Sequence record: NC_041871.1
From: Escherichia phage Murica
Direction: 5' to 3' (one strand)
DNA length: 64,000 nucleotides
Shown: one piece after another, positions 1 through 64,000 of the stretch
Layout: every line of letters begins with the position of its first letter
Position numbering within the stretch: position 1 is the stretch's first letter
Program-made: the position numbers and the translations under genes
The notes under the pieces: generated by a model
Databases searched by the model: none
Seen by the model: the letters and a program-made list of their open reading frames with translations, nothing else
Told to the model about the DNA's origin: nothing

Positions 1-1
1 G

Positions 2-556
2 AGGATCATAGCATTTTTTACCAACCTTGACAAGTGTAACGTTTGGCAACCCAAAAGGAAACTTGTTAGGGTCAAACCTGAAGCTGGCACGTAGCCAACT
101 GATCCCTCTACCTATCATGTCGGGTGACCATGATGGGCAGTGTGTACCCATGAAAGGATCAGATGTTTTTCTGTCGTTATGTAGCTCCCACGATACCAGA
201 TCTCCATACGAGGAAATAGGATTACCGTCGATAAGTATATCTTCTATACCTTCCAGAGGGTGATTGGCAAGAACAATAGCACAATGGAGGGTTCTGTCGC
301 TATCCTGCTCCAAAAACGCAAGCAATCCGGATGTGCGTGTCTTCCCATACACTACAGAGCAGGGTGCAGCAGAAGATCTGAGAAGCTTTTGTCTATCTTG
401 CTGACTTCTGTAAGATTTGTTGCCCTCAAAAATCTTATCCAGAGTTCTGGTGGTAACAGTGTTCAGGCTGTCAGCCAGAGCTGCCTTGGATGCGTTCCAG
501 TCATAACTTGAAGATCTTGCAGAAGCAACGATGTTATCAATCATTGCAATTGGCAT
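2..556 (-). CDS. tail protein, N-terminal part; gene runs off the window start (3' end missing)
   Basis: ATG at 554-556 overlaps the upstream stop (TAATG coupling); reverse frame has no stop from 556 down to position 2; the ORF track omits it because no stop lies in the window. Confidence 0.5.
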   Translation of the reverse strand, partial: MPIAMIDNIVASARSSSYDWNASKAALADSLNTVTTRTLDKIFEGNKSYRSQQDRQKLLRSSAAPCSVVYGKTRTSGLLAFLEQDSDRTLHCAIVLANHPLEGIEDILIDGNPISSYGDLVSWELHNDRKTSDPFMGTHCPSWSPDMIGRGISWLRASFRFDPNKFPFGLPNVTLVKVGKKCYDP

Positions 557-981
557 TAATACCTCCAGACATCAACAACTATAGAATCTTTCATGTCGAA
601 CATAAAGACCCCTTTATCACCTTTCGCCAAAATCTGGTTGTTCCAGAACACACCAGCGGTGAGCCCGTTCAGACCTTCGAAGATAACAATATCGCCACGC
701 TGAACCTGTTTAGGAGTATCTAGTCGAGTCATAAAGAGATCAAAAACAGTAGGCAGGTGTGTGGTTTTGAAACGGAGCATGCACCATCTTTTGCTTTCCA
801 ACTCTGTTTTATACGTTCCTTCGAAGTTAGAAAGAAAATCTGTTCCGTATTGGGCATCAACACACTTAGCTGCAAAGGTGCAGCAATCGTGGAATCCCCA
901 TTCAAAAGGTATGGTGGCCTCTTCGTCAAACACTTTCCACAATCTTTCTTGCCAATCCACTAAACGAGGGTGTGTGCTCAT
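556..981 (-). CDS. hypothetical tail-associated protein (possible Cys peptidase-like FHDCC motif)
   Basis: ORF track 556..993 trimmed to the ATG at 979-981, which has a GGGAGG RBS and TAATG coupling with the upstream gene. Confidence 0.5.
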   Translation of the reverse strand: MSTHPRLVDWQERLWKVFDEEATIPFEWGFHDCCTFAAKCVDAQYGTDFLSNFEGTYKTELESKRWCMLRFKTTHLPTVFDLFMTRLDTPKQVQRGDIVIFEGLNGLTAGVFWNNQILAKGDKGVFMFDMKDSIVVDVWRY

Positions 982-1532
982 TAAACCTCCCAAATGATCG
1001 GGCGGCTCGCCACCTGATCCACATATTTAAAAAATCTGTCATTATCGTTTCTTGAGCTGTGGCTTTCCTCCGTGTACCGATAAGGAAAACCTCTTAACCA
1101 ACTGTTGAAGATGGAAGAAATGGATATGGACAAAGCACTATTCTCACCCGTCTGAATAGCCATATCTGTTATAAGGCCGTCAAACAAGCCATTGGTTGTA
1201 ACAGGCAGACCATTCTCCATAGCGGTAATGTACAACGTGGCACGACACCCAGAATACTCCGTCTTCAGCAGATCACCCACATACTTAGGATCAAACCCGT
1301 TCAATGTCGCTACCACAGATCCGAAGTTGGTGGCATCTTTCTCAGACACAGCAGTTAATGTTGCTGATCCACCTATCCCTATAAAATGTTGCCCCTCAAT
1401 TACTACAACACCAGTGCCTGAGCACACCCTGACAGTTCCTGTCGGTAGCTCCAGCTTTGCAGCAATTAAGATCTCAACACCATCAAGCTCCAGCTTTTCA
1501 AGAAATAAATTATCTAATGGCGCTCTAATCAT
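981..1532 (-). CDS. hypothetical tail protein
   Basis: ORF track 981..1547 trimmed to ATG at 1530-1532 (GAGGA RBS); lies in the tail gene block. Confidence 0.5.
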   Translation of the reverse strand: MIRAPLDNLFLEKLELDGVEILIAAKLELPTGTVRVCSGTGVVVIEGQHFIGIGGSATLTAVSEKDATNFGSVVATLNGFDPKYVGDLLKTEYSGCRATLYITAMENGLPVTTNGLFDGLITDMAIQTGENSALSISISSIFNSWLRGFPYRYTEESHSSRNDNDRFFKYVDQVASRPIIWEV

Positions 1533-1533
1533 C

Positions 1534-2124
1534 TTAGAAATCCTCAAAGAAGTTGATAACTATATTATCACCTTTTTGCATAGCATCGACTTTTTGCTTA
1601 ATTTTATAAATATCTCTGATATGAAACCTACCCTTTGGGGATTGAGTTATTATCTCCATAGTATCCCCTGCGGCAATAGGTTTTCTAAGTCTTGGAGATA
1701 TGCTTATAACAGCAGACCCAACACCATCGCTACGCACTGGAGCGGTTACCACTTTCAATTCATCATTGACAGATATTTTATCCCCAGCTCTAGCTATGTC
1801 TCTGTTTGGCTCCCACCCAACCGTCTTCAAAAAATCGTCGTTACCAGTAGGCCCAAGGGCGATTGGCTCATTAGCTGTAACTGAGTGACCGTAAGTTTTA
1901 ATAAGAAAGATGTTTCCATCTTTATACACCTGATCAACAAAGCTCTTAAGCTCTAGCAACTGTGACTCGCTGATATTGGAAACCGTCAAAGTGCCTTTCC
2001 AGTTAGGTGTGGCATAGGTTACTTTTTGCGTTTTACCTGTAAACGGACTTTTAAACGTAACAATATCTGCCAGCAGCTCCAATCTAATATCTGGAAGGTA
2101 TCTAGGCCTTTCCCATAAAAACAT
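1534..2124 (-). CDS. hypothetical tail protein
   Basis: 196-aa ORF with GGAGG RBS upstream of ATG; position downstream of the long fibre gene. Confidence 0.5.
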   Translation of the reverse strand: MFLWERPRYLPDIRLELLADIVTFKSPFTGKTQKVTYATPNWKGTLTVSNISESQLLELKSFVDQVYKDGNIFLIKTYGHSVTANEPIALGPTGNDDFLKTVGWEPNRDIARAGDKISVNDELKVVTAPVRSDGVGSAVISISPRLRKPIAAGDTMEIITQSPKGRFHIRDIYKIKQKVDAMQKGDNIVINFFEDF

Positions 2125-2223
2125 TGTGCCTCCAGGTTAAACAATCATGATAGTTATTTTACCAGATTTTAAGTTAATACGCAATACAAACAAAAAGCCC
2201 CCGCCGAAGCGAGGGCAAAACAG

Positions 2224-5200
2224 TTACTTCAGTTTCTCTTGCAACCCAGTAACAACCTCTGTCAATTTTTTAACCTGCTCCTCAAGGGCGGTTATTTTAT
2301 CGTCCTGTTCCCTGCAAACCTGGACAAGCAAGCCTGTTACAGCTGCGTAGTCAACGTTATAGAACCTTTCTTCTGTTATCAAAGGAGTTCCATCTTGATC
2401 AGGATTTGGGATTTCCTTCCTTTTCACGAAAGACCCTACTGCCTCTGGCAATGCTTCCATGACCTCTTGAGCAATTACCCCCGCGTGAGGCATACCATTC
2501 TCTTTTAAAGTGTAGGTATAGCCCTTCATCTTACGGATAGCTTCCAGCGCGTTAGGAATAACCTCTATATTGTCCTTCAGGTCTCTATCAGAGCTCTGGC
2601 TCACAGTGGTGCACTCTACTACACCGTTGACAGCAAAATATCTTGACTTAGCCTCGTCTGACCTAGTGCCACAGTGGAATACCCAGCTAGCAGATGCAGC
2701 GTTGTCGTTTACCTGAAACTCAAGCACGTTCTTCCTGTCTGCGTTACCCCAATAGAACATTCTACCTGTATTGGTAGGTAAGTTATCGGCGTTGCTAGAA
2801 AGACTATTAGCACCGACATGAATTTCCAGTTGATTACTGGTTTCACCAAAAGTGTAATTAGGTCTTAACTGAATGCCTTTACCAGCATCGTGTCTCCATT
2901 CTTCCCAAGTAAAGACATCGCCAACGTAGTTACCAGCACGAGTATATCTGTCACCAAAATAGGTGATATATTCCTGCACACAACCTTGAGGTCTGTTAGC
3001 TGTGTTTTTGTAAACAAGCAGTGTACCAGCGTACGGAGCAGGGTAGTGGCGATCTATTACAAGTGCGTCAGCGTTTGAACCTTGGTGATAGAAACCTTCA
3101 CGGCTACCATCGTAGGCATTAAGGTCTTCTGTCCCCAGACCTTGACCACGGTGCTGAATAACTTTGTTCCACGCCCTGTGGTTACCACCCTCAATAGATC
3201 TGGTGTATAACTGATCAAGGCGACCAGCCATTTGGAAAGCATAGTTTCCAGAAAACGCCACAGACAGTCCACCAACAACCATCGAACCTTCCGGTCCGTT
3301 GACATTGCCAGCCATTATCTTGGAGGGGTTTGTATTACCAAACTGATTGTTCCAGTCAGCACCTGTCTGGCAAACATAGCCTCCAGGAGGGAAAAATGTG
3401 CCGTCTTTGTTGAAATTGTAGAACTTATGAGCTGTACCTACAACATCGCGAACGATAACTTGACCAGCTTCCGGAGTAGATCTGAACTCTGCCTGGCCTT
3501 GCAGTCTTGCACCATTACCACATTTAGAGGTAAAGGTGTTGTTGATCAGATCCTCTGTTCCTTCCGATGCAGCTTGGAACCCTGCGTTAGAGAACAGTGC
3601 TTTTCTAGTGGTCTGACTACCAGGACAAATGTAGTCAATACCGTCTGCCCAAAGCTCGACTTTAGGCATGTTCATTTTGCTCATCACTGCATAGCGTTCA
3701 GGAGTCCCCAGGTAGTGCCACATAGTTCCACCACCAGTGTAGAAACCTGATGTTCCTTTGAACTCAACCAGAGGTCTGGTGTTTGTTACATCATCACCTT
3801 TGATTGCAAGACTCAAATCTGCAGATTCCAGAGGAGCACAGAACTTGACACCATCTTGGTTACCTGTCACGTTGCCTACCTGCCAATCAGCCTCCCTGGT
3901 TGACACTTCTATTACAGTAGCGCCAGCATATACCGTAACAGGGAATGCACGTGCCTCTACATAGAATGCAACATACTCCTGCTTACCTCTGGTTGGAGAT
4001 ACACATCCGAGGATTGCTCTCTCGTTTTGGTAGAAATTAATAACCCCTTGGAAAGAATCACCTCTGTCTGTCCAGCCACCAGTTCTGTAGTGACACTGTA
4101 GTGTAGCACAGTTCATTGGGTCGCCGCCAGAAGAAGATCTGGTGACAATGGTTAAATCTGTCCCGATAGTTGCTGCAAAGTTGGGGTCAGTTCTGACGAT
4201 AATAGGATAATACTTACCGTCCTGCATAGCTGCAGTTCTAGGCAGGTTTACATATGGTCTAGCACCTGCTGCCAGAGGGATTCTGAATTGTGCTTGAGCA
4301 TCCCCTACAGTCCTGGCACTGGTACCACCACAAGCTATCGGTAGTGGTTCCCATTTGGCTTTCCGGTTGTTATAAACACCCCACTCAAGCGTTCCTTCAC
4401 CTTGCTCGTCCATACCGCCATCCCAAATGACCATCTTGGCGGCTTTCTTAGATCCCCAGAAACCTCTTTCTGCTCCTGAACTGCGGATCCATTCTCCAAG
4501 TCCCCAGTTTGTCAGCTGACCAGTAAGATCCCCAACCTGCATATATTTAGGGCAGTCTAATACGCCGTCTTCGCGGAAACCTAAATATTTATGAGTTTCA
4601 GATCCTTTTGCACCTTTGTGCAGGTGGATTGTCAGCCAAGCCTTATTGTCGTTTCTTACCTCAGAGTAGATCCTATATCCATGCTCAAGAACACCATCGG
4701 TGTTATATTTATCTCCATGGAGAATACCTGAGGCCGATTTAACATCTCCAGAGTATTGAGCTAAGTAAAGGTGCCCAAAGGCTGGCGAGTTGTTTTTACC
4801 AAGGCCAATATGAGATCTGAAGGTATCATCGTTACGAGGTCTGACCATCGGCTGCCATGCAGTCCACTGATTTGTGTTGGCCTGATAGGTTCTCAAATAC
4901 CAAACATCTACGTTAGAGAATGGATAGTATTCCTGACGACAACCTGTACCTCCGTTAGCATTGTTCTGCCAAACAATCAAGTGACCAGCACCAGAACCTG
5001 CAGGGTAACCATTTGCCTCGGTTGCATAAGCAGTCATCGGCTGGTAGTATACACCATCCTGATTACCAGTCAAGTTATTGATATTGAAATTTGACTCAAG
5101 AGCTGCACGTTGCTTATAGAAAGCCCCTAAGTTAATGCGTGCACCTGCGGCATCTCTGGCCCCCGTACCGCCTTGCTCTATAGCAAGAGGCTGCCACGAG

Positions 5201-6036
5201 GCTGTTTGTTGGTTCCACATGCCCCAACGGCCTGTTGCGTCAAGCTGCAAGTACCCTGCCGTGTTTAAATCATCTCCAGCACGGATAACTGTTCTTGTTG
5301 GGTTGTTTGCCTCCAGGCGTTTAAATTCATCACGAAGTGCTATTCTTTTTGTTGTTGCTACACCGTTGGTTACTGCGATGGTATACATGGCTCCGGATGT
5401 AGCGCCACGGAAAATACCATCAACAGTTGTAGTATCACGACGAGATACCACACCGTTCAGAAATTTTTCACCAGCTGCTACAGAAGGGTAGTTGGTGGTT
5501 CTTCCCTCTTCAATAACTGCAGGACCCACAAAGTTATCAAGGTGAATAACATCACCTACAGTGTGCACCGTACCAAAATCTACACGCTGTGCAAGTGCTT
5601 TAGCATCGTTAGCTGTCTGAACAGTAACATCCATTACATCCTGGACAGACTGCCCTTCGGCTGTCATGATCATAGATGCGCCAATGGTAGATTCCAGCTC
5701 CTCCCTTAGGGACGGGTCAGTATATACCATCCATGCAGCGTCAGTAATCCCACCATCGGAGTACGGTGAAGATAGTGCAGGAACAGTGTGTGGAAATTCG
5801 CCTTTCCAACGCAGGTAGAGATCTTCCTCTTCGAAATAGGCAAAATCCATTGGGCCGTTTAACTTACCACCTTCCTTAAAGGAGATTACATGAGAAACAG
5901 TCCCATCCACATGGACAACATCGCCAATTTTTACACGACGGGTCAGGTCTGGTTGTTGAACAACCAGGTAATCATCCTCTGTCACTGCGGTAGTGGCAGG
6001 AAGAGATTCAATTCTGACAACTTTAATATCAGCCAT
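2224..6036 (-). CDS. long tail fibre protein with C-terminal intramolecular chaperone (peptidase S74-like) domain
   Basis: 1270 aa; N-terminal motif shared with the 8671..9339 protein; C-terminus carries an SDRDLKDNIE...GYTY motif typical of autoproteolytic fibre chaperone domains, followed by a coiled coil. Confidence 0.75.
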   Translation of the reverse strand: MADIKVVRIESLPATTAVTEDDYLVVQQPDLTRRVKIGDVVHVDGTVSHVISFKEGGKLNGPMDFAYFEEEDLYLRWKGEFPHTVPALSSPYSDGGITDAAWMVYTDPSLREELESTIGASMIMTAEGQSVQDVMDVTVQTANDAKALAQRVDFGTVHTVGDVIHLDNFVGPAVIEEGRTTNYPSVAAGEKFLNGVVSRRDTTTVDGIFRGATSGAMYTIAVTNGVATTKRIALRDEFKRLEANNPTRTVIRAGDDLNTAGYLQLDATGRWGMWNQQTASWQPLAIEQGGTGARDAAGARINLGAFYKQRAALESNFNINNLTGNQDGVYYQPMTAYATEANGYPAGSGAGHLIVWQNNANGGTGCRQEYYPFSNVDVWYLRTYQANTNQWTAWQPMVRPRNDDTFRSHIGLGKNNSPAFGHLYLAQYSGDVKSASGILHGDKYNTDGVLEHGYRIYSEVRNDNKAWLTIHLHKGAKGSETHKYLGFREDGVLDCPKYMQVGDLTGQLTNWGLGEWIRSSGAERGFWGSKKAAKMVIWDGGMDEQGEGTLEWGVYNNRKAKWEPLPIACGGTSARTVGDAQAQFRIPLAAGARPYVNLPRTAAMQDGKYYPIIVRTDPNFAATIGTDLTIVTRSSSGGDPMNCATLQCHYRTGGWTDRGDSFQGVINFYQNERAILGCVSPTRGKQEYVAFYVEARAFPVTVYAGATVIEVSTREADWQVGNVTGNQDGVKFCAPLESADLSLAIKGDDVTNTRPLVEFKGTSGFYTGGGTMWHYLGTPERYAVMSKMNMPKVELWADGIDYICPGSQTTRKALFSNAGFQAASEGTEDLINNTFTSKCGNGARLQGQAEFRSTPEAGQVIVRDVVGTAHKFYNFNKDGTFFPPGGYVCQTGADWNNQFGNTNPSKIMAGNVNGPEGSMVVGGLSVAFSGNYAFQMAGRLDQLYTRSIEGGNHRAWNKVIQHRGQGLGTEDLNAYDGSREGFYHQGSNADALVIDRHYPAPYAGTLLVYKNTANRPQGCVQEYITYFGDRYTRAGNYVGDVFTWEEWRHDAGKGIQLRPNYTFGETSNQLEIHVGANSLSSNADNLPTNTGRMFYWGNADRKNVLEFQVNDNAASASWVFHCGTRSDEAKSRYFAVNGVVECTTVSQSSDRDLKDNIEVIPNALEAIRKMKGYTYTLKENGMPHAGVIAQEVMEALPEAVGSFVKRKEIPNPDQDGTPLITEERFYNVDYAAVTGLLVQVCREQDDKITALEEQVKKLTEVVTGLQEKLK

Positions 6037-6071
6037 TCTTTCTCCTGAAAGGGGGCAAACAGCCCCCTATG

Positions 6072-8669
6072 TTAAAGGTACAATCCACGGTATTGAGCAT
6101 AAAGGCCCAGACCGCGAAGGATTTCGCCAGAGTGATAGCCCACCGGATCAGAAACTGCCCAGCAGCCGTTTAAAACATTATCCCCATTGATGAAGTGGTG
6201 CTTTTGCAGTAGCTTCATACAGGCTTCTACAACAATGTCTATTTGAGGTATTGTCTCTGAATACCCGCACAGACCTAGCCAGCAGCAACCTGCAAGCCAT
6301 TCACCTACCACCCACATCCTGTCCCCTCTGTCTTGATAAGAATATCCCCCAGAGGTGTTAAAGTCTGTAGGCAGATTTCCTGAATGAGATGACTGGAATC
6401 TGTTGAGGAACCATGCCCATTTCTGGCAGAACAGGAATAATCTTTCATCAACAGGTTCTTTATGTTTCTTGAGCTCATAGATTGTGCGGCACGCAGCAAC
6501 AAAAGATCTTGACTGGAGCTTAGAGTTATCTACCATCTCCCACCAACCAGTCAGCCCTTCATTACCTCTCTGCCATACATAACGCGAGGCAACTGGACCC
6601 TCTGTCTTAAATGTATTATTATACCAGACTTGAGCGTCATACAGAAAGCCTATTGTATTTGACAATCTATGGCGATCTATGTTTTCTGCACCCATGCAGT
6701 ATACTGCTGGGTATTGCATGCCAGGGTAGGGCCAATTTGGCTTTTCCTCTAAGAGATAGTTTTCCTTATCTATCACCTTTCCGGCAGGGAACACACCTGG
6801 TGTGTGCCTGTATGCACCTTGCTTGTAGTTTCTGACATAGCAATCACCAACCTTAGCGGTTGATTCTGTCTTGCTTGCCATCCATACGCTAAACCATATT
6901 AGATAAGCATCCCTATCTGCAATATAGAACTGCGGCAGCGTGTTTACGCAGTACAGATCAAACAAGCCATTACCTATCTGCCTGTCGCTTAGGCTGAAAT
7001 CTACAGAGGTGAGCCCCTTAGGATTAGCAAAGAAAGGTTTAATCTCTTCTTCGGTGTGATGAGGTTGTGTCGGATCTAGTTTGAAATCTCCTAGAGTAAG
7101 AGTTTCTGTTATCCATTGTCCATTAGTGGCATATAGATCAGCATACCATAACCACCTATCTTTGTCAAGAAATTTGACCCTTACCATCTCATCATCTGAT
7201 CGATAAGTTACTGAGTTTAAAGAAATCTCTCTACCAAAATTGAAAGTTACTTTACCTCTTGCTATATTACAACGGGTGAAGTTGTCAGAGTGGTTGTAAA
7301 TGTCGGTATCATACTGCATACTAACACTAGCGCCACCGCTTACGACAATGTTTTCCTCTTTAGGTAAGAGATACGGATTACCGTCTTTACCAACTACCTC
7401 TACGAAATCAGTAACCTTGGCAACTATTTCTGTTACCTCTGCCCCTCCAAAAGGAACCCCTATCCTGTACTGTTTTTTGTTATTGTTGCCATCATTAAGG
7501 ATGAAATGTGGCTGGAACAGAACCCCTTCTCCTCCGAAATTCATAACAATTTCAGCATCTCTGCCTATTTTGTATGTAGTCCCTTTTTGAATTATTTCGC
7601 AAGGCTGGCGTGCGTTCATTCTAAAATTGATATACCCGTCACTGTCCCTGCTCATGGCAGGAACTGTTCCTGCAACAAGGCAAGTACCATCTGTAAACGG
7701 TGCCTTAATCAACGTGGTCTTCCTAAACAGTTTGTCGTAGGCGTTTATATCACTGAAATTAAGCAATTTGTTGTAAGACTGTTTAAACGCGGTGTAATAC
7801 TTTTCCTCACCTGTCAAGGTGTAGAGTTGATAACAAGCGTCACACCACATTTCTTCCCCGTCCAACTCTGGGGCCTGATTATCTGCAACCACGTTTATAG
7901 GATTTACAATTACAGGGGATCCTGCAGGTATCACCGATCCGCCCTGCTCTTGAGGTAATCTTACACAATAGGTCACCTTGTGGCTGCCTGTAACACCCTT
8001 ATCTTGTAATTGGATTGTGCCGAACTCTACAGACGTATGACCACTGTCGGCTATGCTACCGTTAGCCCAATAGCGGTTACCATCCCATGCTATGTACCAC
8101 TCAACCCACCAACTTAATCCGGATGTTGTCCAATCTGGGTTAGCATCTGTGCCACCGTAAACATCAGAGTCTACAGTGTTTCTTCCTAACACACCGTTAT
8201 ACGCTTGGAATGCCTTGTCAAGGTATTCCCCCCATGTCGGAGATCCAGCTGGGATTTTTCCTCTACCGTTGGTAAAAGACACCACCACATCTTTAAACCC
8301 ACCATGTGATGGAACCCCATCTGTGGATAGAGGGTAGTGGGACAATCTTTGCATTTTACTTTCTACTGCATATGTACCCAGAAGATGGCTATTGTAAGCT
8401 TCCCAAGCATCTTTTGCCCTATCCAGATAGAAATCGCTTTTCGATGCCCTGTATGCTTCAATGTATCCCAGAATCAACACAGCTTGGGACTCATGCATTG
8501 CCCAATCATTATTTATCTTATTACCTGCCCACCCTGCAGCTATAAGACCATCAGGGTTTACTAGCTTATTTTGTGTAGAGGTGTTGGTAATACCTGTGTT
8601 GTTATCGAGGCACTTCCTGTGCCCCTCAATCATCTGAAATACGTTATCAATGTTATGTTGAATACGCAT
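6072..8669 (-). CDS. tail-associated protein, putative polysaccharide-degrading enzyme (depolymerase-like)
   Basis: 865-aa ORF immediately after the short anchor-domain protein; Trp/Tyr/Asp-rich sequence suggestive of a carbohydrate-active fold; no anchor domain of its own. Confidence 0.45.
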   Translation of the reverse strand: MRIQHNIDNVFQMIEGHRKCLDNNTGITNTSTQNKLVNPDGLIAAGWAGNKINNDWAMHESQAVLILGYIEAYRASKSDFYLDRAKDAWEAYNSHLLGTYAVESKMQRLSHYPLSTDGVPSHGGFKDVVVSFTNGRGKIPAGSPTWGEYLDKAFQAYNGVLGRNTVDSDVYGGTDANPDWTTSGLSWWVEWYIAWDGNRYWANGSIADSGHTSVEFGTIQLQDKGVTGSHKVTYCVRLPQEQGGSVIPAGSPVIVNPINVVADNQAPELDGEEMWCDACYQLYTLTGEEKYYTAFKQSYNKLLNFSDINAYDKLFRKTTLIKAPFTDGTCLVAGTVPAMSRDSDGYINFRMNARQPCEIIQKGTTYKIGRDAEIVMNFGGEGVLFQPHFILNDGNNNKKQYRIGVPFGGAEVTEIVAKVTDFVEVVGKDGNPYLLPKEENIVVSGGASVSMQYDTDIYNHSDNFTRCNIARGKVTFNFGREISLNSVTYRSDDEMVRVKFLDKDRWLWYADLYATNGQWITETLTLGDFKLDPTQPHHTEEEIKPFFANPKGLTSVDFSLSDRQIGNGLFDLYCVNTLPQFYIADRDAYLIWFSVWMASKTESTAKVGDCYVRNYKQGAYRHTPGVFPAGKVIDKENYLLEEKPNWPYPGMQYPAVYCMGAENIDRHRLSNTIGFLYDAQVWYNNTFKTEGPVASRYVWQRGNEGLTGWWEMVDNSKLQSRSFVAACRTIYELKKHKEPVDERLFLFCQKWAWFLNRFQSSHSGNLPTDFNTSGGYSYQDRGDRMWVVGEWLAGCCWLGLCGYSETIPQIDIVVEACMKLLQKHHFINGDNVLNGCWAVSDPVGYHSGEILRGLGLYAQYRGLYL

Positions 8670-8670
8670 C

Positions 8671-9339
8671 TTAGATAGCTCCTGCGATAATCAGTGCCCC
8701 GTACCAAGTTAACCCGTTGTCGTAGGTTTCCAACTTGAAAATATCTGTTGCACCAGCTGTAAATGTTAGGATAGGATCTCTTCCGTAGGACCATTTAACA
8801 TTACCAGGCCAATAGACTTTGTTGCCGCCAGAGGTCTGAGTAATGCATACGGTTATAGTTCTCGCCACCCCTTCAAGACCTTCTGTTTGATTTTCAAAAG
8901 AGATTGTGGTATTTGAAGTTAGTCGAACCTTAAAGGTATCCGCAACTTCAAGATCCATATCAAGCTGACCACCGATAGATCCGTAATCAACTATTCTGCC
9001 AGAAGAAGTTGCAGCAAGCTCACCAAAAACAGACCAGGCATTTGCAGACACGCCCCCAGCACCCTCTACGGTGGAGTCTGGGAGGATTATTTTAGGATAA
9101 TCCCCGTTCCACGTGTAGTAGCGCTTAGTCTCTGGGTCATAAGCAAAGTCCTTCTTGCTCTTAAGATAACCACCCTCTGTGAAATAGACTATCTTAGTAA
9201 TACTAAGATCGTTGACAACATCGTCAATCTTAGCCTTTCTTGTCCCATCAGTCTGGTTGACAACCAAGAAGTCATCACTCAGGACTGTTTCTGCATCTTC
9301 AAGATCTGGAATTGGTATTGTAGGATAAGCTACAGCCAT
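8671..9339 (-). CDS. tail fibre-like adaptor protein (N-terminal anchor domain)
   Basis: 222 aa; its N-terminal 100 aa share a conserved pattern with the N-terminus of the 1270-aa fibre. Confidence 0.55.
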   Translation of the reverse strand: MAVAYPTIPIPDLEDAETVLSDDFLVVNQTDGTRKAKIDDVVNDLSITKIVYFTEGGYLKSKKDFAYDPETKRYYTWNGDYPKIILPDSTVEGAGGVSANAWSVFGELAATSSGRIVDYGSIGGQLDMDLEVADTFKVRLTSNTTISFENQTEGLEGVARTITVCITQTSGGNKVYWPGNVKWSYGRDPILTFTAGATDIFKLETYDNGLTWYGALIIAGAI

Positions 9340-9348
9340 GATTTCTCC

Positions 9349-10065
9349 TTAGTTAACATCAATAGCACGACCAGACTGGTTGGCAATAGCCTCATCATTG
9401 GAGGTAGCAATAACACCAGAGTATTCGCGCTCATCTGGAGCAAGCGTCCAGGTATTGCGGTTAATGGTTTGTTCTGCCTCAGTCATCAGCAGATCTTTAT
9501 CCTGAGTCAACAGAGAGCCTACAGGGATCGGGTTTTCCATCTCAGGGCCAGCATACTGGTTCCACCATGTGGCATCTCCTGTTCTAGGCAATCTGAAGTT
9601 GATCAGATAGTACAGTTTATTAGCCCACTTAATCCAACCCTCATCATCACAGAGAGAGGTTGTCCCAGAATCAGGCTGTGGGTAGGTGAACTGATCAAGA
9701 CCTACGAAAGCCAGCCTTACAATCTCGTTCTCTTTGGTAACAACCTCGAAGAACGCTTGGTATGTTCTCGATCTTCGGTCCATGGTAGACTGGAAGTTTA
9801 TGATGTTTAGCACATCCGGCTCTTGTCTTGCCACTTCCATGATCTTGTTATCAAGAACAGTCTTCATGACCTTCTTGCTGAGAAAGTCCATATAAGGGAA
9901 GCCAAACAGCTCGTCAAAGTACCAGCTCCCCTTCCACGTATTAAACCTCATCCACAAGCGCTGGCGCAGACTTACCTGGTTTGAATCTATCAACTCAAGA
10001 CCTTTGTCTATCGCCAAATCGCCTGTCTGCGGGTCCATCAATATATCACTATAAAGCGTAGCCAT
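9349..10065 (-). CDS. hypothetical baseplate/tail protein
   Basis: 238-aa ORF in the tail block, ATG start. Confidence 0.45.
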   Translation of the reverse strand: MATLYSDILMDPQTGDLAIDKGLELIDSNQVSLRQRLWMRFNTWKGSWYFDELFGFPYMDFLSKKVMKTVLDNKIMEVARQEPDVLNIINFQSTMDRRSRTYQAFFEVVTKENEIVRLAFVGLDQFTYPQPDSGTTSLCDDEGWIKWANKLYYLINFRLPRTGDATWWNQYAGPEMENPIPVGSLLTQDKDLLMTEAEQTINRNTWTLAPDEREYSGVIATSNDEAIANQSGRAIDVN

Positions 10066-10077
10066 GAAAGCCCTCTA

Positions 10078-10755
10078 TTAGTGCGGTCCACTTGTCTCGC
10101 CATCAGGGCAAGAGTGGGTATGACCTTTATATTCTGCATAGAATGAATCCAAATCCACGCCAGCAGCAGTTATAATTCTACCAGATGGGTCTATTGTAGC
10201 ACCATTCATTCTGATATTCCCATCCACAGCAGCTCGCAAATTGGCAGCCCCGTTAGTGAAAGAAAACTCCCCGCTGCTGTCGCACCGTAATGTCCCACCA
10301 GGTGTTTGAAGCTCAAAATCGCCAGAAGGTGTCAGTTTAAAATAAACCCTATCATTCCATAACTCTACGTTATCAGGATCGATCTGTAAGGCGTTTGAGT
10401 CTGAATGAACAGAGGTGATTGCCCACCCTGGAAACAGGCCGTGAGTTTGTTGATCGTCGTTATTGTTTTCATTTCTCTCTGAAAACTGCAATCCTACAAC
10501 ATCTCCAGCCTTAATAGGGAGTGTTAACCTTGCCTTTCCGCTGTTTGCAGACATCACCTGAATTGGAACGTCATAGATAAGAGGGTATCTCTCCACATCT
10601 CCGTCATCAAACGTAGTTTCAGCTATTGGCTGCACGGCTGCAGAAGGTATACTGTAGTCTACACTGACAACTCTGGCCCTGATACTGGTGTGGTAGTCCC
10701 TCATTATTTTTTCTATAAAAGATCTTACAGCAGCATCTTTCCTATTTATTGCCAT
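10078..10755 (-). CDS. putative baseplate central spike / puncturing protein
   Basis: 225 aa; C-terminal GHTHSCPDG (HxH) motif resembling the metal-binding spike tip of gpV/gp5-type proteins; sits between tape measure and fibre genes. Confidence 0.45.
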   Translation of the reverse strand: MAINRKDAAVRSFIEKIMRDYHTSIRARVVSVDYSIPSAAVQPIAETTFDDGDVERYPLIYDVPIQVMSANSGKARLTLPIKAGDVVGLQFSERNENNNDDQQTHGLFPGWAITSVHSDSNALQIDPDNVELWNDRVYFKLTPSGDFELQTPGGTLRCDSSGEFSFTNGAANLRAAVDGNIRMNGATIDPSGRIITAAGVDLDSFYAEYKGHTHSCPDGETSGPH

Positions 10756-11759
10756 TATACCTCCTCAGTTTTGTCAACAACTCCACCCACTGTTTCCCCA
10801 AGGCCAAGCTCTGTAGTGTAATCACCACCTTCTATGGTGCCCTTATGATGCACCGTGATCACCTTATAGAAGCCTGTATATTGCTTGCTTTTAAGATAAA
10901 TAGTGGACTCTGGGAGGATAGCTCCGTTAAGGCATGTGGTTACAGTAAGGCCAACATCCTCTCTCGGGTTTTTCTTTTTCTTTTTAGATGTCGAACCACC
11001 TTTGGCAGCAGCTTTAGCTTTTCGTTTTTTAGCAGGTTCTGGGTTTTTAGGGGTAGGAGATCCGTGCATCCCAGACTCTGCACTTATTTCAAACACAGAG
11101 TCTTTGAACCTTTTTCCAACCTTGGTCCAATACAAAGCCCCATCCTGAACGCTAAATGTTGAGTTGGTCAGCCTTGCAAACCTGCGGAGGTTCTCTGCAG
11201 TGTTTCCAGAGAAAGCCATAGAGTATTGCAAAGTCTGGTTTCCAAAACCAACAACCCTACCTTTTGGCAAGTTCATATCCTTCAGTAGGTCATTAAGCAC
11301 AGAGTTCAGAGGTGTACCTTTCTGATAAGATCTTGTGCTTTGGCACTTAATGATGTTCTCAGTGCCATCCCCAAAGATGAACTTAGTTTTTCTGGTCGGA
11401 CCTTCCCACCTGTCTTCAACAAACTCCACAGTTCCGGAGAATATCAACTGGTTCTCATTATCATAGCCAGCTTCAAACATAACTGCAAGGGCATCAGCCT
11501 GATGCATATCCAGATAGTTAACTGTATCGTCAGACAGGTTGTAAACTGTCACATAACCTTTGTTTGGCTCTTTGGTATTGTCCTTTTGTATGTCAAACTC
11601 TATATTGGCAGCACCAGTGTCCGAGCTAACTTCATAAACTCCGGAATCACTCTCCCCTTTCTTTTCAACAGATTTTGGGATATTGGTTTTTGATTTACCG
11701 CCATGTTCTACAGGACGACCAAACAATAATCGCCATGTTCTACGTCTGTACTCTGCCAT
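10755..11759 (-). CDS. hypothetical tail/baseplate protein with internal Lys-rich low-complexity segment
   Basis: 334-aa ORF, ATG start; KKRKAKAAAKGG..KKKKK tract. Confidence 0.5.
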   Translation of the reverse strand: MAEYRRRTWRLLFGRPVEHGGKSKTNIPKSVEKKGESDSGVYEVSSDTGAANIEFDIQKDNTKEPNKGYVTVYNLSDDTVNYLDMHQADALAVMFEAGYDNENQLIFSGTVEFVEDRWEGPTRKTKFIFGDGTENIIKCQSTRSYQKGTPLNSVLNDLLKDMNLPKGRVVGFGNQTLQYSMAFSGNTAENLRRFARLTNSTFSVQDGALYWTKVGKRFKDSVFEISAESGMHGSPTPKNPEPAKKRKAKAAAKGGSTSKKKKKNPREDVGLTVTTCLNGAILPESTIYLKSKQYTGFYKVITVHHKGTIEGGDYTTELGLGETVGGVVDKTEEV

Positions 11760-12139
11760 TATTCTAACCCTTGCTGTTCCTTGTAAAGATCAACCGGGGT
11801 GCCGTATACAAGTTGTAGCTCAGATCTCGCCCCAAGGTTATATCTTCCAACTCTACCCCAATATTGATCGTCTTTAAACGACAGCACCATCAGTCTTCCT
11901 TTCGGTAAATCATCTCTGTAATGCAGTCCGTCTAAAATATCTTGACAAGCTGTTACTTTTCTGGTTACTAAAGGGCTATCACCTACTGGACCAAGAGATA
12001 ACCACCAGGACTCATCCCTCTCATTCCATTGCATACGCATTTCATACGTTTCATTGTCTAAAACAACACGCATGGTTTGGTCAGGAAAGCCGTCAATGTC
12101 CCACACAAAGGTGATTATGCACCAATCTTTAAGCTCCAT
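11759..12139 (-). CDS. hypothetical tail protein
   Basis: 126-aa ORF, start/stop coupled with neighbours. Confidence 0.45.
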   Translation of the reverse strand: MELKDWCIITFVWDIDGFPDQTMRVVLDNETYEMRMQWNERDESWWLSLGPVGDSPLVTRKVTACQDILDGLHYRDDLPKGRLMVLSFKDDQYWGRVGRYNLGARSELQLVYGTPVDLYKEQQGLE

Positions 12140-12151
12140 TATACGCTCCCC

Positions 12152-13063
12152 TTATTTCCCGTTAACTTTGTTGTAGTTTCCCTGCTCAGATGGGACTATG
12201 GTAGAAGGTCTTCCATATTCCTGATAATACCAATCCGCAGCCGATTGGGTAACACCGTTTTCATCTGTCCACATCATAGATTTGTATGGCTGCCACTCCT
12301 CTGCAGCGTTTGTGGATGCAGTGTCTGCGAATGCTCCTGTGTCCCTCTTGTTACCTACGTTACTACCATTCTTACAGTCGTTGACAGCGCCTTTTTGTTG
12401 GGTCTTGCCTACTTTCTTAGGATTGCTGTATACAGTTGCATTAACAACCTTATTCAAGTAGAATGTGCGGAACTCTGTAAGTTCTACATCAAACACCATT
12501 GCAGCGCCTTCACCAACAGACTTGTTGGCAGAAAGACTGGTTATGATGTAGTTCTCAAGAAGTCTCTCCTCGGTAACCAAAGAAACCAACTGTCGCTTAT
12601 TGATAATCTCAGTCAAAGCCTCCAATGCAGCGCCTGGTCGCATAGATGCTGCAGGGTTTTTAGAGTCAGTATTCCTATCAATGTAGTTTTGCTCATAGAT
12701 TATGTGTGGGGATGTATTTACCCTACCAGTAAAAGAAAATACACCATCTTTAATTACGGCGTGGTCTGACAGGGTAGATTTATCTTCCACCGCAAACCCA
12801 GTCTTATCAACAGAATGTTTGAAAGAGTAATTCTCAACCTGATCGAAGATAATGGCAAGATCGTTAGTAAAGTTTTTACCCTTCATCTCCGTATTGCGAC
12901 CGCCATAGTTAAGACCGCTGACAAACATAGTGTACTTTACATCGCTTTCAGTTTGCTGCTCTGCCTTTTCAGCCTTTGGAGATTTAACCTCTTGAGGCTT
13001 GTACAGGTCTTTTTCATCAACTATATTGCTTGGCATAACCTCTCCAGGACACTCCGATACCAT
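12152..13063 (-). CDS. hypothetical tail protein (distal tail candidate)
   Basis: 303-aa ORF directly downstream of the tape measure gene. Confidence 0.45.
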   Translation of the reverse strand: MVSECPGEVMPSNIVDEKDLYKPQEVKSPKAEKAEQQTESDVKYTMFVSGLNYGGRNTEMKGKNFTNDLAIIFDQVENYSFKHSVDKTGFAVEDKSTLSDHAVIKDGVFSFTGRVNTSPHIIYEQNYIDRNTDSKNPAASMRPGAALEALTEIINKRQLVSLVTEERLLENYIITSLSANKSVGEGAAMVFDVELTEFRTFYLNKVVNATVYSNPKKVGKTQQKGAVNDCKNGSNVGNKRDTGAFADTASTNAAEEWQPYKSMMWTDENGVTQSAADWYYQEYGRPSTIVPSEQGNYNKVNGK

Positions 13064-13102
13064 CTAGATATTGTATCATAAAATAGCCGTTTTTACAACA
13101 CC

Positions 13103-13130
13103 GATAAAATAAAGGGGGCCGGAGCCCCCC
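13103..13130 (-). terminator. rho-independent terminator-like hairpin after the tape measure gene
   Basis: GGGGGC-N4-GCCCCC stem followed on the minus strand by TTTATTTTATC. Confidence 0.5.
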
Positions 13131-13141
13131 TGCACAGTTTA

Positions 13142-15478
13142 TTACCAAAGGTCGGTAGACATGAAGTTGATATCTTTATTGTTCTCCCACTCAAGTTTTG
13201 CATCAAATATTTTGTTAAACTCACCCTCATCTATTGAAATCGTGATTTTCCCATCACTGATCTCTAAAGGTAGCATTTCCATAGTTCTTAACTGAGAAGC
13301 AAAACCAGGGCCACCCGGCAACGGAAGAGTCCCGCCAGGCAAGGTGTCCAAAGGATTAACAAACCCGTTACCTCCCGATATGATATCTTTGCGAATCATA
13401 TCGCTGATAGTATCCAGCTGCTGATTTCTTTCACTTAGTGGGTTGTAACGGTCATTAAATAATTCCCCGGCGCTTAGTATTGTACCGATAATGCCCAGCT
13501 TACCGAGCAGACCAACTTTGCCACCAGGTGTCTTGAGGCCACCTCCACCTTTTCCTGCCGGAGCTCCACCACCAGATCCTTCTGTAGTAGCGGCACCTGC
13601 TGCTCCAGCTGCACCCCTTAGAGAGTTAAGGAATTTAAAGGTTTTTACAAGCATAGATGCCATGACAAAACCTTTTGTTAGGGCGTTGACGACCAGCATG
13701 ATGGCAGCAGCAAACCCTGCCCATTTAGCATAGCTAAAGGTGTCATGAAGCTCTTCAGAATATTCCTTCGTCTTAGCTGTTATGAACCCCCATTTAATCC
13801 CCCATTCAAGGAAAAACATGCGGATCTTGACTATAGTGTTGTTTAGTTCACCAACTACCCAGTTAAGGCCTCTCACAAACCCGCTAACAAAATCACCAGA
13901 GGCATCCCACACAAATTGCAGAGTCTCGCCCGTGCGGATCAGTGTATAATAGAACTCTGTTAGTTCGTCAGACCAACGGGTGAACAGTTTCTGACGAGTC
14001 AGTTCGATGAAGGTTTTCAGTCTGTTTTCTGCCAGCACGTTAGACTTCTGCATTCTTTCATAACCAGCTGCAGATGCCTCGTTCATGTACTTAGCCACAT
14101 ACTTCATGATCTTGGCTGTTTTAACCTCACCTTTCTTCATCATGTCCATGAACTGATCCATGGAGAGTTCAGAAAGACCAAAAGCCTCTTTGGTGGCCTT
14201 GATAAAAGGTTCGTATGCACCAGGCAATGCTTCGGCAAGTTGTTGCTTCAGTTCTTCGGACATTACTTGTCCTTTCCCAAGCATCTGTTGGATTGCCATG
14301 ATACCACGCTGGTATTTTACCTCATCGGCACCATAAGCAGCAGCATACTGGGAGTATGCAGAGAACAGCTCATGAACCTCCTGATTTGTCATCTGGTTTT
14401 TGGCGTTTACCGACATCTGGGCGTAACCTTGAAGACCAGATTTGAGATCAAAACCAAGACGCATAGCCTCTTGCTGGACAAACGCAACCTCACTGTTGGC
14501 TTTGTTTGGATCTCCAGTAACAGCAGTAAGAGCAGCACTTGCCCCCTCCATCATGTGACCGGATCTGTTAACCGCAGCAAATCCAGAAAAAGCTGTATAC
14601 GCAGCTGTTGCATTAATAACAGATCTACGTAAGTCTCTCATGGCATCGCCTAGTGTAAGCGTTTGGCTGGTGGCGCTTTTAAACCCAGACTGCAGCGCTG
14701 ACAGGTGGGCGTTAAAGGTTGACTTCTTCATCTCCCCGCGAGCAAACCTGGACTCTAACTCTGAGTATCCTGGCAAGCTTCCACGGAATCCGGCCCCATA
14801 CTTGGCAGAAAGTCTTATCGCGGAGTTGTAGAGGTGGGTTCTCCTTGCCTCACGATCCGACATAAGCCTATTATCCATACCAGCTTTACTGTCTCTTCTT
14901 AGCTGTCTATGATAACGATTCATAGCGGCTGTCTGAGCTTTCACAAGGTTAGGGTCGGAAGCCACACCACCCATATTAGGGTTACCGGGGATATATTTGA
15001 AAGATTTGGCATTAGCCAAAACTCTTGCCTTAGGTGCCTTATAACCACCGTAAGACACTGGTGCAGATTTGGCAGCCTTTTTGGCCTCTTTAGCTTGCTG
15101 CTGGTAGAACTTACGCATCCTAGCCATTTCTGGATTTTTAGCGGTAAGATTACCTACAGCTTGTTTACGTCTCGCATTCTCCCTACGTTCTATTGCAGCC
15201 CTTACTGCAGCCTCTTTCTTGGCCTGTGCTACGCTCTCTCTGTGCAGTTTAGCATTTGCCTGAGATTGCTGTCTGGCAACCCTCTGCATTGTCTGCTGGG
15301 TTTTAACAGCTACCGCCTGCCATCTACTCATGGGGTTGGCTGAGTTAAAATCCTCGCCCAGTTTCCTGAACTCCCTCCCAATACTGCGAATTTTCTCTAC
15401 AGCTTTTTTGTAGGAGGAGTTCTCTATCTCAAAGCCAATCTTGTTGACTGTTGTGGCAACTATTTTGTTTGTAGCCAT
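13142..15478 (-). CDS. tail tape measure protein
   Basis: 778 aa, alpha-helical/charged N-terminal part, Gly-rich hydrophobic segment, preceded by chaperone genes; GAGGA RBS. Confidence 0.8.
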   Translation of the reverse strand: MATNKIVATTVNKIGFEIENSSYKKAVEKIRSIGREFRKLGEDFNSANPMSRWQAVAVKTQQTMQRVARQQSQANAKLHRESVAQAKKEAAVRAAIERRENARRKQAVGNLTAKNPEMARMRKFYQQQAKEAKKAAKSAPVSYGGYKAPKARVLANAKSFKYIPGNPNMGGVASDPNLVKAQTAAMNRYHRQLRRDSKAGMDNRLMSDREARRTHLYNSAIRLSAKYGAGFRGSLPGYSELESRFARGEMKKSTFNAHLSALQSGFKSATSQTLTLGDAMRDLRRSVINATAAYTAFSGFAAVNRSGHMMEGASAALTAVTGDPNKANSEVAFVQQEAMRLGFDLKSGLQGYAQMSVNAKNQMTNQEVHELFSAYSQYAAAYGADEVKYQRGIMAIQQMLGKGQVMSEELKQQLAEALPGAYEPFIKATKEAFGLSELSMDQFMDMMKKGEVKTAKIMKYVAKYMNEASAAGYERMQKSNVLAENRLKTFIELTRQKLFTRWSDELTEFYYTLIRTGETLQFVWDASGDFVSGFVRGLNWVVGELNNTIVKIRMFFLEWGIKWGFITAKTKEYSEELHDTFSYAKWAGFAAAIMLVVNALTKGFVMASMLVKTFKFLNSLRGAAGAAGAATTEGSGGGAPAGKGGGGLKTPGGKVGLLGKLGIIGTILSAGELFNDRYNPLSERNQQLDTISDMIRKDIISGGNGFVNPLDTLPGGTLPLPGGPGFASQLRTMEMLPLEISDGKITISIDEGEFNKIFDAKLEWENNKDINFMSTDLW

Positions 15479-15487
15479 GGTTTCCTC

Positions 15488-15529
15488 ATAATAAAAAGGG
15501 CCAGATCCCAGAAAAGGAATCCGGCCCTT
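15488..15529 (-). terminator. terminator-like hairpin between chaperone and tape measure genes
   Basis: imperfect GC-rich inverted repeat followed on the minus strand by TTTTTATTAT. Confidence 0.4.
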
Positions 15530-15532
15530 AGA

Positions 15533-15907
15533 TTATCCTCTCCTGCGCTTAGCTTTCGCAGCAGCTGCGGCAGCCTTCTGCTCCCGCTCCATTTCCCTGT
15601 TTTGGACGGTATCTAGGAATTCTTCGATATCAAGATACTCACAGAGCTTCAGGAAATACGCCATATCTGCAAGATTTAGCGATTCAAAATTTTCCCCTTT
15701 GAAATTCTTGAGCACCCTACACCAAAGAAAGTCGAACCAGTTGAGTGAACTGTTCTTGGCTGCCCACTCACTGGCCCTCACAACAACCTTGCTTATTCCT
15801 GCTCTTCCGGAGTCTGATCCAGGTTGTTCACCTGCTGAATCATACCCATCTGCTGTAACATCTCCAGAAGGCTTCCTAAACCGTCTTGTGTGAAAAAACA
15901 GCCGTAG
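15533..15907 (-). CDS. -1 frame extension of the tail assembly chaperone (putative frameshift product C-terminal part)
   Basis: the frame of ORF 15533..15781 is open upstream to 15907 and is the -1 frame relative to the chaperone ORF. Confidence 0.4.
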   Translation of the reverse strand, partial: LRLFFHTRRFRKPSGDVTADGYDSAGEQPGSDSGRAGISKVVVRASEWAAKNSSLNWFDFLWCRVLKNFKGENFESLNLADMAYFLKLCEYLDIEEFLDTVQNREMEREQKAAAAAAKAKRRRG

Positions 15908-16266
15908 TTAACCTCCAGAACCTTACCTGCCAGCTTAATCATCTCCAGCAGATGCCCTGCAAACACAACATCTGGGTTAAGCTTATCCACACCATCTACG
16001 GTAATATCTTCGAACAAGATTTTAAATAACTCTTCAATAGAGCTATCATCAAGTTCTTGGAACAGGTAAGCCAGAGCAGTAGGAAGGACCTCTGCCATAT
16101 TCTGACCACCAGAGATAATAGATCCACCGATAGCACCTAGCGGGACAGCCACAATCTTACCGATTTTAGGCATGTTTTTCATTGCTTTCATCGGTCCCCA
16201 GTGGGTGATCACAAAGTTGTGCCCTGCTAAATCAATCTCTGTTGTAGGTCTAAAGTTTATAGCCAT
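15793..16266 (-). CDS. tail assembly chaperone
   Basis: 157-aa acidic protein immediately upstream of the tape measure gene; AAGGATG RBS. Confidence 0.6.
   Translation of the reverse strand: MAINFRPTTEIDLAGHNFVITHWGPMKAMKNMPKIGKIVAVPLGAIGGSIISGGQNMAEVLPTALAYLFQELDDSSIEELFKILFEDITVDGVDKLNPDVVFAGHLLEMIKLAGKVLEVNYGCFFTQDGLGSLLEMLQQMGMIQQVNNLDQTPEEQE
15892..15898 (-). other. candidate -1 programmed ribosomal frameshift slippery heptamer T_TTT_TTC
   Basis: heptamer in the 0 frame of the chaperone ORF (codons C-F-F-T); the -1 frame stays open to 15533. Confidence 0.45.
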
Positions 16267-16293
16267 TTTATAGCATCCTTATTAGTCATGTTG

Positions 16294-16337
16294 TGCACCA
16301 TATTTGTGTATTTTACCATGATTATGGTGCATTGTCA
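16294..16337 (-). promoter_or_regulatory. minus-strand promoter (TTGACA-17-TAAAAT) overlapped by a 9-bp inverted repeat TGCACCATA/TATGGTGCA
   Basis: -35 at 16332-16337 and -10 at 16309-16314 on the minus strand; inverted repeat arms at 16294-16302 and 16323-16331. Confidence 0.5.
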
Positions 16338-16377
16338 ATTTAACCTTTCAAGCAATTCAAGAACGTGTGTCAAAACC

Positions 16378-16411
16378 ATAAAAGCAAAAAGCCCCACCCG
16401 AAGGTGAGGCT
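16378..16411 (-). terminator. rho-independent terminator after the tail tube/sheath genes
   Basis: AGCCTCACC-TTCG-GGTGGGGCT hairpin followed by TTTTTGCTTT on the minus strand. Confidence 0.6.
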
Positions 16412-16428
16412 TATGCTAAAGTGTGCCC

Positions 16429-16902
16429 TTAGATAATACCTGCAAGACCTGCGAGGCCAGTAAGAGCACCAGTGATGTTATCACGGTTGAGCCATGCATC
16501 CAGAATACCGATATCCCAGTCCAGCTGACCTACTTCGGTTCCGTAAGTCAGGTCAGGCTGTTTCTGGATCCAACCAATTGTGGAAATACCAGGACCCTGG
16601 CTACCTTCCAGCAGAACTGGGAAGAATACCAGACCAGTAATCGATGCCTGTTTCTGCCAGTCAGAAAGGTAAGCGTTCCATACAGAAGTGTTCTGCAAAG
16701 ATACAGTCATAACACCAGATTGGTTACGAGACAGGGCCGCAGACATTTCGCCATCCACACCAACGTGAGGGTAGATGTTGTCTTCGTTTCTTGAAACAAC
16801 GATCTTGGTGTCAGCAGCGAAGCCAGTGACACGCTGCTGCATCAGGTACAGTTTGACCTTTTTAGGGTCATACGCATAAGGAGTTAAAATTTGAGTTTCC
16901 AT
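16429..16902 (-). CDS. putative tail tube protein
   Basis: 157-aa ORF immediately after the major tail protein gene; AAGGAAG RBS. Confidence 0.45.
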   Translation of the reverse strand: METQILTPYAYDPKKVKLYLMQQRVTGFAADTKIVVSRNEDNIYPHVGVDGEMSAALSRNQSGVMTVSLQNTSVWNAYLSDWQKQASITGLVFFPVLLEGSQGPGISTIGWIQKQPDLTYGTEVGQLDWDIGILDAWLNRDNITGALTGLAGLAGII

Positions 16903-16912
16903 CTAGTCTTCC

Positions 16913-18289
16913 TTATTCAGTCATTGCAACAGCATTGGTGGATTTAGAACCAACTTTGTCCAGAAGAACGTTGATCCGGATACGAACGAAGTGCAGGGCG
17001 TTGTTATACACCAGTTCTACTTTCACACCTTCCAGAACACGAGCAGCCAACTGATTGGTTGGGATTTCTGCACGTTTAGGAACTGTGATGATCGGGTCGT
17101 AGAATACATTATTGTCTTCGTCGAAACCTGTCAGGATCGCACCATTCTTAATGCCAGTGTTGATTGGGTTGTTCATCAGGACAGACTTGATAACCGGAAG
17201 ATCATCATCAGACATCTTCATGCTTAAACCCATGTTGGAGCGACGATGCATGTACCCAAACATAGATTCTTCAGATCTGAACTTGATCCAGTGTGCAAAA
17301 CGAATAGCGTCTGCATACTGACCTGAAGCACACTTACCTTCCCAGAAAGCGCCAACACCGTTAATCATTCTGTAGAAGTTAACGTGGTTTTCCCAAATAG
17401 CCATACGCTGAGTTAAAGTCAGAGACGGTGCAATCACACCTGGCATCTGTTTTAAGTGCAAGCTGTCGCCGTAAGACGGATCGTTGGATGCCATAGCACC
17501 TATGATACCACCCTCCGGGAAGTCCTTATCTGCACGAGGATCGTACATGCCGACACTGTCATATTGTGCAGCTTTCAGTTTGGTGGCGATGTTATTATCT
17601 TTACCAGTCACATCTTCTGCAGTAGAGTAGACATGCAGCTTGTAGTTAGCCTGAGCCCACTTAGCACATGCTTCAATGTCGGTGTGGTCTTCATGGCACA
17701 GGAAGTACCAATTGTCACGCTCAGCATTGATCTTATCAACTACTGTAGAAGGTTTTTCAGCATTGGCGATATTTTTGATTGTATAGTTACCAGTATGGTA
17801 ACCAACAGTACAGTCACCAGTGATGGTGATAACACCATCAGCAGCCTCTACAGTGATATCGTCCAAGTTATCATCTGCTTCGATTTTAGTCTTCATTGAC
17901 TCTGCAATCTGAGTTGCAGCTGTTCCACCAGAGATAGGGACTATCAAAGAGGTATTGTAGCTACCTTTTGCAATAGTCATTACGACATCGGTATCAGCTG
18001 CGGCAGCAATACCTTTAAAATCTACAGTGGTCTTTTCTTTGGCCTGTCTGCCGATCATAACGTATTGTGGAGGGAATACACCACCAAAAGCTTTTGCTGC
18101 AAACTCATACGCTGCAGAGCCTTGTGCGAAACCATCTTCCACCATCTGATCCAGCTCTGCATATACGCGAGCTCGCTCAGTAAAGTTGTTGTGGATAGCG
18201 ATGAACAGGGGAGTTTCGAAACCTACAGTGTCAATAGGCTGGGTTCCGAGGTTAACTGTAACATCTACCACTTTATCTAAATATGGCAT
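16913..18289 (-). CDS. major tail protein (sheath-like structural protein)
   Basis: 458-aa ORF with a strong RBS, between head and tube/chaperone genes; by recollection resembles phage sheath-like structural proteins. Confidence 0.5.
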   Translation of the reverse strand: MPYLDKVVDVTVNLGTQPIDTVGFETPLFIAIHNNFTERARVYAELDQMVEDGFAQGSAAYEFAAKAFGGVFPPQYVMIGRQAKEKTTVDFKGIAAAADTDVVMTIAKGSYNTSLIVPISGGTAATQIAESMKTKIEADDNLDDITVEAADGVITITGDCTVGYHTGNYTIKNIANAEKPSTVVDKINAERDNWYFLCHEDHTDIEACAKWAQANYKLHVYSTAEDVTGKDNNIATKLKAAQYDSVGMYDPRADKDFPEGGIIGAMASNDPSYGDSLHLKQMPGVIAPSLTLTQRMAIWENHVNFYRMINGVGAFWEGKCASGQYADAIRFAHWIKFRSEESMFGYMHRRSNMGLSMKMSDDDLPVIKSVLMNNPINTGIKNGAILTGFDEDNNVFYDPIITVPKRAEIPTNQLAARVLEGVKVELVYNNALHFVRIRINVLLDKVGSKSTNAVAMTE

Positions 18290-18329
18290 TTGTTTCCTCT
18301 TAATATCTGTGCACGGATATCAAACACGC

Positions 18330-18346
18330 AGTGTAATCATTACACT
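18330..18346 (-). promoter_or_regulatory. perfect palindrome AGTGTAAT-C-ATTACACT upstream of the major tail gene
   Basis: 8-bp arms around a single centre base, between a TATAAT-like element (minus strand, 18352-18357) and the RBS. Confidence 0.4.
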
Positions 18347-18361
18347 ACACAATTATAACGA

Positions 18362-18913
18362 TTACTGACCACTGTCTGTAACCGCTTTACCAGAATTGGG
18401 TGAAGGGAAGTGTGTGGTTATTTCAGCCTTAATTCCCTGAAGATCCTCAAAAGCCCCAATGTCTGTTTCAACAAACCTTACGTTAAATGTCAGCATCACA
18501 GTGGCTCTATTTTCATACGTCTGCTTATTCAACGGCACTCTTTGAGGTGAGATTGTTGAATTGTTAGAGTAGGCAAAGCACGATCCCAGAGGGAAATACT
18601 TGTCATAAAACATTGGAAGGTTTATTGCTTGCAATACTCTGCTAAGTGCAGCATATGCTCTGCCACGATAAGCTGTTAGCAGATAGGTAACAGTGTAGCT
18701 GTGGGTGACGTAAGCATTACCCTCCGCATCTTGAAACTCATTATCTTCCCAAGTGGTGGGATTGATCGCCAAGGTTTGTAAGAGTACAAACTCACCTTCC
18801 GGCTTCGGTATGGTAGAGCTTTCTGCCAGAACTACAGTTCTTCCTGTGGCAACCTTGACAAGCTTAGCAATGGTTGTTTCAAGATCAGAAAAAACTTTTT
18901 CGAAAGCTTCCAT
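18362..18913 (-). CDS. hypothetical head-tail joining/neck protein
   Basis: 183-aa ORF with AAGGAG RBS. Confidence 0.4.
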   Translation of the reverse strand: MEAFEKVFSDLETTIAKLVKVATGRTVVLAESSTIPKPEGEFVLLQTLAINPTTWEDNEFQDAEGNAYVTHSYTVTYLLTAYRGRAYAALSRVLQAINLPMFYDKYFPLGSCFAYSNNSTISPQRVPLNKQTYENRATVMLTFNVRFVETDIGAFEDLQGIKAEITTHFPSPNSGKAVTDSGQ

Positions 18914-19338
18914 CAGTTTTCTCCTTCAGGCTCTTCTACCACAAAAAATCTATATCTCCCACCACCAGAGGTAACATATGCATCGCATTTTAAAACAGTA
19001 AACCATTTCAAGTCACCACGGATGTCAGGCAGCTGAATTTGGTCAGCCATTGCATATGTTCCTTCGTCCGGACTATACAACTTGGTTGAGGAGTAAACTG
19101 TAAAAGCCTCGTACTGTCTGTCACCTTCAGGGTTTATTTGAGAGGAGTAATCTTTAGCTGCCCTTCCTGTCAACGGCTGCACAACACACTCTAAGACATC
19201 AAACTCTTCATACTCAAGTTCTAACCCCTCGTTGGCAAAAGGGCCACCAACTGTTTTGTTATACACTCTGTGGCGACCTTTGAATGTTTTACGAGGTATT
19301 AGTCTGTTCTTTCCTATCAGCTTATAACCTGCTGCCAC
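18913..19338 (-). CDS. hypothetical head-tail joining protein
   Basis: 141-aa ORF, GTG start preceded by AAGGGGG. Confidence 0.4.
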   Translation of the reverse strand: MAAGYKLIGKNRLIPRKTFKGRHRVYNKTVGGPFANEGLELEYEEFDVLECVVQPLTGRAAKDYSSQINPEGDRQYEAFTVYSSTKLYSPDEGTYAMADQIQLPDIRGDLKWFTVLKCDAYVTSGGGRYRFFVVEEPEGEN

Positions 19339-19354
19339 TCAACCCCCTTATTTT

Positions 19355-19813
19355 TTACTGTCCGATTTTAAAGGTTGCAGATTCAAGCAGCACATCGTAA
19401 TGCCGCATAGCCTCGTTGAAGCCTTTCTCTTGTGCCCACTGCTCGCTAACAGTAGGATTACTAAACTGCCCAGCCTCAATAACAAACTGGATAGCTTTGG
19501 CCCCTGTGTCCCCCATCTGCTTAAGAATAGCCTCTGCACTTGATCCTCTAGCCATAGCTCTCAACAATTTTTCTGTCAAGGTCTGTAGTTGAGTGCTGTG
19601 AAATGCAAAGGCTGTCTCCATGAAATTGCGAACAGGCAGCCCGTTCCAACCGAAGTTGTGAATGGCTGCCAATGTTGCCATATTTAAGCCTGACGGGTGA
19701 GGTTCATCATAAAAGCCGTAGGTTATTGTTTTACTTTCAAGTCTCACAAGTTCTTTGTAGAAGCTATCTAAACGCTTTAGGTTGAACCTTGTTTGACATT
19801 TAACCTTTAGCAT
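19355..19813 (-). CDS. hypothetical protein (head completion candidate)
   Basis: ORF track 19355..19825 trimmed to ATG at 19811-19813 with GAGGG RBS. Confidence 0.4.
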   Translation of the reverse strand: MLKVKCQTRFNLKRLDSFYKELVRLESKTITYGFYDEPHPSGLNMATLAAIHNFGWNGLPVRNFMETAFAFHSTQLQTLTEKLLRAMARGSSAEAILKQMGDTGAKAIQFVIEAGQFSNPTVSEQWAQEKGFNEAMRHYDVLLESATFKIGQ

Positions 19814-19866
19814 TATATCCCTCACTAATGTATTTTACCACAAAGATACATCAAAAGCAACAATTT

Positions 19867-20487
19867 TTAAAAACTGCGTTTGCGTCTTGGGTGGCGGGGA
19901 GGTTGGTTATTTAGACCACTGATAGGTGTAATACCCTGGACATCGAACGGCCCGTTGCTGTTTTCATTAAATTTAACCCGAATTCCTTCATCTACACGAA
20001 CACCACCAATGATAATCATTCTACTGTAAGCATCTAGCTCAGAATCTACATAGTCGGGGTGTGCCAGCAGCCAATCAAGGAAATCTTTCCATTGAGCGTA
20101 GGAAGATCCACCACGAATCTCTATAGTCTCATCACCTATTTTTTCCAGACGGGAAGTTATACTTGCATTACCGCTGGACACTTCCTGCATCATCAGCCAC
20201 CGCACAAGTTGCACAAGCACATTGTACTTAAGCAGAGGTAGCTTATCAGGATCTGCCGGATAATTTAGTTTCAACTTCTCCATGTCAAGGAATGTTTTAA
20301 TTACCTCATCAGGGAGAGTTTCCTCATCAACATTGCCGAGCAACAACCTCATAATATTAATAAGAGGTTGGTCTGGATCAGGTTCCGGAAGTACAGGATC
20401 TTCTTTTGGTGGTTCTTCTGGGGTATCGACTACACCATCATGGTTAGGCGGTGACGGGATAATCTCTTCATCTTCATACCATGCCAT
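19867..20487 (-). CDS. hypothetical acidic protein
   Basis: ORF track 19867..20544 trimmed to ATG at 20485-20487 (RBS GAGGT). Confidence 0.4.
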   Translation of the reverse strand: MAWYEDEEIIPSPPNHDGVVDTPEEPPKEDPVLPEPDPDQPLINIMRLLLGNVDEETLPDEVIKTFLDMEKLKLNYPADPDKLPLLKYNVLVQLVRWLMMQEVSSGNASITSRLEKIGDETIEIRGGSSYAQWKDFLDWLLAHPDYVDSELDAYSRMIIIGGVRVDEGIRVKFNENSNGPFDVQGITPISGLNNQPPRHPRRKRSF

Positions 20488-20546
20488 TTGAAAATACCTC
20501 GTAAAAATAAAGCCCCATTCCTGATTTGGAAGGGGCCTTAACAAAA

Positions 20547-21392
20547 TTATGCCAGTGCAGCCTCAAAATCTTTCATCATATTTTGGAAAGTTTTTGCCTT
20601 ACTTAAGGTAACACCGTGCTCTTTGGCGAAGGTTTGGAGTGCATCTTTTGAACCACTTTTGTCATCTTCGTTGTTAAGAGCTGCGGCCTGCTGCAGTATG
20701 GCATCAATATCACTGCGAGAAGATCTTGATTCTTGTGCCTGTTCAGGATCCTGCTCAGTGCCTCCCGGTGCAGCCGGATCTGGGGATTCTTCACCGTCAC
20801 CACCAGGTTCAGTAGGACCTACAGGCGGCTCCGGTTCTGGTTCAGGCGGTGGAGCTATTGTAGAAACCAGTCCAAGATTTACAACCTGAGAACGTTTCTT
20901 AGGCCACTCAATGGTGAAAGTTTGGGTATCTTCTTCATAAACAATGTTGCATTGCTCATCGTTTATGGTCACTTTTTTAGGCATCCCTACAGGGTCCCAT
21001 AGATGGCCCTCTGCCACGGAAACTTGGAAAGCAGCATCTACCTCTTTAAACACTGACGGGGTGAGTGTGATATTGACATCCCCGCTTTGCAGTGTTAAAG
21101 TGCTTTCATCAAGGTTCTCTGTGAAGAACAGAAGAATAACACCCATACGGATAGTTGAAATACCAGTATCAATTGGCAGGCCTGTATGTTTTGCAATCTT
21201 CTCGAAGAAGTCTACAATCGTTCTGCACGGATAGTGAACACTGCCAATAACGAATTCTGTTGGTGGCAGCAGGGCTGATAAACCAACATTGATTTCTGGG
21301 TTATATTGTGCTAAAAATTGATAAAAACTTAACTGATTGTTGAAAACTCTTAATAGAGGATCATACTCAACTGGATATACGGCTCTCTTCAC
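20547..21392 (-). CDS. hypothetical structural protein with Pro/Glu-rich linker (PPPEPEPEPP)
   Basis: 281-aa ORF, GTG start with AGGAG RBS; low-complexity linker encoded at 20763-20855. Confidence 0.45.
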   Translation of the reverse strand: MKRAVYPVEYDPLLRVFNNQLSFYQFLAQYNPEINVGLSALLPPTEFVIGSVHYPCRTIVDFFEKIAKHTGLPIDTGISTIRMGVILLFFTENLDESTLTLQSGDVNITLTPSVFKEVDAAFQVSVAEGHLWDPVGMPKKVTINDEQCNIVYEEDTQTFTIEWPKKRSQVVNLGLVSTIAPPPEPEPEPPVGPTEPGGDGEESPDPAAPGGTEQDPEQAQESRSSRSDIDAILQQAAALNNEDDKSGSKDALQTFAKEHGVTLSKAKTFQNMMKDFEAALA

Positions 21393-21411
21393 GGGGCACT
21401 CCTGTTAAACC

Positions 21412-21449
21412 CTAATAAATAAAAAGGGGAGGGGGAGAACCCCCTCCCC
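21412..21449 (-). terminator. strong rho-independent terminator after the major capsid gene
   Basis: GGGGAGGGGG-N4-CCCCCTCCCC hairpin followed on the minus strand by TTTTTATTTATT. Confidence 0.7.
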
Positions 21450-21473
21450 ATATGGGATGAATCACCTTAGTGA

Positions 21474-22481
21474 TTAGTCACCTTTCAGAGTTGCTTTAAC
21501 AACCAGCTCTGGGCGGGTGTTAACTGCCAGCATAGAAGTTTCAGATTCAATCTTCTCTTCACGCAGGTATGCAGAGTGTTTATACCACATGTACAGTTCC
21601 TGTGCTGGAGTGTTTGCTTCGTTAACATCGTCTGCCGGAGCAAAGTGCAGCTGGAACATCTGATCAATACCCATCGGCAGGATGCGGGCCTCTTTCTTAG
21701 GAATATTGCCAGAGATATCTTCGATAAAGGTGATACCTTTATGCTCAAACACACGGTATACGCTGTCTTGACCGCCAGCACCCAGACGGCGACGCAGAGG
21801 TTCCTGAGCAGAGCCGTAATAGGTGTATGCCAGTTCTACCAGCGGGTGATGGGTAATAGCACTGAAGAACTCCGGTGAGCACAGGGCTACGATGCGATAG
21901 CCAGCTGCGTTATCGCCAGCCTGCAGTGCAATGTGCAGACGAGCTTCTTCCAGAACCTCCATGGGATCCTGATCTGCTTTTGCAGGGTCAATTTCAACAG
22001 ATTTCTGAGACACACCCCACAGAGTGTAGTAATCATACTGACAGGTGGTGTCACCAGGTGCATAGGATTTACCCAGAATAGCCTGGAACAGCGCTTTCTC
22101 ACGCAGTGCTTCATGAGAAACACGGATACGGCGAACAACGCGGGTTACTACGTCCTGAACAGTTTTCGGAGCATCAGGAGTGAAGTAACGACGGAAGTTC
22201 TGAACATCTGCGGCAGTGATGCCTTTGTCCAGAGGGAAGAACGGGATGTTCAGGTTTTTAACCTGAGCACGTTCACTACCAACGTAGTTACGCTCACCAC
22301 CACGACGGCGTGCCGGAATGTCGGTTACAACTTCATCAACACGTTCGATCTGAGCAATTGTTGAGGTGCCGAGACGAGTTTCGAACAGATCCATACCAGT
22401 AATCAGGCGGAATTGACGCGGAACAAGGTCCAGAGTAGCACCTAAATCAACAATGCCAAATTCATCTTTACGAGTAATCAT
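21474..22481 (-). CDS. major capsid protein (lambda gpE-like)
   Basis: 335 aa; size, position after scaffold/decoration genes and a strong downstream terminator; sequence pattern recalled as lambda E-like. Confidence 0.75.
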   Translation of the reverse strand: MITRKDEFGIVDLGATLDLVPRQFRLITGMDLFETRLGTSTIAQIERVDEVVTDIPARRRGGERNYVGSERAQVKNLNIPFFPLDKGITAADVQNFRRYFTPDAPKTVQDVVTRVVRRIRVSHEALREKALFQAILGKSYAPGDTTCQYDYYTLWGVSQKSVEIDPAKADQDPMEVLEEARLHIALQAGDNAAGYRIVALCSPEFFSAITHHPLVELAYTYYGSAQEPLRRRLGAGGQDSVYRVFEHKGITFIEDISGNIPKKEARILPMGIDQMFQLHFAPADDVNEANTPAQELYMWYKHSAYLREEKIESETSMLAVNTRPELVVKATLKGD

Positions 22482-22529
22482 TTATTTCTCCAAAATAAAA
22501 CTTAAATATTTTCCCGAACAATTTAGGGC

Positions 22530-22919
22530 TTACTCTTCACCAAGAGTCTGGACCTGAACCTTGTTGCCCAGAGCCTCAAGCTTGTCTAACACAGCCTGTT
22601 CTGCTTTAGCGCCACCAGTTGCCAGCAATTTATCCTTGGCAAAAGTAACACCACGCACAGCAACAACCAGTTTATATTTCTTTGTGCCAAGAGGTTCAGC
22701 GATATGTACTTTACCAGCAGCGTCCGGAATTAAAGCACGATCCACCAGAACGCCATAGGCGTCTGAACCGTCCTGATTGGCAATGCTACCATCTTTGGTC
22801 ACAACCGTGCCAGCATGATGGTGCTCTGTCAGTGTAATTTCCATCTCTTTAAAATTGTAGCCAGCATCGCTAGAATCAACTTTGCCGAGCACGATATCAG
22901 AATATTGAGCGGTAATCAT
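22530..22919 (-). CDS. head decoration protein
   Basis: 129-aa ORF immediately upstream of the major capsid gene, Gly/Ala/Val-rich. Confidence 0.55.
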   Translation of the reverse strand: MITAQYSDIVLGKVDSSDAGYNFKEMEITLTEHHHAGTVVTKDGSIANQDGSDAYGVLVDRALIPDAAGKVHIAEPLGTKKYKLVVAVRGVTFAKDKLLATGGAKAEQAVLDKLEALGNKVQVQTLGEE

Positions 22920-22939
22920 TTATTTCCCCCGTTAATGTC

Positions 22940-23917
22940 TTATTTGTTAGATTCTGCACGTGCACGAGCAAGTGCTTTTGCAACGTTTTCAGCAAGAATT
23001 TCTTCTGCGGATTTTGCAATATCATCCACAACAGGTTCGCCATCATTACCATGTTCAGTGGTGGCAAACTCTTCTTTGGTTTTATGCACCTCTGCTTCCA
23101 GCTCTTCAATTTTTGCTTGAGCTTTCTCCAGCATAGCTACGATAGGTTCGTTAGCTTTTTCCAGCATGAAGTCAACCAGGGTTGCATGATCTTCTTCACC
23201 AACAAAGCTTAAAGCTTGAGCCTTAGTCAGCATTTTAGCTTTTTCAACTTCAACCTGGGCCTTGATGATTTCTTCAGCTTTACTCTGGGTTGCTTTCAGC
23301 TCTTCTACTTGCTTCAGCAGATCCAGATACTCTTTAGTTTTGGTTACGTCCACCGGATTCTCCTCGGTATTTGCGGATTTTGCAATATCATCCACCTCGG
23401 TAGTTTTATCCACCTCAGCAGGTTCCTGTACCGCCTTGATCAGGTTCCCTTCTTTATCGAAGAGATCAGCGGTTACTTGTTCAAAAATCTGTTGTGTTTT
23501 TAACAGGCTGTACTGATCTACCACACTAAGCTGCTTGCCTTCTTTTGCAGCCTTATGAATGGTCACGTTATCACAACGCTCTTCCAGCCATGCAATACAA
23601 GACTCTGCGTCAGCTTGCGCCCATTCCCAATCAGGATGCTCTTTAGCCCAAGCCTCCTCTTCAATCTCAAAACCAAGAATGTGTGCAAGTGCTTTAGCAT
23701 CATCATACCACATATCGAAGAAACGACGCAGGTATTCTTCAAAACTAAGCTCCACAGTAACTTGGCGAAGTGCCTTAACAATATCGTCTGTTAACTGCTC
23801 CGGCTTAAGATCACTCTTCATCAAAAGAGATACAGGTCTGTTGTTAGCGCTATAGCCTTGCGCCTTATGGCACAGGGCGATCCCCTTCTCTTTAATAGTA
23901 ATCGTTTTTTCAGACAT
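22940..23917 (-). CDS. scaffolding protein
   Basis: 325 aa, highly acidic, long predicted coiled coil with E/K/A repeats; between portal and capsid. Confidence 0.6.
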   Translation of the reverse strand: MSEKTITIKEKGIALCHKAQGYSANNRPVSLLMKSDLKPEQLTDDIVKALRQVTVELSFEEYLRRFFDMWYDDAKALAHILGFEIEEEAWAKEHPDWEWAQADAESCIAWLEERCDNVTIHKAAKEGKQLSVVDQYSLLKTQQIFEQVTADLFDKEGNLIKAVQEPAEVDKTTEVDDIAKSANTEENPVDVTKTKEYLDLLKQVEELKATQSKAEEIIKAQVEVEKAKMLTKAQALSFVGEEDHATLVDFMLEKANEPIVAMLEKAQAKIEELEAEVHKTKEEFATTEHGNDGEPVVDDIAKSAEEILAENVAKALARARAESNK

Positions 23918-24348
23918 TATTCATTGCCCTCTTCTACAACACTGATCCCGAAGTTTACGTTGGTAATTTCACCAGTTTCTTCATCAACATTACCTGTTGC
24001 CTGAATGCTTAGGCCACCAACAATGCCAGCCTTCTTAGCTTCCCATAATTCAGGATTATTGTATTTAACTTTAGCAACCCAAGAGCCAGCCTTGATGACC
24101 TGCTCAGTGCCAATTACTACAACATCAAACTCTTCTTGAATCCACGTCTTTTCAATAGTGAAAGCATCTGTAGAGGTCAAGTGGAAAAGGTTTTCAGAAA
24201 CTAGGCCTGCGGCGTATGCTGCGTCCCAGTTATCTTTAGCCTTTTTGATGGTGTCTTTACTCATCCACTCACCGTGAGCATCTTTAGTGTCAGGTTCGTA
24301 GATGATTTCGTAGGAAATCATTTCTTCCTGTGGCATCTTATTCCCCAT
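23917..24348 (-). CDS. head morphogenesis protein (possible XkdF-like/protease-associated)
   Basis: ORF track 23917..24492 trimmed to an internal ATG; overlaps the portal 3' end in the longer form; start uncertain. Confidence 0.35.
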   Translation of the reverse strand: MGNKMPQEEMISYEIIYEPDTKDAHGEWMSKDTIKKAKDNWDAAYAAGLVSENLFHLTSTDAFTIEKTWIQEEFDVVVIGTEQVIKAGSWVAKVKYNNPELWEAKKAGIVGGLSIQATGNVDEETGEITNVNFGISVVEEGNE

Positions 24349-24403
24349 GTGGATTATTTTATCACGCCAAAGGAGGTTTTGCAACCCCCTGTGTTGATAA
24401 TTT

Positions 24404-25960
24404 TTAATTTTCCATGTTGGATATGGAATTATCTCTGGTTGATGACATCTTAGAAGTGCCGTTACCAGTGGATCCTGCAGCCATTCCATCACCAGCTCTA
24501 CTGATGTCCTGGCCCAAGAGCTTCATCAGCTCTTCCTGATCCATGTCCTCGTCAAATCTTTCATCAAACCCACCTACTTCAAGAATCTTATTAATTACTG
24601 CAGGAGTTTTTGGCAAGTAACCTACAGCACCGATCCTCTGGACAAACTTGGAGAAGCTCTCCATGTCCACCTCTTCAATCAGACCAGGTTTCAGTTTAGG
24701 CATATCATCATCTTCAAGGATGATACCATTCAATGCCAGAAGTTGTGGAATAAGATCTTTGTTGAAGGCTTCAGTGATAATATCTATATCACGCTGAACA
24801 AAATGACCATGGATAGACTGTTTTGACTCAGACAGAGAGAAGGATCCAACGTTATCGTTACCGAGGTTAATAAAGCCAGCACCGAAACGGTCAAGAATCG
24901 CCTTCTTACGGGCATCAATCAAATCTTTAGTGGAATACTGCTTACCCATACCGTCAACCCCCTTCAGGGTCATGGAGTAAAGCTCTTTACCAGACTTATC
25001 TCTATCAGACGGAAGTATAAAGAAACTTTGCTCACCACTATGGGCGTTTGCTGCGTCAAGCATAAGGTCTGCAACCATTCTCCCCTCCATTGAATTCGGG
25101 TCAATGCTGGCCTTGTTCAAAATATTGGAAGGAATTTTCAGCTCAAGCACACCACCAAGGTCTTTGGAACAGCCAACAACCTCAAGGTTTTCAATCAGAA
25201 CTTTCTCACGGAAAGATCTGTAGCAACCTATCATAGGTGACACACCTGCAGGGTTAGATTCTGTTCCTGACAGGGTCATGAGCATAAGCTTTTTAGCAGG
25301 GATGAAAATTTCAGGCTCATTAAAGCCTTTTGAAGGCATTGCAGCAAGAGGTCCAGCCCAGCGTGCATTCTGAGTGTTTAGAAATGCATTAGGTGACTGA
25401 TAAATACCTGTCAGTGTTCTACTGTTCTTGTCAAAGACAAACGGCTCTGATCTGGACAAACTGGCCTGAGGTCGGAATGCAATTTTATCAATAAGAAGCA
25501 TCCCGGCGTATTTACCTTCTTTCTCTCTGCGGTATACTTTCTCAAACAGTGAAAAACCATACTCGTTAAAGGTAGCTGCGCTTCTTGCAATATCTCGAAG
25601 AGTTTGTTGGTTTGCCAAATTACGCAAAGAATACTCTATAAGCTCTGCAGCTTTCTTAGAGTCTTCACTTTTAACATTATAAAGGATCTTAAAATCATTG
25701 AATGCTTTCGTGATGAAAACATATTTTGTATCTAAGGCAGTAGCAACTGTGGAATCACATTTCATAGTCTCCACTGTAGCAATCAGCTGAGGCCAACGCA
25801 ATTCCTCAACCATCATAGATTGCGATTCTGCCATAATTTGGGAAAGTGCGCCAGAACCGATCTCACTCATACGAACATTATGAGTTGGTGCGCCTGCGTT
25901 CCCAGATTTATTCACAGTTTTGGCTGTGGCGTTGTGTTTCCTGCGGTTCTTTTTGGACAC
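24404..25960 (-). CDS. portal protein
   Basis: 518-aa ORF immediately downstream of the large terminase; GTG start with GAGGGG RBS. Confidence 0.65.
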   Translation of the reverse strand: MSKKNRRKHNATAKTVNKSGNAGAPTHNVRMSEIGSGALSQIMAESQSMMVEELRWPQLIATVETMKCDSTVATALDTKYVFITKAFNDFKILYNVKSEDSKKAAELIEYSLRNLANQQTLRDIARSAATFNEYGFSLFEKVYRREKEGKYAGMLLIDKIAFRPQASLSRSEPFVFDKNSRTLTGIYQSPNAFLNTQNARWAGPLAAMPSKGFNEPEIFIPAKKLMLMTLSGTESNPAGVSPMIGCYRSFREKVLIENLEVVGCSKDLGGVLELKIPSNILNKASIDPNSMEGRMVADLMLDAANAHSGEQSFFILPSDRDKSGKELYSMTLKGVDGMGKQYSTKDLIDARKKAILDRFGAGFINLGNDNVGSFSLSESKQSIHGHFVQRDIDIITEAFNKDLIPQLLALNGIILEDDDMPKLKPGLIEEVDMESFSKFVQRIGAVGYLPKTPAVINKILEVGGFDERFDEDMDQEELMKLLGQDISRAGDGMAAGSTGNGTSKMSSTRDNSISNMEN

Positions 25961-26062
25961 AAGCTTTACCCCTCAAAACAGTATAACAAAATAGCCCTCG
26001 TGTTAGAGGGCTAGTATCTCCGATTACTCTATTCTACCACATCTAATTAAGATTGGCAACAC

Positions 26063-27610
26063 TTAGATAAAACGCTTGAACATAGAAGGTGATGAGATTG
26101 ATGGAATCACACAAGGAAGTGCTACCTCCTCTTTCTCCAGGAAATTAATCGCAGAAGCTACACAGTCTGCCCAGTCGTCTTTTCTGTTAAATGTTGATCT
26201 TTCTCCGTTGAATTTTTCAAGTTCAGTCAGAAATGCTTCCAGAGTATCAGGATGGAAACTGGATTTTACAATCCTCACCATTCCTTGTTGTGCAAGATTG
26301 GCAAAAGGTGAGAACCTTGTCAGTTTAGATTTGTTGGAAGGCATTGGGTCTTCTTCAACCCTGAACCCTTCGGCGAGCAAGGATCTGGATGAGGTTAAGA
26401 ACTCACTCTTACCTGCCTGACCAGGGTCCACAGAGAATACGATTATGCAATCATCACCATCAAACTGCGCCTGTTTCCTGATGATCACATCTCGTTCACC
26501 AGCCTTTTTACAGAACTTGCCTTCCAGACCTGTGGAATACCTCCCGTCATCCACGTTCTCAGGACAATAATCACCGGACAGGTAATAAAAGCCGTCGCTA
26601 TCTTTACTTACCTTAATACTGGCGGTAAAGTCAGGAAATTTATTACCGGAAGTTCTCTCGGTTCCTGCCTTATCCCATGCCCTGCAAGATACTGATCCAA
26701 TGGGTACTCTATCGGCATCACGAAGGAAAGATCTTTGAAAATAGTTTGCACCCTCAGGCTTTGCAAACCAGTTACCATGAAGAAGCTGAGCTTTTTCCAG
26801 TTCCGGCAGACCTTCAAGGAAAGCAAGGTATTCTGGGTTGTCTCTTAAGCAGACAGGATTATCGAATATTGTTGCGCCTATAAACGAGAATGACAACGGT
26901 CTTGGCTTGATCTCTACGCCAAGTCCGTTAACCGTGGTGTATTTCTCTATCAACTCTTCTTTAGAGTCTCCCCAGATAAATTCACCGTCGCGTCGGATAA
27001 AATATCTTTTCTTACCGCATTTCTCCGGATCTGGATACCCTTCATCGTCCAACCACCATCTAACCAGTTTGGCAAGCATGTGTTCTGAATCGGGGTTACA
27101 GCTGATAACCATTCTTGATGGATACTTTGACTGAGATCGCAGACGAGACATCAGATAGTCTATCTGCTCCCATTCGAACTGCGTGCCCTCATCGAAGCAA
27201 ACCATGGTGTACTCAAGCCCCTGATGGTTAAGCTTATCTTGTACATACTCCATATGGCAGTATTTTACAACAGCTCCCTTTTTGCTTCTATCCCACTTAC
27301 CAGTGTTCGGATCAAACCGTGGAAAAATGAACTTATGATCCTTCTCTCTGAACTTTGGCTTAATGTTTTCAGGCAGATCACTGTAAATAGCTACTGCTTT
27401 AGGCCATAGTCCACCCTCACCTTCCAACTGTGGGGTTGTTCTTCGGAACATAACCACAGAGCTGTGGGGGTCATCAATAATTTTAAGTGGCATCAACTGC
27501 AAGAGGAACGACTTGCCAGACCCTGCGGCACCGCCGATTACCAAAATATCTGCATCGTTTTCTAGGATCATCTTCTGCTTTTCAGAACACGGTCCGTAAA
27601 TCTTAGACAT
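26063..27610 (-). CDS. terL: terminase large subunit
   Basis: 515 aa; N-terminal Walker A GGAAGSGKS, ATPase then nuclease-domain organisation; strong RBS. Confidence 0.85.
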   Translation of the reverse strand: MSKIYGPCSEKQKMILENDADILVIGGAAGSGKSFLLQLMPLKIIDDPHSSVVMFRRTTPQLEGEGGLWPKAVAIYSDLPENIKPKFREKDHKFIFPRFDPNTGKWDRSKKGAVVKYCHMEYVQDKLNHQGLEYTMVCFDEGTQFEWEQIDYLMSRLRSQSKYPSRMVISCNPDSEHMLAKLVRWWLDDEGYPDPEKCGKKRYFIRRDGEFIWGDSKEELIEKYTTVNGLGVEIKPRPLSFSFIGATIFDNPVCLRDNPEYLAFLEGLPELEKAQLLHGNWFAKPEGANYFQRSFLRDADRVPIGSVSCRAWDKAGTERTSGNKFPDFTASIKVSKDSDGFYYLSGDYCPENVDDGRYSTGLEGKFCKKAGERDVIIRKQAQFDGDDCIIVFSVDPGQAGKSEFLTSSRSLLAEGFRVEEDPMPSNKSKLTRFSPFANLAQQGMVRIVKSSFHPDTLEAFLTELEKFNGERSTFNRKDDWADCVASAINFLEKEEVALPCVIPSISSPSMFKRFI

Positions 27611-27897
27611 TAACCTCTCTCCTTTGGAAACAGTGTTCTAATATAGTCTTGCAAAATGATCAATTTAGCTCTATCATTGCTACAAGACAGATTATTATCC
27701 CTCATAATGCCAGAATTCACTGCATCTGGCGCACCTTTCTTCAAAGGCATAGCTTTAGCAGGTGGTTTCATGGCACCTTCCGGGGGTTTAACAATCAACC
27801 TTCCTACATCCGGAGGGTCAATCTTGTATTCTCTCTCAACGCTGGTTGCACACCCACATAATAACAAGCACACAATAAACAGTGTAGCAACTCTCAT
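27610..27897 (-). CDS. outer-membrane spanin lipoprotein (Rz1-like)
   Basis: 95 aa; signal peptide with lipobox LLCGC, Pro-rich mature part; coupled to the upstream i-spanin. Confidence 0.6.
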   Translation of the reverse strand: MRVATLFIVCLLLCGCATSVEREYKIDPPDVGRLIVKPPEGAMKPPAKAMPLKKGAPDAVNSGIMRDNNLSCSNDRAKLIILQDYIRTLFPKERG

Positions 27898-28292
27898 CTA
27901 CCCTCCTGATTAATACTCTCATTATAAATATCTATAAGCTGATCAGGAAGTGTTGACTTCTTACCCTCAGGTGACTGGAGGTAAATAATCTGCTTTTCTT
28001 TACCTGCCTTCTCAGCCATATTTAATTTATCCTGTAGATCAGAAAGGGATTTTTCAAGGTTTTTAACCTCCTCTGCGTGGCCCATTTTAATTTTGTCGGC
28101 CTGCTTTTGTTGCTGATCAAGGATCCGTTCCCACTTTAACTCTGTTGCTGACACACCTTCTTGGTAGGCATCATTAAGCTTAGAGTTAAACCAATACACG
28201 GCCCCAAGATAAGCTGTACCTATCGCAGCTGCAAAAACTAAACCTTTTATGATCCCTCTATACCTGCTCAGCCATGTTAAAACTGAAATCAT
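27894..28292 (-). CDS. inner-membrane spanin (Rz-like)
   Basis: 132 aa; N-terminal TM helix then charged coiled-coil region; overlaps the o-spanin start. Confidence 0.6.
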   Translation of the reverse strand: MISVLTWLSRYRGIIKGLVFAAAIGTAYLGAVYWFNSKLNDAYQEGVSATELKWERILDQQQKQADKIKMGHAEEVKNLEKSLSDLQDKLNMAEKAGKEKQIIYLQSPEGKKSTLPDQLIDIYNESINQEGR

Positions 28293-28304
28293 TTTAAGGC
28301 TCCA

Positions 28305-28340
28305 GAAACGAAAAAACCCCGCAGCTATACAGCTAACGGG
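28305..28340 (-). terminator. rho-independent terminator upstream of the spanin genes
   Basis: CCCCGTTAGCT..AGCTGCGGGG hairpin followed by TTTTTTCGTTTC on the minus strand. Confidence 0.5.
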
Positions 28341-28397
28341 GCGGGTTAAAATTGAGTAACCTAAATAGATCGAAACTAACTAAAAGGAGACTAATAC

Positions 28398-28667
28398 TTA
28401 TCGAGGCACTCGGTGGATGATTCTAACAGTAACTGCGTTTTCATTCATCAAGTATGCATCTACATCTCTGTAAATATAAAACTTCTGCTCACTATCAACA
28501 ACACAAGCTACCGCCCCTTCAGAGTTGTCTTCAAAAAAGACCACCACTGCATCGCAGCTGAGTTCATGATATGACTCTCGAAGATTTACAGCCAGAGGAT
28601 TGAAATCGTCACGAAAATCTACGGTATGGGTTGGATTTACACGCTCTACAATTTTAAGTGTATACAT
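28398..28667 (-). CDS. hypothetical protein
   Basis: ORF track 28398..28757 trimmed to ATG at 28665-28667 (AAGGAAC RBS); the longer form would overlap tRNA-Pro. Confidence 0.45.
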   Translation of the reverse strand: MYTLKIVERVNPTHTVDFRDDFNPLAVNLRESYHELSCDAVVVFFEDNSEGAVACVVDSEQKFYIYRDVDAYLMNENAVTVRIIHRVPR

Positions 28668-28713
28668 TTTAAAGGTTCCTTTTGTTTGTATATGTTTAAA
28701 GTATAACTGAAAG

Positions 28714-28790
28714 TGGTCTCCACGGAGTGATTCGAACACTCGACCTCCTGATCCCAAATCAGGCGCTCTACCAAGCTGAGCTACGCGGAG
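28714..28790 (-). tRNA. tRNA-Pro (anticodon UGG)
   Basis: cloverleaf folded by hand: 7-bp acceptor, T-loop TTCGAAT, anticodon loop TTTGGGA, encoded CCA. Confidence 0.8.
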
Positions 28791-28801
28791 TATTTATTAT
28801 T

Positions 28802-28876
28802 TGGTGGCCCTGGGTGGAATTGAACCACCGTCTGGCGATTATGAGTCGCTTGCTTGAACCTTCCAGCTACAGGGCC
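28802..28876 (-). tRNA. tRNA-Met (anticodon CAU; could be lysidine-modified Ile)
   Basis: acceptor GGCCCTG/CAGGGCC, anticodon loop CTCATAA, T-loop TTCAATT, encoded CCA. Confidence 0.75.
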
Positions 28877-28877
28877 T

Positions 28878-28953
28878 TGGTGCTGATGGCAGGACTTGAA
28901 CCTACAACCTATTGATTACAAATCAATTGCACTACCGATTGTGCTACATCAGC
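28878..28953 (-). tRNA. tRNA-Thr (anticodon UGU)
   Basis: acceptor GCTGATG/CATCAGC, anticodon stem ATTGA/TCAAT with loop TTTGTAA, T-loop TTCAAGT, CCA. Confidence 0.8.
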
Positions 28954-28960
28954 AAAAAGG

Positions 28961-29057
28961 TGCTAGGTGATGGAATCGAACCACCTATGTATTCAACGAC
29001 TACCTCGTCTATTTTCAGGATTAAAAATCCTCGCCCTTGCCAAAGGGCTTACCTAGC
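28961..29057 (-). tRNA. atypical 97-nt tRNA-like element (anticodon unresolved, possibly UUU; very long variable region)
   Basis: perfect 7-bp acceptor pairing GCTAGGT/ACCTAGC, canonical T-arm GGTGG-TTCGATT-CCATC and D-arm, but 65 nt between; no encoded CCA. Confidence 0.45.
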
Positions 29058-29155
29058 TCAGTATGTTGACCATGTTGCTAGTCGGCGATGACGACTGTAA
29101 CATTTGATAATCCGGTTCTGCTTCCGGCTTTCGCTTAATTACAAGGTCAACAATG

Positions 29156-29246
29156 TGGCGGAGAGTAATGGAATCGAACCATCATCGAGTCATCCTCAAC
29201 GGGACGGTTTTCAAGACCGCTTGAGCACCATTGCTCCCTACCCTCC
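29156..29246 (-). tRNA. tRNA-Ser (anticodon UGA), type II
   Basis: 91 nt, acceptor GGAGGGT/ACTCTCC, anticodon loop CTTGAAA, long variable arm, T-loop TTCGATT, CCA. Confidence 0.8.
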
Positions 29247-29360
29247 TTTATAAATTATACTGATAATGACACTGATTTTCGAGCAGTTAGTGACTAGTAT
29301 AAACGACGATAAATATCAATGCCATTATCTGTATTATTTATGCATCTAAAAATATAAATT

Positions 29361-29447
29361 TGGTGGGGAGTGGTGGAGTCGAACCACCCGAGTCGCAATG
29401 ACAATAGATTTACAGTCTACACCGCTACCTCTACGGGATAACTCCCC
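29361..29447 (-). tRNA. tRNA-Tyr (anticodon GUA), type II
   Basis: 87 nt, acceptor GGGGAGT/ACTCCCC, anticodon loop CTGTAAA, long variable arm, T-loop TTCGACT, CCA. Confidence 0.8.
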
Positions 29448-29451
29448 AATT

Positions 29452-29526
29452 TGGCACCCCGTACTGGACTCGAACCAGTGTCAACGGCTTAGAAGGCCGC
29501 TGCTTTATCCACTAAGCTAACAGGGC
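29452..29526 (-). tRNA. tRNA-Arg (anticodon UCU)
   Basis: 75 nt, anticodon loop CTTCTAA, T-arm ACTGG-TTCGAGT-CCAGT, acceptor with two G-U pairs, CCA. Confidence 0.75.
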
Positions 29527-29622
29527 ACTGGGTGGCTTTCTTTTACACCTTAGCCGCCAGAAAAGGTGGGAGACCATGTTTACAATATTACACTGTTAAG
29601 CAAAGTTTGTCAAGAAAATATT

Positions 29623-29961
29623 TTAGCTATTGCTAACAGGCTGTATTTCTGTAGTAAATGGCATAAAAGGTGCTGGTTTTTCAGCCTCTTCCACTACCAC
29701 CTCTTCCTCTTCACCAAACATCTCATCATATTCTTCCTGCATTCGGTCTGCCTTATCAAGAACATACTCTGCAATGCTTTGACGAATATTTTGTTTGGTT
29801 TTCGGGTCCAACATCAGCTCTCTTAAAACTTTGTGAGCTTCTGGAACCATCGCTATAAAAGATTCCTTCATATCAAGGATGTTCTTCTCTAGCTGAATGG
29901 CGTTGGACTCCTCTTTCAGAGGTCTGCCTCTACGGCGACGCTTTTTAGTTGTATCCGCCAT
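29623..29961 (-). CDS. small protein with N-terminal AT-hook-like basic motif (KKRRRRGRP) and acidic C-terminus
   Basis: ORF track 29623..30081 trimmed to the ATG at 29959-29961, preceded by GGAGGAAAC. Confidence 0.45.
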   Translation of the reverse strand: MADTTKKRRRRGRPLKEESNAIQLEKNILDMKESFIAMVPEAHKVLRELMLDPKTKQNIRQSIAEYVLDKADRMQEEYDEMFGEEEEVVVEEAEKPAPFMPFTTEIQPVSNS

Positions 29962-30305
29962 GTTTCCTCCATTATCACGTGATAGGTGGATTTTATCATA
30001 GCAAATACTGATTGTCAAGTTCGCCGCAGGGTGGTATTCCCTGCGACTTGTCCAGCGTCCTGGACCAGCAAGACCCAACAAGTGGGTTACCAGAGCCCAT
30101 TACCGCACTTTGGCTCGACCTTATTACAGGTTGGCCGGGGTCACATCGTCATGTGCTGGCTGCCCCTACCATTTTAAGTGTGGTGCACTATCAAGCCCTC
30201 TAAGGGGAACTCAGCCTTCTCCGAACCCTGTTTCAAAGCATCCGGAGATAAAGCCATCAAATTCATCTTTAAATTGGATATTCATCATGATACACGAAAA
30301 CAACC

Positions 30306-30548
30306 TCATTGTAAAGCACAAATAAATAAAACATACTTAATTTGTTTGTTATCAGGCTCAGGGTAGAAGTAGAAGATCTTGCTATCACCGATCTGAACAC
30401 CACCATCCCAACAGCATAGCCCATAACCAGTATTCATACAAGCTAAGTCGTTGGCAAAATCTATTGCATCATCCAGTGCACGAAATTCACCTTCATCTTC
30501 TAAATAATCCTCATTCATGGAACGAAAAACGAGCTTAACCTTAAACAT
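30306..30548 (-). CDS. hypothetical small protein
   Basis: 80-aa ORF, ATG start, weak RBS. Confidence 0.35.
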   Translation of the reverse strand: MFKVKLVFRSMNEDYLEDEGEFRALDDAIDFANDLACMNTGYGLCCWDGGVQIGDSKIFYFYPEPDNKQIKYVLFICALQ

Positions 30549-30624
30549 AGCATTACCTGTAGACCTCGTAAGTTAAAATTGCATCACATCATATTGCAGA
30601 TCTTATCAGGTAACACTATTTTTG

Positions 30625-30834
30625 TCAACAGATTCCGGCCTTATCCTTCCTGTCTGCGTATTCTTTAATCGCAACCTCATCTGCATTAGTGACCAGGTCT
30701 TCAAAGTAACTCTCAAGCTCCTCGTCAATGTCAGGAGACCAGCTCTTTTTCCTGTCAGTGTGAATTGCAGACTTGTTGAACTTATTACAGTTCTTTGCTA
30801 CCGGGTTGTTCATTAAGCGCTCCTCAGCGTTCAT
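30625..30834 (-). CDS. hypothetical small protein
   Basis: 69-aa ORF, coupled to the upstream gene. Confidence 0.35.
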   Translation of the reverse strand: MNAEERLMNNPVAKNCNKFNKSAIHTDRKKSWSPDIDEELESYFEDLVTNADEVAIKEYADRKDKAGIC

Positions 30835-31402
30835 AGTAAATCTTATTTAACATTACCTCATCCTTTGCAGAAAGGATATCAAGATATGCATCACCAAATC
30901 TTCCTGCAACAACCTCTGCATGATACATCACTTCGTTAACATCGTCAAGAGTGATAACCGGATGACCATATCTTTCTGAATATTGTCTCAGGGTGCGATG
31001 TAACGAGTCGTCATCATATGCAGACTTTTTAATATCACAAACACGACGAATAGCCTTGATGTCGAAAAAACCTGTGCGATACCACCCAAGAAAAAGGTTT
31101 CGTGCAGTGTCAACATCTACATTGATACCATCAAGAACCTTATCTACAAGATAGCTGTCATCCTTTGGACCAGCGTCCTTAGTGCGAATGTAGTTGCCAT
31201 CTTTTCCAGGCGACATCTCCTTCTCATCCCCAACATGCATGCCATCATTTGGCGGTGTTAGCCACTTATCCGGATGCTTACGATCACGAGCGTTAGAATG
31301 ATTACGCTGGAAACCTGGCTTCCACTTGAAAGTTTTCTCCATCTGTTCTTCATTCTGATAACGTTTTGCAATCTTTTCACGGTCATCTTTGCGTGGACTC
31401 AT
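30824..31402 (-). CDS. hypothetical protein
   Basis: 192-aa ORF with a strong GAGGAGG RBS. Confidence 0.5.
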   Translation of the reverse strand: MSPRKDDREKIAKRYQNEEQMEKTFKWKPGFQRNHSNARDRKHPDKWLTPPNDGMHVGDEKEMSPGKDGNYIRTKDAGPKDDSYLVDKVLDGINVDVDTARNLFLGWYRTGFFDIKAIRRVCDIKKSAYDDDSLHRTLRQYSERYGHPVITLDDVNEVMYHAEVVAGRFGDAYLDILSAKDEVMLNKIYYER

Positions 31403-31884
31403 AGCTGCCTCCTCTTCAAGTTATAGAAAAACTCGCTGTATCGCTTTGTAACGAGCTTTTCTATCAAACTGGTGCGATTGCCTTACTTGGTATAGTTTAT
31501 ATGGCTGTGGAGCGATTTAGGGGCCTCATTGTCCGTTTCCACACATAAACTTTATCCAAACTCGCGCGGGAGGCTCTCAACCGACTCCTTACGGCGCTGG
31601 CAAGCTTTCGTCGGTGGTCCACATTAGTGCTCGGCCTTTGGCCTGCGCCGCTTCGCTCCCACACATGTTAACAGACCTGCATGTGTGCACTATGGAGGCC
31701 CGGCATCTCGCCCCTCGTAGGCGAGTGCCAATGAAGGGCCGACACTACCTATAGAAAGTAATAAATTTAAAACATGGTACTTAGGATCTAGTATATTCTA
31801 CATAAGTTAAGTATATGTACTTAGTACCATAAGTACTAGATCTTTTATTTTTTATTATTTAGTTATTTTAGTTATATTCTTTAT

Positions 31885-31967
31885 GTGTCCGTATCACGGA
31901 CAGTTAGTGTCCGTATTACGGGCAGATGTGTCCGCGTGACGGACAGTGGTGTCCGTATCACGGACAG
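31885..31967. repeat. four tandem copies of a palindromic 19-bp iteron (GTGTCCGTATCACGGACAG), period 21-22 bp
   Basis: copies at 31885-31903, 31907-31925, 31928-31946 and 31949-31967; each contains inverted half-sites GTCCG-N5-CGGAC. Confidence 0.85.
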
Positions 31968-32041
31968 TTAATAGTTTCTGTTCCATGGTGAACATAAAAC
32001 ATACAAACCCTTATAGTACAGATATTTAAGTTTTTACTGGT

Positions 32042-32392
32042 CTAACCAGTTGTTGACATTCGAATAACTTCTTCTGGTGGCAAAACTTTGGAAAATGTGC
32101 ATCTTTTACCTCTCCCTTGTGTGGATGTTTCAACCACTCCTGCACATTCTAAAGTTTTAACGCACGCTGCTGCTTTTGTTTTCTTTATCCCAACATCTGC
32201 TGCAATTTTCCTTGTGCTTGGTGTGAAGCGGGAATTTCCTCCAAGCTTATACCAGTTGTGCAGGTAGCAGTATACAATCTTGTCATACAAGTCAAGAACA
32301 ACAACCTCCCCAGTTGTGTCATTCAAAACTTTTGACATAGATAGTATTTCAAGGGGGACTTTAAGATATAGCAGCTTATCCCCATCTTTCAT
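32042..32392 (-). CDS. putative helix-turn-helix DNA-binding protein
   Basis: 116 aa with AGGAGAT RBS; HTH-like segment STRKIAADVGIKKTKAAACVKTLECAGVV; lies next to the iteron array. Confidence 0.4.
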   Translation of the reverse strand: MKDGDKLLYLKVPLEILSMSKVLNDTTGEVVVLDLYDKIVYCYLHNWYKLGGNSRFTPSTRKIAADVGIKKTKAAACVKTLECAGVVETSTQGRGKRCTFSKVLPPEEVIRMSTTG

Positions 32393-32439
32393 ATCTCCTG
32401 ATTCTCCTTGTGTGGCAATTTTCTTTAAAATAGCAGGGA

Positions 32440-32994
32440 TTACTCCCTGCTGTCAATATCAAAACTCATTGCAATACGGTATGCCTCTTCTAATGGTAAG
32501 AGTCTCCCCCACACATCCCAACCGACATCAAGCTGCCTGCCAAACAACTGTTGTGTGGTTCCGTGAGCATGACCGAACAGTTGGACTGATCCGTGAGGCT
32601 TTCTGTTCCACTTTGCAAACTGGTAATGGCTCATACAGATCAAATTCTTGTTGTGGCGAAGCTCGTAATAATCTACAACCTCATGACCGAACTCTTTCAT
32701 AATTCTGACAGTCGTCCTTGTGTCATGGTTGCCACGAACAAGAATAATATGTCCGTTCAACATATTTAGAATATCTGGAAGTAAGTTGTTGATATTCTTA
32801 TCATTAGTGCACGCAATATCTCCCAGGTGGAACACAGTGTCTGCAGGTGACACAACGGAGTTCCACTCGGTGATGATTCCCGCATTCATACTGTCAAGAT
32901 TGTGATCATATTGAGATCTGTGTTTTTGACATGAATCAAACTCCATGACCCGCTGGTGGAGAAAGTGCGTATCGCTTGTTACAAAGTATTTCAT
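32440..32994 (-). CDS. calcineurin-like metallophosphoesterase (putative polynucleotide 2',3'-phosphatase)
   Basis: motifs SDTHF, GDIACT and GNHD; ORF track 32440..33099 trimmed to ATG at 32992-32994 with GAGGAA RBS. Confidence 0.65.
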   Translation of the reverse strand: MKYFVTSDTHFLHQRVMEFDSCQKHRSQYDHNLDSMNAGIITEWNSVVSPADTVFHLGDIACTNDKNINNLLPDILNMLNGHIILVRGNHDTRTTVRIMKEFGHEVVDYYELRHNKNLICMSHYQFAKWNRKPHGSVQLFGHAHGTTQQLFGRQLDVGWDVWGRLLPLEEAYRIAMSFDIDSRE

Positions 32995-33001
32995 ACATTC
33001 C

Positions 33002-33412
33002 TCATTTAAGTTTAATGCAGTTTTTAAGCTGGCGTTCCATACGATCCACAACCTTGTCTGGAACATCATGAATGCTTTTATTACCGTGGCGGTTTTCAAC
33101 CACGATTACGGTATAACTATACCCATGACTGATTGCCATGTCAACATATTCCTGCACATGTTTTTCTTTTGTAAACGTATTACTTACCACGATACGGTCG
33201 TATCCCATACGCATCATATCTTCTACGTTATCTTTGCACCATTTTGCTGCGAGTGTTACTTTACTTGCATCCCAGTTGTAATTGCCGTCATCGTCATACC
33301 AAAACATGTCATTCTCAAAATGTGGATACAGACCTTCTAAAGATAGCGCATTTGCCAGTGTTGATTTGCCAGACCCTGGCAGACCACGCACGATATATAG
33401 CATTTTAGACAT
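33002..33412 (-). CDS. P-loop polynucleotide 5'-kinase-like protein
   Basis: Walker A GLPGSGKST at the N-terminus; ORF track 33002..33469 trimmed to ATG at 33410-33412 with GGAGGATTGCT RBS. Confidence 0.6.
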   Translation of the reverse strand: MSKMLYIVRGLPGSGKSTLANALSLEGLYPHFENDMFWYDDDGNYNWDASKVTLAAKWCKDNVEDMMRMGYDRIVVSNTFTKEKHVQEYVDMAISHGYSYTVIVVENRHGNKSIHDVPDKVVDRMERQLKNCIKLK

Positions 33413-33440
33413 AGCAATCCTCCGTTTTAATTTTAATGAT

Positions 33441-33469
33441 AGTATACCTAACTGTTTTGTTAATTTCAA
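33441..33469 (-). promoter_or_regulatory. minus-strand early promoter (TTGAAA-17-TATACT) for the kinase/phosphatase operon
   Basis: -10 TATACT is the complement of 33441-33446, -35 TTGAAA of 33464-33469; RBS and ATG follow. Confidence 0.5.
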
Positions 33470-33472
33470 GTG

Positions 33473-33501
33473 TTGACACTAGGTTATTTGTGTGGCAGGA
33501 T
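33473..33501 (+). promoter_or_regulatory. plus-strand early promoter (TTGACA-17-TGTGG-CAGGAT, extended -10-like)
   Basis: consensus -35 TTGACA at 33473-33478; TG-containing element before a weak -10; back-to-back with the minus promoter. Confidence 0.4.
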
Positions 33502-33530
33502 AGACTGACAAAATGACAAATGAGGAACGT

Positions 33531-34448
33531 ATGATGAAGTATTTTAATGCAGATGACCTAGTAGACAAAGGTCTTGTAACCAGTCGGTATTATCCAGATC
33601 TTGGATTAAAGATCTATAAATATGCCAGAAAAGTATTCTACAACGATCTGTGGCATTTGTCTCCGCGTTTACTGGAGTGCCGAGGTATTGTTGTTGGCAA
33701 TGAGGGGAATGTTGTGGCATGGCCTTTCACAAAAGTATTCAACTTAGGAGAAAACTCCACCAACCTACCGGACAGTAAACTTGTTACTGCGGTAGAGAAA
33801 AAGAACGGATTCCTCGGTGTGGTATCATCTCATAAAGGTGAACTATTGTTCTCAACAACCGGGTCTCTTGATTCCCCATATTGTAACCTCGCAAAAGAAA
33901 CCATCAGGGAGCAATGTGGTAATTTAGATCTTATCAAGAAGGTTATGGGCAATGAAAACATGACATTCATGTTTGAAATTTGCCACCCTTCAGATCCGCA
34001 TATTGTTCAGGAAGATCATGGCGCATATTTGATAGGTTGCAGATATAATGATTCTGGAATAATGCTACCAGAAGCAGCTTTAGATGGGATTGCCAAATAC
34101 CTTGGTGCAAAACGTCCTCACACTGTGCGTGAAATTCCGTTCAGCTATGCAAAAGAATTAGCTGCAGAAACAAGAGGTGAAGGGTATATGATTCGTAAGC
34201 CTTACTACCCTTATGATCTGCAGCTGAAGATCAAGTCTCCATACTATCTGGCACGGAAGGCAGTAATGAGGGGTAAAGCTTGGAAGATTTGGGATGATGA
34301 TATCTTTAAACGTGTTGACGAAGAGTTTTACGGTATGGTAAAATTTATTCGTAGCAACTATACAGAAGATGTGTGGAATTGCTTATTAGAGCAGGAGCGT
34401 CGTGAGATACTGGACTACTATTTCCACAACGAGGACTATATGCAATGA
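33531..34448 (+). CDS. RNA ligase, T4 RnlA (Rnl1)-like
   Basis: N-terminal pattern LLECRGIVV...WPFTKVFNLGEN recalled as matching T4 RNA ligase 1; KxNG nucleotidyl-transferase motif (EKKNGF); start chosen at ATGATG after GAGGAA (track start 33513). Confidence 0.65.
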   Translation: MMKYFNADDLVDKGLVTSRYYPDLGLKIYKYARKVFYNDLWHLSPRLLECRGIVVGNEGNVVAWPFTKVFNLGENSTNLPDSKLVTAVEKKNGFLGVVSSHKGELLFSTTGSLDSPYCNLAKETIREQCGNLDLIKKVMGNENMTFMFEICHPSDPHIVQEDHGAYLIGCRYNDSGIMLPEAALDGIAKYLGAKRPHTVREIPFSYAKELAAETRGEGYMIRKPYYPYDLQLKIKSPYYLARKAVMRGKAWKIWDDDIFKRVDEEFYGMVKFIRSNYTEDVWNCLLEQERREILDYYFHNEDYMQ

Positions 34449-34795
34449 AGAAGTGGATTGTGTGGCTGGATGATTTGAGAGATCCGTCAAATTATGGACT
34501 CCCAGACGCTATTTGGCTGAAGAATTCCTCAGAGTTTATGGATTTTATTAACGATAAGGGAAAGCTCTACAGACGCGTTTCTGAGTGGCATATGGACAAC
34601 GACCTAGGAGAAGTATTCGAAGGATACGATTGCCTATCCATGTTGGAGGAAAAATTTGTATTCGGTAAGCCTCCAGTGATTGACAACGTGAAGATTTTCG
34701 TACATACTTCTAATCCATCGGCAGCTCGTAAATTTATGCTTGCTGCTGACTCATTCAAGAAGTTTGGAATAGAGATTAAACAAAACATCTACTGA
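34445..34795 (+). CDS. hypothetical small protein (possible receiver/flavodoxin-like fold)
   Basis: 116 aa, coupled to the ligase stop; pattern WLDD...D-DLG...HTS loosely resembles a CheY-like receiver domain. Confidence 0.35.
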   Translation: MKKWIVWLDDLRDPSNYGLPDAIWLKNSSEFMDFINDKGKLYRRVSEWHMDNDLGEVFEGYDCLSMLEEKFVFGKPPVIDNVKIFVHTSNPSAARKFMLAADSFKKFGIEIKQNIY

Positions 34796-34803
34796 GGACA
34801 CTT

Positions 34804-35565
34804 ATGCGACGACTGATTATTATCTCCGGTGCTGGTTTGAGCGCTGAATCTGGTATTCCCACTTTCCGATCTGGTAGCACTGCAATGTGGGAGAATTTCA
34901 GCATCGATGAGGTGTGCAACATCCACACCTTTGCCAAGAACTACTATAAGGTGCATGACTTTTACAATGCACGTCGTGTAGCTCTGGGCAGTGTTGATCC
35001 TAACCTTGCACATCTTCGGATCGCTGAGTGGTATTCCCGCTGGTCTGGTCGTGTGATCAACCTTACCACCAATGTAGATGATTTGCTGGAGCGTGCTGGT
35101 GTAAAACATGAAGATATTTTACATGTCCACGGGTATTTGCCTGAAATCACCTACGAAGATGCTGAAGGTAACGATGTAATTAAAAATATCGGATACACGG
35201 AGGTAGATACAGGCAAGTATACCTGGGTTAAGCCTAATGTAGTGTTCTTCGGTGAGGTTGCTCCTAAGTATACAGACATGTATGACCTGTTGACATCTCT
35301 CACAAGCAATGATATGGTGATCCTGGTGGGTTGTTCTAACACAGTTATTAATTTTAACTGGGAATTGTTTCCTGCTACTTGTAAAGGCACAAAACTGCTG
35401 ATTGTAAACAAGTATGACTCGCAGAGTGCAGATGGAAGTGGCATTTCACGTAGCGACCTTTATCAATATGAGGATCGCGGGATCCCTGTATGGTTTAACG
35501 GTGCTGTTGACGCTTTCTCTGATAAAGCATTTATTGAAACTGTAGAAAACTTTATGGAACTTTAA
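34804..35565 (+). CDS. Sir2-family (sirtuin-like) NAD-dependent enzyme lacking a Zn-ribbon
   Basis: GAGLSAESGIPTFR NAD-binding motif, TTNVDDLLERAG and HVHG catalytic His motif; no CxxC pairs. Confidence 0.8.
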   Translation: MRRLIIISGAGLSAESGIPTFRSGSTAMWENFSIDEVCNIHTFAKNYYKVHDFYNARRVALGSVDPNLAHLRIAEWYSRWSGRVINLTTNVDDLLERAGVKHEDILHVHGYLPEITYEDAEGNDVIKNIGYTEVDTGKYTWVKPNVVFFGEVAPKYTDMYDLLTSLTSNDMVILVGCSNTVINFNWELFPATCKGTKLLIVNKYDSQSADGSGISRSDLYQYEDRGIPVWFNGAVDAFSDKAFIETVENFMEL

Positions 35566-35578
35566 AAGGAGACCTTTA

Positions 35579-36292
35579 ATGCTGAATACTAAACTGATCG
35601 ACAACCTGGAAAAACTGTCTCAGCCTGAAAACTACCTTTGGTCTGCCAACTGGGTGGAAAACTGGAACCGTGTGGCAGCTAAAGTGAAAAAATCATACAC
35701 ACCATTCGAATTACAGCTTAGCTTCATTGAGGAAGAGTTCAATGAGGTTTTGGAAGAGCTGGAGAAAGGTGATGGTGGAGATCACCTGTTAAAAGAGGCC
35801 TGCGATCTTCACGTTGTCACAAGTTATGCCGCCTATCTTGTTAATGACAATCACGAAAAGTGGTCAAACCTGTTTGATAATCCACGAGGTCTTAAGTTCA
35901 AGATCGGTGAGTTCTATGATACACTGATCGCTGCGAAAAACACATCCAAGCAAAGAGCGTCAGCTTACCGCTTAGCGGAGTTGTCAACAGCTTTGCTGTT
36001 CCAGCTTCGCGGCGATGTGTGTGGGATGATGCGGAAGGTTCTCAAATCTAATGACAGTAAGTTTGCACGGATCAACCATCTACGGCATTCACACGGTGCC
36101 AGTGCAGATATGCCTGCTGAACAACTCATCGAGTTGGAGATTAAAGATCTTGAGCGTCGTTTTGGTGGTCGCTACGAAGGTTTTGTTGCTAAGGAAGAGT
36201 TCTACAACGGTAATAAAGTTATCATATTCCTTGACAGTAAAGGTAAGATCATGAAGCCTTCGAGCTTCAAGGATGTAACAGAGTATATTTGA
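35579..36292 (+). CDS. putative MazG-like nucleotide pyrophosphohydrolase
   Basis: 237 aa; EEEFNEVLEELEK...D acidic helix pattern typical of all-alpha NTP pyrophosphatases; AAGGAG RBS. Confidence 0.4.
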   Translation: MLNTKLIDNLEKLSQPENYLWSANWVENWNRVAAKVKKSYTPFELQLSFIEEEFNEVLEELEKGDGGDHLLKEACDLHVVTSYAAYLVNDNHEKWSNLFDNPRGLKFKIGEFYDTLIAAKNTSKQRASAYRLAELSTALLFQLRGDVCGMMRKVLKSNDSKFARINHLRHSHGASADMPAEQLIELEIKDLERRFGGRYEGFVAKEEFYNGNKVIIFLDSKGKIMKPSSFKDVTEYI

Positions 36293-36298
36293 CAACAT

Positions 36299-36322
36299 AG
36301 CCGGGTAATCCCGGCTTTACTT
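36299..36322 (+). terminator. terminator-like hairpin AGCCGGG-TAAT-CCCGGCT followed by TTACTTATTAT
   Basis: perfect 7-bp stem directly after the stop codon of the preceding gene. Confidence 0.45.
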
Positions 36323-36354
36323 ATTATGGAAAGTATGCAGCGAGGTAGTTAGTT

Positions 36355-36663
36355 ATGTACAAGCATTCCAGAGATCTTGAAAAAGATGCTGTGTTTGGCG
36401 ACCAGATGAAGGAGCTGATCAAACTTATAGGTAGAATGGAAGATAAGTTTGACACTAAAATCTACATCGATAGCAAGATCTTCAACCACAAAATATGGAC
36501 AAATGTGTGTGTTGGGCTACATGGTGATAAAGATATTGTAAATTTGGTTGTAATAAAGTTCATAGTGTGGCAGAATAAGACTATACGTTATTCCGATCCA
36601 CACTTACTTGTTTATCCTATAAAAGACCTACTACAGAAGGAGGACTGCAATGCCGTTATTTAA
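36355..36663 (+). CDS. hypothetical protein
   Basis: 102-aa ORF with RBS. Confidence 0.4.
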   Translation: MYKHSRDLEKDAVFGDQMKELIKLIGRMEDKFDTKIYIDSKIFNHKIWTNVCVGLHGDKDIVNLVVIKFIVWQNKTIRYSDPHLLVYPIKDLLQKEDCNAVI

Positions 36664-36919
36664 TCTTGCTAAACCTGTAGAAGCCCACCAGTTTGACGGA
36701 AGCTCTTCATCAGTATCTGATCTGCAACGGTGGATTGATACAGGTGTGTTTACATCGTCACCTGTTCGGACCAGAGATCTTCGTCGCATGTGTGAGCTTG
36801 TCGAGCCTTTTGGTAACCTTGTCTTGTACCAGGGAGATTGGCTAGTTGACTTTATGGGAGACTGGTTGGTAATGAGTAAAGAAGAGATGTTTAAAATTTT
36901 TAAGGAAGAGGCCGAGTAA
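36650..36919 (+). CDS. hypothetical protein
   Basis: 89-aa ORF with AAGGAGG RBS. Confidence 0.4.
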   Translation: MPLFNLAKPVEAHQFDGSSSSVSDLQRWIDTGVFTSSPVRTRDLRRMCELVEPFGNLVLYQGDWLVDFMGDWLVMSKEEMFKIFKEEAE

Positions 36920-38202
36920 TGCATCAAATCAAAACAACACTGTACGCACTGAACAAAGATGGCAGCTACCAACAGTGGAAAGTATTCACTGATGGCGAAA
37001 AGGTTATCGTAGAGTTTGGCAAGCTTGACGGTAAATTGCAGTACAAAGAGACGGTATGCACACCTAAGAACGTAGGTCGTGCCAATGAGACTACAGCTGA
37101 GCAACAGGCCGAGCTTGAGGCTATCAGCAAGTGGGAAAAACAAGTCCGTCTGGGGTATGTTGAAAACATGGAAGATTGCGAGCAGGGTGTTGACCTTTTA
37201 CCCATGCTGGTGCATGACTACCTGAAGCGTGGCAAGGCACTTAAATTACCTTGCTGGATCTTGCGTAAGTTAGATGGCCTTCGTCTGCTTGTTGTTTTCC
37301 AAAATGGTGAGCCTAAATTTATTTCCCGTGGTAATAAGTCCTACCCTATTCAAGGAAAGCTTTTAGAGCAACTTCGTTCTTTCCATTCTACCACTGGGAT
37401 TAAACAACTTGATGGGGAACTATACATTCATGGTCTTCCTTTGCAGAAAATAGTGTCTCTTGCTAAACGGTGGCGCACACAGGAAGAGATTCAGGCCGAG
37501 ATCGATAAAGACTATGAGGCAGATAAAAAACGCCGTCATGCCGCAATTAAGGCAGGCTTATCAACATACAAAAACTTCAACAAGGTAGATATTCCTGTCG
37601 ATGTTGAGCCTGTTCGTGATGATTTGCGTTACGGTGGGTACTGTAGCTACGATCTGGAGTATCACATTTTTGATATTCCTAGCGACAAGGTGTGGTGGGA
37701 TCCAGAAACAGAGTCTGGACGCTGCAAGGATCTTATGGATGCAGAGGATACCGTTACCACTCTGATGCTTGATCATATCAAGGTTGTTGACGCAGAGCTT
37801 GCGTACACAGTTGATCATTGCGAAGAATCTGTTGGTATATTCATGTCCGAAGGATATGAAGGTACTATCATGCGTAATTTCTGCGGTAAATACGAGTACG
37901 GTCAGCGAACATCTGAAGCATTGAAATGGAAAAAGTTCAACGACGCAGAGGTGAAAGTTATTGACGTTGAGAAAGATAAGAATGATGAAGGTGTTCTTAT
38001 CTGTGTTGACAAGGAAGGTGTTGTTGTTAAAATGAAGATGAAAGGCACGCACGAGGAGCGTAGCTATGACAGGATGCAGGAAATGATCGGCAAGTTTGTC
38101 ACCTTCAAATACCAAGCAAGGACAGAAGACAACAACTACCAATTCCCTGTCGGTATCTGCGTCCGAAATGTTAACCCAGACACTTGGGAGGTGCTTGAAT
38201 GA
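36919..38202 (+). CDS. ATP-dependent DNA ligase
   Basis: motif I KLDGLR, motif III DGELYI, motif IV EGTIM, motif V LKWKK in correct order. Confidence 0.7.
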   Translation: MHQIKTTLYALNKDGSYQQWKVFTDGEKVIVEFGKLDGKLQYKETVCTPKNVGRANETTAEQQAELEAISKWEKQVRLGYVENMEDCEQGVDLLPMLVHDYLKRGKALKLPCWILRKLDGLRLLVVFQNGEPKFISRGNKSYPIQGKLLEQLRSFHSTTGIKQLDGELYIHGLPLQKIVSLAKRWRTQEEIQAEIDKDYEADKKRRHAAIKAGLSTYKNFNKVDIPVDVEPVRDDLRYGGYCSYDLEYHIFDIPSDKVWWDPETESGRCKDLMDAEDTVTTLMLDHIKVVDAELAYTVDHCEESVGIFMSEGYEGTIMRNFCGKYEYGQRTSEALKWKKFNDAEVKVIDVEKDKNDEGVLICVDKEGVVVKMKMKGTHEERSYDRMQEMIGKFVTFKYQARTEDNNYQFPVGICVRNVNPDTWEVLE

Positions 38203-38325
38203 TGTAGGAAGGTTCAGTAGGTAACGGTAGCCAATTGAATGATGGTTTTCAATCGGCACATACATAACCACACTGTGTAGTGTTGTTGATCGTGTTAGTT
38301 ATGAGTAAACTGGAGAGTATGAAAA

Positions 38326-38796
38326 ATGAAACTTGATAAAAATGTTCAACGAAAAGCTTTCTTGGATATGATCGCATATTCGGAAGGCACAGATAATGGT
38401 AGGCAACCCACTAAGGATCGTGGATACGATGTCATAGTTGGTGGCAAGCTGTTTAGCGATTACAGCAAGCATCCAGGTGTGTACGTTAAGCTAAATGCTA
38501 AACTTACCTCCTCCGCTGCTGGTCGTTACCAGGTTTTGGAGAAGTTTGCTAAACACTACATGGAACAGTTAGGATTGCCAGATTTTGGCCCTGCCAGTCA
38601 GGACAAGATTGCGTTGCAACTGATCCGTGAGTGCAAGGCTCTCGCCGACATTGACGAAGGGCGTATCCACGAGGCTATCCATAAATGCCGTTCCCGCTGG
38701 GCTTCGTTACCTGGTGCTGGATATGGTCAGCATGAACAGAAGATCGAGAAGTTGATCGAGGTGTTTAAAAAGGCAGGCGGTGTTGTCCTTGATTGA
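38326..38796 (+). CDS. endolysin, lambda R-like lytic transglycosylase
   Basis: QRKAFLDMIAYSEGTDNGRQ...YDVIVGG is near-identical in pattern to the lambda R N-terminus, including the catalytic Glu. Confidence 0.85.
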   Translation: MKLDKNVQRKAFLDMIAYSEGTDNGRQPTKDRGYDVIVGGKLFSDYSKHPGVYVKLNAKLTSSAAGRYQVLEKFAKHYMEQLGLPDFGPASQDKIALQLIRECKALADIDEGRIHEAIHKCRSRWASLPGAGYGQHEQKIEKLIEVFKKAGGVVLD

Positions 38797-38799
38797 TCA

Positions 38800-38828
38800 T
38801 TGACATAACCACACGGACGTGGTATTGT
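38800..38828 (+). promoter_or_regulatory. promoter TTGACA-17-TATTGT with CCAC-N6-GTGG palindrome in the spacer
   Basis: -35 at 38800-38805, -10 at 38823-38828, TG-containing extended -10; upstream of the 38860 gene. Confidence 0.5.
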
Positions 38829-38859
38829 TACCTCATAAAATGTTTAGGAGGGCTTAACC

Positions 38860-39066
38860 ATGAAAGATTTTCTGTTGGCAATTTTGTTCATGGCAGCATG
38901 TCTGGCCTGTGGTGTCGTGTTTGCAGGTGAAACAGCGTATCTTGTCGATGTATATCGGGACAATGGTAAACGTATTTGCCTTTATGAGACAAGTCAAGGT
39001 GAGCTCTACGAGCTTGTGAAACAAGGCGAGGCTGGATCTTGTCCTCGCACCCATTTCTTTGAATGA
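38860..39066 (+). CDS. small membrane/secreted protein adjacent to the endolysin (holin or lipoprotein candidate)
   Basis: 68 aa, strong AGGAGG RBS, N-terminal hydrophobic segment LLAILFMAACLACGVVFA. Confidence 0.4.
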   Translation: MKDFLLAILFMAACLACGVVFAGETAYLVDVYRDNGKRICLYETSQGELYELVKQGEAGSCPRTHFFE

Positions 39067-39075
39067 GGAGAATAC

Positions 39076-39540
39076 GTGGAAGACGGACGTTTAATGAAGT
39101 CTGAACGCAGGCTTATTGTGCAACTGATCCCAGAAACAGCTTGGTATAATAACCTCCGAAACGCTGTGAAGAAGAGTGAGTGGGATAAGATCCGTAAGAA
39201 GTGCTACAGAGAAGCCAACTACACTTGCGAGGTGTGCGGAGGTAAAGGCAGCAAACATCCAGTTGAGTGTCATGAACTTTACACTTTCGAAGAAGGAGTG
39301 ATCCGGCTTGTCGGACTGATAGCGTTGTGCCCAGATTGTCACACATCGGTGCATCCTGGGTTAGCAAATATCCGTGGAAAGTATGCTCAGGCAGTTAATC
39401 AGTTGGCTAAGGTGAATAAGATCACCAAGGGTATGGCAGAGGCGTATTACCGAGACTGCTTTGCAGAGTGGCGTGAGCTTAGTAAAGTTCCAGAATGGAA
39501 GACTGACTTTTCGTGGATAGAGGGTTACCTTGATGGCTAA
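39076..39540 (+). CDS. putative HNH-like zinc-binding endonuclease
   Basis: CEVCGG...ECHE...CPDCH arrangement; GTG start after GAGGAG. Confidence 0.4.
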   Translation: MEDGRLMKSERRLIVQLIPETAWYNNLRNAVKKSEWDKIRKKCYREANYTCEVCGGKGSKHPVECHELYTFEEGVIRLVGLIALCPDCHTSVHPGLANIRGKYAQAVNQLAKVNKITKGMAEAYYRDCFAEWRELSKVPEWKTDFSWIEGYLDG

Positions 39541-39823
39541 GAAACCTGTAAAAGAGAAATTTGATAAGACAGCTTTTGTATTCGATACACCTTTGGACGA
39601 TATCATCAGAGGTATGCAAGCCTTGTATCGGAAGTCTGAATCTGAGCAGCTGTCGGAATCAGAGCTTTACTGGTTAGGTTGGTGGGAGCTTAATCTACCT
39701 AAAGCTGAAAGCTCTGATCTAAAAACCGTTAAAACGTGTGCCCAAGAAAATGCTGCACTTGGAATTTACCACAAAAGAAAAAGATCAACAAAAAGCTCTC
39801 CAAGAAAGACTAAAAAGTCTTGA
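39533..39823 (+). CDS. hypothetical basic protein
   Basis: ATG at 39533 after GAGGG; Lys-rich C-terminus. Confidence 0.35.
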   Translation: MAKKPVKEKFDKTAFVFDTPLDDIIRGMQALYRKSESEQLSESELYWLGWWELNLPKAESSDLKTVKTCAQENAALGIYHKRKRSTKSSPRKTKKS

Positions 39824-39849
39824 CAAATGAGTCTCTGATCTGATATTAT
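39820..39849 (+). promoter_or_regulatory. promoter TTGACA-17/18-TATTAT
   Basis: consensus -35 and near-consensus -10 hexamers upstream of the 39883 gene. Confidence 0.55.
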
Positions 39850-39882
39850 CAGTTAACTATTTATTAACTAGGAGAACTAGGT

Positions 39883-40191
39883 ATGCTTAAAATTTTTATT
39901 GTTGAAGATAAAGATATCGTCCAGTTGTATGCAAACGAGAATCACAAAGGTATGATTCTGAAGAAGGCAAAAAACCTTCATGAAAACACAATTCAACCGG
40001 GTGATGTAATTAAGATCTGTGGTTATATGATACCAGACTCCTTGATGAAAATAACCCACCACTGGGGGTCTAATCCGTTCCTTTTTGAAAAGTATTGGGA
40101 TGTTGAGTCACTTATTGCAGAGAGTGATGATGCATTTCATTACAGCATCCAACCATCTTGCAGAATAACTAACAGGAGGGGCTTTGAGTAG
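39883..40191 (+). CDS. hypothetical protein
   Basis: 102-aa ORF with AGGAG RBS. Confidence 0.4.
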   Translation: MLKIFIVEDKDIVQLYANENHKGMILKKAKNLHENTIQPGDVIKICGYMIPDSLMKITHHWGSNPFLFEKYWDVESLIAESDDAFHYSIQPSCRITNRRGFE

Positions 40192-41323
40192 AGAATATCC
40201 ACTTATTGAATCTGTAGATTGTCTTGCTGATCTTCTCGAACCTGACGCTATAGTTTATTATGACTTCGACCAGGTTGCATATCAAGCTGCGGCAAGTTGT
40301 GAAAAAAGGACAATTGAGGTAACACACAAAGCCTCCGGACGTAAGAAGATGTTTAAAACACGAACAGAGTTCTGGGGTCGGCAGAAGAACACCGTTGGTG
40401 GTTGGTTAAAAGCTGAGAATACCAACCGTGAAGCCGCATGTAAAAAGTCTGGTAAGGAGTTTATTCCGTGGACACGTGAAGATTTTGATGTCTTGGATAT
40501 ACAAACACCTGACCCTGTAGAGAACTGCTTGCACACAATAAAATGTAAGGCAAATGCAGTTCTTAACTATCTTGGTATTCCGGAAGAGCGATGCGTCGGG
40601 GTGTTGGGAGGCACAGGTAACTTCAGACTAGATCTTCCAATGCCGGAAAGATACAAAGCCAACCGTAACAATACCCTTCGACCACTGCTGCTTGGAGATG
40701 CAAGACAGTATCTCCAAAAGCAGTATAATGCTCAAGTGATCAACGGTATCGAGGCTGACGACTGGTTAGCTATCCAGCAATTTGAAGGTTGGAACCACTA
40801 CCAAAAAACAGGTAAGTTCAACAAGTTTATTATCTCTATTGATAAGGACCAAAGAACACTACCGGGGCTTGTGTTCGATCCTATGCGAAACGATAAGGGA
40901 GATTTTGTAAGGGAAACCCCTATGCTGATCGATAACGGTATGGGGAACATCTTCATGAAGCCTAATGGAGAGGTTGGTGGTTACGGAATGCTGTTCTTCG
41001 GATACCAAATGCTGTGTGGTGACTCTGCTGACAATATCAAGCCGTATCAAGGACTTATCGGTAAAGGTAAGTTCGGGGATGCCTCAGCATTCTACCTGCT
41101 GTCTCAGTGCAGCACTCCAAAAGAGATGTGGGTGGCTATTATTGATCAGTACAAGAAGTGGTTCCCGAAAGGTGTTGTTAAGTATACTGACTTCAATGGT
41201 ATTGATCGTAGAATTTCCGTAGGTCAATGGATGAGTATAATTTTTGACTGTTTGTATATGAAGCGAACATTCAATGATCAAACAAAACTTGTTAACGTTC
41301 TTAGAAATGTTGGAGCAATTTGA
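40184..41323 (+). CDS. 5'-3' exonuclease / flap endonuclease (FEN/RNase H-like)
   Basis: GIEADDW acidic motif and H3TH motif CGDSADNIKPYQGLIG; TTG start after AGGAGGGG. Confidence 0.65.
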   Translation: MSREYPLIESVDCLADLLEPDAIVYYDFDQVAYQAAASCEKRTIEVTHKASGRKKMFKTRTEFWGRQKNTVGGWLKAENTNREAACKKSGKEFIPWTREDFDVLDIQTPDPVENCLHTIKCKANAVLNYLGIPEERCVGVLGGTGNFRLDLPMPERYKANRNNTLRPLLLGDARQYLQKQYNAQVINGIEADDWLAIQQFEGWNHYQKTGKFNKFIISIDKDQRTLPGLVFDPMRNDKGDFVRETPMLIDNGMGNIFMKPNGEVGGYGMLFFGYQMLCGDSADNIKPYQGLIGKGKFGDASAFYLLSQCSTPKEMWVAIIDQYKKWFPKGVVKYTDFNGIDRRISVGQWMSIIFDCLYMKRTFNDQTKLVNVLRNVGAI

Positions 41324-41646
41324 TGACTAAAAATTCTGTAGATAGTGCAATTATGGAAGCTGTTTTTGAGGATGATCATACAACAGGGACCATTAAAACA
41401 AAAAATACATTTATTGTTGCCACAGGTATGTGGCGGTTGTATGAAGATGACACTATTGCATACATCTTGTATACTGATGATTACGCAGATGATCGTGTAT
41501 GGTCTGCTGTGTTAAAAGAGGATTGTGAGCTGATTGAGGGCGAGCGGCTATGCATGTTTACCAGCGTGGAAACAGACGTTAAGCTTTGCTCTCTTGTGCT
41601 GTTCAAAGACAAAGCTTATTCCCCAGATGAAGAGGAAACAGTATGA
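41320..41646 (+). CDS. hypothetical protein
   Basis: 108-aa ORF coupled to neighbours. Confidence 0.4.
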   Translation: MMTKNSVDSAIMEAVFEDDHTTGTIKTKNTFIVATGMWRLYEDDTIAYILYTDDYADDRVWSAVLKEDCELIEGERLCMFTSVETDVKLCSLVLFKDKAYSPDEEETV

Positions 41647-42272
41647 GAGAAAGACTGCTGTCTATAGATCAGTCTCTTACCCACACAGCCTGCGTTGTAT
41701 GGGACGATGGAAAGCCTGTTCATAAGGTTGTGTTACGAACTCAAAGCTCATCTGCAAAAGAAAAGAAACCAGGGACGGTTTCTTTTGCAACAGCTGCTGA
41801 GCGTATTGACTGGATCTGCAAACAGGTCAGATATTATATCCACACGCACGGAGTTGACACCGTGGTTATGGAAGGGCTTTCCTTTGGATCACGCGGGGAT
41901 GCCACACGTGAACTGGCCGGGTTGTTTTACGGTCTTGAAATTATGCTTTGGGATGCCTTAGCTGATTGTGCAAATGACGGCCTGTTTAAGGTCCACACAG
42001 TGACACCAACAACTGCCAAAAAGTTTGCTCGTAGTCATCTTCCTGAAGAACTTGCTTTTGAGGAGAAGAAAAAGCTTGACAAAAAGACAGGTAAAGAGCA
42101 TACTGTGAAGAAACCTGTTACAATGGATAAAAAGTTGATGGTTAAGGCCTGCGAAGTATCTGAACCTGGGTTCCTAGACGGGATCAATTTGGTACAAGGT
42201 AAGGCCGATCTCGCAGATGCTTATTGGATAGGCAGGGCTCATCTGGAGGGATTATCGCAAAGCGTAAAATAA
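41643..42272 (+). CDS. putative RuvC-like Holliday junction resolvase
   Basis: N-terminal LSIDQSLTHTACVV resembles the RuvC catalytic start IDPGxxxTGxxV. Confidence 0.4.
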   Translation: MRERLLSIDQSLTHTACVVWDDGKPVHKVVLRTQSSSAKEKKPGTVSFATAAERIDWICKQVRYYIHTHGVDTVVMEGLSFGSRGDATRELAGLFYGLEIMLWDALADCANDGLFKVHTVTPTTAKKFARSHLPEELAFEEKKKLDKKTGKEHTVKKPVTMDKKLMVKACEVSEPGFLDGINLVQGKADLADAYWIGRAHLEGLSQSVK

Positions 42273-42829
42273 GAAAGAAAGCTGTCAAAGCCCCAGTTCA
42301 TAACGGGTGGTTAAAAGATTCTAAGGACATAGCCAACTTTCGAAAAGAATTGTCAGAGGAGCAGGATGGTCTTGATCCGATCTTGTGCGAGCCACTTCGT
42401 AAGCCTTGTTTAGATCATGATCATCTGACTGGTCGTTGCAGGGGTGTTTTGTCTCAATGCACTAATACCTTTGAGGGGTATGTGCTTAAATACTGGATGA
42501 AATACTGTAACGAGTATACAGATTGCAGTTTATCAGAGGCGTTGCGCCGGATGGCTGACTATTTGGAGAAAGACTACAGCGACTTCCCACTCCACAAAAA
42601 CTACAGAGATGATATGACAAAGTTCTTGAGGAGATGCTCTAAAGCTACGATTATTGCACGAGCAGAATCAGATCTCAATCTTGTCATTAATCCGGAGTGC
42701 ACCAAGCATGAGGCTATTGAGTTCTACATGCAGGAGTTTATAAAGAAAACTGAGGAGAGAGATTTCTATGGGGATGAAAAAGGTATTCAATCCTTGCGAC
42801 TCAGTCCTGATCAGGATGAAATACCGTAA
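42224..42829 (+). CDS. endonuclease VII-like junction-resolving enzyme (T4 gp49-like)
   Basis: CLDHDHLTGRCRGVLSQCTN matches the endo VII zinc/catalytic motif HLDHDH..G..RGLLC..CN; start codon uncertain (TTG at 42224). Confidence 0.65.
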   Translation: MDRQGSSGGIIAKRKIRKKAVKAPVHNGWLKDSKDIANFRKELSEEQDGLDPILCEPLRKPCLDHDHLTGRCRGVLSQCTNTFEGYVLKYWMKYCNEYTDCSLSEALRRMADYLEKDYSDFPLHKNYRDDMTKFLRRCSKATIIARAESDLNLVINPECTKHEAIEFYMQEFIKKTEERDFYGDEKGIQSLRLSPDQDEIP

Positions 42830-42989
42830 CTGGAAAGGTGTTGTTGCAGATCGCTGCGTTACTGAGCCTAATTTATGGTTTGGCTCTACAGAGTATCATA
42901 AAGAAGAGCAGTGGTTGATGCGTGCCTTCGATGTAGACAAGGGCGAATATCGTGACTTCGCTTTAAAAGACATTCTTCAGTTTTACTAA
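42768..42989 (+). CDS. hypothetical small protein
   Basis: 73-aa ORF. Confidence 0.35.
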   Translation: MGMKKVFNPCDSVLIRMKYRNWKGVVADRCVTEPNLWFGSTEYHKEEQWLMRAFDVDKGEYRDFALKDILQFY

Positions 42990-43001
42990 GGAATCTTAAC
43001 G

Positions 43002-43985
43002 ATGATGACAAAGTTAACTCTTGAGCAAATTTTAACACTAAAGCAACAGGGATACACTAATAGACAAATTGCTCGTGAATTTTTAGGCCGTGAGTCACGT
43101 GAGAGCTGGATCCGACTACAGCTTAAACGTGCACAAGATAATATGTCAGAGATTGTAGGAGAAGCAACGGAGCGCTTCCTTGAAGAGCACAAAGGTGCTA
43201 AAGTTTGGGTGTATGATACAGAGACATCCCCAACAAACGGCTGGTTCTTTGGGCACTATAAGACCAACATTCAAACCTGCGGTATTGAAGTTATGCCCTA
43301 TATGCTAACTTTCGCAGGTAAGTGGTTAGACAGCCCTAGTGTGGTTGACTGCGCTCTTCCAGATTACAAAATGTGGGATGAAGATATTCACAATGATCTC
43401 GAATTGATTCAGGATTTGTGGTATTATCTGGATAAATGCGATGTCGCAGTAGCCCACAATTCAGGTTTTGACTGCGGGTGGGCCAACCAACGATTTGCAT
43501 TTCACGGGTTGCCTCCAACAAGCCCTTACAAAGAGGTTGACACCCTTAAAATGATCAAGAAGGCATTCCGTTTGAATGCAAACACTTTGGAGTATGCATG
43601 CAAATACTTCCAACTGGCCCGACAGAAACTGATTGATCACACATTTGAAATGTGGATCAAGTGTGTCCATGGCGATCTTGAGGCATTTAAACAGATGCGA
43701 GAGTATAATGTTGGTGATATCCTGTCTCTGGAAGGACTGTATTTGCTGGCTCGCCCGTTTGCTAAGCAGCACCCAAACATGTCATTGTACTACCAAGACG
43801 AGGAGCCAAAGGTTCGTTGCCCACGCTGTGGTGGAGAACACTTTCACGAGGAAGAAGCTTTGGCATATACTCAGCTGAGTGCATTTAAAACATACCGCTG
43901 TGAAGGTTGTGGATCTGTTGTTCGTGACCGTAACAACATCCGTACCAGAGAAGAAATGAAAAACACCCTGATTCAGATAATCTAA
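43002..43985 (+). CDS. DEDD-family 3'-5' exonuclease with N-terminal HTH and C-terminal zinc ribbon
   Basis: Exo I VYDTET, Exo II HNSGFD; HTH-like YTNRQIAREF; CPRCGG...CEGCG. Confidence 0.55.
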   Translation: MMTKLTLEQILTLKQQGYTNRQIAREFLGRESRESWIRLQLKRAQDNMSEIVGEATERFLEEHKGAKVWVYDTETSPTNGWFFGHYKTNIQTCGIEVMPYMLTFAGKWLDSPSVVDCALPDYKMWDEDIHNDLELIQDLWYYLDKCDVAVAHNSGFDCGWANQRFAFHGLPPTSPYKEVDTLKMIKKAFRLNANTLEYACKYFQLARQKLIDHTFEMWIKCVHGDLEAFKQMREYNVGDILSLEGLYLLARPFAKQHPNMSLYYQDEEPKVRCPRCGGEHFHEEEALAYTQLSAFKTYRCEGCGSVVRDRNNIRTREEMKNTLIQII

Positions 43986-43993
43986 CAATTATA

Positions 43994-44021
43994 GGGAGGC
44001 TTGCGCCTCCCTTTTCCTTTT
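43994..44021 (+). terminator. rho-independent terminator
   Basis: GGGAGGC-TTGC-GCCTCCC hairpin followed by TTTTCCTTTT. Confidence 0.65.
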
Positions 44022-44030
44022 GGAGGCACT

Positions 44031-44849
44031 TTGAGCAAGAAAGAGTCCAACGACAAATATTACACAAACCCTAAGTATGCAGAATATCTTGTTGGTAAAG
44101 TAAAAGACAAGTATGGGAATTGTGCATACGTTGAGCCTTCTGCTGGAAGGGGTTCTTTTTCAAAACTATTTTCAGAGATACTGTCGTACGATCTAGTACC
44201 AGATCCTGAATTTGAAGGACCAACACAGTGCATTCAGGCAAACTTCTTGGAGGTGCATCCTAAGGCAGATGTCTTCATAGGTAACCCACCATTTGGCAAG
44301 AATTCATCTTTAGCTTGCAAATTCTTTAACCATTGTGCATCATTGCTAGAGCTTGGCGGGGCTATAGCCTTCATCTTGCCACGGACATTTGAAAAAATAT
44401 TTTTTGCAAACAAACTGGACATGTCTATGCACCTTGTCTACAGCGAAAGGTGCCCTAAGAACTCGTTTTTACTTAATGGCAAACCTTACGACGTGCCATG
44501 TGTTTTCCAAATTTGGGAGAAAAAGGCGTGCAATAGGGATCCTGTAGAGATTGGAGAGAATAAGTTATTTTCTTTTAGCACACCGGATGACTACGACTTC
44601 TGTGTAAGACGTGTTGGGTATAACGCTGGAAAAGTATTGGGTGATGATGATCCAAAATCTGAAGAATCTACGTATTTCATAAAATCTTTAGTTGACGGTG
44701 TTGACAGAGTGTTTGCTGAATGCTATTCTTCTTTTCAAGAAGAAGCAGGTAAGACTGCTGGAATGAAGAGTATAGGCAAGAAAGAACTACAATACATTTT
44801 GGAGACCTGGTATGATCAAAAGCATAGACTTGACAAAAGAACTTACTGA
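44031..44849 (+). CDS. N6-adenine DNA methyltransferase (gamma-class, NPPF motif)
   Basis: YYTNP...EPSAGRGSF...IGNPPFG motif order; TTG start after GGAGG (track start 44001 lies inside the terminator hairpin). Confidence 0.6.
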   Translation: MSKKESNDKYYTNPKYAEYLVGKVKDKYGNCAYVEPSAGRGSFSKLFSEILSYDLVPDPEFEGPTQCIQANFLEVHPKADVFIGNPPFGKNSSLACKFFNHCASLLELGGAIAFILPRTFEKIFFANKLDMSMHLVYSERCPKNSFLLNGKPYDVPCVFQIWEKKACNRDPVEIGENKLFSFSTPDDYDFCVRRVGYNAGKVLGDDDPKSEESTYFIKSLVDGVDRVFAECYSSFQEEAGKTAGMKSIGKKELQYILETWYDQKHRLDKRTY

Positions 44850-45270
44850 TGCAAAAGCTTTTGGTGAGACAGCGGTACAAAGAGGCCAGGCGATGGGACT
44901 GGCACTACCTTTCGTCTTAAAAGAGCACTTTACAGATTTTCAACTTATCAAAGGTGATAAGGGAATGCTTATCCTGGAGCATAAGTTGAGTAAGAAACGC
45001 TACAAAGTTGTTTTTAATTCTAAAGCCCCAACAAAACTTGGATTCAGAACTTACAATCTCAACCCATCCTATACTAAGGGTGTTGGAAGGGTAGAACAAC
45101 AGCATTTCAGCGCTAGAGCTTCTTTAGCTCCTTTGATGCTAAATTTCTCAGGGGTGGCTTTAGGATACCTTGATAAGAAAAGAGTTCTTCATGTCCGTTT
45201 CACAGACTTTGTAACGCTTTTAGCTAACAACGAAGTTGATGAAAAGGGACGTGTAAAAACAAACTTCTAA
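44812..45270 (+). CDS. hypothetical protein
   Basis: 152-aa ORF with GGAGAC RBS. Confidence 0.4.
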   Translation: MIKSIDLTKELTDAKAFGETAVQRGQAMGLALPFVLKEHFTDFQLIKGDKGMLILEHKLSKKRYKVVFNSKAPTKLGFRTYNLNPSYTKGVGRVEQQHFSARASLAPLMLNFSGVALGYLDKKRVLHVRFTDFVTLLANNEVDEKGRVKTNF

Positions 45271-45285
45271 TAACGCATAGTATGA

Positions 45286-45489
45286 TTGGAGACTACAATG
45301 ACACTAAAGTTAACAATTCCAGACAGCTTTTCAGAAAACTTTATCCCAGAAATGATGGGTAAGATGCGATCATTGCTTGATCAGATTGAGGAAGCTGTTT
45401 GGGAAGACGATGCTGTAGTGGCTAACGAGCTAGTAGATAAGTGTAAAAGTATTATTGATGCAGTTGAAGAATACCACGGAGGTTTTTGA
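45286..45489 (+). CDS. hypothetical small acidic protein
   Basis: 67-aa ORF. Confidence 0.35.
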   Translation: METTMTLKLTIPDSFSENFIPEMMGKMRSLLDQIEEAVWEDDAVVANELVDKCKSIIDAVEEYHGGF

Positions 45490-46103
45490 TGGATATTATT
45501 GTTCTTAACGCCCCACCCAGCAGTGGTAAGGATCACATTGCAGATCTCTTGTTGGAAGCTATTCCTAACTCACACCACCGTGAGGTTAAGGAGATGCTCT
45601 TCAGTGTGGCAATTAAGGCAGCTGGTGTAACTCCTCAACTCTGGAATGCACTTTATGACCGCCACTACAAAGAAGATCCTTGCCCTTTCTTAATGATAGA
45701 CGGCAAGCATGTTTCTCCGCGAGAGTGGATGATCCATTGTAGTGAAAATCTGATTAAACCTATCTTTGGTGAAGATGCTTTCGGTAAGGCCGCAGTCACA
45801 TCCTTGAAGAAAGATTTCCCTAAAGGTAAAGGGGTTGTTGTTTACTCCGATGGTGGATTCAAAGAGGAGCTGGCATGCCTTAGTGAGTACGCATACAGCA
45901 CAGGTGGAGATCTGTTGTTGTTCCGTATTCACCGTGTAGGATATGACTGGGGAAATGATTCCAGAACCTATCTAAGTCTGGAAAAGAACGGAATAAAAGG
46001 GGTTGAGTTTGATGTTGTAAACCCTGAAGGTGCACCTTGGGAGTGTGCATCGGAGATTGTGTGCAAGTATATTGATGCTAAAGAGGCCCAAGAAGAATGT
46101 TAA
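45486..46103 (+). CDS. putative deoxynucleoside monophosphate kinase
   Basis: N-terminal IVLNAPPSSGKDHIAD resembles the T4 gp1 P-loop LSGVKRSGKDTTAD. Confidence 0.5.
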   Translation: MMDIIVLNAPPSSGKDHIADLLLEAIPNSHHREVKEMLFSVAIKAAGVTPQLWNALYDRHYKEDPCPFLMIDGKHVSPREWMIHCSENLIKPIFGEDAFGKAAVTSLKKDFPKGKGVVVYSDGGFKEELACLSEYAYSTGGDLLLFRIHRVGYDWGNDSRTYLSLEKNGIKGVEFDVVNPEGAPWECASEIVCKYIDAKEAQEEC

Positions 46104-46690
46104 TCGGAATTGATGTAGATCTGACACTGGTAGATTCAGGAACAGCATGGTGGGAGTGGTTGGAGCGTTTGTATGGTCCAGCCAGTAAGACAGTAGCTAA
46201 ACCTTCTAATGGGCTAATGTATTACGATCTGTCAAAGTATTGGCCTGATCGTCCCAAAGAAAACATCATAGGACCTTTTGATTTCTGGAGTGATCCGTTC
46301 CTCTACGACTTCCTTAAGCCTGAAGAGGGGGCTATTGAGGTTATGAAAGATTTGGTGGCTCGTGGTCACAAGCTTGCATTTATCTCGGTATGCAAGAAAG
46401 GTCACCTTGCATCTAAATCAAGGTTCTTAAAGCGTTGGACCAGTGATTTTATGGATCTGGACGATCACACCCAAGGCCACGGCTTCTACGCCACACATTT
46501 CAAAGGGAATGTGGCTGTAGATGTTATAATTGACGACAGGCATGAATACCTGAACCAATTCGCTTCACGACCTGAAGTTATTAAAATCCTAAAAGATACA
46601 CCTTATGAGCAATTCGAGGAGTTAAAGGTCAGTGTTGACTATACCGCTAATAGCTGGTATAAAATAGGAAAATTTTTAGAAGGTATTTGA
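46097..46690 (+). CDS. HAD-family phosphatase (possible 5'-deoxynucleotidase)
   Basis: N-terminal DxDxT motif IGIDVDLTLVD. Confidence 0.45.
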   Translation: MLIGIDVDLTLVDSGTAWWEWLERLYGPASKTVAKPSNGLMYYDLSKYWPDRPKENIIGPFDFWSDPFLYDFLKPEEGAIEVMKDLVARGHKLAFISVCKKGHLASKSRFLKRWTSDFMDLDDHTQGHGFYATHFKGNVAVDVIIDDRHEYLNQFASRPEVIKILKDTPYEQFEELKVSVDYTANSWYKIGKFLEGI

Positions 46691-46691
46691 A

Positions 46692-46892
46692 ATGGGCAGA
46701 TGTTCTAAAGGTGGCGATCCTGTAGTCAGATACGGTGACTGGCTAGAGGTGTATGATCTAGGAGGTAAGCTAGTGTATGCCTCCAGGATCACCCAAGACA
46801 TGTGCTCCGATATGTTCAACAGATACCTTGCATTTAAGGCCAACATAAACCCAGACGAAATTTCCAAAATTAAAACAAGGAGAGCTAAATAA
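46692..46892 (+). CDS. hypothetical small protein
   Basis: 66-aa ORF with RBS. Confidence 0.35.
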   Translation: MGRCSKGGDPVVRYGDWLEVYDLGGKLVYASRITQDMCSDMFNRYLAFKANINPDEISKIKTRRAK

Positions 46893-47875
46893 TGCTAAAA
46901 CTGTGCACTGCAAAGATCATTGCTGACAGCATTTCCGAGAAAGGTAAGCGCATCACCACTTTTGAGCTAGAGTATCCTCGAATTATTCACTCAGAGCTTA
47001 TGACGCACCGAGTGTTCAGCCGAAACGCCATGTCTTCCCGTGCAGTGCCTGTCGGAAAGATGCTGCAACAGATTGTGGAGAATCCGGCAATGCCAGTTCG
47101 CTTCGGTGTAAATAAGCGAGGAATGGAAGATGGTGGGGAACACGATCAAAAGATCCGTGTAGAGTACACTGATATGGAGCTAACTCCGGAAGAGTTTTGG
47201 AAAGAAGCTGCAAAAAACGCCGCTTGGCATGCAGAGAAGTTTGCCCTTGCTGGTTACCATAAGCAAGTATGTAACCGCTTAGTGGAGCCTTTTCAGCGCA
47301 TGAAAACAGTTGTAACAAGCACCGAGTGGAATAATTTTTTCCACCTCCGTTGCTGGCACGATGCGGATCCTACGATTCAGATGTTAGCTAATTGTATGTG
47401 GGAGGCTCTTGTGAATAGCACTCCTGAAATCCTTAAACCGGGTCAATGGCACACTCCATATGTAGAGCACGTTTATTTGGACGGGGAGTTTAACTACGCT
47501 GTACGTGACACAGAAGGAAAGCTCTGCATTCTCGATACTAAAGAAGCTCTGTCTATCAGTGCTAGTTGCTGTGCACAAGTATCTTATCGAAATATTGACA
47601 GCACGTTTGAAAAGGCAGACAGTGTGGCTAAAAAATTGATTGGTGGGGATCGTATTCATGCAAGCCCTTACGAGCACCAGGCAACACCTATGGATCACGA
47701 TAACGCAATGGAACGTTTAAACTACTACCTGTCTTCATGTGAAATCACACAAGACATCAGTACTTGGCAGGAAGGTGTAACCCATCAAGACCGTGATGGT
47801 AAATTCTGGTCTGCCAACTTTTGTGGGTGGGTTCAGCACAGACAACTGCTTAATAACCACTTCGTGAAAGGTTAA
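46892..47875 (+). CDS. thyX: flavin-dependent thymidylate synthase
   Basis: ThyX-like motif ELMTHRVFSRNAMSSRA (HR-x7-S-x-R); sits in the nucleotide-metabolism block. Confidence 0.6.
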   Translation: MLKLCTAKIIADSISEKGKRITTFELEYPRIIHSELMTHRVFSRNAMSSRAVPVGKMLQQIVENPAMPVRFGVNKRGMEDGGEHDQKIRVEYTDMELTPEEFWKEAAKNAAWHAEKFALAGYHKQVCNRLVEPFQRMKTVVTSTEWNNFFHLRCWHDADPTIQMLANCMWEALVNSTPEILKPGQWHTPYVEHVYLDGEFNYAVRDTEGKLCILDTKEALSISASCCAQVSYRNIDSTFEKADSVAKKLIGGDRIHASPYEHQATPMDHDNAMERLNYYLSSCEITQDISTWQEGVTHQDRDGKFWSANFCGWVQHRQLLNNHFVKG

Positions 47876-47904
47876 TCCTATCACAGCGATAGGTAACTTT
47901 TGTG

Positions 47905-47933
47905 TTGACTAATAGTATTAGATAATCTATAAT
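47905..47933 (+). promoter_or_regulatory. promoter TTGACT-17-TATAAT
   Basis: near-consensus hexamers with 17-bp AT-rich spacer; the downstream gene start was moved accordingly. Confidence 0.6.
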
Positions 47934-47973
47934 AATGGCTCACTTTGTTGGTGAGCCAGAAATGGAGACAGAT

Positions 47974-48435
47974 ATGAGTAATGTTATGATTCCTAAAAAG
48001 ACATTTATTTCAGTTACTTTGGATTTCCTATCTACCGTTCCCGGGTTTAACGTTCGCACACGAAACGGTCTCCGAGCTGCACTCTTTGCCGTAGGGTTTG
48101 ATTTAAAAAGTATTGATGTTCTTCGTGGAAAAAACGTTCGATGCAAAAATAAGCCAACACATTATCGAAAGGCAGATGTATTTGCTGGTGTCATGCGTGC
48201 AGACTTTAGATACCCGCAAATGTATAACGGTGTAGATATTTTAGATGTGGATAAAGCACCTGGTGAGGCAATGCTTGTTCAAGATCTTCCGTATGATATT
48301 CCTGTAGAGGATCGTGTTAATGTAAGAAAGTATACAAAACAATCTGAAAAGGCTGAAGATATTCATATTGTTGATGAACCTTTCAATTTTGAAGATCTGC
48401 ATCGCCTGGAAAAATTATTCGGTATTGAAAGCTAA
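47974..48435 (+). CDS. hypothetical protein
   Basis: ORF track 47935..48435 trimmed to the ATG after GGAGACAGAT, downstream of the promoter. Confidence 0.4.
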   Translation: MSNVMIPKKTFISVTLDFLSTVPGFNVRTRNGLRAALFAVGFDLKSIDVLRGKNVRCKNKPTHYRKADVFAGVMRADFRYPQMYNGVDILDVDKAPGEAMLVQDLPYDIPVEDRVNVRKYTKQSEKAEDIHIVDEPFNFEDLHRLEKLFGIES

Positions 48436-48445
48436 GGTGGTGAAG

Positions 48446-48676
48446 ATGAGTCATAACTCCAAGTGGAAGGATCTTGGTTTTGCAAGTCGGTCAGAGTATG
48501 TTGGTTGGCTTTGGTTCAACGGCCTGACAAACGATATTAAAATGTATGATGATGTTTATTATGACGAGTATACAGGCAAAATTATAAATATCTCTGTAGA
48601 AGAGGATACCTTTATCCAGCAAGATACTGATACCTGCCTTGATAAATACGTTGATGAAGTGGAGGAAGCAAATTGA
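48446..48676 (+). CDS. hypothetical small protein
   Basis: ATG after AAGGTGGTGAAG; coupled to the nrdA start. Confidence 0.35.
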   Translation: MSHNSKWKDLGFASRSEYVGWLWFNGLTNDIKMYDDVYYDEYTGKIINISVEEDTFIQQDTDTCLDKYVDEVEEAN

Positions 48677-50988
48677 TCACCAAGGTAATTAAAAGCAACG
48701 GATGTGAAGTGGCATTCGATCCAGAACGTTTAAATAAGGCAGCTATTTTCGGTGACGACGGTAACGGCAATTGGTCACATATTGCACTGGATGCATACAA
48801 ACGACTGTATGATGGATGTACAACCAAAGAAGTTAACCAAGCTATCATAGACTCCTGTGTTAGCCGTAAAGACGAAGCACATTCCCGTATGGCTGGTCGT
48901 GTTCTTATTGGTCAGATTTATAAAGAGGCTTTTGGAGGGTTTACAAAGATCCCTTCCTTACCATCATTTTACAACGACATGGTTGAGAAAGGGTATTGGG
49001 AGGATATGGGATATAGCTTTACCGAGCTAAACACTTTAGACGCTGTTATTGACCACAGTAAAGATCTCGGTTATGGCTATGCAGTCCTTAAACAGTTTCG
49101 CGACAAATACGGGATCAAGGATACTCTTAAAGACACCTTGTTTGAATCTCCCCAGATGATGTTTATGGGGATAGCAATGGCTGTCATGAAGAATATGCCG
49201 AAAGAACGTCGTATCAACGATGTTGTAAAATTATACACTTATCTGTCCGACTTAAAGATCAATGCCCCGACACCGTACTTAAACGGGCTGCGCACAGGTA
49301 AGACAGGGTATGCATCTTGTTGTGTAATAAAAGCTGACGATACAGCAAAATCTATTGGTGTGGCACGTGAAGTTGCGTACACAATGACGGTTAACCAAGC
49401 AGGTATCGGCTACTATTTATCATCAAGATCTGCAGGTGATGGTGTTCGCGGTAACACTATTAAACACATGGGTAAGATTCCATATTATCGAGGTATTGAC
49501 GCTGGGGTTAAGGAGAACAGGCAACAATCACGTGGCGGTTCTGCAACAGTATCATTCCTTGCACTAGACCCGCAGATTGATGAGCTAATCCGCTTGAGAA
49601 ACCCTATGACTGTTGCTTCAAAAAGAATCAACACCATGGACTACTCCATCGGTATTAATAGGTCGTTTATCAACCGTGTGGCTAAGAATTTAGATTGGAT
49701 GCTTGTTTCTTATAAGCACGCTCCTCAACTGCATGAGGGTATCTTCACCATGTCTATGGAGGAGTTTGATGCAGAGGTTGATCGTATTGCTAAAGATGAC
49801 AGTATCCCTAAAACATGGATCCGAGCCAGAGATCTTGCTGTTGAACTGATCACGCAGCGTACTGAGGTGGGAAGGCTGTATGTATACTGGACAGATGAGA
49901 TGAATAGACATACACCTTTTAAAGATGTGATCTATTCAAGTAACCTGTGTGCAGAAATAGCCCTCCCTACAAAAGGCTATTCAGATATGCGTAATATCTT
50001 CAAGTACGATGCTGATGATGGAGAGGTTGCATTGTGCTTCCTGTCATCTCTTGTAGCTGGAAGGGTTACTCCAGAGGAGTATGAGGATGTTGCATACTAC
50101 ACGGTGCTTATGATTGACAATGTTATGGAAATCATGACATATCCGTATGAAAATATGGAAAGCACAGTTAAAAAACGCAGATCCATCGGGGTTGGCCTTA
50201 CCAATGTTGCACATTTTATTGCCAGCCACAAGGTTACTTACGGATCTCCTGAAAGTAAACAGCTTGTTCACGATCTTGCAGAACTTCACAGCTACAGCTT
50301 GCATAAGGCAAGTTTACGGTTGGCAAAAGAGCGTGGTGTCTGCGAGTGGATGCATAAAACAAAATATCCAGAAGGTTGGTTACCAATCGACACCTATAAC
50401 AAAGAGGTCGATAGCGTGGTGAAAGATCCTTCTCTTAAACAGGATTGGGAAGGGTTACGTAAAGAAATTATTGAAAATGGTGGGCTACGTAATAGCGTTC
50501 TTGAAGCATATATGCCTAATGAAAGCTCTTCGCTGGCAACAAACACCACTAACGGGGTTTATCCTGTCCGTGAGCACATTATCTTTAAAAAGTCGCCACA
50601 AGGGCAGGTGCTGTTTATCGTTCCTGACTATGATGAGTTGAAAGAGTATTACACCTCGGCTTGGGACGTTGATACTAACGACATGATCGATATGTATGCT
50701 GTGATTCAAAAATTTACAGGTCAGGCAATCAGCGCGGATTTATACATAGATTACACCAAGTTGAAAGATGGTAAAATTTCAATGAAGGAGCAGCTAGGGT
50801 ACCTTATCCGTGCCACTAAATTCGGGATGAAGACATGGTATTATTTAAACTCCAGGGTTGGTGCTGGTGACTCATTGGCAGAGGAACTTCATGCCAAGAA
50901 ACAGGCTGAAGATGAAACCAGAAAGAACTACCCTTTGATTGCAGATAGTTCGGTTGAAGATCCGTATTGCGAAAGTTGTGCACTATAA
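48673..50988 (+). CDS. nrdA: ribonucleotide reductase class I large subunit
   Basis: N-terminal ATP-cone, NLCAEI active-site region, C-terminal CESCAL tail; TTG start with GGAGGAAG RBS. Confidence 0.9.
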   Translation: MITKVIKSNGCEVAFDPERLNKAAIFGDDGNGNWSHIALDAYKRLYDGCTTKEVNQAIIDSCVSRKDEAHSRMAGRVLIGQIYKEAFGGFTKIPSLPSFYNDMVEKGYWEDMGYSFTELNTLDAVIDHSKDLGYGYAVLKQFRDKYGIKDTLKDTLFESPQMMFMGIAMAVMKNMPKERRINDVVKLYTYLSDLKINAPTPYLNGLRTGKTGYASCCVIKADDTAKSIGVAREVAYTMTVNQAGIGYYLSSRSAGDGVRGNTIKHMGKIPYYRGIDAGVKENRQQSRGGSATVSFLALDPQIDELIRLRNPMTVASKRINTMDYSIGINRSFINRVAKNLDWMLVSYKHAPQLHEGIFTMSMEEFDAEVDRIAKDDSIPKTWIRARDLAVELITQRTEVGRLYVYWTDEMNRHTPFKDVIYSSNLCAEIALPTKGYSDMRNIFKYDADDGEVALCFLSSLVAGRVTPEEYEDVAYYTVLMIDNVMEIMTYPYENMESTVKKRRSIGVGLTNVAHFIASHKVTYGSPESKQLVHDLAELHSYSLHKASLRLAKERGVCEWMHKTKYPEGWLPIDTYNKEVDSVVKDPSLKQDWEGLRKEIIENGGLRNSVLEAYMPNESSSLATNTTNGVYPVREHIIFKKSPQGQVLFIVPDYDELKEYYTSAWDVDTNDMIDMYAVIQKFTGQAISADLYIDYTKLKDGKISMKEQLGYLIRATKFGMKTWYYLNSRVGAGDSLAEELHAKKQAEDETRKNYPLIADSSVEDPYCESCAL

Positions 50989-50995
50989 TTTTAAA

Positions 50996-51014
50996 GGGGC
51001 TTCGGCCCCATTTT
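50996..51014 (+). terminator. terminator-like hairpin after nrdA
   Basis: GGGGC-TTCG-GCCCC followed by ATTTTAG. Confidence 0.5.
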
Positions 51015-51027
51015 AGAGGTTAGAATA

Positions 51028-52116
51028 ATGGCTGTATTTAATGCTGAGAACACCGCTCATAAAACTGGTGACTATCCGCTGTTTCTAGGACAGCAAATGG
51101 GTATGTATGACTCTATCAACAAAAAATATCCACAACTGTTTGAACTATACAAAAAACAAAAAGAGCAAGATTGGGCAGAGGATGAAGTGGATTTGTCGCA
51201 ATCTATTTCAGATTTTGTAACATGCTCCAAGTCAACTTATGACGTGATGGTGCAGACCTTGATGTGGCAATGGGAGGCTGATAGCGTTGCGGCAAGATCG
51301 ATCATCTGCCTCTTTTCACCATTCATCACTAATAGTGAGCTTTTCACTCTATTGATGAAACAGTCAGAGATTGAAGTTCTTCACGCACTAACTTACTCAG
51401 AGATTGTTAGACAATGCCTCCCAAATGCCCGTGAGATTATAGAAGAGATTCAGGAAAACCAAAACGTTCTGAGCAGATCTGGCGTTATTGTCAAATACAT
51501 GCAAGAGCTTGAGGTTATTGGTGCAAAATACCGACTGGATCCTTCTAGTGTTGAAGAAGATATTGTGCGGAAATGCATTCTTAGAGCGCTTTTTGCACTT
51601 TTAGCCCTGGAAAGTATTGAGTTTATTGCAAGTTTTGCATGCACTTTCGCAGTAGCTGAACAGGGTATCTTTGTTCAGGTGGCGCAGCTTGTTCAAAAAA
51701 TCATGCTTGACGAAATGCTGCATTCGAAAGGTGATTTTGCCATCATTGATATCCTGCTTAATGATCCCGCATGGGAGAAAAGCTTCCTTGAGATAAAGGG
51801 GGAGTTAAAAGAGATTCTTGATGAAGTACGAACCAAAGAGTACGGTTGGAGTGACTATATTTTCAGCGAAGGAAGAGCGATTATAGGTCTTAACTCACCG
51901 TTGCTTAAAGAATGGGTTGACTATAACTGCTCACCGATTTATGATTACTACGACATCGACAAAGACTTTGTGCCGCCAACAAAGGACCCGCTACCGTTTA
52001 TGCAGGTGTGGATGAAACCTTCATTGCAACAGACGGCAAACCAAGAAATGTCGAACACTGACTACCGCGTCAACACAACTGTTAATGACGCTGAAGAAGA
52101 AATTTGGGAGTTTTAA
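51028..52116 (+). CDS. nrdB: ribonucleotide reductase class I small subunit
   Basis: N-terminal pattern FN...P.F.G...G.Y....F.EL...Q..DW..DEVDL recalled as T4 NrdB-like. Confidence 0.85.
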   Translation: MAVFNAENTAHKTGDYPLFLGQQMGMYDSINKKYPQLFELYKKQKEQDWAEDEVDLSQSISDFVTCSKSTYDVMVQTLMWQWEADSVAARSIICLFSPFITNSELFTLLMKQSEIEVLHALTYSEIVRQCLPNAREIIEEIQENQNVLSRSGVIVKYMQELEVIGAKYRLDPSSVEEDIVRKCILRALFALLALESIEFIASFACTFAVAEQGIFVQVAQLVQKIMLDEMLHSKGDFAIIDILLNDPAWEKSFLEIKGELKEILDEVRTKEYGWSDYIFSEGRAIIGLNSPLLKEWVDYNCSPIYDYYDIDKDFVPPTKDPLPFMQVWMKPSLQQTANQEMSNTDYRVNTTVNDAEEEIWEF

Positions 52117-52119
52117 TAC

Positions 52120-52398
52120 ATGAGCTGTGAAAAATCTTTTTTCTTTATTATTTACGGTAAAGATAACTGCCCACATTGTGTAAGAGCAAAAGAATTTGCA
52201 GTCAGTAAAGGTCTGCCTTTTGTATATAAGACACTTGGCGAGGGTTACACAAAAGAAGAGCTTATTGAGAAGTGCAGTCCAATCGTACCCAGAACGTTGC
52301 CGCAGATCTTCTTAGAAAGCAATCTTGAAAGTGTCCATATAGGCGGTGCCGACGATTTCATCTCTTTTGTTAAGAATGGTTTTGGAGAGAAAAAGTGA
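52120..52398 (+). CDS. glutaredoxin-like redoxin
   Basis: 92 aa with CPHC active-site motif after a beta strand. Confidence 0.65.
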   Translation: MSCEKSFFFIIYGKDNCPHCVRAKEFAVSKGLPFVYKTLGEGYTKEELIEKCSPIVPRTLPQIFLESNLESVHIGGADDFISFVKNGFGEKK

Positions 52399-54518
52399 AA
52401 GTTGTAAAACGGGACGGTAGAGAAGAGGTCTATAACGGAATTAAGGTGATCAAGGCGGCAGAGTCCGCCTTACTTGAGTCTGGACATACTGAAGAAGAAG
52501 CTTACCGGATCGCTTGTGCGGTTAATGAAGTTGTTGCTAACAATCTACCAACCGACCAGTGCACAATCTCTGTAAAAAATATCCATATCCTTGTTGAAGA
52601 TGCTCTTATGGATATGGGTTTAAAATGTGCAGCCAGAGAATACATCCAGTATAGACAGACAAGAGATAATAACAGAGAGGCAGGTGGAAAACTGCTTGCA
52701 GATATTAGTGGCTTCTTGGATCGAACTTGTGATGAATTTACAAAAGAAAACGCAAATAAGCCTACCAATCATGTACACACTCATCGTGACCTGCTTGCAG
52801 GCATCCTTAGCAAACACCTTGCATCAACACAGATCCTGCCAGACCGTGTCTCAGAAGAGCACAATAAAGGCTTCATCCATGTGCATGATCTTGACTACTT
52901 GATCAGTCCGTTAACAAACTGTTGTTTGGTAAATTATCCAGATATGTTGGAAAACGGATTCAACATTGGTAACGCCCATGTCAGTAAGCCGAAGTCAATA
53001 GGGGTTGCAACAACAATCCTTAGCCAAATCTCTAGTGCGGTAGCTAGTGCTCAATATGGGGGTCAGACTATGAGCCATATTGATCATTATCTGGCACAGT
53101 ATGCTGAGGCGACTTATGAGAAGAACCTTAAATTTTGCCAGGAACATTGGTTGCCAGATGCTGAGACTGTTGCAATGCAGATGACAGATAAAGACGTATT
53201 TGACAGCATGCAGACTTTACTCTATCAAATCAATACGTTAACTTCTGTCAACGGGCAAACCCCATTCATCACATTAAGTTTAGGTCTGGACACCTCAGTC
53301 TTTGGTAGAATGATTACCAAAAACTACTTGAAAGTCCACAAAATGGGTCTTGGTGAAGAACGTATCACACCTGTGTTCCCTAAAGTGTTGTTCTTCCTAG
53401 AAGAGGGTGTCAACATGAACCCTGGAGATCCTAACTATGATTTGAAACGATTAGCTCTGGAATGCTCTGCAGAGCGGATTTATCCTGACTTTGTTTCTGT
53501 TCCACTAAATCGTAAAGTGACAGGCTCGACAGATGGCAAAGTAACGAGCATGGGTTGCCGGAGTTTTCTTAGCAAATACAGTGACTTGGAAACAGGCGAG
53601 GAGAAATATCTTGGCAGATTTAACTTAGGCGTTGTTAGCCTTAACCTACCAATGATTGCGGCAAAAGCTAAGACGGAAGGTGTTGATTTCTTTGCAGTTC
53701 TTGACGAATACTTGGATCTTGCATACGAGGCTCACCTTGTAAGGGTTAACCGTCTAAAAGGAACAAAGGCAGGGCAGAACCCCATCATGTGGTGTGAAGG
53801 AGCTCTTGCTCGCCTGGATCCTGAAGAGAGTGTTGATAAACTCTTCTATGACGGGTACGCTTCCATCAGTATTGGGTATATTGGTGTGTATGAAACCTGT
53901 CAGATTTTGGGTAGAGAGGGTGACAAGGCTTTAGCTCTTGGAATCCTTCAGCACATGAGAGATGCTTGTGAGCGATACAAGAAGGAAAGTAGACTAGCGT
54001 TTAGCTTGTACGGCACTCCTTCTGAGAGTCTATGCTATAAAGCTGCAACCTGTCTGGATCGTGAATATCCGGAAGTGTTGAAGCACGAGCATGAATATCT
54101 CACCAACAGTTTCCATCAGCCAGTATGGATAAATAGCTCTCCTTTTGATAAGTGGGAGTATGAGGAAGGTTTTGCTATGATCTCCTCTGGTGGCAACATC
54201 GGATACGTAGAGACACCTAACCTGAAAAACAACTTGGATGCTTTAGAGGCTCTTGTTGACTTCGGGTATAAACACATTATGTATTTTGGTATTAACCAAC
54301 CTGTGGATAAATGTCTCAAGTGTGGTTTCTCTGGTGAGTTCAGTGCAACAGCTAAAGGGTTCTGCTGCCCTGCGTGCGGATGCCACGATGAACAATATAT
54401 CTCAGTGATCCGAAGAGTGTCTGGATATCTTTCCAGTCCTAACTCCCGTCCTTACAATAAAGGTAAGCAAGCGGAAGTTATCGAGCGAGTTAAGCACTAC
54501 GGAAGTTGTGGTTGCTGA
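52395..54518 (+). CDS. nrdD: anaerobic ribonucleotide reductase class III
   Basis: N-terminal ATP-cone; C-terminal Cys cluster CLKCGF...CCPACGC and glycyl-radical motif RRVSGYL. Confidence 0.85.
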   Translation: MKVVKRDGREEVYNGIKVIKAAESALLESGHTEEEAYRIACAVNEVVANNLPTDQCTISVKNIHILVEDALMDMGLKCAAREYIQYRQTRDNNREAGGKLLADISGFLDRTCDEFTKENANKPTNHVHTHRDLLAGILSKHLASTQILPDRVSEEHNKGFIHVHDLDYLISPLTNCCLVNYPDMLENGFNIGNAHVSKPKSIGVATTILSQISSAVASAQYGGQTMSHIDHYLAQYAEATYEKNLKFCQEHWLPDAETVAMQMTDKDVFDSMQTLLYQINTLTSVNGQTPFITLSLGLDTSVFGRMITKNYLKVHKMGLGEERITPVFPKVLFFLEEGVNMNPGDPNYDLKRLALECSAERIYPDFVSVPLNRKVTGSTDGKVTSMGCRSFLSKYSDLETGEEKYLGRFNLGVVSLNLPMIAAKAKTEGVDFFAVLDEYLDLAYEAHLVRVNRLKGTKAGQNPIMWCEGALARLDPEESVDKLFYDGYASISIGYIGVYETCQILGREGDKALALGILQHMRDACERYKKESRLAFSLYGTPSESLCYKAATCLDREYPEVLKHEHEYLTNSFHQPVWINSSPFDKWEYEEGFAMISSGGNIGYVETPNLKNNLDALEALVDFGYKHIMYFGINQPVDKCLKCGFSGEFSATAKGFCCPACGCHDEQYISVIRRVSGYLSSPNSRPYNKGKQAEVIERVKHYGSCGC

Positions 54519-54521
54519 TTC

Positions 54522-54551
54522 TTGACAAAAGCCACAAGGATGTGGCATATT
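54522..54551 (+). promoter_or_regulatory. promoter TTGACA-18-CATATT with CCACA-N4-TGTGG palindrome in the spacer
   Basis: -35 at 54522-54527; palindrome 54532-54545 ends in a TG-containing extended -10. Confidence 0.45.
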
Positions 54552-54581
54552 ATTGACACACAGTGAGCTAGGAGGTGCAGT

Positions 54582-54698
54582 ATGTCATCAGGTATTTATA
54601 AAATTTGCAAGTGCGGCTGTAGTTGCAATCTTCGTTGGTGCAAGGCACTAGACGATTTTATTTGGCATTGCCCTAAATGTGATGCGGAGTATCTATGA
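54582..54698 (+). CDS. small Cys-rich zinc-ribbon-like protein (38 aa)
   Basis: not in the ORF track (below 60 aa); GGAGG RBS then ATG; CKCGCSC...CPKCD; stop overlaps the nrdG ATG. Confidence 0.35.
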   Translation: MSSGIYKICKCGCSCNLRWCKALDDFIWHCPKCDAEYL

Positions 54699-55168
54699 AC
54701 ATTGTCGGATACGCAGAAATATCTTACACCGAAGGGCCAGGTATTAGAACTGCCTTGTGGGTATCTGGGTGCCCACACGCTTGCCCTGGTTGCTTTAATC
54801 AGGCATTTTGGTCAAAAGATAAGGGGAGGGAGTTCACTGAAGAAGACTTGCAAAAAATCTTGTCAGGTTTAGATAACCCGTCTGTGTGCGGTATCTCTCT
54901 GCTGGGTGGAGAACCCTTAGCATACTATAATGAGCCAGATATTATTAGCCTGATGGAGAAAATTAAGGAAAAATTTGGTGACAAGAAAACTATTCTTGTA
55001 TATACTGGGTTCACATTTGACCATATCTCTAGTGATGTTCTTAAACTGGCTGATATCATCATTGACGGTAAGTATGTAAAAGATTTACCAACCAAGAAAC
55101 CGTTCCGAGGCAGTGATAACCAAAGAATGTTTAAAAAAGTATCAGGCGGTTGGGTTCAGGTAGACTAG
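54695..55168 (+). CDS. nrdG: anaerobic ribonucleotide reductase activating protein (radical SAM)
   Basis: N-terminal Cys cluster GCPHACPGC characteristic of NrdG. Confidence 0.8.
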   Translation: MNIVGYAEISYTEGPGIRTALWVSGCPHACPGCFNQAFWSKDKGREFTEEDLQKILSGLDNPSVCGISLLGGEPLAYYNEPDIISLMEKIKEKFGDKKTILVYTGFTFDHISSDVLKLADIIIDGKYVKDLPTKKPFRGSDNQRMFKKVSGGWVQVD

Positions 55169-55171
55169 TTG

Positions 55172-55201
55172 TTGACAAAGCTTTGTTTAGATAGGTATAA
55201 T
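55172..55201 (+). promoter_or_regulatory. promoter TTGACA-18-TATAAT
   Basis: consensus hexamers immediately after the nrdG stop. Confidence 0.6.
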
Positions 55202-55232
55202 TATCGTAAAATGAAAGCAGAGGAGGTGCCAA

Positions 55233-55346
55233 ATGGCTAAAAAAGCCTTGAAGAAGGCGTACAAGAAAGAGATTGCGCTTGAGCTTAAGAAAAAACACAA
55301 GCGTGAAAAGAAACATCATGAAGATGAAGAGGGGGTGCAACAGTGA
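55233..55346 (+). CDS. small basic protein (37 aa)
   Basis: not in the ORF track; GAGGAGG RBS; Lys-rich MAKKALKKAYKKE... Confidence 0.3.
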   Translation: MAKKALKKAYKKEIALELKKKHKREKKHHEDEEGVQQ

Positions 55347-55693
55347 CACAAGAACGTATCGATTTGGCTAATAAGTTTGTAGATCTCATTTTGCCACGGT
55401 TAGTTACTCAACATGCAGATGCTATTTCTACTAATCTTGATGGCTTACGCCTAATGCTGAATCGCACAGATGACCCTCGTATTCGGGCTGATTTAGAAGC
55501 CTCTGCCAACAAACTGGAAAAGTTCTTGCAAGTAGACACGCAAGAAGCCTTGCACAAGATTATGGTGGAAGGTTTCTCTAAAGAATTTACCATTAAAGAG
55601 CTTAAGGAGCTGATCCACCAAGAAGAGATGAATATCCGAGTTCAGGCTGTTGCAAGCAGCATGGAAGCGGCTATTGAAAAACTGTTGCAGTAA
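55343..55693 (+). CDS. hypothetical protein
   Basis: 116-aa ORF, GTG start. Confidence 0.4.
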   Translation: MTQERIDLANKFVDLILPRLVTQHADAISTNLDGLRLMLNRTDDPRIRADLEASANKLEKFLQVDTQEALHKIMVEGFSKEFTIKELKELIHQEEMNIRVQAVASSMEAAIEKLLQ

Positions 55694-55731
55694 AAGTACT
55701 TGGCACATCTCAATCTGAAAGGAGTCCCAAC

Positions 55732-56520
55732 ATGGGTCGAGCTAAAGAAACAAAACGCATGCGTGATGAAGCTAGAGAGGCTCGCAAATCTGATCGCCTG
55801 CGTAAGGCTGCTGAGAAATTTGCTGACGAAAGAGAGCACACCGCTCCAGCTCTCCGACCAATGAATAAGAAGCAGCAAAAGTATCTTGATTATCTAGGGT
55901 CACGTAAGATTATTATTGTAAACGGTGTGTTTGGATCCGGTAAGACATTCATGGCATCTGCATATGCAGGTGATCTTCTGCGTAAGAACGAGATTGATAA
56001 GATTATTGTTGCACGTCCTTACGTTCAGACAGGAAAGACTTCAGGATTTAAACCTGGAAATGCAATGCAGAAACTGTGGCCCTATCTTCGAAGCATGATG
56101 GACACGATTTGTCGTCGTGTTGGCAAAGGTGCTTTTGCCGCAATGCTGGGAGACGGTCAGAACAGCCGTATCGAGATTTGTGAAGTTGAAAGCATTCGTG
56201 GTCGTAGTTTCGATGAGCGATGCTTTGTCCTGATTGACGAGGCACAGCAAACTAACCCTGAAGAAATGTTGTCAATTATCACAAGGATCTCTGATCAAGC
56301 CACCCTTGTAATTATGGGTGATAATAGCCAACGTGACATCCCTGGTAAATCTGGCCTTGCATGGGTGACGGATTTCTTTACTCGTCATCCAGATCCTGAG
56401 GTTGGAATGATCAGCTTTGATAGTCCAGACGATGTCGTTCGTTCCGGGTTGGGTCGTCAGATCGCACTCAATCTTATTGATGATCGTGCAAATCATATTT
56501 GGACCCCTGTTTCCGAGTAA
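55732..56520 (+). CDS. phoH: PhoH-like ATPase
   Basis: Walker A GVFGSGKTF, Walker B LIDEAQ; AAGGAG RBS. Confidence 0.8.
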   Translation: MGRAKETKRMRDEAREARKSDRLRKAAEKFADEREHTAPALRPMNKKQQKYLDYLGSRKIIIVNGVFGSGKTFMASAYAGDLLRKNEIDKIIVARPYVQTGKTSGFKPGNAMQKLWPYLRSMMDTICRRVGKGAFAAMLGDGQNSRIEICEVESIRGRSFDERCFVLIDEAQQTNPEEMLSIITRISDQATLVIMGDNSQRDIPGKSGLAWVTDFFTRHPDPEVGMISFDSPDDVVRSGLGRQIALNLIDDRANHIWTPVSE

Positions 56521-56525
56521 TACAG

Positions 56526-56546
56526 AAGGGTGGTTATTCCACCCTT
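56526..56546 (+). terminator. hairpin after phoH (no U-tract; weak terminator or RNA processing site)
   Basis: 8-bp stem AAGGGTGG/CCACCCTT with 5-nt loop. Confidence 0.3.
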
Positions 56547-56564
56547 AAATATCTAAAACAGTTG

Positions 56565-56593
56565 TTGACAAATAGGTAAGCTTTAGATATTAT
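56565..56593 (+). promoter_or_regulatory. promoter TTGACA-17-TATTAT
   Basis: consensus -35 and near-consensus -10 upstream of the 56622 gene. Confidence 0.55.
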
Positions 56594-56621
56594 TATCGGA
56601 CAAAACAGAGAGAAGGACAGT

Positions 56622-56933
56622 ATGGCTACAATACAAGAGAAACTGAATAAAATATACTGCCTGTTTGTCTATAACGGCGAGACAATTTTGGCAAATAAGG
56701 GATCCAAGAATGTGTGGACCAAGGACAGCGGTGGTAATATAATTAACTTAGCGTTGCTACGTGAGCGCCGACACAGATTCTTTATCGAGTCTAGAATTAT
56801 TGAAAGCAGCACTTGCTACAGAACAGGCGATAAAGTAATTGTTGACAATGATACGTGGTATGTGGTAGACTGGCAATCATTGAGTTGTGATGCTTCTGAC
56901 AATCGTAAGTATTCCATAGTGATTGCTAAATAA
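56622..56933 (+). CDS. hypothetical protein
   Basis: 103-aa ORF with RBS; contains an internal promoter-like element at 56842-56871. Confidence 0.4.
   Translation: MATIQEKLNKIYCLFVYNGETILANKGSKNVWTKDSGGNIINLALLRERRHRFFIESRIIESSTCYRTGDKVIVDNDTWYVVDWQSLSCDASDNRKYSIVIAK
56842..56871 (+). promoter_or_regulatory. promoter-like TTGACA-18-TGTGG-TAGACT inside the 3' end of the preceding ORF
   Basis: same TTGACA..TGTGG architecture as at 33473 and 38800; about 120 bp upstream of the ClpP-like gene. Confidence 0.35.
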
Positions 56934-56993
56934 AGGTAAATGTGAATCAGGTTTAAATAAATAGCTTTCAACTTCCAATATTAAGGATTTCTC

Positions 56994-58043
56994 ATGAATT
57001 TAACACCTCGCAGAACCATGGTACACGGCATGAAAGAAAAACAGAACGGTTTCGAACCTATGAGTAATAAAATGTTTGGTATGCCGGGCGGTATCATGGA
57101 AACATACAGCTACCCAACACCTGTTGTTGACCACGTTCTTTATATCGACGATTTGGAAGACTTACAAGATCATATGTCTCGCCTGCAGACGATCCGTATG
57201 GCTCAGCCTGAAGAAAGCATTCGAGTGATCATTAACAGCCCTGGTGGTTGCGTGCACATTGCGATGGCTTATCTGCAGGCATTCCGCGAGTCTCAGGCAA
57301 GCGTTGTTGCACATGCTGAAGGAATGTGCTGCTCTGCGGGAACAATCTTATGGCTGGGTTGCAAAGAACGCACTGTGGCTCCGGACACAGAGTTTATGTT
57401 CCACTACTATCAAGGTGGCACTTATGGTAACGGTGTGAACATGAATACTCAGGTCAGCTACTGGAAAAAACGTTTTGAACGCCTGATTGAAAAATACTAC
57501 GGTGGGGTGCTGACAGAAGATGAGATCGCATCCATCACAGCTGGTGGCGAAGTGTGGTTGGACGGAGAAGAGCTGGCAGCACGCACTGGAGCTATTATTC
57601 TGGATGAAGGCAACATACAACGCATCCAGAACGGACAAAAACCGAAAAAGCTTCTGGCAAAAGGTGATGAAGAAGGCGTGTTAGGTGAAGCAGGTCTCCC
57701 GGAGATTCACCAGTGCACATCTTTAGATGAGTTAGTTCATGCTGTTGAATCTGCAAAAGCGGGTGGTTCGAAAGGTGATGTTCACACTGTGTTCCTGAAT
57801 CTGCAGATGGAAAGTGGCGAGACCGTCAGAATTGCCCTGGGTGAGATTACTTCAGAAGATCTGCAGAGATTCTCTGTCGTTGAACTTCAGGATATTCTGT
57901 CTCAATTGAAGACTACTCTGAACGGCGGTGAAGAGGTTAAGGTGAAAGATAAGACTCGCAAGCGTCTGGTGGACAATATTATTAAAACAGCAAAAGAGCT
58001 CAATGAAAAAATCCTGGGTGCAGGAATTGTCGAAGAAGCTTAA
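56994..58043 (+). CDS. ClpP-family serine protease-like protein with C-terminal extension
   Basis: IINSPGG, GMCCSAG (Ser) and MFH (His) motifs in ClpP order within the first 180 aa; about 170 aa of extra charged C-terminal sequence. Confidence 0.6.
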   Translation: MNLTPRRTMVHGMKEKQNGFEPMSNKMFGMPGGIMETYSYPTPVVDHVLYIDDLEDLQDHMSRLQTIRMAQPEESIRVIINSPGGCVHIAMAYLQAFRESQASVVAHAEGMCCSAGTILWLGCKERTVAPDTEFMFHYYQGGTYGNGVNMNTQVSYWKKRFERLIEKYYGGVLTEDEIASITAGGEVWLDGEELAARTGAIILDEGNIQRIQNGQKPKKLLAKGDEEGVLGEAGLPEIHQCTSLDELVHAVESAKAGGSKGDVHTVFLNLQMESGETVRIALGEITSEDLQRFSVVELQDILSQLKTTLNGGEEVKVKDKTRKRLVDNIIKTAKELNEKILGAGIVEEA

Positions 58044-58057
58044 ACATTAATTCTAAA

Positions 58058-58079
58058 GCCCTCTTCGGAGGGCTTTTAT
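58058..58079 (+). terminator. rho-independent terminator
   Basis: AGCCCTC-TTCG-GAGGGCT followed by TTTAT. Confidence 0.6.
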
Positions 58080-58094
58080 GATCTGGAGATTTGC

Positions 58095-58628
58095 ATGACT
58101 TGTGCTAGAAAACCTGATGAACAACGTAACGCCTACGATGAGTATGTGACACCGGAGTGGTGTGCAGAAGGGCTGTATGACCTTATTCAGTTCCCAGAAG
58201 ACTGGACCTACTTAGAGCCTTGCAGGAATAGTGCCTCAGGTGTGTTCTACTCCCGTATGCCGTTAGGATCTGCATGGGGAGAAATACAAGAAGGTGTTGA
58301 CTATCTGAATACAGAATACAACCATGTTGACTGTATTATCACCAACCCACCATACAGCCTGGCTCGTGAGTTTGTAGACAAGGCGTTGAAAGATGCTGAC
58401 GTAGTTATTATGCTTTTGCGTCTTAATTTTCTGGAAAGCAAAGCCAGATTTGAATGGTGGCTTGATAATGCACCTACTACTGTGATCACAATATCTAAGC
58501 GTCCATCATTTCAATCAAACGGCAGAACTGACGGGCAAGCATATGCATATTTTGTGTGGGATAAGAAAAACCGTTTAGACTTGCCGCCGTTTATGTGGTT
58601 GGCACCCCCAGAGGTAGACCTGAAATGA
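58095..58628 (+). CDS. small N6-adenine methyltransferase-like protein (NPPY motif)
   Basis: 177 aa with TNPPY motif IV. Confidence 0.5.
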   Translation: MTCARKPDEQRNAYDEYVTPEWCAEGLYDLIQFPEDWTYLEPCRNSASGVFYSRMPLGSAWGEIQEGVDYLNTEYNHVDCIITNPPYSLAREFVDKALKDADVVIMLLRLNFLESKARFEWWLDNAPTTVITISKRPSFQSNGRTDGQAYAYFVWDKKNRLDLPPFMWLAPPEVDLK

Positions 58629-58909
58629 AAATGAGTGCTAAGGACAAATTACACCATCTAGCGCTAAAACGCCCTGTAACGCTCCCTGACGAACTTAACT
58701 CCATTTATGATGCGATTGTAGGGGAGATACAAAATAAAGCGTTAGCAGGCTTTCTGGGGTGCGGATTTTCGATAAATCTACCCTCGCATCTCTCAGATTA
58801 CTTCCCGCACATTGTTGGAGATTTAAGGGCAGGAGGTCTGCAGGTAGATGTTGTTGGCATCTCCCCAGAGAAAAATAATACGGTTGCCTACTTGACAGTA
58901 ACCTGGTAG
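58625..58909 (+). CDS. hypothetical protein
   Basis: ATG overlapping the preceding stop (ATGA), RBS GAGGTAGACC. Confidence 0.35.
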   Translation: MKMSAKDKLHHLALKRPVTLPDELNSIYDAIVGEIQNKALAGFLGCGFSINLPSHLSDYFPHIVGDLRAGGLQVDVVGISPEKNNTVAYLTVTW

Positions 58910-58945
58910 TTGTGTATTGTTGTTTTCAACAAGAGGGGGTCATTT

Positions 58946-59185
58946 ATGTACAAGTCATTTTCAATCTACTCAAGACAGGCGAAACACTACACAGAGATCC
59001 TGATCACTCAGAAAAAATCTGTGGAAGGTGAGTGGGAATATCACCATAAAATGTTGCGTCCAGACTGGGTTTTTGATAGACTTATTGCTATGATCCCTCT
59101 CGGAGAAGTATACCCTCTGACAGCCCATCGCGATGCTTGGGATTTAATTGATTACATAGATTCATTTAAGGAGCCTAGATTATGA
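58946..59185 (+). CDS. hypothetical protein
   Basis: ATG after AAGAGGGGG (track start 58910 is TTG). Confidence 0.35.
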   Translation: MYKSFSIYSRQAKHYTEILITQKKSVEGEWEYHHKMLRPDWVFDRLIAMIPLGEVYPLTAHRDAWDLIDYIDSFKEPRL

Positions 59186-59580
59186 AGATTGAGATTACTA
59201 AAGAAGGTAAGAAAGTGTCCGGCAACTATGCAACAGTAATTCGGGATTTAATGTTTGAAGCCACCAAGATCGGTACATCTAAAGTTGGTCAAACTGTTAG
59301 TGTGAAAAGTAATATCTCCACAGGAGAGAAGGTATTCATTGTGGTCAAAGGGCAGGATCCCGTGGAAGGAACAGTGGGCCGAGGTGGCTACCTGTGCATT
59401 TCTGAAGAGCCGCGTATGTTAGTGGCTGACGCTACTATGGGTGGGAAACGTGTGTGCGAGGCGGATGAGGTAATGATTATCCAACCTGTTGATCCAGATG
59501 ACCCAGCAACTTGGGTGGTAGGAAATGAAATCTTCTCTTTAGAAGAGTTATCCTTCCCAGCACCGCGCTCTGTTCAGTAA
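59182..59580 (+). CDS. hypothetical protein
   Basis: 132-aa ORF with AAGGAG RBS. Confidence 0.4.
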   Translation: MKIEITKEGKKVSGNYATVIRDLMFEATKIGTSKVGQTVSVKSNISTGEKVFIVVKGQDPVEGTVGRGGYLCISEEPRMLVADATMGGKRVCEADEVMIIQPVDPDDPATWVVGNEIFSLEELSFPAPRSVQ

Positions 59581-59617
59581 TAATTTATCTTACCAGGGAC
59601 GGTAGGTAGGAGGTAGC

Positions 59618-59851
59618 ATGAAAGTTAAATTTCTTACAGATTTAGGGTACCCTTCCTTGGTTGACTGTGTTGGTAAAATTGTGGAAGCAAAACGGCTATC
59701 TGCAAACGAGAATGTTGTCCTGGTTAAAGGGAAGGATTTACTAGCTGCAGGTGCAGAGTCTGGCAGGATCTCTCCTGATTATATGTATTACCTATCTTTA
59801 AGTAATCTGCCAGAGCGAGGCGGTAAAGGCCTTGAAGTTGTGGAGGAGTGA
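59618..59851 (+). CDS. small protein, member of a three-copy paralogous family (MKVK-L...DLLAAGA)
   Basis: 77 aa; shares N-terminal MKVKxL and central G(K/A)DL(I/L)AAGA motif with 63180..63404 and 63394..63648. Confidence 0.45.
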   Translation: MKVKFLTDLGYPSLVDCVGKIVEAKRLSANENVVLVKGKDLLAAGAESGRISPDYMYYLSLSNLPERGGKGLEVVEE

Positions 59852-59856
59852 CAGGT

Positions 59857-60381
59857 ATGCTTCTGATTAACTGGGAAGACCTCTATGGGGACAAAGACCC
59901 TGTTGCGTTTGTTGATCGTAGGTGGAGATACACTGAAGAACAACTGGCGGCAAAAAATTTAACTGCAAAACGCAGAAAGATCATCCAGTGCAAGTACAAA
60001 TACGCACAGTTTGCTGCAAAAGTGTCTCCACAAATCGAGAGCTTTGTGCTTAAATTGTATGACGAGTACCTCAAATTCAAATTGGATTTTGTGCAGGTGT
60101 ACCGTGCACAGGTACGACCAGATACCAACATATGTAGATGGAAGGTTGTTTGTGAAGGTAAAGATTTGCCGCTCAGCTTGACAATTGAGTGGCGTTATGG
60201 GTATCATGAGTGTGGTCTGTATGATATTTGGGATGTCATTGTAGATCCTGCTAAGCATCTGAACACAGAGGAGCTGGAATATATCAATAAGGTTATTCTC
60301 GATATGTTTTTCAGCTACACACATGAAAACTCTGAGAAAGAACGGGATAATTTTCTTGACACCCTCAGCGACCATTTGTAG
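59857..60381 (+). CDS. hypothetical protein
   Basis: ATG after GGAGGAG (track start GTG 59848). Confidence 0.4.
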   Translation: MLLINWEDLYGDKDPVAFVDRRWRYTEEQLAAKNLTAKRRKIIQCKYKYAQFAAKVSPQIESFVLKLYDEYLKFKLDFVQVYRAQVRPDTNICRWKVVCEGKDLPLSLTIEWRYGYHECGLYDIWDVIVDPAKHLNTEELEYINKVILDMFFSYTHENSEKERDNFLDTLSDHL

Positions 60382-60411
60382 TATACAATTTAACCTACAA
60401 AGGGAGGACCA

Positions 60412-60639
60412 ATGAGTATAAATGTTGTGCTAATAGGTTACCTGGTAATGTCCGTTATAACAGCGGTATTCTTGACAGGTGTATGCATCGTGTCCAGACG
60501 AAGGGTGAAGTTTGATGATTTTATCACCATCATCACTGCTGCACCTTTTTGGCCTGTTGTTATCTTCATCGTAATAATGTGCCTAGTTGATTACTACAAG
60601 AATATCAGGAAGGAGAGTAGGGATGGAGACCGCACCTAA
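60412..60639 (+). CDS. small membrane protein (two predicted TM helices)
   Basis: 75 aa with two hydrophobic stretches; RBS AGGGAGG. Confidence 0.4.
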   Translation: MSINVVLIGYLVMSVITAVFLTGVCIVSRRRVKFDDFITIITAAPFWPVVIFIVIMCLVDYYKNIRKESRDGDRT

Positions 60640-60858
60640 AACTATCTATACTGTTCTTAAAGAGATTGCGTTCTACGCAGATCTTAGCCAGGCACCTTTA
60701 TGGGAAAAGAGCATGTATTTAAAATGGTGCGTTAATTTAGGGAGACCTTCCAGTGTTTCAAGCCATGTTTATTGAGATGCTATCTGGGATATTGTTACTA
60801 GTAGCCATCTTAGGTGGTGCAGTTCTGATGTATAACTATCTTGAAAAAGGAGACAGCA

Positions 60859-61044
60859 ATGGTAAAAAATAAATCTTTAGAGCAGGCTGAAAACCTTCTC
60901 CACGAGCTGGTAAAGGAGTGGAAAGTTGAATACTCAGATTTTAATGCACGAGAGGGTGAAGATTATTGGCCTACGGAGCGCTCAGAGGGCGAATGGTATC
61001 AAGATTTTATAGAGTGGTTATATCAGACGTGCGATGAGGGGTGA
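60859..61044 (+). CDS. hypothetical small acidic protein
   Basis: ATG after AAAAGGAGACAGCA (track start TTG 60841). Confidence 0.35.
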   Translation: MVKNKSLEQAENLLHELVKEWKVEYSDFNAREGEDYWPTERSEGEWYQDFIEWLYQTCDEG

Positions 61045-61046
61045 CG

Positions 61047-61511
61047 ATGTTTGTTAAATATGTAAAAACGTGCCTCAACAGTCTTGGCAGAGAGCATTGG
61101 TACACCTTGCTTGAAAAAGGGGAAATTTTAACAAAATCTGGAAAGATAACTTTGATACCTCTTGATAGTAAAGGTAAAGACCCGTCACGACTTGTTATAG
61201 ATGATTACGTTACAGGTGTGACGTTCGAGGTCTCTGTGGAGAGGTTAATACGCAGAGCTGGCGGCCCTTATGACCGAAGAGAGTATGTTTTCGATTCCGT
61301 TACAGAGATGGGGGAGCATCCGTCTTTAATGTTCAGGATGGTAATCAGAGATATGAGGTCATCTATAGATAGGATCGTAAAGGACATTAAGGAACCTTTT
61401 AGAGTAAAAGTTAAGAAGTTTTTCGATTCTAAGATTAACATACTCGCCGTTGCACTAGGTGTAGTTCAACTTCTGTTAATTTTGCACTATTTTGAACTAC
61501 TATTTAAGTAG
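61047..61511 (+). CDS. hypothetical protein with C-terminal hydrophobic helix
   Basis: ATG just after the upstream stop; C-terminal ILAVALGVVQLLLIL. Confidence 0.4.
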   Translation: MFVKYVKTCLNSLGREHWYTLLEKGEILTKSGKITLIPLDSKGKDPSRLVIDDYVTGVTFEVSVERLIRRAGGPYDRREYVFDSVTEMGEHPSLMFRMVIRDMRSSIDRIVKDIKEPFRVKVKKFFDSKINILAVALGVVQLLLILHYFELLFK

Positions 61512-61573
61512 TAGTTGAGATATGGCACAAAGGATGTGCCATAGTGAAATAAACTAAGAAAGAGGTAGAGAGA

Positions 61574-61921
61574 ATGCCAAAGATTAAAACGTTATTACTG
61601 TGGGTAGCTGTTTTAGCTTTTATAGGGTACTGGACTTGGGAAACTGAATTAAAAGATATCGGATATACCAGTCTTGAGAGCAAGGCGTGCATTGGCATAA
61701 CCGATGCGTTCAGGCAAAATGCTATGGATCACGAATGTGTTGATGCAGATATAGATGAGAAACTGTCTAAGGACAAAGATTTTTACCATGGGCATGCTTT
61801 ACTTGATAGTGGTGACACTGTAGAGTTCTGGTCGTGGTTTCGTGAAGATGGAACAATAAAAACAGCAGTAAAGATCTCTAACAAAGAGTTAATGCTGTTG
61901 CAGCAAAAGGAGGCTCAATGA
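61574..61921 (+). CDS. hypothetical secreted/membrane-anchored protein
   Basis: N-terminal hydrophobic segment LLLWVAVLAFIGYW; RBS AAGAGG. Confidence 0.4.
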   Translation: MPKIKTLLLWVAVLAFIGYWTWETELKDIGYTSLESKACIGITDAFRQNAMDHECVDADIDEKLSKDKDFYHGHALLDSGDTVEFWSWFREDGTIKTAVKISNKELMLLQQKEAQ

Positions 61922-62205
61922 TCTGGATATCCTATGCTGATGGCACCATGCTGTATACTGCAGGTACCAGATATGAAGTTCAGGAGAACGATAAAAAATT
62001 TATCGTAAAAACATTTGACAAGGACGACAACCTTTTGCTAGAATTGACTTACAAAGTTGGAGAGGTATCCAATATCCAGTTGGATTGTGGTCATAAAGAT
62101 AATCCACTCAAAAAACCTGGAGTAGGTAAGGCTTCAGAAGAACGTCTGTCTCGTATTGCAGAAAGCGTTTCTCCCCAAAAATCTAAGAAGAGGACTAGAA
62201 AATGA
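61918..62205 (+). CDS. hypothetical protein
   Basis: 95-aa ORF, ATGA coupling, AAGGAGG RBS. Confidence 0.4.
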   Translation: MIWISYADGTMLYTAGTRYEVQENDKKFIVKTFDKDDNLLLELTYKVGEVSNIQLDCGHKDNPLKKPGVGKASEERLSRIAESVSPQKSKKRTRK

Positions 62206-62396
62206 AAAACTTACGTTTTAACACTTATTACTACAACACATTGAATGATTTGTATTATATTGTTCGAAGTAAAAGTCCTGAAACAGTCCTATTCTGCCGC
62301 GAACCTTTCAAAGGGGAGGAAGTAGAGTCTGAGATGAATGTTAGCCAGATCACCTCTTTGTTGCTCTCAGGCGCAATGGAAGAAGCAATATTCTAA
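62202..62396 (+). CDS. hypothetical small protein
   Basis: 64-aa ORF coupled to the upstream gene. Confidence 0.35.
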   Translation: MKNLRFNTYYYNTLNDLYYIVRSKSPETVLFCREPFKGEEVESEMNVSQITSLLLSGAMEEAIF

Positions 62397-62414
62397 ACCA
62401 GGCAGGAGGGTTTT

Positions 62415-62603
62415 ATGAAGCACTATTGCCTGTCTGGTAGAATGGGTGCAGATTGTGATTGGGTTTTCTTAAAACTTGTCAGCATTCGAGAGTTCATCCC
62501 AGAGGAAGAGCAAGAAAGCGAGCTGATGTCATGGATCAACCATTACGGTAACACTTTTCGGCATGTTAAGGTAGAAGAGTTGCCAAGCGAGGCTGAATTA
62601 TGA
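62415..62603 (+). CDS. hypothetical small protein
   Basis: 62-aa ORF with AGGAGGG RBS. Confidence 0.35.
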   Translation: MKHYCLSGRMGADCDWVFLKLVSIREFIPEEEQESELMSWINHYGNTFRHVKVEELPSEAEL

Positions 62604-62896
62604 AACTTTTTGAGTGGTTTAAAAAGTTTAAATATAAAGCTGTAGCCATCGTGCCGTGGTCCATTCAGTGGGTTGATGAAGGTGGTCTACCGATACCTGG
62701 TGACAAAGATACTGGGTACTGGATTATGATGGAGAACGGGTTTGGAAAGCGAAAGTATACGTGCACAAACTCTACTCGATCTGCACTTAATAGAGTGCCC
62801 GGTTACAAACTTATGGTTGTGTGGAAAATGTCAGGCGTGCCTCCAGCCAATGCTCAATTTCTTACTGACAATCCGACCACGGTAGAGGGAGATTGA
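62600..62896 (+). CDS. hypothetical protein
   Basis: 98-aa ORF, ATGA coupling. Confidence 0.35.
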   Translation: MKLFEWFKKFKYKAVAIVPWSIQWVDEGGLPIPGDKDTGYWIMMENGFGKRKYTCTNSTRSALNRVPGYKLMVVWKMSGVPPANAQFLTDNPTTVEGD

Positions 62897-62898
62897 TA

Positions 62899-63180
62899 AT
62901 GAAAAAGATTAACAGTAGTGAAGTAGAGTTTAAACTTGTCGGAAAAGGCACTTACTGGGAAGTTCGTCAAAAGGTATATTTGTTCGGTCTTATTCCCTAC
63001 TGGTCTAAATTCTACTGGGGAGCTAACGAGTTGGGAAGATATGCCACCAAATCAATGGCACTTATTGGTATAGCAGAGTACATTGCAGCCCGAGACAGGG
63101 TTGGAACCACTTATTACTACACTGCTGACGATATTCGTAACAGTGTTTACGTCCCACAACCACCTGATGGAGACCGTTGA
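62899..63180 (+). CDS. hypothetical protein
   Basis: ATG after GAGGGAG (track start TTG 62893). Confidence 0.35.
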   Translation: MKKINSSEVEFKLVGKGTYWEVRQKVYLFGLIPYWSKFYWGANELGRYATKSMALIGIAEYIAARDRVGTTYYYTADDIRNSVYVPQPPDGDR

Positions 63181-63404
63181 TGAAAGTTAAAGTTTTAGAT
63201 TCAAGCTTCTATATTGGTCAGGAGCCTTTAGTAGGAAAAGTGTTTACTGCTGTCCCTAACGAAGATTACCCTGACCTTTTAAAAATAAAAGGAGCAGATC
63301 TTATTGCCGCTGGTGCATCTCAGGAATGCTTTGACAGTCAGTGGACCTATAACTTTGCCCTAGGTGAGGATGTAGAGGTAGTGGAGGACGATCATGAAGG
63401 TTAA
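63180..63404 (+). CDS. small protein, paralogous family member (MKVKVL...DLIAAGA)
   Basis: ATG at 63180; motif shared with 59618..59851 and 63394..63648. Confidence 0.45.
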   Translation: MKVKVLDSSFYIGQEPLVGKVFTAVPNEDYPDLLKIKGADLIAAGASQECFDSQWTYNFALGEDVEVVEDDHEG

Positions 63405-63648
63405 AATTCTTGATTCTAACGTCTACTTGGGGCAATCCTTCCTGAATGGAAAGGTCGTTCCTGCGGTATACTTTGAAGGGTTGCCGTGGGATGATCCTGT
63501 GCGGCAACATCACAATTATGTAGGCCACAACGTGGTGTTTATCTTGGGATCAGACCTGATCACCGCTGGTGCACCTGAATATTATTTCGGGGAAGAGTCC
63601 TACTATGCCTTTGGGGTAGGGTCAGATGCAGATATTGTAGAGCTGTGA
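63394..63648 (+). CDS. small protein, paralogous family member (MKVKIL...DLITAGA)
   Basis: overlaps the previous paralogue by 11 nt; RBS GGAGGACG. Confidence 0.45.
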   Translation: MKVKILDSNVYLGQSFLNGKVVPAVYFEGLPWDDPVRQHHNYVGHNVVFILGSDLITAGAPEYYFGEESYYAFGVGSDADIVEL

Positions 63649-63687
63649 TGGGTAACCGTTGTGAAAAATAAACTGTTTAAAGTTACA

Positions 63688-64000
63688 ATGAAAATTCGCG
63701 GGGCTTGGAGCGTAAAGCAAGGGCGTATTCCAGAATTTGAGAAAGACTTCTACGTAGTCTCCACCTCTGAGGAGGCTGCATGCTGGCAGGCTGGCTATGC
63801 CTATGCAAGAACCTGGTACGAAGGATACCAGACTGGGGGCTATGACGGAGAAATTATCAGCAAGGGTGTAGAAGAAATTAATGTGTTGACAAGTGAAAAA
63901 GTTTTTGTTATAGTGCATCCAGATTCCAGAGTGAAGCATTACTGGAATGCCAGAACAAAAACTTGGACACCGTTTGCAGATTCTGCTACGCCACTTTTAA
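63688..64000 (+). CDS. hypothetical protein, 5' part (open to the window end)
   Basis: ATG at 63688 opens a frame with no stop to position 64000; weak RBS; contains a promoter-like element. Confidence 0.3.
   Translation, partial: MKIRGAWSVKQGRIPEFEKDFYVVSTSEEAACWQAGYAYARTWYEGYQTGGYDGEIISKGVEEINVLTSEKVFVIVHPDSRVKHYWNARTKTWTPFADSATPLL
63886..63914 (+). promoter_or_regulatory. promoter-like TTGACA-17-TATAGT
   Basis: consensus -35 and good -10, but inside the putative ORF at the window end. Confidence 0.35.

Follow-up and report, generated by a model that had tools for sequence, protein, structure and literature searches.

The lateral-fibre locus of Escherichia phage Murica: a proposed adaptor for a glycosidase-like virion protein beside a tail fibre with a related anchor

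The reading favoured here, to which a probability of about 0.55 is assigned, is that three co-transcribed virion proteins of Escherichia phage Murica form one of the lateral receptor-binding units of an rV5-like myovirus, in which a 222-aa adaptor holds an enzyme of 865 aa and a paralogous copy of the adaptor's anchor docks a 1270-aa fibre. The first ~45 residues of the adaptor and the D2 head that follows them would attach the protein, probably a trimer, to the periphery of the baseplate, and its C-terminal domain (C-dom) would hold the 865-aa protein, itself anchor-less. The most likely target of this six-hairpin glycosidase-like protein, for binding or for cleavage, is a conserved glycan of the host envelope. 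The fibre, a putative trimer, would dock at an equivalent socket through its own copy of the anchor, fold by means of a C-terminal S74 chaperone that would be cleaved off afterwards, and use its variable distal part to recognise the receptor. We infer the binding of C-dom to the 865-aa protein, the oligomeric states, the identity of the socket, and the enzymatic activity and its substrate. In the cryo-EM maps of phi92 and of Bas49/Bas54, the counterparts of adaptor, 865-aa protein, and fibre were not placed.

The window, the whole 64,000-nucleotide stretch that was analysed, comes from an rV5-like Vequintavirus; across the 7116 nt of the locus, nucleotide identity to Bas59 is 96.5%, and 122 rV5-like records match, 114 of them with query coverage of at least 80%. 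All features located here and below lie on the minus strand. Genes for the tape measure, tube initiator, plug, hub, spike, and sheath initiator are followed by those for the adaptor (8671–9339; PHROG 7760, E = 8e-120), the 865-aa virion protein with its glycosidase-like barrel (6072–8669), and the long lateral tail fibre (2224–6036; PHROG 6578 over the full length), the three open reading frames being found where the sequence-only reading had placed them. This gene order, together with the nucleotide identity, is that of the Vequintavirus lateral tail-fibre locus. Direct orthologues stand in the same order after the sheath initiator in rV5 (gp43, gp42, gp41), PVP-SE1 (gp51, gp50, gp49), Bas54 (Bas54_0025, Bas54_0026, Bas54_0027), and Bas59 (Bas59_0024-0026), and the small and large proteins of phi92-like phages (gp140 and gp141 by gene order) are orthologous to the adaptor and the 865-aa protein. 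Directly upstream of the adaptor gene, a 238-aa sheath-initiator-type baseplate protein is encoded (9349–10065; PHROG 120/4233); its equivalent by gene order, an order kept in PVP-SE1 and phi92-like phages, is phi92 gp139, for which the phi92 cryo-EM assignment supports the same identity. Orthologues of the 1270-aa protein are annotated as lateral tail fibres in relatives, and gp41, gp42, and gp43 were all detected in rV5 virions by mass spectrometry. As a whole, the locus is an rV5-type lateral-fibre module of an ordinary kind that has already been catalogued.

The genes are tightly organised. At the junction of adaptor and 865-aa genes, the stop codon, a single nucleotide, and the next ATG follow one another, with an internal AGGAG. 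The intergenic gap ahead of the fibre gene (6037–6071), as read from the sequence, holds a GGGGGC-tgtt-tGCCCCC hairpin, then TTTC and a strong AGGAGA ribosome-binding site; this hairpin was missed by the terminator scan because its T-tail is short. The scan did report a strong hairpin resembling an intrinsic terminator at 2197–2216 (8 pairs, 7 of them G-C, then TTTTTGTTTG), which begins 8 nt past the end of the fibre reading frame and closes the three-gene unit. Published Bas54 Tn-seq data, comparing K-12 with the uropathogenic strain CFE311, join the genes phenotypically as well. In liquid culture on K-12, all three orthologues were strongly depleted (mean counts 0.0, 3.1, and 0.2); on CFE311 all three were relieved (log2 fold change +3.7 to +4.2, adjusted p ≤ 0.003), and the adjoining 0028-0031 module behaved in the opposite way. 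With this shared fitness phenotype and the terminator, the three genes form a functional unit. Only the adaptor orthologue was called essential on K-12 (7 of 47 TA sites hit), whereas insertions were tolerated in the enzyme (94/189 sites) and fibre (154/238) orthologues. Since the adaptor scored as essential while the enzyme did not, it has to have a role beyond carrying the enzyme and is no mere accessory.

The adaptor and the fibre begin alike. The similarity proposed from sequence alone holds statistically: BLASTP aligns residues 8–105 of the adaptor with 7–105 of the fibre at E = 3e-18 (38/99 identities, 38%; one gap), phmmer searches with the N-terminal 115 aa yield E = 1.5e-18 and 8e-20, one per direction, and the motifs pointed out earlier (LVV-Q-D-TR-KI-DVV, EGG-L, DFAY, and Y-W-G-P) are seen in the BLASTP alignment. 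Both proteins independently pass the 25-bit gathering cut-off of PF18668 (Tail_spike_N), with 41.0 bits for adaptor residues 51–105 and 40.7 bits for fibre residues 46–103, and this region finds the CBA120 tailspikes and G7C gp63.1 among PDB sequences. The 865-aa protein, as had been claimed, resembles neither the shared N-terminus nor PF18668, and tblastn and phmmer searches of the window, and of what remains of the nearest relative's tail-fibre locus, turned up no third copy of the anchor. The view of a single domain of ~100 aa did not survive. A phi92-like orthologue of 157 aa has the peptide alone, without D2, so that an anchor peptide of ~45 aa and a D2 domain are separable. In the adaptor, the peptide (residues 1–45; 9205–9339; MA..P.I.I.DL....V..DDFLVVNQ.D.TRK) shares 17 of 36 residues with the fibre N-terminus, and its pLDDT in the monomer model stays below 50, in keeping with a stretch that folds upon assembly; the D2 tailspike 'head' domain (PF18668; residues ~46–107) occupies 9019–9204. 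In the fibre, peptide and D2 together make up residues 1–105 (5722–6036). PVP-SE1 carries the same N-terminus on its small protein and on a third-position spike, a colanidase. Adaptor and fibre would, we infer, use the same docking site.

Support for an enzyme-carrying role of the adaptor comes from its other half. C-dom (residues 108–222; 8674–9018), a conserved C-terminal beta-sandwich, is where the 865-aa protein is proposed to dock; the fold of this domain is uncertain, since the adaptor monomer was modelled with low confidence (pLDDT 62). Of 80 IMG/VR loci with an 865-like gene, 77 have a C-dom reading frame that ends no more than 60 nt upstream of it. In six named lineages (PVP-SE1, a phi92-like phage, a Yersinia podophage, an Erwinia Ounavirinae phage, a Salmonella Rosemountvirus, and a Vibrio phage), the gene directly ahead of the 865-like one codes for a protein ending in C-dom, and the stop and start codons of the two genes overlap. 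The domain is common to 8 PHROG families of small tail proteins and is preceded by at least 14 unrelated N-terminal types, including PF03906 (the T7 tail-fibre N-domain), a lambda-type fibre N-terminus, and a domain like that of major tail proteins. The pair is found on myo-, podo-, and sipho-like virus backgrounds, and the tblastn record sets of the two proteins are near-identical (534 and 523, with equal genus breakdown). A search for natural adaptor–enzyme fusions gave none with statistical support. The conservation of C-dom upstream of 865-like genes behind unrelated anchors supports an adaptor that carries the enzyme, a small protein with an attachment N-domain encoded beside an anchor-less enzyme, as the earlier reading had suggested, with physical binding presumed. 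Reuse of a two-gene adaptor–enzyme cassette by many unrelated phages, as read from these comparisons, is a new, if modestly novel, generalisation.

The predicted model of the 865-aa protein opens directly with a barrel helix and shows a split, twelve-helix (alpha/alpha)6 barrel, the fold of the six-hairpin glycosidase superfamily, with two beta-rich inserts assigned from the model's secondary structure (insert 1, residues ~96–268, 7866–8384; insert 2, between barrel hairpins, residues ~306–654, 6708–7754). Across 40 homologues of 24–30% identity, E60, Q62, D270, D678, Q680, R721, and E849 are invariant or nearly so and lie at helix starts. The helical hairpin of residues 269–305 (7755–7865), with its conserved D270-G-E272, is the candidate catalytic site: in a borderline profile alignment, the nearly invariant D270 aligns with the Asp of a D-N pair in the CtGH76 chain 9r4p, a position that we take to be the GH76 catalytic Asp pair, and the 865-aa family has D-G-E where that chain has D-N. 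At the sequence level, neither a Pfam nor a CAZy family matched, a single-sequence search of the PDB returned nothing, and profile searches reached E values of 0.003–0.006 at best, on single hairpins. Assignment to a specific CAZy family (GH8, GH76, GH88, or GH105) is not supported, as there was no family-level match and the candidate catalytic motif differs from the residues of the aligned GH76 chain. Of the enzyme-like depolymerase envisaged earlier, the predicted glycosidase-like fold stands and a classical beta-helix depolymerase does not; the protein is also only mildly aromatic-rich (W+Y+F 12.9%, compared with 9–12% in neighbours). An experimental report of surface-glycan cleavage by any member of the family was not found in the literature, and the S144 paper gives only an HHpred hint of a hydrolase.

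The fibre ends in a Peptidase_S74 intramolecular chaperone (residues 1149–1270; 2227–2592; PF13884, 60.6 bits against a cut-off of 22 bits) with the Ser-Lys dyad of such chaperones (S1149-DRDL-K1154), and the rV5 paper pointed out the same similarity. The preceding region (residues ~1000–1148; 2593–3039), putatively receptor-binding, is 40–58% identical to slur16 and Bas59, while the first 400 residues are about 100% identical. Variation is restricted to this distal stretch, and the locus as a whole is not hypervariable: the adaptor is 100% identical at the amino acid level in many Vequintavirus genomes and the 865-aa protein 99–99.7%. Overall, the earlier observation is confirmed, and its interpretation is largely right and partly supported.

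Other arrangements of the same proteins deserve consideration. The adaptor might be a core socket at the baseplate periphery, with enzyme and long fibre both hanging from the adaptor–enzyme complex in a branched or serial manner. The adaptor is the most severely affected of the three in Tn-seq, it is fully conserved, and its gene adjoins that of the sheath initiator; moreover, fibre II of phi92 joins the base of the L-shaped fibre I according to the phi92 paper, and CBA120 builds branched complexes in which Tail_spike_N heads are docked on other spikes. Even so, this wiring is judged unlikely beside a fibre that docks through its own paralogous anchor. Still less probable is that the 222-aa protein acts as an independent short spike with C-dom as its receptor-binding tip, gene adjacency reflecting shared inheritance and the 865-aa protein being attached elsewhere. 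Receptor-binding tips usually vary by host, whereas C-dom is conserved across Vibrio, Yersinia, and E. coli phages and stands directly upstream of the 865-like gene in nearly all loci examined, whatever the N-terminus or virion type. The Yersinia podophage ISAO8 protein consists of the PF03906 T7 tail-attachment domain and C-dom, with no further annotated fibre-like part.

A separate doubt concerns activity. The 865-aa protein could be a non-catalytic binder, given that it matches no family and its catalytic residues come only from a borderline alignment; it would then be structural or lectin-like and merely keep the six-hairpin fold. The invariance of polar and acidic residues at helix starts argues against this, as do the position of D270-x-E272 opposite D-N in the alignment to the CtGH76 chain and the annotation of relatives as glycosyl hydrolases by others, and a non-catalytic role is considered improbable. 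Enzymatic function within an adaptor-borne unit, the favoured reading, can be extended. Tentatively, and with the odds somewhat against it, C-dom and the split (alpha/alpha)6 protein may represent an undescribed portable plug-in cassette, mountable on any phage via a swapped N-terminal anchor, that fills part of the unassigned lateral-fibre density of rV5/phi92-type phages, its enzyme acting on a conserved envelope glycan needed to infect rough K-12-type hosts.

Parts of this picture have precedents. In the podophages SP6, K1-5, and K1E, a gp37-type adaptor with a T7 gp17-like N-domain carries enzymes. The proposed arrangement resembles theirs, with a small protein that is bound to the virion through its N-terminus and bears an anchor-less enzyme, and the ISAO8 version of the cassette uses an actual T7 tail-fibre N-domain; unlike theirs, the docking domain is a different, undescribed beta-sandwich of ~110 aa, and the passenger, an (alpha/alpha)6 barrel, is unlikely to be a trimeric beta-helix spike. 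K1E/K1-5 fibres are described in the phi92 paper as an arm-like scaffold that bears the endosialidase at its tip. As in CBA120 (TSP1-4) and G7C (gp66/gp63.1), a PF18668 D2 head precedes the functional part and several receptor-binding proteins would share one baseplate position. Unlike in those phages, the anchor peptide ahead of D2 is unrelated, no D1 domain was detected, and the 865-aa passenger has no D1-D2 head of its own. T4 gp10-like XD domains, the docking elements of the carrier protein there, were not clearly detected. Compared with six-hairpin glycosidases (GH8, GH76, GH88, GH105, GH48) and AGE-type epimerases, the barrel is 8–13% identical and, unlike theirs, interrupted by inserts of about 170 and 350 residues. 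The fibre shares its C-terminal Peptidase_S74 with Ser-x4-Lys (predicted cleavage) with K1F endosialidase, T5 pb1, and the phage S16 long tail fibre, its remainder being unrelated to them. The PVP-SE1 annotation already records the shared N-terminus, and the BASEL annotation 'glycosidase domains'; BASEL also names the small protein a 'sialidase domain protein', a label for which the analysis found no support. According to the BASEL paper, it is not clear from which genes each fibre is built, gp141 goes unmentioned in the text of the phi92 cryo-EM paper, and none of the sources consulted proposes that the small protein carries the large one.

The adaptor–enzyme pair occurs in about 500 phage genomes, where it is annotated merely as 'tail protein' and 'tail fiber protein'. 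DepoScope reports alpha/alpha-toroid folds for only about 1% of the depolymerases it found and excluded them from its training; 865-like proteins, with their predicted activity, flag an under-recognised class of virion enzymes. Phages of the rV5 and phi92 types are valued for their broad host range. An assignment of gp43-like proteins as carriers of gp42-like enzymes would give a specific scheme, open to test, of how one fibre set is wired together and would suggest an engineering route, in which the enzyme may be grafted onto other phages by swapping the N-terminus of the adaptor.

The small protein at the head of the receptor-binding locus, the proposed 222-aa adaptor (8671..9339, minus strand), is the first of three consecutive ORFs and is followed by the 865-aa enzyme-like protein (6072..8669, minus strand) and the 1270-aa long lateral fibre (2224..6036, minus strand). 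Preceding genes encode, in order, the tape measure, tube initiator, plug, hub, central spike, and a sheath-initiator-type protein. The 7.1-kb region is 96.5% identical to that of Escherichia phage EduardKellenberger (Bas59) and is matched by 122 rV5-like records, which places the window in Vequintavirus. Orthologues of the three genes are rV5 gp43, gp42, and gp41, Bas59_0024-0026, and Bas54_0025-0027. All three rV5 products were found in the virion proteome in the rV5 paper, which also noted a P22-tailspike-like N-terminus in gp43 and an endosialidase-chaperone-like C-terminus in gp41. More than 100 genomes already have these genes on record, and database annotations mention both the N-terminus that is shared and a glycosidase-like domain.

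Two further features of the records and the window were observed. About 20 GenBank 'Campylobacter phage' records (matches H7, H8, H31, H34, and H81; MG0656xx), with Campylobacter jejuni as the stated host, are 92-100% identical here to E. coli rV5-like phages, and their host labels look doubtful. At window positions ~33000-35000, the GC skew flips sign near 34 kb, from negative on the left to positive on the right, which is compatible with the structural genes being transcribed in the opposite direction to the remainder of the genome.

The N-terminal similarity between the small protein and the fibre, proposed in the sequence-only reading, is genuine. BLASTP aligned the two with 38/99 identities and one gap (E=3e-18), and phmmer recovered the match in both directions (E about 1e-18 to 1e-19). 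Also as proposed, the 865-aa protein lacks this anchor, and no third copy was found in the 64-kb window or the remaining Bas59 fibre locus. The shared region of about 100 aa comprises two modules. Residues 1-45 are 47% identical between the two proteins and are disordered in the monomer model of the 222-aa protein. Residues 46-105 correspond to the D2 'head' domain of the CBA120 and G7C tailspikes, and both proteins exceed the Pfam cut-off for Tail_spike_N (PF18668) in this part (~46-105). The 157-aa small protein of the phi92-like phage Antha has no D2, only the first of these modules and the C-terminal domain. In PVP-SE1, the small protein and the spike in third position, a colanidase, have a common N-terminus, as its GenBank annotation already states. 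Within the fibre, the anchor region recurs weakly (residues 15-62 versus 138-184, E 0.03), and there are two copies of a 'GGT(G/S)AR...' motif (~283-306 and ~563-586) that by eye resembles a fibre-joint motif; these features hint that the shaft is built from modules.

Beyond the anchor, residues 108-222 of the small protein form a conserved module, predicted to be a beta-sandwich (motif Q..G.NKV.WP.NVKW..G..P.L....G..D......D.G.TW.G), here called C-dom and proposed as the docking platform for the 865-aa protein. Fold matches to this domain are only suggestive, since the monomer model has a pLDDT of 62. The occurrence of the module follows that of the large protein closely: tblastn matched C-dom to 534 phage records and the 865-aa protein to 523, and the two sets break down by genus in almost the same way. 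In six lineages (PVP-SE1, phi92-like Antha, Yersinia podophage ISAO8, Erwinia phiEa104, Salmonella Rosemountvirus birk, and Vibrio D531), C-dom ends a protein of 157-269 aa, and the gene for this protein overlaps or directly adjoins the beginning of a gene for an 865-like homologue. A locus search of IMG/VR with a narrow alignment yielded 80 loci encoding an 865-like protein, 77 with a C-dom ORF ending <=60 nt upstream; of the other three, one offers just 203 nt of sequence on that side. The parts N-terminal of C-dom fall into at least 14 unrelated types. Among them are the T7 tail-fibre N-terminal domain (in ISAO8), the N-terminus of a lambda-type fibre, and a domain resembling major tail proteins that is combined with fibre repeats. 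The last occurs in 44 prophage-like IMG/VR loci (among L031-L090; contigs of 20-38 kb), where a 562-aa protein directly upstream of the 865-like gene combines such an N-terminus (PHROG 158) with fibre repeats and C-dom; this arrangement suggests that the enzyme is mounted on a protein related to the tail tube. A constant C-dom with a constant downstream partner and interchangeable N-termini for virion attachment is the pattern expected of an adaptor.

In the window, one nucleotide separates the two ORFs, and an AGGAG lies within the 3' end of the adaptor gene; across lineages, the junction is either a 1-nt gap or an overlap of 1, 4, or 8 nt. Fusion by read-through or frameshifting was rejected, as the frames differ, junctions vary among lineages, and there is no conserved slippery site. 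Natural adaptor–enzyme fusions were also considered: homologues P0025, P0033, and P0036 have N-terminal extensions of ~280 aa with a motif resembling the end of C-dom. The resemblance is not statistically supported, with an hhalign probability of 1.4% over 16 columns and a marginal hmmsearch score for P0033 only. Separately, the metagenomic protein P0066 (293 aa) is 865-like over its first ~190 residues and then continues into C-dom (E about 1e-22), so that the two parts stand in the opposite order to the gene pair; it may be a recombinant or degraded gene.

The 865-aa protein has no Pfam match and no PDB sequence match. An exhaustive HMMER search, the source of the alignment for structure modelling, yielded 92 clusters. 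Word-indexed protein searches gave only 6, 4, and 2 matches. An AlphaFold2 model from a 40-sequence alignment (pLDDT 88.6, pTM 0.83) places twelve helices (residues 2-95, 269-305, and 655-864) in an (alpha/alpha)6 barrel that is split by two beta-rich inserts. The expectation of an enzyme-like protein stands at the level of the predicted fold, which is of a carbohydrate-active type. The family profile matches GH76 and cellobiose 2-epimerases with E 0.003-0.006, and the nearly invariant D270, in a D-G-E motif, aligns with the Asp of the D-N pair of CtGH76. We take this pair to be the GH76 catalytic Asp pair with one Asp mutated in the CtGH76 chain. A BFVD fold search added only further phage 'tail fiber' relatives, and alpha/alpha-toroid folds are reported to be rare among recognised phage depolymerases (about 1%).

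Transposon insertion data for Bas54 (HIDEN-SEQ preprint) bear on the function of the locus. On K-12, bas54_0025, the orthologue of the small protein, scored as essential (7/47 TA sites hit), whereas 0026 (94/189) and 0027 (154/238) were intermediate and are termed dispensable in the preprint text. In liquid competition on K-12, all three were strongly depleted (mean counts 0.0, 3.1, and 0.2 for 0025, 0026, and 0027), and on the UPEC strain CFE311 all three were relieved (17.8, 52.1, and 16.6; log2FC +3.7 to +4.2; adjusted p <= 0.003). The adjacent genes 0028-0031 show the opposite pattern, being dispensable on K-12 and required on CFE311. The common phenotype, opposite to that of the neighboring genes, indicates that the three genes behave as one functional unit. 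In Extended Data Table 8, S6 (K-12 versus CFE303) duplicates S7 (CFE311) down to the numbers and the console line, so that the CFE303 results are absent and the clinical-strain data are those of CFE311 only. Besides its proposed carrier role, the 222-aa protein has another function.

The three-gene unit is closed by a strong terminator-like hairpin (2197-2216) that starts 8 nt past the end of the fibre ORF. A much weaker 6-bp G-C hairpin with a short T tail lies between the 865- and 1270-aa genes (6037-6071) and might reduce fibre expression relative to the enzyme. Downstream of the fibre, a siphovirus-type tail-tip module lies within this myovirus baseplate locus (window 1-2124, minus strand, and past the left edge; 182-5589 in L002, the Bas59 locus). 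The products of this module are a distal-tail-protein-like protein (196 aa, PHROG 1302), a 'tail protein' (188 aa, PHROG 2048), a DUF6950 protein (145 aa), and a protein (1279 aa) that bears the lambda gpJ domains Ig_J, Ig_J_second, and Phage_Tail_Tip; its Bas54 orthologues are 0028-0031.

The most likely model, to which we assign a probability of roughly 0.55, is that of a baseplate-anchored adaptor. The small protein would be attached to the baseplate and would carry the predicted six-hairpin, putatively glycan-active 865-aa protein, and the long fibre would sit beside this pair through a paralogous copy of the anchor. A branched alternative, with the fibre attached to the adaptor–enzyme complex instead, is unlikely. 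We similarly doubt that the 865-aa protein is non-catalytic, a reading compatible with the adaptor model and to be set against the GH76-like profile match and D270. Least probable is that the small protein, for all its association with the 865-like gene, acts as an independent short spike.

The adaptor–enzyme pair follows the same logic as the adaptor systems of SP6/K1-5 and the branched complexes of CBA120/G7C. In contrast to these, the docking domain is different, and the passenger has no head domain and a predicted (alpha/alpha)6-barrel fold rather than a beta-helix. A scan of six long homologues with N- or C-terminal extensions (P0008, P0015, P0016, P0025, P0033, and P0036) likewise showed no PF18668. 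No description of such an adaptor–enzyme cassette was found in the literature searched; in the phi92 cryo-EM paper, gp140 is named among the candidates for fibre-like proteins, and gp141, the large protein by gene order, goes unmentioned.

Among this window, slur16, and Bas59, the adaptor is 100% and the enzyme 99.0-99.7% identical, and the fibre is about 100% identical over its first 400 residues. Identity falls to 40-58% at fibre residues ~1000-1148, just before the S74 chaperone (S1149-x4-K1154). In a locus that the sequence-only reading saw as typical of host-range determining regions, the host-range variable is the fibre tip only, and the adaptor–enzyme pair must have either a target that is conserved or a structural function.

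Follow-up and report, generated by a model that had tools for sequence, protein, structure and literature searches.

A peptidase S74 domain at the C-terminus of a Vequintavirus lateral tail fibre and its predicted self-release

Does the C-terminal end of the long tail fibre of Escherichia phage Murica stay on the virion, or does it assist the folding of the fibre and then leave it? The question is raised by a gene at the beginning of the stretch of 64,000 nucleotides of this phage analysed here (NC_041871.1; hereafter the window). The last residues of its product had been taken, in a sequence-only reading, for an intramolecular chaperone of the kind carried by endosialidase-type tailspikes and L-shaped fibres. 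The presence of an S74 domain on this fibre is already known, as the orthologous protein gp41 of phage rV5 has been annotated in this way since 2013. Its extent, its catalytic residues, its predicted fold and the fate of the mature fibre are addressed below.

The fibre gene and its surroundings

In the list of open reading frames, the lateral ('L-shaped') tail fibre gene occupied positions 2224..6036 of the minus strand and encoded 1270 aa plus a stop codon. The protein matched the tail fiber protein family phrog_6578 of PHROGs from end to end (E=0). The Pfam scan revealed two domains, namely Peptidase_S74 and an N-terminal Tail_spike_N (TSP1/gp66-type) attachment domain at aa 46-103 (5728..5901, minus strand; PF18668, E=2.5e-10, 40.7 bits, cutoff 25), and no sialidase domain was detected in that scan.

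With regard to its relatives, the first 8 kb of the window were 96.3% identical at the DNA level to Escherichia phage EduardKellenberger, a Vequintavirus, and over 100 further rV5-like myoviruses showed 90-95% identity; the window is assigned to Vequintavirus on these sequence comparisons. Likewise, the fibre protein is identified as the orthologue of rV5 gp41, EduardKellenberger bas59_0026 and MaxBurger bas54_0027. In rV5 and the Vequintavirus orthologues, the same syntenic gene encodes a protein whose length lies within 2 aa and which carries the same Tail_spike_N and Peptidase_S74 domains. The EduardKellenberger CDS bas59_0026 (3813 nt, the same length) is annotated as "lateral tail fiber protein" and is flanked by another lateral fibre gene on one side and by small tail/baseplate genes on the other. 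In the 2013 rV5 paper, gp41 (1272 aa) bears the name "L-shaped tail fiber protein", and a PF13884 match, an HHpred match to 3GW6 (probability 98.69) and high coiled-coil probability are given for it.

Downstream of the fibre gene in the window, three ORFs were assigned by PHROGs to distal-tail-protein, tail-protein and unknown-function families. A gp38-like gene for an adhesin or a chaperone acting in trans was considered for this position and rejected, as only a terminator and then the distal-tail-protein gene were present. This intrinsic-terminator-like hairpin with its T-tract (2187..2216, minus strand) begins 8 nt past the fibre stop codon and consists of the stem GCCCTCGC-TTCG-GCGGGGGC, with 8 pairs, 7 of them G-C, followed by TTTTTGTTTG. 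It sits in the 99-nt gap between the fibre gene and the next tail gene, and a transcript end, as marked by a strong terminator-like hairpin, would not be expected inside a late tail operon.

Two genes upstream of the fibre gene, a 222-aa rV5 gp43-like protein was encoded at 8671..9339 (minus strand; phrog_7760). Its N-terminal ~140 aa are common to the N-terminus of the fibre (5608..6021, minus strand), and both regions match phrog_7760 and tailspike N-terminal families. This similarity points to an attachment module common to both proteins, as is the case in branched tailspike assemblies.

Elsewhere in the window, a cluster of 6-7 tRNA genes was located at 28714..29526 (minus strand). A 97-nt tRNA-like gene within it (28961..29057, minus strand) was reported by ARAGORN as 'tRNA-???' with a 4-base anticodon, and it reached only 35.5 bits as a tRNA in Rfam. 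The equivalent gene in the related genome MZ501061 is annotated as a 97-nt tRNA-Lys (AAA); inspected by eye, the gene shows a TTT anticodon loop and then an extra ~29 nt, which is unusual for tRNA-Lys. The tRNA-Ser(tga) predicted by ARAGORN at 29156..29246 (minus strand) scored below the Rfam tRNA gathering score and is unannotated in the corresponding gap of MZ501061.

Sequence and fold of the C-terminal domain

The domain comprises aa 1149-1270 (2227..2592, minus strand; 122 aa, 13.7 kDa), is predicted to be released after trimer folding, and ends at the stop codon of the 1270-aa protein, within the tail-fibre locus. As had been claimed, two motifs were found near the C-terminus, SDRDLKDNIE at aa 1149-1158 (window 2592..2563) and GYTYTLK at aa 1172-1178 (window 2523..2503). 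The interval originally proposed for the domain, 2224..2700, does hold it, but additionally takes in the stop codon (2224-2226) and aa 1113-1148, that is, 36 residues on the upstream side of the predicted cleavage site that are part of the mature fibre tip.

An alignment to the peptidase S74 family had been suggested as a check, and here PF13884 (Peptidase_S74, "Chaperone of endosialidase") matched aa 1149-1200 over profile positions 1-57 of 58. The score lay so far above the cutoff (E=1.9e-16; 60.6 bits, the gathering cutoff being 22) that the motif match is not attributable to chance. When aa 1113-1270 were compared with ~5.8 billion proteins, 74 matches were obtained, nearly all with PF13884 and mostly named "tail fiber domain-containing protein" or "peptidase S74". 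Conservation was assessed in an alignment of 30 of these 74 matches, with identity down to 32%.

By analogy with Thr1263/Ser1264 of T5 pb1 (PMC4690869), the predicted scissile bond is Ser1148/Ser1149 (2590..2595, minus strand), with Ser1149 (2590-2592) as the predicted nucleophile. This serine was conserved in at least 90% of the 30 aligned homologues. Lys1154 (2575..2577, minus strand), which would serve as general base in the Ser-Lys dyad, stands at the Ser position + 5 and was invariant in 30/30 of them. An S-x4-K dyad is present in SSDRDLK; the GVIAQE and PE motifs were also conserved in this alignment.

A profile derived from the 30-homologue alignment was compared with PDB sequences and recovered the S16 gp37 construct 6f45 (E=2.9e-17) and the MyRF ICA domain 7dc3 (E=1.2e-8), with the SD...K motif in register with both. 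S16 gp37, the distal subunit of the long tail fibre of Salmonella phage S16, presents a separate gp38 adhesin after processing. Among the sequence relatives for which a structure has been solved, it is the best match, and the alignment takes in SSDRxxK, GYTY, GxIAQEVE and the C-terminal heptad helix, with the Ser1149 site falling on the SSDRRIKK motif of gp37; S16 has its gp38 adhesin, whereas here no gp38-like gene follows the fibre gene. MyRF (myelin regulatory factor) is a eukaryotic membrane-bound transcription factor. Its ICA domain differs in being internal, and its cleavage frees the transcription factor instead of maturing a fibre. Neither T5 pb1 nor K1F endoNF was found by single-sequence or profile search of PDB sequences, which yielded only S16 gp37 and MyRF; the T5 pb1 and K1F chaperones were recovered by fold comparison only.

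The AlphaFold2 model used for that comparison, a monomer of aa 1113-1270 (158 residues), had a mean pLDDT of 80.7; for the helix and most of the core, the block means were ~84-95. The model displayed a small alpha/beta core, a long beta-hairpin at aa 1200-1228 (2353..2439, minus strand; model strands 88-97 and 107-116, pLDDT 70-90) and one long C-terminal alpha-helix at aa 1230-1269 (2230..2349, minus strand; model helix 118-157, block pLDDT 86-95), predicted to form the trimeric coiled coil of the chaperone. The coiled coil that had been expected after the motifs is supported both by this single predicted helix and by a 3-4 hydrophobic spacing, which runs uninterrupted through I1248, L1251, V1255, L1258, V1262, L1265 and L1269 in the C-terminal 33 residues. 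A heptad pattern can be followed from about aa 1237, with L/C/Q/I/L/V/L/V/L/L at the a/d positions, and together with the single long helix of the model the heptads at aa 1237-1269 are consistent with a trimeric coiled coil. The chaperone of T5 pb1 possesses a 'tentacle' that reaches onto the fibre tip (PMC4690869), and by analogy the hairpin at aa 1200-1228 would be its equivalent.

When the model was compared with the PDB by Foldseek, nine matches were obtained at E≤0.001, all of them chains of 3gw6 or 7dc3 and all with probability 1.00. Significant fold matches were found only with solved chaperone domains, namely 7dc3 (MyRF ICA domain, score 9.0), 4uw8 (T5 L-shaped fibre with its chaperone, 6.5), 3gud (GA-1 neck appendage chaperone, 6.2) and 3gw6 (K1F endosialidase chaperone, 6.1). 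The K1F endosialidase chaperone is the founder of the MEROPS/Pfam family S74; it shares 12-15% identity with the domain described here, and its passenger is a tailspike enzyme, whereas here it is a fibre.

The two quoted motifs are short, and this is all that could be said for a coincidental match in an otherwise unrelated C-terminus. Such a coincidence, already refuted by the Pfam E value of 1.9e-16, the profile-to-PDB matches and the restriction of the fold matches to chaperone domains, has a vanishingly small probability. An intramolecular chaperone of the endosialidase or L-shaped-fibre type is supported instead by the Pfam match, the conserved Ser-Lys dyad, the profile and fold matches and the C-terminal position. 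Two corrections to the sequence-only reading are needed. Firstly, the domain is delimited to 2227..2592; secondly, a mature fibre shorter than the ORF is upheld by the predicted cleavage at Ser1148/Ser1149, but the fragment lost would measure 122 aa and not ~130 aa, nor 150 aa.

Predicted cleavage and release of the chaperone

It is very probable that aa 1149-1270 act as a peptidase S74 C-terminal intramolecular chaperone that is released by self-cleavage at Ser1148-Ser1149 after trimer folding. For this phage, we infer trimerisation, chaperone function, cleavage and its exact bond from a mechanism for which T5 pb1 and K1F endosialidase serve as paradigms. In T5 pb1, Ser1264, activated by Lys1269, cuts the Thr1263-Ser1264 bond after correct folding, and an arginine of the neighbouring chain located upstream of the scissile bond (Arg1250) functions as a folding sensor (PMC4690869).

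The spacing of Ser1264 and Lys1269 in the T5 pb1 chaperone (4UW8, residues 1264-1396) is the same as that of Ser1149 and Lys1154 here, and the 4uw8 match covers 120/158 modelled residues, with 13% identity in the structural alignment. The two systems differ in that T5 is a siphovirus and its pb1 releases 133 aa, whereas the phage analysed here is a myovirus with a predicted fragment of 122 aa. No homology to the bullet-shaped tip of T5 pb1 was detected in the upstream tip, and tblastn matches to T5-like 'L-shaped tail fiber' genes involved only query residues ~38-178, i.e., the chaperone, at 30-35% identity. Since the similarity to T5-like genes is confined to the chaperone, the fibre would work like pb1 at its C-terminus without being a pb1 homologue overall. 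Judged from these alignments, the name 'L-shaped tail fiber' given to rV5 gp41 reflects the shared chaperone only.

According to the proposed mechanism, the three C-terminal domains of the nascent trimer would join through the heptad helix (aa ~1237-1269) and the alpha/beta core of each, and the beta-hairpins (aa ~1200-1228) would embrace the tip upstream, a grip that would bring the trimeric distal tip (aa ~1001-1148) into register and nucleate its folding. As soon as the tip has reached its correct fold, Ser1149 would be activated by Lys1154 and attack the Ser1148-Ser1149 bond in all three chains. In this way the 13.7 kDa chaperone trimer would be set free, and the 1148-aa subunit (125.8 kDa) ending at Ser1148 would stay on the virion. 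The computed subunit mass is 139.4 kDa for the uncleaved protein (1270 aa) against 125.8 kDa for the cleaved one (1148 aa). With regard to tryptic peptides, that across the predicted site is YFAVNGVVECTTVSQSSDR, the predicted neo-C-terminal peptide is YFAVNGVVECTTVSQS (aa 1133-1148), and those within the chaperone include EIPNPDQDGTPLITEER and ITALEEQVK. Neither chaperones nor cleavage are dealt with in a 2026 phi92 structure paper.

The domain might also be a genuine S74-type chaperone that aids trimerisation, is not cleaved and remains on the virion at the end of the fibre, although we consider this quite unlikely. In its favour, the folding-sensor arginine of T5 and K1F, represented by Arg1250 in pb1, is without an identifiable counterpart in this fibre; none was found at the equivalent distance in the 30-homologue alignment, where R1132 and R1125 are nearby but unconserved. 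An intact C-terminus is also left possible by mass spectrometry of rV5 virions, in which 8 gp41 peptides were recovered at 8.1% coverage, none of them from the last 122 residues; the most C-terminal peptide, YGGTTPEGEIPTPELK, lies ~75 residues upstream of the cleavage site. However, at 8.1% coverage an absence of this kind is expected by chance in ~45% of cases, and for this reason the peptide data say nothing either way on cleavage.

Retention of the chaperone is difficult to reconcile with a Ser-Lys dyad that is intact and under strong conservation. Furthermore, the domain is 94% identical to the chaperone of MaxBurger, whose cryo-EM shows no density for it: in the 2025 RBPseg study, the S74 domain of the MaxBurger fibre RBP_11 was without density in a map of low resolution (7-9 Å), as expected if the domain had been cut off. 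In T5, pb1 with the S1264A mutation is not cleaved, and in this state it is unable to compete for the receptor (PMC4690869); given that an uncleaved chaperone blocks receptor binding there, retention here would probably disable the tip. Self-cleavage and release thus remain the preferred reading.

The link to the cryo-EM data depends on the identity of RBP_11, which is almost certainly bas54_0027 (1272 aa), a protein with 85% aa identity to the window fibre protein. This assignment is based on the fact that bas54_0027 was the only S74-bearing protein among the seven MaxBurger fibre/tail proteins scanned, a set that left out the large intimin-domain fibre bas54_0041, and on the C-terminal divergence of the EmilHeitz orthologue, which corresponds to that described for RBP_10/RBP_11.

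Variation of the tip and conservation of the chaperone

Identity to the MaxBurger protein was distributed unevenly, with 97.2% at aa 1-540, 79.6% at aa 541-1000, 50.7% in the tip (aa 1001-1148) and 94.3% in the chaperone (aa 1149-1270). This variable distal tip of the mature fibre (2593..3036, minus strand) adjoins the predicted cleavage site and, on the basis of its variation, is likely to be the receptor-binding end. For the EduardKellenberger fibre, segment identities ranged from 79% to 99%, the tip (aa 1001-1148) being at 79%. Differences from the Vequintavirus orthologues consist of allelic variation only, concentrated in the distal tip at aa 1001-1148, and allelic variation in the three largest fibre genes was described in the BASEL paper. 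A variable, putatively receptor-binding tip beside a conserved folding module is the usual picture among such sequences.

The tip-plus-chaperone module was also present, at ~50-60% identity, in fibres of E. coli prophages, in unrelated coliphages and in Salmonella phages, and its occurrence in prophages and unrelated phages indicates cassette-like transfer. The same spread, which reaches unrelated phages with genomes of 45-112 kb, could be taken to mean that the C-terminal module is an inactive remnant, brought in with a fibre tip gained by horizontal transfer and devoid of any role in folding or processing. This is very improbable, as all family-defining residues are kept across hosts and lineages and, between Vequintaviruses, the chaperone (94%) is far more conserved than the adjoining tip (51%), a difference which indicates purifying selection on the chaperone.

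Besides its predicted action as a self-releasing chaperone, which we continue to favour, the domain may have a second significance that appears unlikely but deserves some weight. The conserved chaperone may provide a constant 3' anchor for recombination, by which a mobile 'tip + chaperone' cassette would be exchanged between Vequintaviruses, E. coli prophages and unrelated siphoviruses, and/or the Ser1148 end created by cleavage may dock an adhesin, on which the RBPseg authors speculated for MaxBurger. If either were true, the processing step would control host range and not folding alone.

According to the RBPseg study of 2025, Vequintavirinae fibres carry S74 domains, and RBP_10 of EmilHeitz has in place of S74 a lectin-like head, which was seen. 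In the EmilHeitz genome (MZ501062, 5248..10016), the first ~1050 aa of bas49_0026 (1478 aa) were 87% identical to the window fibre. Past ~1050 aa the protein diverges and is without S74, a ~430-aa module matching phrog_1419/5939 replacing both tip and chaperone; by this comparison, the two fibres represent a natural allele swap. EmilHeitz also possesses, downstream of bas49_0026, an extra 110-aa ORF (phrog_1361, unknown function) that has no counterpart in the window and might, as a candidate only, be a trans-acting assembly factor replacing the missing chaperone.

An internal repeat was also observed in the window fibre, between 4848..5085 and 2889..3126 (minus strand; aa 318-396 and 971-1049), where NLTGNQDGVYYQ...AGHLIVWQNNANGGTGCRQEYYPF corresponds to LNAYDGSREGFYHQ...AGTLLVYKNTANRPQGCVQEYITYF. 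It may be a duplicated copy of the 'mobile' pseudo-domain (D42) that the RBPseg paper describes for such fibres.

Overall, the finding matters little beyond correct annotation and opens no new biological question. In practical terms, a construct for expression of the tip must include the chaperone, which would remove itself, and in virion proteomics or SDS-PAGE a subunit of 125.8 kDa rather than 139.4 kDa is expected. For host-range engineering of these fibres, the unit to be swapped would be the tip-plus-chaperone module.

What the first reader, a model, noticed from the sequence alone, without database searches (positions are those of the whole stretch)
15533..16266. Candidate -1 programmed frameshift in the tail assembly chaperone
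The chaperone ORF (15793..16266) contains the slippery heptamer T_TTT_TTC at 15892-15898 in the correct register. The -1 frame is open from there to 15533, ending just before the tape measure gene. This would yield a short product of 157 aa and a fused product of about 245 aa, the arrangement conserved upstream of tape measure genes in many tailed phages.
Basis: partly seen in the sequence, partly recalled or inferred. Interest (0 to 1): 0.55.

Follow-up and report, generated by a model that had tools for sequence, protein, structure and literature searches.

The report
Tail chaperone frameshift in phage rV5
The tail-assembly chaperone gene of this rV5-like coliphage almost certainly uses a conserved ribosomal slip at TTTTTTC to make a second, longer protein. 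This is the standard trick of long-tailed phages and is already annotated in related phages, but none of the rV5-group database records inspected here annotates it.

Summary
The window is an rV5-like Vequintavirus. On the minus strand lie sheath, tube, a 157-aa tail assembly chaperone (TAC-N, 15793-16266, Pfam PF21822), an 82-aa "hypothetical" ORF and the tape measure gene. T_TTT_TTC (15898-15892) is in register (Cys123-Phe124-Phe125). The -1 frame opens 3 codons before it and runs 119 codons to 15533, giving a 244-aa fused product.

Comparative evidence is strong:
- All 72 related IMG/VR loci have an in-register slippery heptamer in the overlap: 68 T_TTT_TTC, 3 T_TTT_TTT, 1 G_GGA_AAG.
- In 71 non-identical genes, the -1 frame has 949 stops in 9486 codons upstream of the heptamer. 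It has none in 1985 codons after it.
- Synonymous-site identity rises from about 0.4 to 0.9 at the site.
- The downstream ORF has no conserved start codon.

The homologous site is already annotated as a joined CDS in Mooglevirus Mordin. A 2025 paper predicts it for Vandenendeviridae and Andersonviridae. No Vequintavirinae or Stephanstirmvirinae record I inspected annotates it.

rV5 has no 3' stimulatory RNA structure. A GGAGG 13 nt upstream may act as a stimulator.

Verdict: a real, ordinary, unannotated member of the known G/GT-type frameshift. No protein-level evidence exists.

The parts
16389..16412 (-). Terminator-like hairpin after the tube gene, upstream of the chaperone unit
   Evidence: 10-pair stem with 6 G-C pairs, followed by a T run.
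16310..16338 (-). Sigma-70-like promoter of the chaperone unit (TTGACA, 17 nt, TAAAAT, with TG)
   Evidence: 11 of 12 consensus matches. The rV5 GenBank record annotates it as promoter P51.
16276..16280 (-). Ribosome binding site AAGGA, 9 nt before the ATG of TAC-N
   Evidence: Read directly from the sequence.
15793..16266 (-). TAC-N: the 157-aa tail assembly chaperone made by standard decoding
15912..15916 (-). GGAGG, a Shine-Dalgarno-like element 13 nt 5' of the heptamer and a candidate upstream stimulator (inferred)
   Evidence: Sequence. GAGG sits at this position in 37 of 53 unique contexts. Synonymous conservation starts to rise at codons 117-119. This is confounded with the conserved L-E-V peptide.
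15892..15898 (-). Slippery heptamer T_TTT_TTC. P site is UUU (Phe124) and A site is UUC (Phe125).
   Evidence: Identical in all Vequintavirinae genera sampled (Vequintavirus, Henunavirus, Seunavirus, Mydovirus, Certrevirus), Stephanstirmvirinae, Ounavirinae and Plateaulakevirus. 68 of 72 IMG/VR loci carry it. Codons 123-125 are synonymously invariant or nearly so: 91/92, 120/120 and 120/120 pairs.
15796..15891 (-). Dual-coding overlap of 32 codons. The zero frame gives the TAC-N-specific tail TQDG...EEQE. The -1 frame gives the Gly/Ser/Asp-rich linker of the long form.
   Evidence: Synonymous-site identity is 0.5-0.9 here, against about 0.35-0.55 upstream.
15533..15892 (-). The part of the long isoform TAC-NC encoded in the -1 frame: 119 codons plus the TAA stop
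   Evidence: No -1 stops in 1985 codons of the equivalent overlap in 71 non-identical relatives. The -1 frame stays open for 78-129 codons after the heptamer.
15536..15796 (-). Conserved C-terminal 'T' domain (ISKVV...KNSSLNWFDFLWCRVLKNFKGE...YLDIEEF...RRRG), previously called as an 82-aa hypothetical ORF
   Evidence: phrog_10409, unknown function. Conserved across subfamilies in alignment A2. No Pfam or NCBIfam family. The AlphaFold2 model is poor (pLDDT 51) and shows four helices.
15496..15529 (-). Terminator-like hairpin immediately after the -1 frame stop and before the tape measure gene
   Evidence: 14-pair stem. Annotated as a terminator in the rV5 record.
13142..15478 (-). Tape measure protein gene (778 aa), the presumed client of the chaperone
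   Evidence: PF20155 TMP_3. phrog_5255, E=0.
16429..16902 (-). Tail tube protein gene (157 aa), the presumed partner of the T domain
   Evidence: PF11681. phrog_280, virion structural protein. It lies directly after the sheath gene 16913-18289 (phrog_205).

Best explanation
This is the tail assembly chaperone gene of an rV5-like myovirus. It makes two proteins from one mRNA by -1 programmed ribosomal frameshifting.

Most ribosomes read straight through and make the 157-aa TAC-N. A minority pause with tRNA-Phe on UUU (P site) and UUC (A site) of U_UUU_UUC. Both tRNAs re-pair one base back on UUU UUU, and translation continues in the -1 frame with CAC (His). The result is the 244-aa TAC-NC. It has the first 125 residues of TAC-N, a roughly 32-residue Gly/Ser/Asp-rich linker, and a conserved helical C-terminal domain of about 87 residues.

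By analogy with lambda gpG/gpGT, the shared N domain would coat the tape measure protein. The C domain of the rare long form would recruit the tube protein to start tail polymerisation. Neither form would be expected in the virion.

Shown here: the anatomy, the conservation, the selection on the -1 frame and on synonymous sites, and homology to a site already annotated as a frameshift.

Inferred: that slippage actually occurs, its efficiency (probably a few per cent, because there is no 3' structure), the roles of the two domains, and a possible boost from the GGAGG 13 nt upstream.
For: Gene identity and synteny (sheath, tube, TAC, ORF, TMP).

Register and open frame.

The same heptamer at the same aligned codon, with an open -1 frame:
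- Vequintavirus, Henunavirus, Seunavirus and Mydovirus at 64-68% nucleotide identity
- Certrevirus, Stephanstirmvirinae and Plateaulakevirus
- Felixounavirus and Mooglevirus

All 72 IMG/VR loci have an in-register heptamer in the overlap. The -1 frame extends 46-92 aa past the stop, against 2-26 aa for the +1 frame.

Barbavirus and locus L059 use the lambda-type G_GGA_AAG within 3 codons of the same place. So the slip function is what is conserved, not just the letters.

-1 frame stops number 949 in 9486 codons upstream of the heptamer and 0 in 1985 codons after it. The +1 frame has 115 stops in 1914 codons of the same stretch.

Synonymous-site identity peaks at 0.8-0.9 over codons 120-132.

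The downstream ORF has no conserved start. In Mydo, K45 and Hena1 the first start codon lies 79-83 codons after the slip, inside the conserved domain.

The peptide just after the slip (FF-x-x-R-F-R-K/R-P) is conserved in the -1 frame across families.

The terminator follows the -1 stop, not the TAC-N stop.

The slip site falls where the Pfam TAC domain ends and where confident structure in the AlphaFold2 model ends.

The homologous site is annotated as a joined CDS in Mordin and reported as a translational frameshift in Moogle. It is predicted for Vandenendeviridae and Andersonviridae (PMC12846349).

In E. coli, U_UUC is the second most shift-prone tetramer. U_UU.U_UU.C is listed among the heptamers giving more than 0.1% frameshifting without a stimulator and is used by IS elements (PMC4066793).
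Against: No protein-level or reporter evidence exists for any member of this clade in the sources searched. The rV5 genome and proteome paper does not mention it.

rV5 has no significant RNA structure 3' of the heptamer. The z-score is 0.06 for the 50 nt downstream, and the mean over 53 contexts is 0.05. The only consensus hairpin is 5 bp, and the whole consensus structure scores only about -2 kcal/mol.

The slip site lies 32 codons before the TAC-N stop, further upstream than in lambda.

The T domain has no recognised family and modelled poorly.

The related loci were retrieved partly with a peptide pattern that requires Phe-Phe at the site. This biases the sample toward F-F, though not toward the codons TTT TTC or toward the preceding T.
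Confidence: 0.88

Rival explanations
1. The downstream ORF is a separate gene. It starts at GTG 15781 and gives an 82-aa protein, with no frameshift.
For: A GTG with a weak AAGG 5 nt upstream exists in the window. Many GenBank records call it this way. Three protein clusters of 80-82 aa exist in the large protein database.
Against: The start is not conserved. Relatives have Leu or Gln at that codon. In Mydo, K45 and Hena1 the first possible start lies 79-83 codons after the slip, inside the conserved domain. Annotators pick inconsistent starts or call no gene at all. The -1 frame is stop-free all the way back to the heptamer in 71 non-identical genes, and the peptide there is conserved. Independent initiation does not need any of that.
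Confidence: 0.05
2. The long form arises by transcriptional slippage. RNA polymerase adds or drops a U in the T6 run, and the ribosome does not slip.
For: The site is a homopolymer run. Three relatives have T7. One deposited Felix-like genome (CL1) has an extra T that fuses the frames.
Against: From my own knowledge, programmed transcriptional slippage in bacteria normally needs runs of about 8-9 or more identical bases. Six is short. The conserved C after the run and the conserved T in the wobble position of the preceding codon fit tandem tRNA re-pairing. One lineage replaces the run by G_GGA_AAG, which is a ribosomal slip motif and not a homopolymer.
Confidence: 0.04
3. Frameshifting occurs at a different place in the overlap, for example the in-register tetramer T_TTA (T_TTC in relatives) at 15880-15877, four codons downstream.
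For: GGT TT[A/C] is conserved in many relatives. U_UUC is the second-best tetramer in E. coli.
Against: Tetramers without a strong stimulator are barely above background. In the window itself it is the weak U_UUA. The wobble T of the codon before the heptamer is conserved through Cys, Ser and Pro codons, which matters only for P-site re-pairing on the heptamer. Felix-like phages lack the tetramer at that place.
Confidence: 0.02
4. The open -1 frame and the heptamer are coincidental and nothing is made from them.
For: In-register heptamers occur about once per 320 codons in this module.
Against:: conservation, absence of stops and synonymous constraint are incompatible with chance.
Confidence: 0.01

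Closest known systems
Mooglevirus/Felixounavirus (Ounavirinae) tape measure chaperone frameshift, e.g. Citrobacter phages Moogle and Mordin
   Same: TAC-N is homologous: same Pfam PF21822, 22-26% identity over the fused protein. The heptamer T_TTT_TTC sits at the same alignment column (LEANFGSFF against LEVNYGCFF), with the same GGAGG upstream. The T domain is homologous, and the gene sits in the same position before the tape measure gene. It is annotated as a joined CDS in NC_041977 and mentioned in PMC4319497.
   Different: The overlap is shorter, 12-15 codons against 33, and the proteins are shorter, 132/213 aa against 157/244 aa. It belongs to a different subfamily. The rV5-group records inspected carry no such annotation.
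Vandenendeviridae (Pakpunavirus, phage Adele) TAC-N/TAC-NC -1 frameshift at an invariant GTTTTT motif (PMC12846349)
   Same: The logic and evidence type are the same: a poly-T motif near the end of TAC-N and a -1 frame never interrupted in 56 alleles. The paper treats this clade as related to Vequintavirinae.
   Different: That paper analysed Vandenendeviridae and Andersonviridae, not Vequintavirinae. I did not compare its sequences directly.
Phage lambda gpG/gpGT (Xu, Hendrix & Duda 2004; reviewed in PMC5009743)
   Same: Two products from overlapping ORFs between the major tail gene and the tape measure gene. A -1 slip on a heptamer gives a rare long form (molar ratio about 30:1 in lambda). 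The Rheinheimera relatives even use lambda's G_GGA_AAG.
   Different: A different heptamer (Phe-Phe tRNAs instead of Gly-Lys). A contractile-tailed phage. The slip is 32 codons before the stop, not at the very end of the ORF. There is no detectable sequence similarity, and the T domain matches no Pfam family, lambda's gpT family included.
Phage P2 E/E+E' (a myovirus example)
   Same: A contractile-tailed phage with a -1 frameshift in the chaperone gene upstream of the tape measure gene. From memory, its slip site is also a T run. Efficiency is reported as 2-3 fold higher than in lambda.
   Different: Unrelated protein sequences and a different gene order context (FI, FII, E, E', T). Not compared here.
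E. coli dnaX and IS911 frameshift signals
   Same: A -1 slip on a homopolymeric heptamer. From memory, a Shine-Dalgarno-like element 10-14 nt upstream stimulates it. Here GGAGG lies 13 nt upstream.
   Different: dnaX also has a strong 3' hairpin and uses A_AAA_AAG. Here the 5' element is only a hypothesis and is confounded with the L-E-V coding.

Membership tests
G/GT-type tail assembly chaperone -1 programmed frameshift of long-tailed phages | Two overlapping ORFs lying between the major tail (tube) gene and the tape measure gene | tested here: met
   Sheath 16913-18289, tube 16429-16902, TAC 15793-16266, -1 ORF to 15533, TMP 13142-15478.
G/GT-type tail assembly chaperone -1 programmed frameshift of long-tailed phages | The second ORF is in the -1 frame and has no conserved start codon of its own | tested here: met
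   Frame offset checked. Start codons are not conserved, and in three relatives the first one lies inside the conserved domain.
G/GT-type tail assembly chaperone -1 programmed frameshift of long-tailed phages | An X_XXY_YYZ slippery heptamer in register within the overlap, conserved among relatives | tested here: met
   T_TTT_TTC at 15898-15892. All 72 related loci have a heptamer, and one lineage substitutes G_GGA_AAG.
G/GT-type tail assembly chaperone -1 programmed frameshift of long-tailed phages | Purifying selection on the -1 frame and on synonymous sites around the slip site | tested here: met
   0 stops in 1985 -1-frame codons after the site, against 949 in 9486 before it. Synonymous identity is 0.8-0.9 at codons 120-132, against a baseline of about 0.4.
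G/GT-type tail assembly chaperone -1 programmed frameshift of long-tailed phages | Both products are made in a fixed ratio, both are needed for tail assembly, and both are absent from virions | not testable with these tools
   Needs proteomics of infected cells and genetics. The rV5 virion proteome paper does not mention the gene.
G/GT-type tail assembly chaperone -1 programmed frameshift of long-tailed phages | A stimulatory element. This is common but not obligatory. | tested here: inconclusive
   No 3' structure in rV5. Strong hairpins lie 7 nt downstream in the distant relatives L084, L087 and L096. GGAGG lies 13 nt upstream, with GAGG in 37 of 53 contexts, but it overlaps conserved codons.
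Pfam PF21822 Phage_TAC_15 | HMM score above the gathering threshold | tested here: met
   83 bits against a cut-off of 22, residues 15-129. The Felix-like fused protein also matches, at 68 bits.
Tail assembly chaperone fold (HK97 gp10, YqbN) | Structural similarity of the N domain to solved TACs | tested here: inconclusive
Ounavirinae/Vandenendeviridae poly-T TAC frameshift (Moogle, Mordin, Adele) | Homologous TAC-N with the poly-T slip motif at the same aligned position, and a homologous C-terminal extension | tested here: met
   Alignment A2. Heptamer and frames in Alf5, ekra and Mordin. Joined CDS in Mordin. Vandenendeviridae were not compared directly and are known only from PMC12846349.
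Lambda gpT-like T domain (Pfam minor tail protein T) | Sequence match of the C-terminal extension to a known T-domain family | tested here: not met
   No Pfam or NCBIfam hit at E<=1. Only phrog_10409, unknown function.
Programmed transcriptional slippage | A homopolymer run long enough for RNA polymerase slippage (about 8-9 or more, from my own knowledge) | tested here: not met
   The run is T6 in the window and in 68 of 72 relatives.

The most novel reading that the evidence does not exclude
The T_TTT_TTC site may be an ancient recoding signal that works without any 3' RNA structure in the enterobacterial lineages. It would instead be boosted by a conserved Shine-Dalgarno-like GAGG 13-14 nt upstream, a dnaX-style 5' stimulator not described for phage tail chaperones.

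The unusually long 99-nt dual-coding overlap would give the short isoform a conserved 32-residue tail of its own, with a function the long isoform lacks.

The same site would be inherited across at least Vequintavirinae, Stephanstirmvirinae, Ounavirinae and Plateaulakevirus. Occasional lineages swap the heptamer (G_GGA_AAG) or add a 3' hairpin.
Probability: 0.3. Interest if true: 0.35.

Novelty: new member of a known kind. Interest (0 to 1): 0.25.

Why it matters
It corrects the annotation of a whole group of phages used in therapy and biocontrol. More than 100 Vequintavirus records, plus related genera, list the C-terminal domain as a separate hypothetical protein or as nothing.

The T domain is nearly invisible in protein databases: 3 clusters against 73 for TAC-N.

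Anyone recoding or refactoring rV5-type tail genes must keep the heptamer and the overlap intact, or tail assembly is likely to fail.

Biologically it adds one more clade to a well-known rule and does not change the rule.

Tried and rejected
**3' stimulatory stem-loop or pseudoknot in rV5.** Single-sequence folds of 62 and 109 nt gave z = +0.58 and -1.28. RNAalifold on 8 relatives found only a 5-bp hairpin, with a consensus energy of about -2 kcal/mol and no compensatory change in that hairpin. Folds of 53 unique contexts gave a mean z of 0.05. I rejected this for rV5. Some distant relatives do have a real hairpin.

**Fused protein already in databases.** All 73 homologues in the 5.8-billion-protein collection are 149-159 aa. 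None of the roughly 20 Vequintavirinae and Stephanstirmvirinae records inspected has a joined CDS.

**Felixounavirus CL1's single 213-aa ORF as a natural in-frame fusion.** It carries one extra T relative to the other Felix-like matches, which are 1 nt shorter in every listed row. It is probably a homopolymer sequencing error or a mutant, so I do not use it as evidence.

**Split downstream ORFs in PMBT16 and NHEP1.** These looked like nonsense mutations. The -1 frame is intact in both, so the split is a gene-caller artefact.

**Family assignment of the T domain.** Pfam and NCBIfam gave nothing. The AlphaFold2 model was too poor (pLDDT 51) for a fold search.

**Literature.** I found no mention of this frameshift for rV5, Vequintavirus or phiTE.
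Full report
**What the window is.** The 1-kb region around the finding is 99-100% identical to Escherichia phage rV5 and about 115 other Vequintavirus genomes. On the minus strand the gene order is:
- neck terminator, 18362-18913
- sheath, 16913-18289 (phrog_205)
- tube, 16429-16902
- a 157-aa ORF, 15793-16266
- an 82-aa ORF, 15533-15781
- a 778-aa tape measure protein, 13142-15478
- Dit-like and baseplate genes

The 157-aa protein matches Pfam PF21822 (Phage_TAC_15) at E=3e-23 over residues 15-129, and phrog_3840 (tail assembly chaperone) at E=6.5e-69. The 82-aa ORF matches only phrog_10409, of unknown function.

**Checking the observation.** Reading the minus strand, the ATG is at 16266 and the zero frame reads TGT TTT TTC at 15900-15892. 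So TTTTTTC at 15898-15892 is a T_TTT_TTC heptamer in the register needed for tandem -1 slippage. It is the only X_XXY_YYZ heptamer in register in this ORF. The -1 frame carries 14 stops between 16252 and 15910. It opens at 15907, three codons before the heptamer, and stays open to the TAA at 15535-15533.

The products would be 157 aa and 125 + 119 = 244 aa.

A heptamer alone is weak evidence. The 15 tail and baseplate ORFs contain 13 in-register heptamers in 4133 positions. However, only this one is followed by a long -1 ORF, 119 codons against 0-19 for the other twelve.

**Comparative test within the subfamily.** Representatives of Henunavirus, Seunavirus, Mydovirus and the TH18 lineage share only 64-68% nucleotide identity with the window over this gene. 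All keep AACTACGGnTGTTTTTTCAC at the same codon. All have the -1 frame open from a few codons upstream to just before the tape measure gene. All encode a conserved peptide there (...SKVVxRAxxYAxKNSSLxWFDYLWCRxLKxFKGE...YLDxEEF...).

**More distant relatives.** A tblastn with the fused 244-aa sequence found 489 phage records. Of these, 352 cover at least 80% of it in two pieces, which means two frames. What the more distant relatives show:
- Certrevirus CR3, phage A5-4, Stephanstirmvirinae (ZCKP1, a phi92-like phage, KP2025) and Aeromonas phage 4L372D all have T_TTT_TTC at the aligned position.
- Felixounavirus and Mooglevirus have it too, in LEANFGSFF against LEVNYGCFF in rV5.
- Rheinheimera Barbavirus has no T run. 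It carries G_GGA_AAG, the lambda G/GT heptamer, three codons further on, again followed by an open -1 frame.

Replacement of one slippery motif by another at the same place argues that the slip itself is under selection.

**Larger sample.** A scan of IMG/VR with the alignment of fused proteins returned 72 loci. In all 72 the overlap contains an in-register heptamer: 68 T_TTT_TTC, 3 T_TTT_TTT and 1 G_GGA_AAG. The -1 frame extends 46-92 aa beyond the zero-frame stop, whereas the +1 frame extends only 2-26 aa.

One caveat applies. One of the two retrieval patterns requires Phe-Phe at the site. That does not fix the codons, and it does not fix the wobble T of the preceding Cys, Ser or Pro codon, which is T in all 53 unique contexts.

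Over 71 non-identical TAC-N genes:

| Frame and stretch | Codons | Stops |
|---|---|---|
| -1 frame, upstream of the heptamer | 9486 | 949 |
| -1 frame, heptamer to zero-frame stop | 1985 | 0 |
| +1 frame, same stretch | 1914 | 115 |

**Synonymous sites.** I built a codon alignment of 16 TAC-N genes at 40-74% amino-acid identity. The fraction of identical codons among pairs with the same amino acid is about 0.35-0.55 over codons 1-116. It climbs from codon 117 and reaches 0.8-0.9 over codons 120-132. Cys123 scores 91/92 pairs, and Phe124 and Phe125 score 120/120 each. It stays at 0.5-0.8 to the stop. This is the expected signature of a recoding site followed by a dual-coding stretch.

**Independent initiation is unlikely.** The GTG at 15781 is Leu or Gln in relatives. 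In Mydo, K45 and Hena1 the first ATG, GTG or TTG in the -1 frame lies 79-83 codons after the slip, downstream of the most conserved block.

Annotators disagree accordingly. They call ORFs of 44-122 aa, or two fragments, or nothing. The original rV5 record starts ORF 50 at a CTG at window position 15901, right at the slip site. The split ORFs in PMBT16 and NHEP1 are not mutations, because the frame is intact in both.

The residues just after the slip (FF-H/R/Q-x-R-F-R-K/R-P) are conserved in the -1 frame across subfamilies. The large protein collection holds 73 clusters of TAC-N, all 149-159 aa, but only 3 clusters of the downstream ORF and no fused protein.

**Mechanism.** With UUU in the P site and UUC in the A site, the two tRNA-Phe can re-pair on UUU UUU after a -1 shift. 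The next codon is then CAC. In E. coli the tetramer hierarchy is A_AAG >> U_UUC > U_UUU. Heptamers with all-pyrimidine X and Z are among the more shift-prone. U_UU.U_UU.C is listed among motifs with more than 0.1% frameshifting without a stimulator, and IS elements use it (PMC4066793).

I found no 3' stimulator in rV5:
- z = +0.58 and -1.28 for 62- and 109-nt folds
- a consensus structure of only about -2 kcal/mol, including a single 5-bp hairpin, without compensatory changes in that hairpin
- a mean z of 0.05 over 53 contexts

Three distant relatives (L084, L087, L096) do have strong hairpins starting 7 nt after the heptamer, with z = -4.5, -2.7 and -2.7. That is the canonical arrangement.

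Upstream, GGAGG (15916-15912) lies 13 nt from the heptamer. GAGG is at that position in 37 of 53 unique contexts. From my own knowledge, this is the spacing at which a Shine-Dalgarno-like element stimulates -1 shifting in dnaX. But it overlaps the conserved Leu-Glu-Val codons, so it remains a hypothesis.

I expect a low efficiency, in the range of a few per cent. That fits the roughly 30:1 ratio known for lambda G:GT (PMC5009743).

After the slip, TAC-NC has a Gly/Ser/Asp-rich linker of about 32 residues whose length varies among relatives. The linker lies entirely within the overlap. The conserved C-terminal domain begins exactly where the TAC-N ORF ends, at 15796. That domain has no Pfam or NCBIfam family. 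It modelled poorly (pLDDT 51) as four helices.

The zero-frame tail of TAC-N (residues 126-157) is itself conserved (G-F/L-x-x-L...G-M-x-x-Q-V-N-x-x-D-Q). So both frames are constrained in the 99-nt overlap.

The roles of the N domain (binding the tape measure protein) and the C domain (recruiting the tube protein) are inferred from lambda, not shown here.

**Transcription context.** The chaperone gene looks like its own unit:
- a terminator-like hairpin at 16412-16389
- a near-consensus sigma-70 promoter at 16338-16310
- the gene itself
- a 14-bp terminator-like hairpin at 15529-15496, placed after the -1 frame stop rather than after the TAC-N stop

The rV5 GenBank record annotates this promoter and the terminator at 15529-15496.

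**Comparison with what is known.** The conserved G/GT frameshift of long-tailed phages is textbook (PMC5009743; PMC8785237). The site homologous to the one here is already recognised in close structural relatives:
- The RefSeq record of Mooglevirus Mordin carries a joined "tail assembly chaperone" CDS.
- A December 2025 paper predicts a conserved -1 frameshift at an invariant GTTTTT motif in 56 Vandenendeviridae alleles and 231 Andersonviridae genomes. It names Vequintavirinae as a related clade but did not analyse its chaperone locus (PMC12846349).

The rV5 genome and proteome paper and the phiTE cryo-EM paper do not mention it. None of the Vequintavirinae or Stephanstirmvirinae records I opened annotates it.

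**Verdict.** The finding is correct and well supported by comparative genomics. It is an unannotated member of a known kind, not a new mechanism. My confidence that a -1 ribosomal frameshift at 15898-15892 yields a 244-aa TAC-NC is 0.88.

The rivals share the rest:
- independent initiation, 0.05
- transcriptional slippage, 0.04
- a slip elsewhere in the overlap, 0.02
- chance, 0.01

Interest is low to moderate at 0.25. The value is mainly in correcting annotation, plus the modestly interesting points of a possible 5' stimulator, the long dual-coding overlap, and the heptamer swap in one lineage.

Noticed in passing
window 15496-16412 (minus strand): The chaperone gene appears to be its own transcription unit. 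It has a terminator-like hairpin at 16412-16389 and a near-consensus sigma-70 promoter at 16338-16310. A second terminator-like hairpin at 15529-15496 sits between the -1 frame stop and the tape measure start, so the tape measure gene would need read-through or its own promoter.
   Followed up: partly
window 15533-15901; L001 (DQ832317) 1634-2002: The original rV5 GenBank record annotates ORF 50 (ABI79121, 122 aa) starting at a non-canonical CTG exactly at the slip site and overlapping ORF 51 by 109 nt. The annotators saw the long open frame but did not call a frameshift.
   Followed up: yes
L021 (OK040806, Escherichia phage CL1) 874-1515: This Felixounavirus record has T7 instead of T6 at the slip site, giving one continuous 213-aa 'tape measure chaperone' ORF. 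The other Felix-like matches are 1 nt shorter in every listed row. It is probably a homopolymer sequencing error, or possibly a viable fused mutant.
   Followed up: partly
L020 (Rheinheimera phage Barba30A) 817-1511; L059: These relatives use the lambda-type heptamer G_GGA_AAG within about 3 codons of the place where all others have T_TTT_TTC. This looks like a slip-site swap within one protein family.
   Followed up: partly
L084, L087, L096 (IMG/VR contigs), 7 nt 3' of the heptamer: Distant family members have strong hairpins at the canonical spacing (for example -24.1 kcal/mol, z = -4.45 in L084). The enterobacterial phages, rV5 included, have none.
   Followed up: partly
phage records MG065635, MG065653, MG065655 and others: Some 18-23 records named 'Campylobacter phage' (host Campylobacter jejuni) match the window's query region at 98-100% identity, like the rV5-like coliphages. 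One record (MG065664) matches the Felix O1-like query. They are probably mislabelled or contaminant assemblies.
   Followed up: no
protein databases: The C-terminal domain ORF is almost absent from the 5.8-billion-protein collection: 3 clusters against 73 for TAC-N. Gene callers seldom call it.
   Followed up: yes
window 12176-12182 (minus strand, ORF 12152-13063): An in-register G_GGA_AAC heptamer lies 7 codons before the stop of the Dit-like gene. The -1 frame closes after 4 codons, so it is not a candidate recoding site.
   Followed up: yes

Follow-up and report, generated by a model that had tools for sequence, protein, structure and literature searches.

The predicted promoter P051 upstream of the tail assembly chaperone gene of rV5-like phages and the inverted repeat that overlaps it

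The functional element upstream of the tail assembly chaperone gene of rV5-like phages is most likely the promoter already described in rV5 as P051, and the 9-bp inverted repeat that overlaps this promoter is probably incidental. We studied the repeat in a 64,000-nucleotide stretch of phage DNA, hereafter the window, in which TGCACCATA at 16294-16302 is followed after 20 bp by its reverse complement TATGGTGCA at 16323-16331, the two arms being 100% complementary in a repeat search. P051, a promoter of the host sigma-70 type, would restart transcription for the chaperone gene after the strong terminator that closes the sheath/tube unit. On this reading, the first bases of the transcript happen to be complementary to the middle of the promoter spacer, a part that RNA polymerase does not read.

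A preliminary description of this DNA had taken the repeat, together with a 17-bp palindrome upstream of the sheath gene, for binding sites of regulators of late structural transcription. Its coordinates, the repeat pair and the palindrome all proved exact on recheck, and the arms do bracket the -10 element of a minus-strand TTGACA-17-TAAAAT promoter. A role of the repeat as a regulator's binding site is not supported, with six uncompensated alleles in one arm and the other arm fixed. Phages of the rV5 type are widely used for biocontrol of E. coli O157. To our knowledge, they encode no RNA polymerase of their own, and no regulator of their late genes is known. An operator at this promoter, if true, would be the first handle on late-gene timing in these phages; the evidence points in the opposite direction, so that the practical value is modest.

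The promoter and its setting among the tail genes

From 15500 to 18600, the window shares 99.9% identity with Escherichia phages ime, CarlMeissner, and nimi, and 122 phage records match this part, nearly all of them rV5-like Vequintavirus. Judged by these matches, the window is from an rV5-like Vequintavirus. Eighteen GenBank records (MG0656xx) titled 'Campylobacter phage', several of them UNVERIFIED, are 98-100% identical to rV5-like phages of E. coli in this region, and their 'Campylobacter' host label looks doubtful.

All genes flanking the repeat are on the minus strand, based on gene calls, Pfam and the annotation of relatives. In the direction of transcription, these are the genes for the neck-terminator protein (18362-18913) and the sheath (16913-18289), the tail tube gene of the upstream transcription unit (16429-16902; Pfam KPP10_Orf10, tail tube in annotated relatives), the tail assembly chaperone gene (15793-16266; Pfam PF21822 Phage_TAC_15, E 3e-23), and then an 82-codon ORF (15533-15781) and the tape-measure gene (13142-15478). 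Inside the chaperone gene there is a canonical -1 slippery heptamer, T_TTT_TTC, at 15898-15892 on the minus strand, and a -1 frame with 119 open codons runs into the ORF at 15533-15781 and ends at 15533. Tail assembly chaperones usually have a programmed frameshift of the G/GT type, and this heptamer is its predicted site here; in most related records the two frames are entered as two unrelated ORFs. A strong intrinsic terminator, t050, lies at 15496-15529 between the chaperone ORFs and the tape-measure gene, with 14 pairs and -24 kcal/mol in the rV5 paper (Kropinski 2013). No predicted promoter follows t050, so expression of the tape-measure gene must depend on read-through.

The preliminary description had assigned the promoter to a chaperone/tape-measure operon. 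A predicted promoter does stand directly upstream of the chaperone gene, with a core that is identical in 116 of 116 genomes, and it is already known in rV5 as P51; the tape-measure gene lies further downstream. Its -35 hexamer, TTGACA, is at 16333-16338 (Kropinski 2013 Table S4; regulatory feature in DQ832317), and its extended -10, TGGTAAAAT, is at 16310-16318, with the TG at 16318-16317 and TAAAAT at 16315-16310. Read on the minus strand, the order is TTGACA (16338-16333), A, TGCACCATA (16331-16323), ATCATGG, TAAAAT (16315-16310), ACACAAA, TATGGTGCA (16302-16294), CAACATGACTAATAAGGATGCTATAAA, and the ATG (16266). The spacer arm of the repeat (16323-16331) thus covers about -28 to -20, and the transcribed arm (16294-16302) covers about +2 to +10, just past the start site, which we infer to be near 16303-16305. 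The Shine-Dalgarno AAGGA (16280-16276) and the ATG (16266-16264) of the chaperone gene, together spanning 16264-16280, are identical in all 116 genomes.

In a promoter scan, P051 was the top sigma-70 match in 12 kb, at 11/12 with a 17-nt spacer and a TG extended -10, and this -10 also fits TggTAaAAtA, a motif that has been reported ahead of the late genes of rV5. The promoter lies between the chaperone gene and t052, the intrinsic terminator after the tube gene (16389-16412, minus strand), for which our scan gives 10 pairs, 6 GC, and a U tract. This terminator is annotated in phage Alma and has -18.3 kcal/mol in Kropinski 2013 Table S4. The same table (Kropinski et al. 2013, Virol J 10:76) has the P051 sequence twice, once as sigma-70 promoter P051 and once as one of eight 'putative late promoters' that share TggTAaAAtA, and in DQ832317, the GenBank record of rV5, the promoter is feature P51. 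The elements are identical: the 46-nt P051 entry and the 37-nt late-promoter entry, TGCACCATAATCATGGTAAAATACACAAATATGGTGC, match the window at 16294-16348 base for base. A promoter is also annotated at the same place in phage Gotham. Both promoter and terminator are therefore already known as predictions, given in Kropinski 2013 without mapped RNA ends, and a word search of that paper for 'inverted repeat' and 'palindrom' found no mention of the repeat. No mapped transcription starts or transcriptome for Vequintavirus turned up in the literature we searched, and P051 is a predicted promoter. We infer its activity in vivo; it is strongly conserved and probably a real promoter.

P051 belongs to a wider set of candidates. 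The TGGTAAAATA motif is enriched in the window, with 20 matches at one mismatch or fewer against 6 expected. The late region has at least seven candidate promoters with a common TTGnnn-17-TGnTAnAAT arrangement that includes the TGnTAnAAT element, and those other than P051 lack the repeat arms. Around the -10 of one late-region promoter, rV5 P056 (19816-19852), we noted a 6-bp inverted repeat, ATGTAT...ATACAT, which is short and A+T-rich. In Certrevirus, sigma-70-like promoters have been placed in the early and middle regions, with none among the structural genes (PMC7344957).

The repeat, its natural variation and what it could bind or form

Inverted repeats of this kind are not rare in the window. 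Counting those whose arms match perfectly over 9 bp or more and whose spacer does not exceed 40, we found 25, against 9.9 +/- 3.1 in dinucleotide shuffles, so that roughly 40% of them are chance occurrences, and the overall enrichment comes largely from terminators. At one repeat per ~2.6 kb, and with at least seven candidate promoters in the late region, a repeat that falls on a promoter is unsurprising. The excess of ~2.5-fold over shuffles counts against the repeat being incidental, as this one could belong to the functional excess. The 9-mer half-site is not enriched in the window (20 matches at one mismatch or fewer vs 16.7 expected). The preliminary description had proposed a search for the same palindromes elsewhere in the genome; with one mismatch per arm allowed, the dyad has no second copy across the window and the 75 kb of the ~138 kb rV5 genome that lie beyond it, and the 17-bp palindrome does not recur in the ~138 kb either. 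Rfam gave no family match in 15000-19000 at E up to 1. We also considered a GTGCAC core shared by the chaperone and sheath 5'UTRs and rejected it as coincidence, with 22 copies in the window against ~16 expected, two of them intergenic.

We partitioned the region with three 60-nt queries against GenBank genomes. The query with the ATG, 5'UTR, transcribed arm and -10 (16262-16321) is identical in 116/116. The query that adds the spacer arm and the -35 (16286-16345) is identical in 105/116 and differs in 11/116. Upstream of the -35 (16340-16399), 32 of the 116 genomes differ, and the variable spacer between terminator and promoter is at 16340-16388. The repeat is perfect in most sequenced genomes only because these are 95-100% identical. 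We read 7 of the 11 differing GenBank genomes, 3 IMG/VR contigs, and 4 metagenome contigs, the last fetched by a pattern in which both arms were given as N. Apart from one 1-nt insertion in L013, the differences between -35 and ATG in the variants read are all at 16324-16327, within the spacer arm.

The spacer arm (16323-16331) has six variant alleles: TGCACTATA in JEP1 and HMD-6, TGCACCGTA in typing phage 4, SYGMH1, ECP2303, and phiWec191, TGCATTATA in ECP26, TGCATCATA in L014, TGCACCACA in L013, and TGCACAATA in L038. None is matched by a change in the transcribed arm, which is constant in the 116 GenBank genomes and in the metagenome and IMG/VR loci that were fetched without fixing the arms. 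The -35 TTGACA is invariant in every variant read. As expected of a sigma-70 promoter, the contact positions are conserved and the mid-spacer is free, with the variation at -24 to -21. Read from these alignments, the pattern is that of a working promoter with a freely drifting mid-spacer, unlike that of a two-armed site. Across more than 120 genomes, the variation is confined to four adjacent spacer positions, which is tighter than uniform neutrality across the spacer predicts. This focus, ~7 mutational events in 4 of ~12 unconstrained spacer positions, counts against the incidental reading.

If the repeat were a DNA operator, a dimeric phage or host protein on both arms would block RNA polymerase at P051, for example in early silencing. 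The perfect 9-bp dyad covers spacer and start site in ~90% of sequenced genomes, which is a classic repressor position, and repression would be natural for a sigma-70 promoter that looks constitutive and precedes a late gene; that a consensus sigma-70 promoter in this place would plausibly need early silencing also weighs against an incidental repeat. Nevertheless, we consider an operator quite improbable. One half-site has six uncompensated natural alleles in otherwise invariant surroundings, the dyad is unique in the ~138 kb genome, and the other late promoters are without the arms. The arm centres, 16298 and 16327, are 29 bp or about 2.8 helical turns apart, which puts the half-sites on different faces of the helix and is far for a simple dimer, and the arrangement is absent from sister genera with the same structural genes. 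Of the features of an operator, the two inverted half-sites are present; conservation or co-variation of the half-sites, spacing on one face, and recurrence at co-regulated promoters were not found. An operator is not supported beyond position and symmetry. The half-sites TGCACCA/TGGTGCA do resemble those of NtrC (NRI), whose site is the 17-bp dyad TGCACCA-N3-TGGTGCA. We rejected an NtrC dimer site, since the letters of the half-sites fit but the 7-mers are 24 bp apart and would need to be 3 apart.

The repeat could alternatively act in RNA. Transcripts that read through t052 would fold via both arms and hide the chaperone Shine-Dalgarno, and RNA started at P051 would have a free ribosome-binding site. 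In the predicted structure, the hairpin would nucleate a larger fold in which the Shine-Dalgarno pairs with an upstream pyrimidine-rich segment, CGUUCUUG (anti-Shine-Dalgarno CGTTCTTG). The -10 and the putative start are in the loop, so only read-through RNA would be able to form the stem. With predicted energies of -13.1 kcal/mol (core) and -16.5 kcal/mol (extended), the fold is more stable than shuffled sequence (z about -3.4, and -3.45 extended), and the 5'UTR initiated at P051 has no notable structure (z +0.39). This stability, together with T4-like arm geometry around the -10 and start, counts against the repeat being incidental. In a partition function for the reference sequence, the Shine-Dalgarno has an unpaired probability of 0.12 in the full read-through RNA vs 0.73 in the P051-initiated RNA, and complementing the 5' arm lifts it to 0.77. 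It stays at 0.13 with all six natural arm alleles in the window background. Equal sequestration was seen in only 4-5% of shuffled upstream segments, although this figure is from one of several post hoc tests. A layout of this type is documented for T4 e, soc, I-TevI, and segB and for Aeh1 mobE (PMC2988022).

Several observations stand against an RNA switch. The Shine-Dalgarno and AUG are outside the 9-bp stem itself, and the spacer is most variable where the predicted anti-Shine-Dalgarno segment lies. The predicted sequestration is lost in several natural variants, with unpaired probabilities for the Shine-Dalgarno of 0.54 in SYGMH1, 0.78 in L013, 0.46 in L015, 0.31 in typing phage 4, and 0.70 in endonuclease-carrying genomes. 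There are no compensatory double changes between the arms among the variants read. Four of the six alleles still pair through G-U, which counts against an incidental repeat, but ~2/3 is the proportion expected for random transitions, and we therefore rejected G-U compatibility as a sign of RNA pairing; in one allele, a C-to-A change abolishes the pair. Read-through RNA may be scarce, given the strong terminator ahead of this region, and the flanking units are both late structural genes, with no obvious purpose for such control. On balance, a read-through fold that hides the Shine-Dalgarno is the main rival to an incidental repeat, conceivable though unlikely. It is likewise unlikely that a phage with no relation to T4 has, with this repeat as its core, an RNA switch of the T4 kind that would uncouple chaperone/tape-measure output from the very high transcription of the sheath and tube genes, and a T4-like RNA role in general is possible but weak. 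The natural spacer-arm alleles make this idea cheap to examine.

The remodelled spacer and the leader of the sheath gene

We compared the spacer between the tube and chaperone genes with that of other Vequintavirinae: Seunavirus (PVP-SE1, GEC_vB_MG, FENT2, LNA4-like), Mydovirus (KpS8, NDO71), Certrevirus (CR8, PcCB7V), Henunavirus (pEp_SNUABM_01), TH18, and W70 (spacers aligned from L003, L005-L011, L016-L025, L032, and L033). These keep the same tube and chaperone genes, with 71-81 nt between them. In every other genus examined, the spacer lacks t052, the TTGACA/TGGTAAAAT promoter, and the repeat. Absence from homologous regions of related phages is part of what the preliminary description had named as telling against it, and the repeat is indeed missing from this spacer in Seunavirus, Mydovirus, Certrevirus, Henunavirus, and W70-like phages. 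The spacer of the other genera has its own structures, a hairpin GCCACA-N4-TGTGGC and a small hairpin with the Shine-Dalgarno AGGAG in the loop. Three base pairs of these hairpins are kept through compensatory double changes, which indicates that selected pairing is detectable in this subfamily where it is present.

In three Vequintavirus genomes, JEP1 (L012, 4048-5670), HMD-6 (L026), and A147 (L044), an ORF of 1.2-1.6 kb sits precisely between t052 and P051, and in JEP1 its stop codon is 1-3 nt upstream of the P051 -35. The JEP1 protein matches PHROG 559 'HNH endonuclease' at E 8.5e-112 and also PHROG 3339 'homing endonuclease'; it has no sequence match in the PDB and only a weak zinc-finger match in Pfam. 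In genomes without the ORF, including the window, the ~22 nt at 16340-16361 resemble the last codons of the endonuclease ORF. This remnant suggests that the gene was lost from an endonuclease-bearing ancestor, which would make loss rather than gain the direction of change. The tube-chaperone spacer of Vequintavirus is remodelled relative to that of its sister genera, and the block of terminator, endonuclease, and promoter is probably a genus-specific remodelling around a homing-endonuclease insertion. The layout of terminator plus promoter may have arisen with that insertion, and P051 would then drive the chaperone genes anew, as has been described for promoters at T4 seg and mob insertions (PMC2988022).

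The polymorphic patch in the spacer arm could then be the recognition or cleavage site of the endonuclease, or an autoregulatory operator like that of I-TevI, with the alleles as cleavage-resistant variants. The endonuclease gene ends close upstream of the P051 -35 in JEP1, HMD-6, and A147, the variation is unusually focal (six alleles within 4 bp), and there is a precedent in I-TevI, which binds an operator that overlaps a late promoter and resembles the homing site (PMC2988022). However, allele and endonuclease do not go together: A147 has both the gene and a perfect repeat, which argues against a homing or immunity site, JEP1 and HMD-6 have TGCACTATA, and the other alleles are in genomes without the gene. 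We rejected a tie between allele and endonuclease on the strength of A147. P051 is downstream of the endonuclease gene and is not that gene's own promoter, and a free mid-spacer is a simpler account of the variation in the patch. We regard an endonuclease site here as very improbable.

The 17-bp palindrome, AGTGTAATCATTACACT, is at 18330-18346, 15 nt after the stop of the neck-terminator gene and 40 nt before the sheath ATG. It lies within a minus-strand hairpin at 18325-18351 with 12 pairs, 3 GC, and the tail TTTGATAT, flanked by the neck-terminator stop at 18362 and the sheath start at 18289; in our scan, this hairpin is A+U- and G-U-rich with the tail UUUGAUAU. Alone, the palindrome has a predicted fold of -10.2 kcal/mol (z -2.25). 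In context, the hairpin competes with an alternative fold that involves the stop-codon region, and the stability of the 94-nt leader is not unusual (z -0.8). It is not among the rV5 terminators listed in Kropinski 2013. Of 115 genomes, 114 share an identical 66-nt intergenic stretch, and the sole variant is outside the palindrome. At the equivalent place, other genera have a different hairpin, AGCAC...GTGCT, and Mydovirus has none. Tight palindromes (8-bp arms, spacer of at most 4) number 14 in the window against 4.5 +/- 2.1 expected, a ~3-fold excess. The most economical reading of the palindrome is as an intercistronic RNA hairpin in a conserved 5'UTR, where it may act as a weak terminator or in RNA processing or stability; there is no sign of a protein-binding role. 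A TATAAT just upstream of the palindrome was rejected as a promoter, with no usable -35 and TATAGT in phiWec191. There is also a 24-bp near-palindrome, TTGATATCCGTGCACAGATATTAA, at 18300-18323, immediately 5' of the sheath Shine-Dalgarno, which is a second potential hairpin, and the sheath 5'UTR that contains it is identical in 114 of 115 genomes.

Comparison with known promoters, operators and T4 elements

P051 resembles the extended -10 sigma-70 promoters of E. coli in its TTGACA, 17-nt spacer, TGn, and TAAAAT, followed by a 5'UTR with a Shine-Dalgarno, and its conservation follows their known contact positions. It differs from them in its setting, before a late structural gene of a lytic phage. 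The repeat is like lac O1 and the lambda OR/OL operators in that a perfect dyad lies over the spacer and start. Unlike those operators, its half-sites are 29 bp apart, one of them is polymorphic, and the dyad occurs once in the genome and has no known cognate protein.

Two further comparisons are with T4. In that phage, promoters for downstream genes sit at or in free-standing homing-endonuclease insertions, for example at segG/gene 32 and with other seg and mob genes (PMC2988022). In JEP1, HMD-6, and A147, an HNH-type gene likewise lies between the terminator and P051. In contrast to the T4 insertions, most Vequintavirus genomes, the window included, are without the endonuclease gene and have only ~22 nt that resemble its 3' end. 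The T4 late genes regulated by hairpins have a late promoter inside an RNA hairpin that hides the ribosome-binding site on longer transcripts (PMC2988022). As in T4 e, soc, I-TevI, and segB and in Aeh1 mobE, the 5' arm of our repeat is upstream of the internal start, and RNA initiated at the promoter would be without that arm. The P051 region differs in that its stem excludes the Shine-Dalgarno and AUG and that the predicted long-range pairing of the Shine-Dalgarno is not conserved among natural variants. The promoters also differ, P051 being sigma-70-like and the T4 genes using the late promoter TATAAATA.
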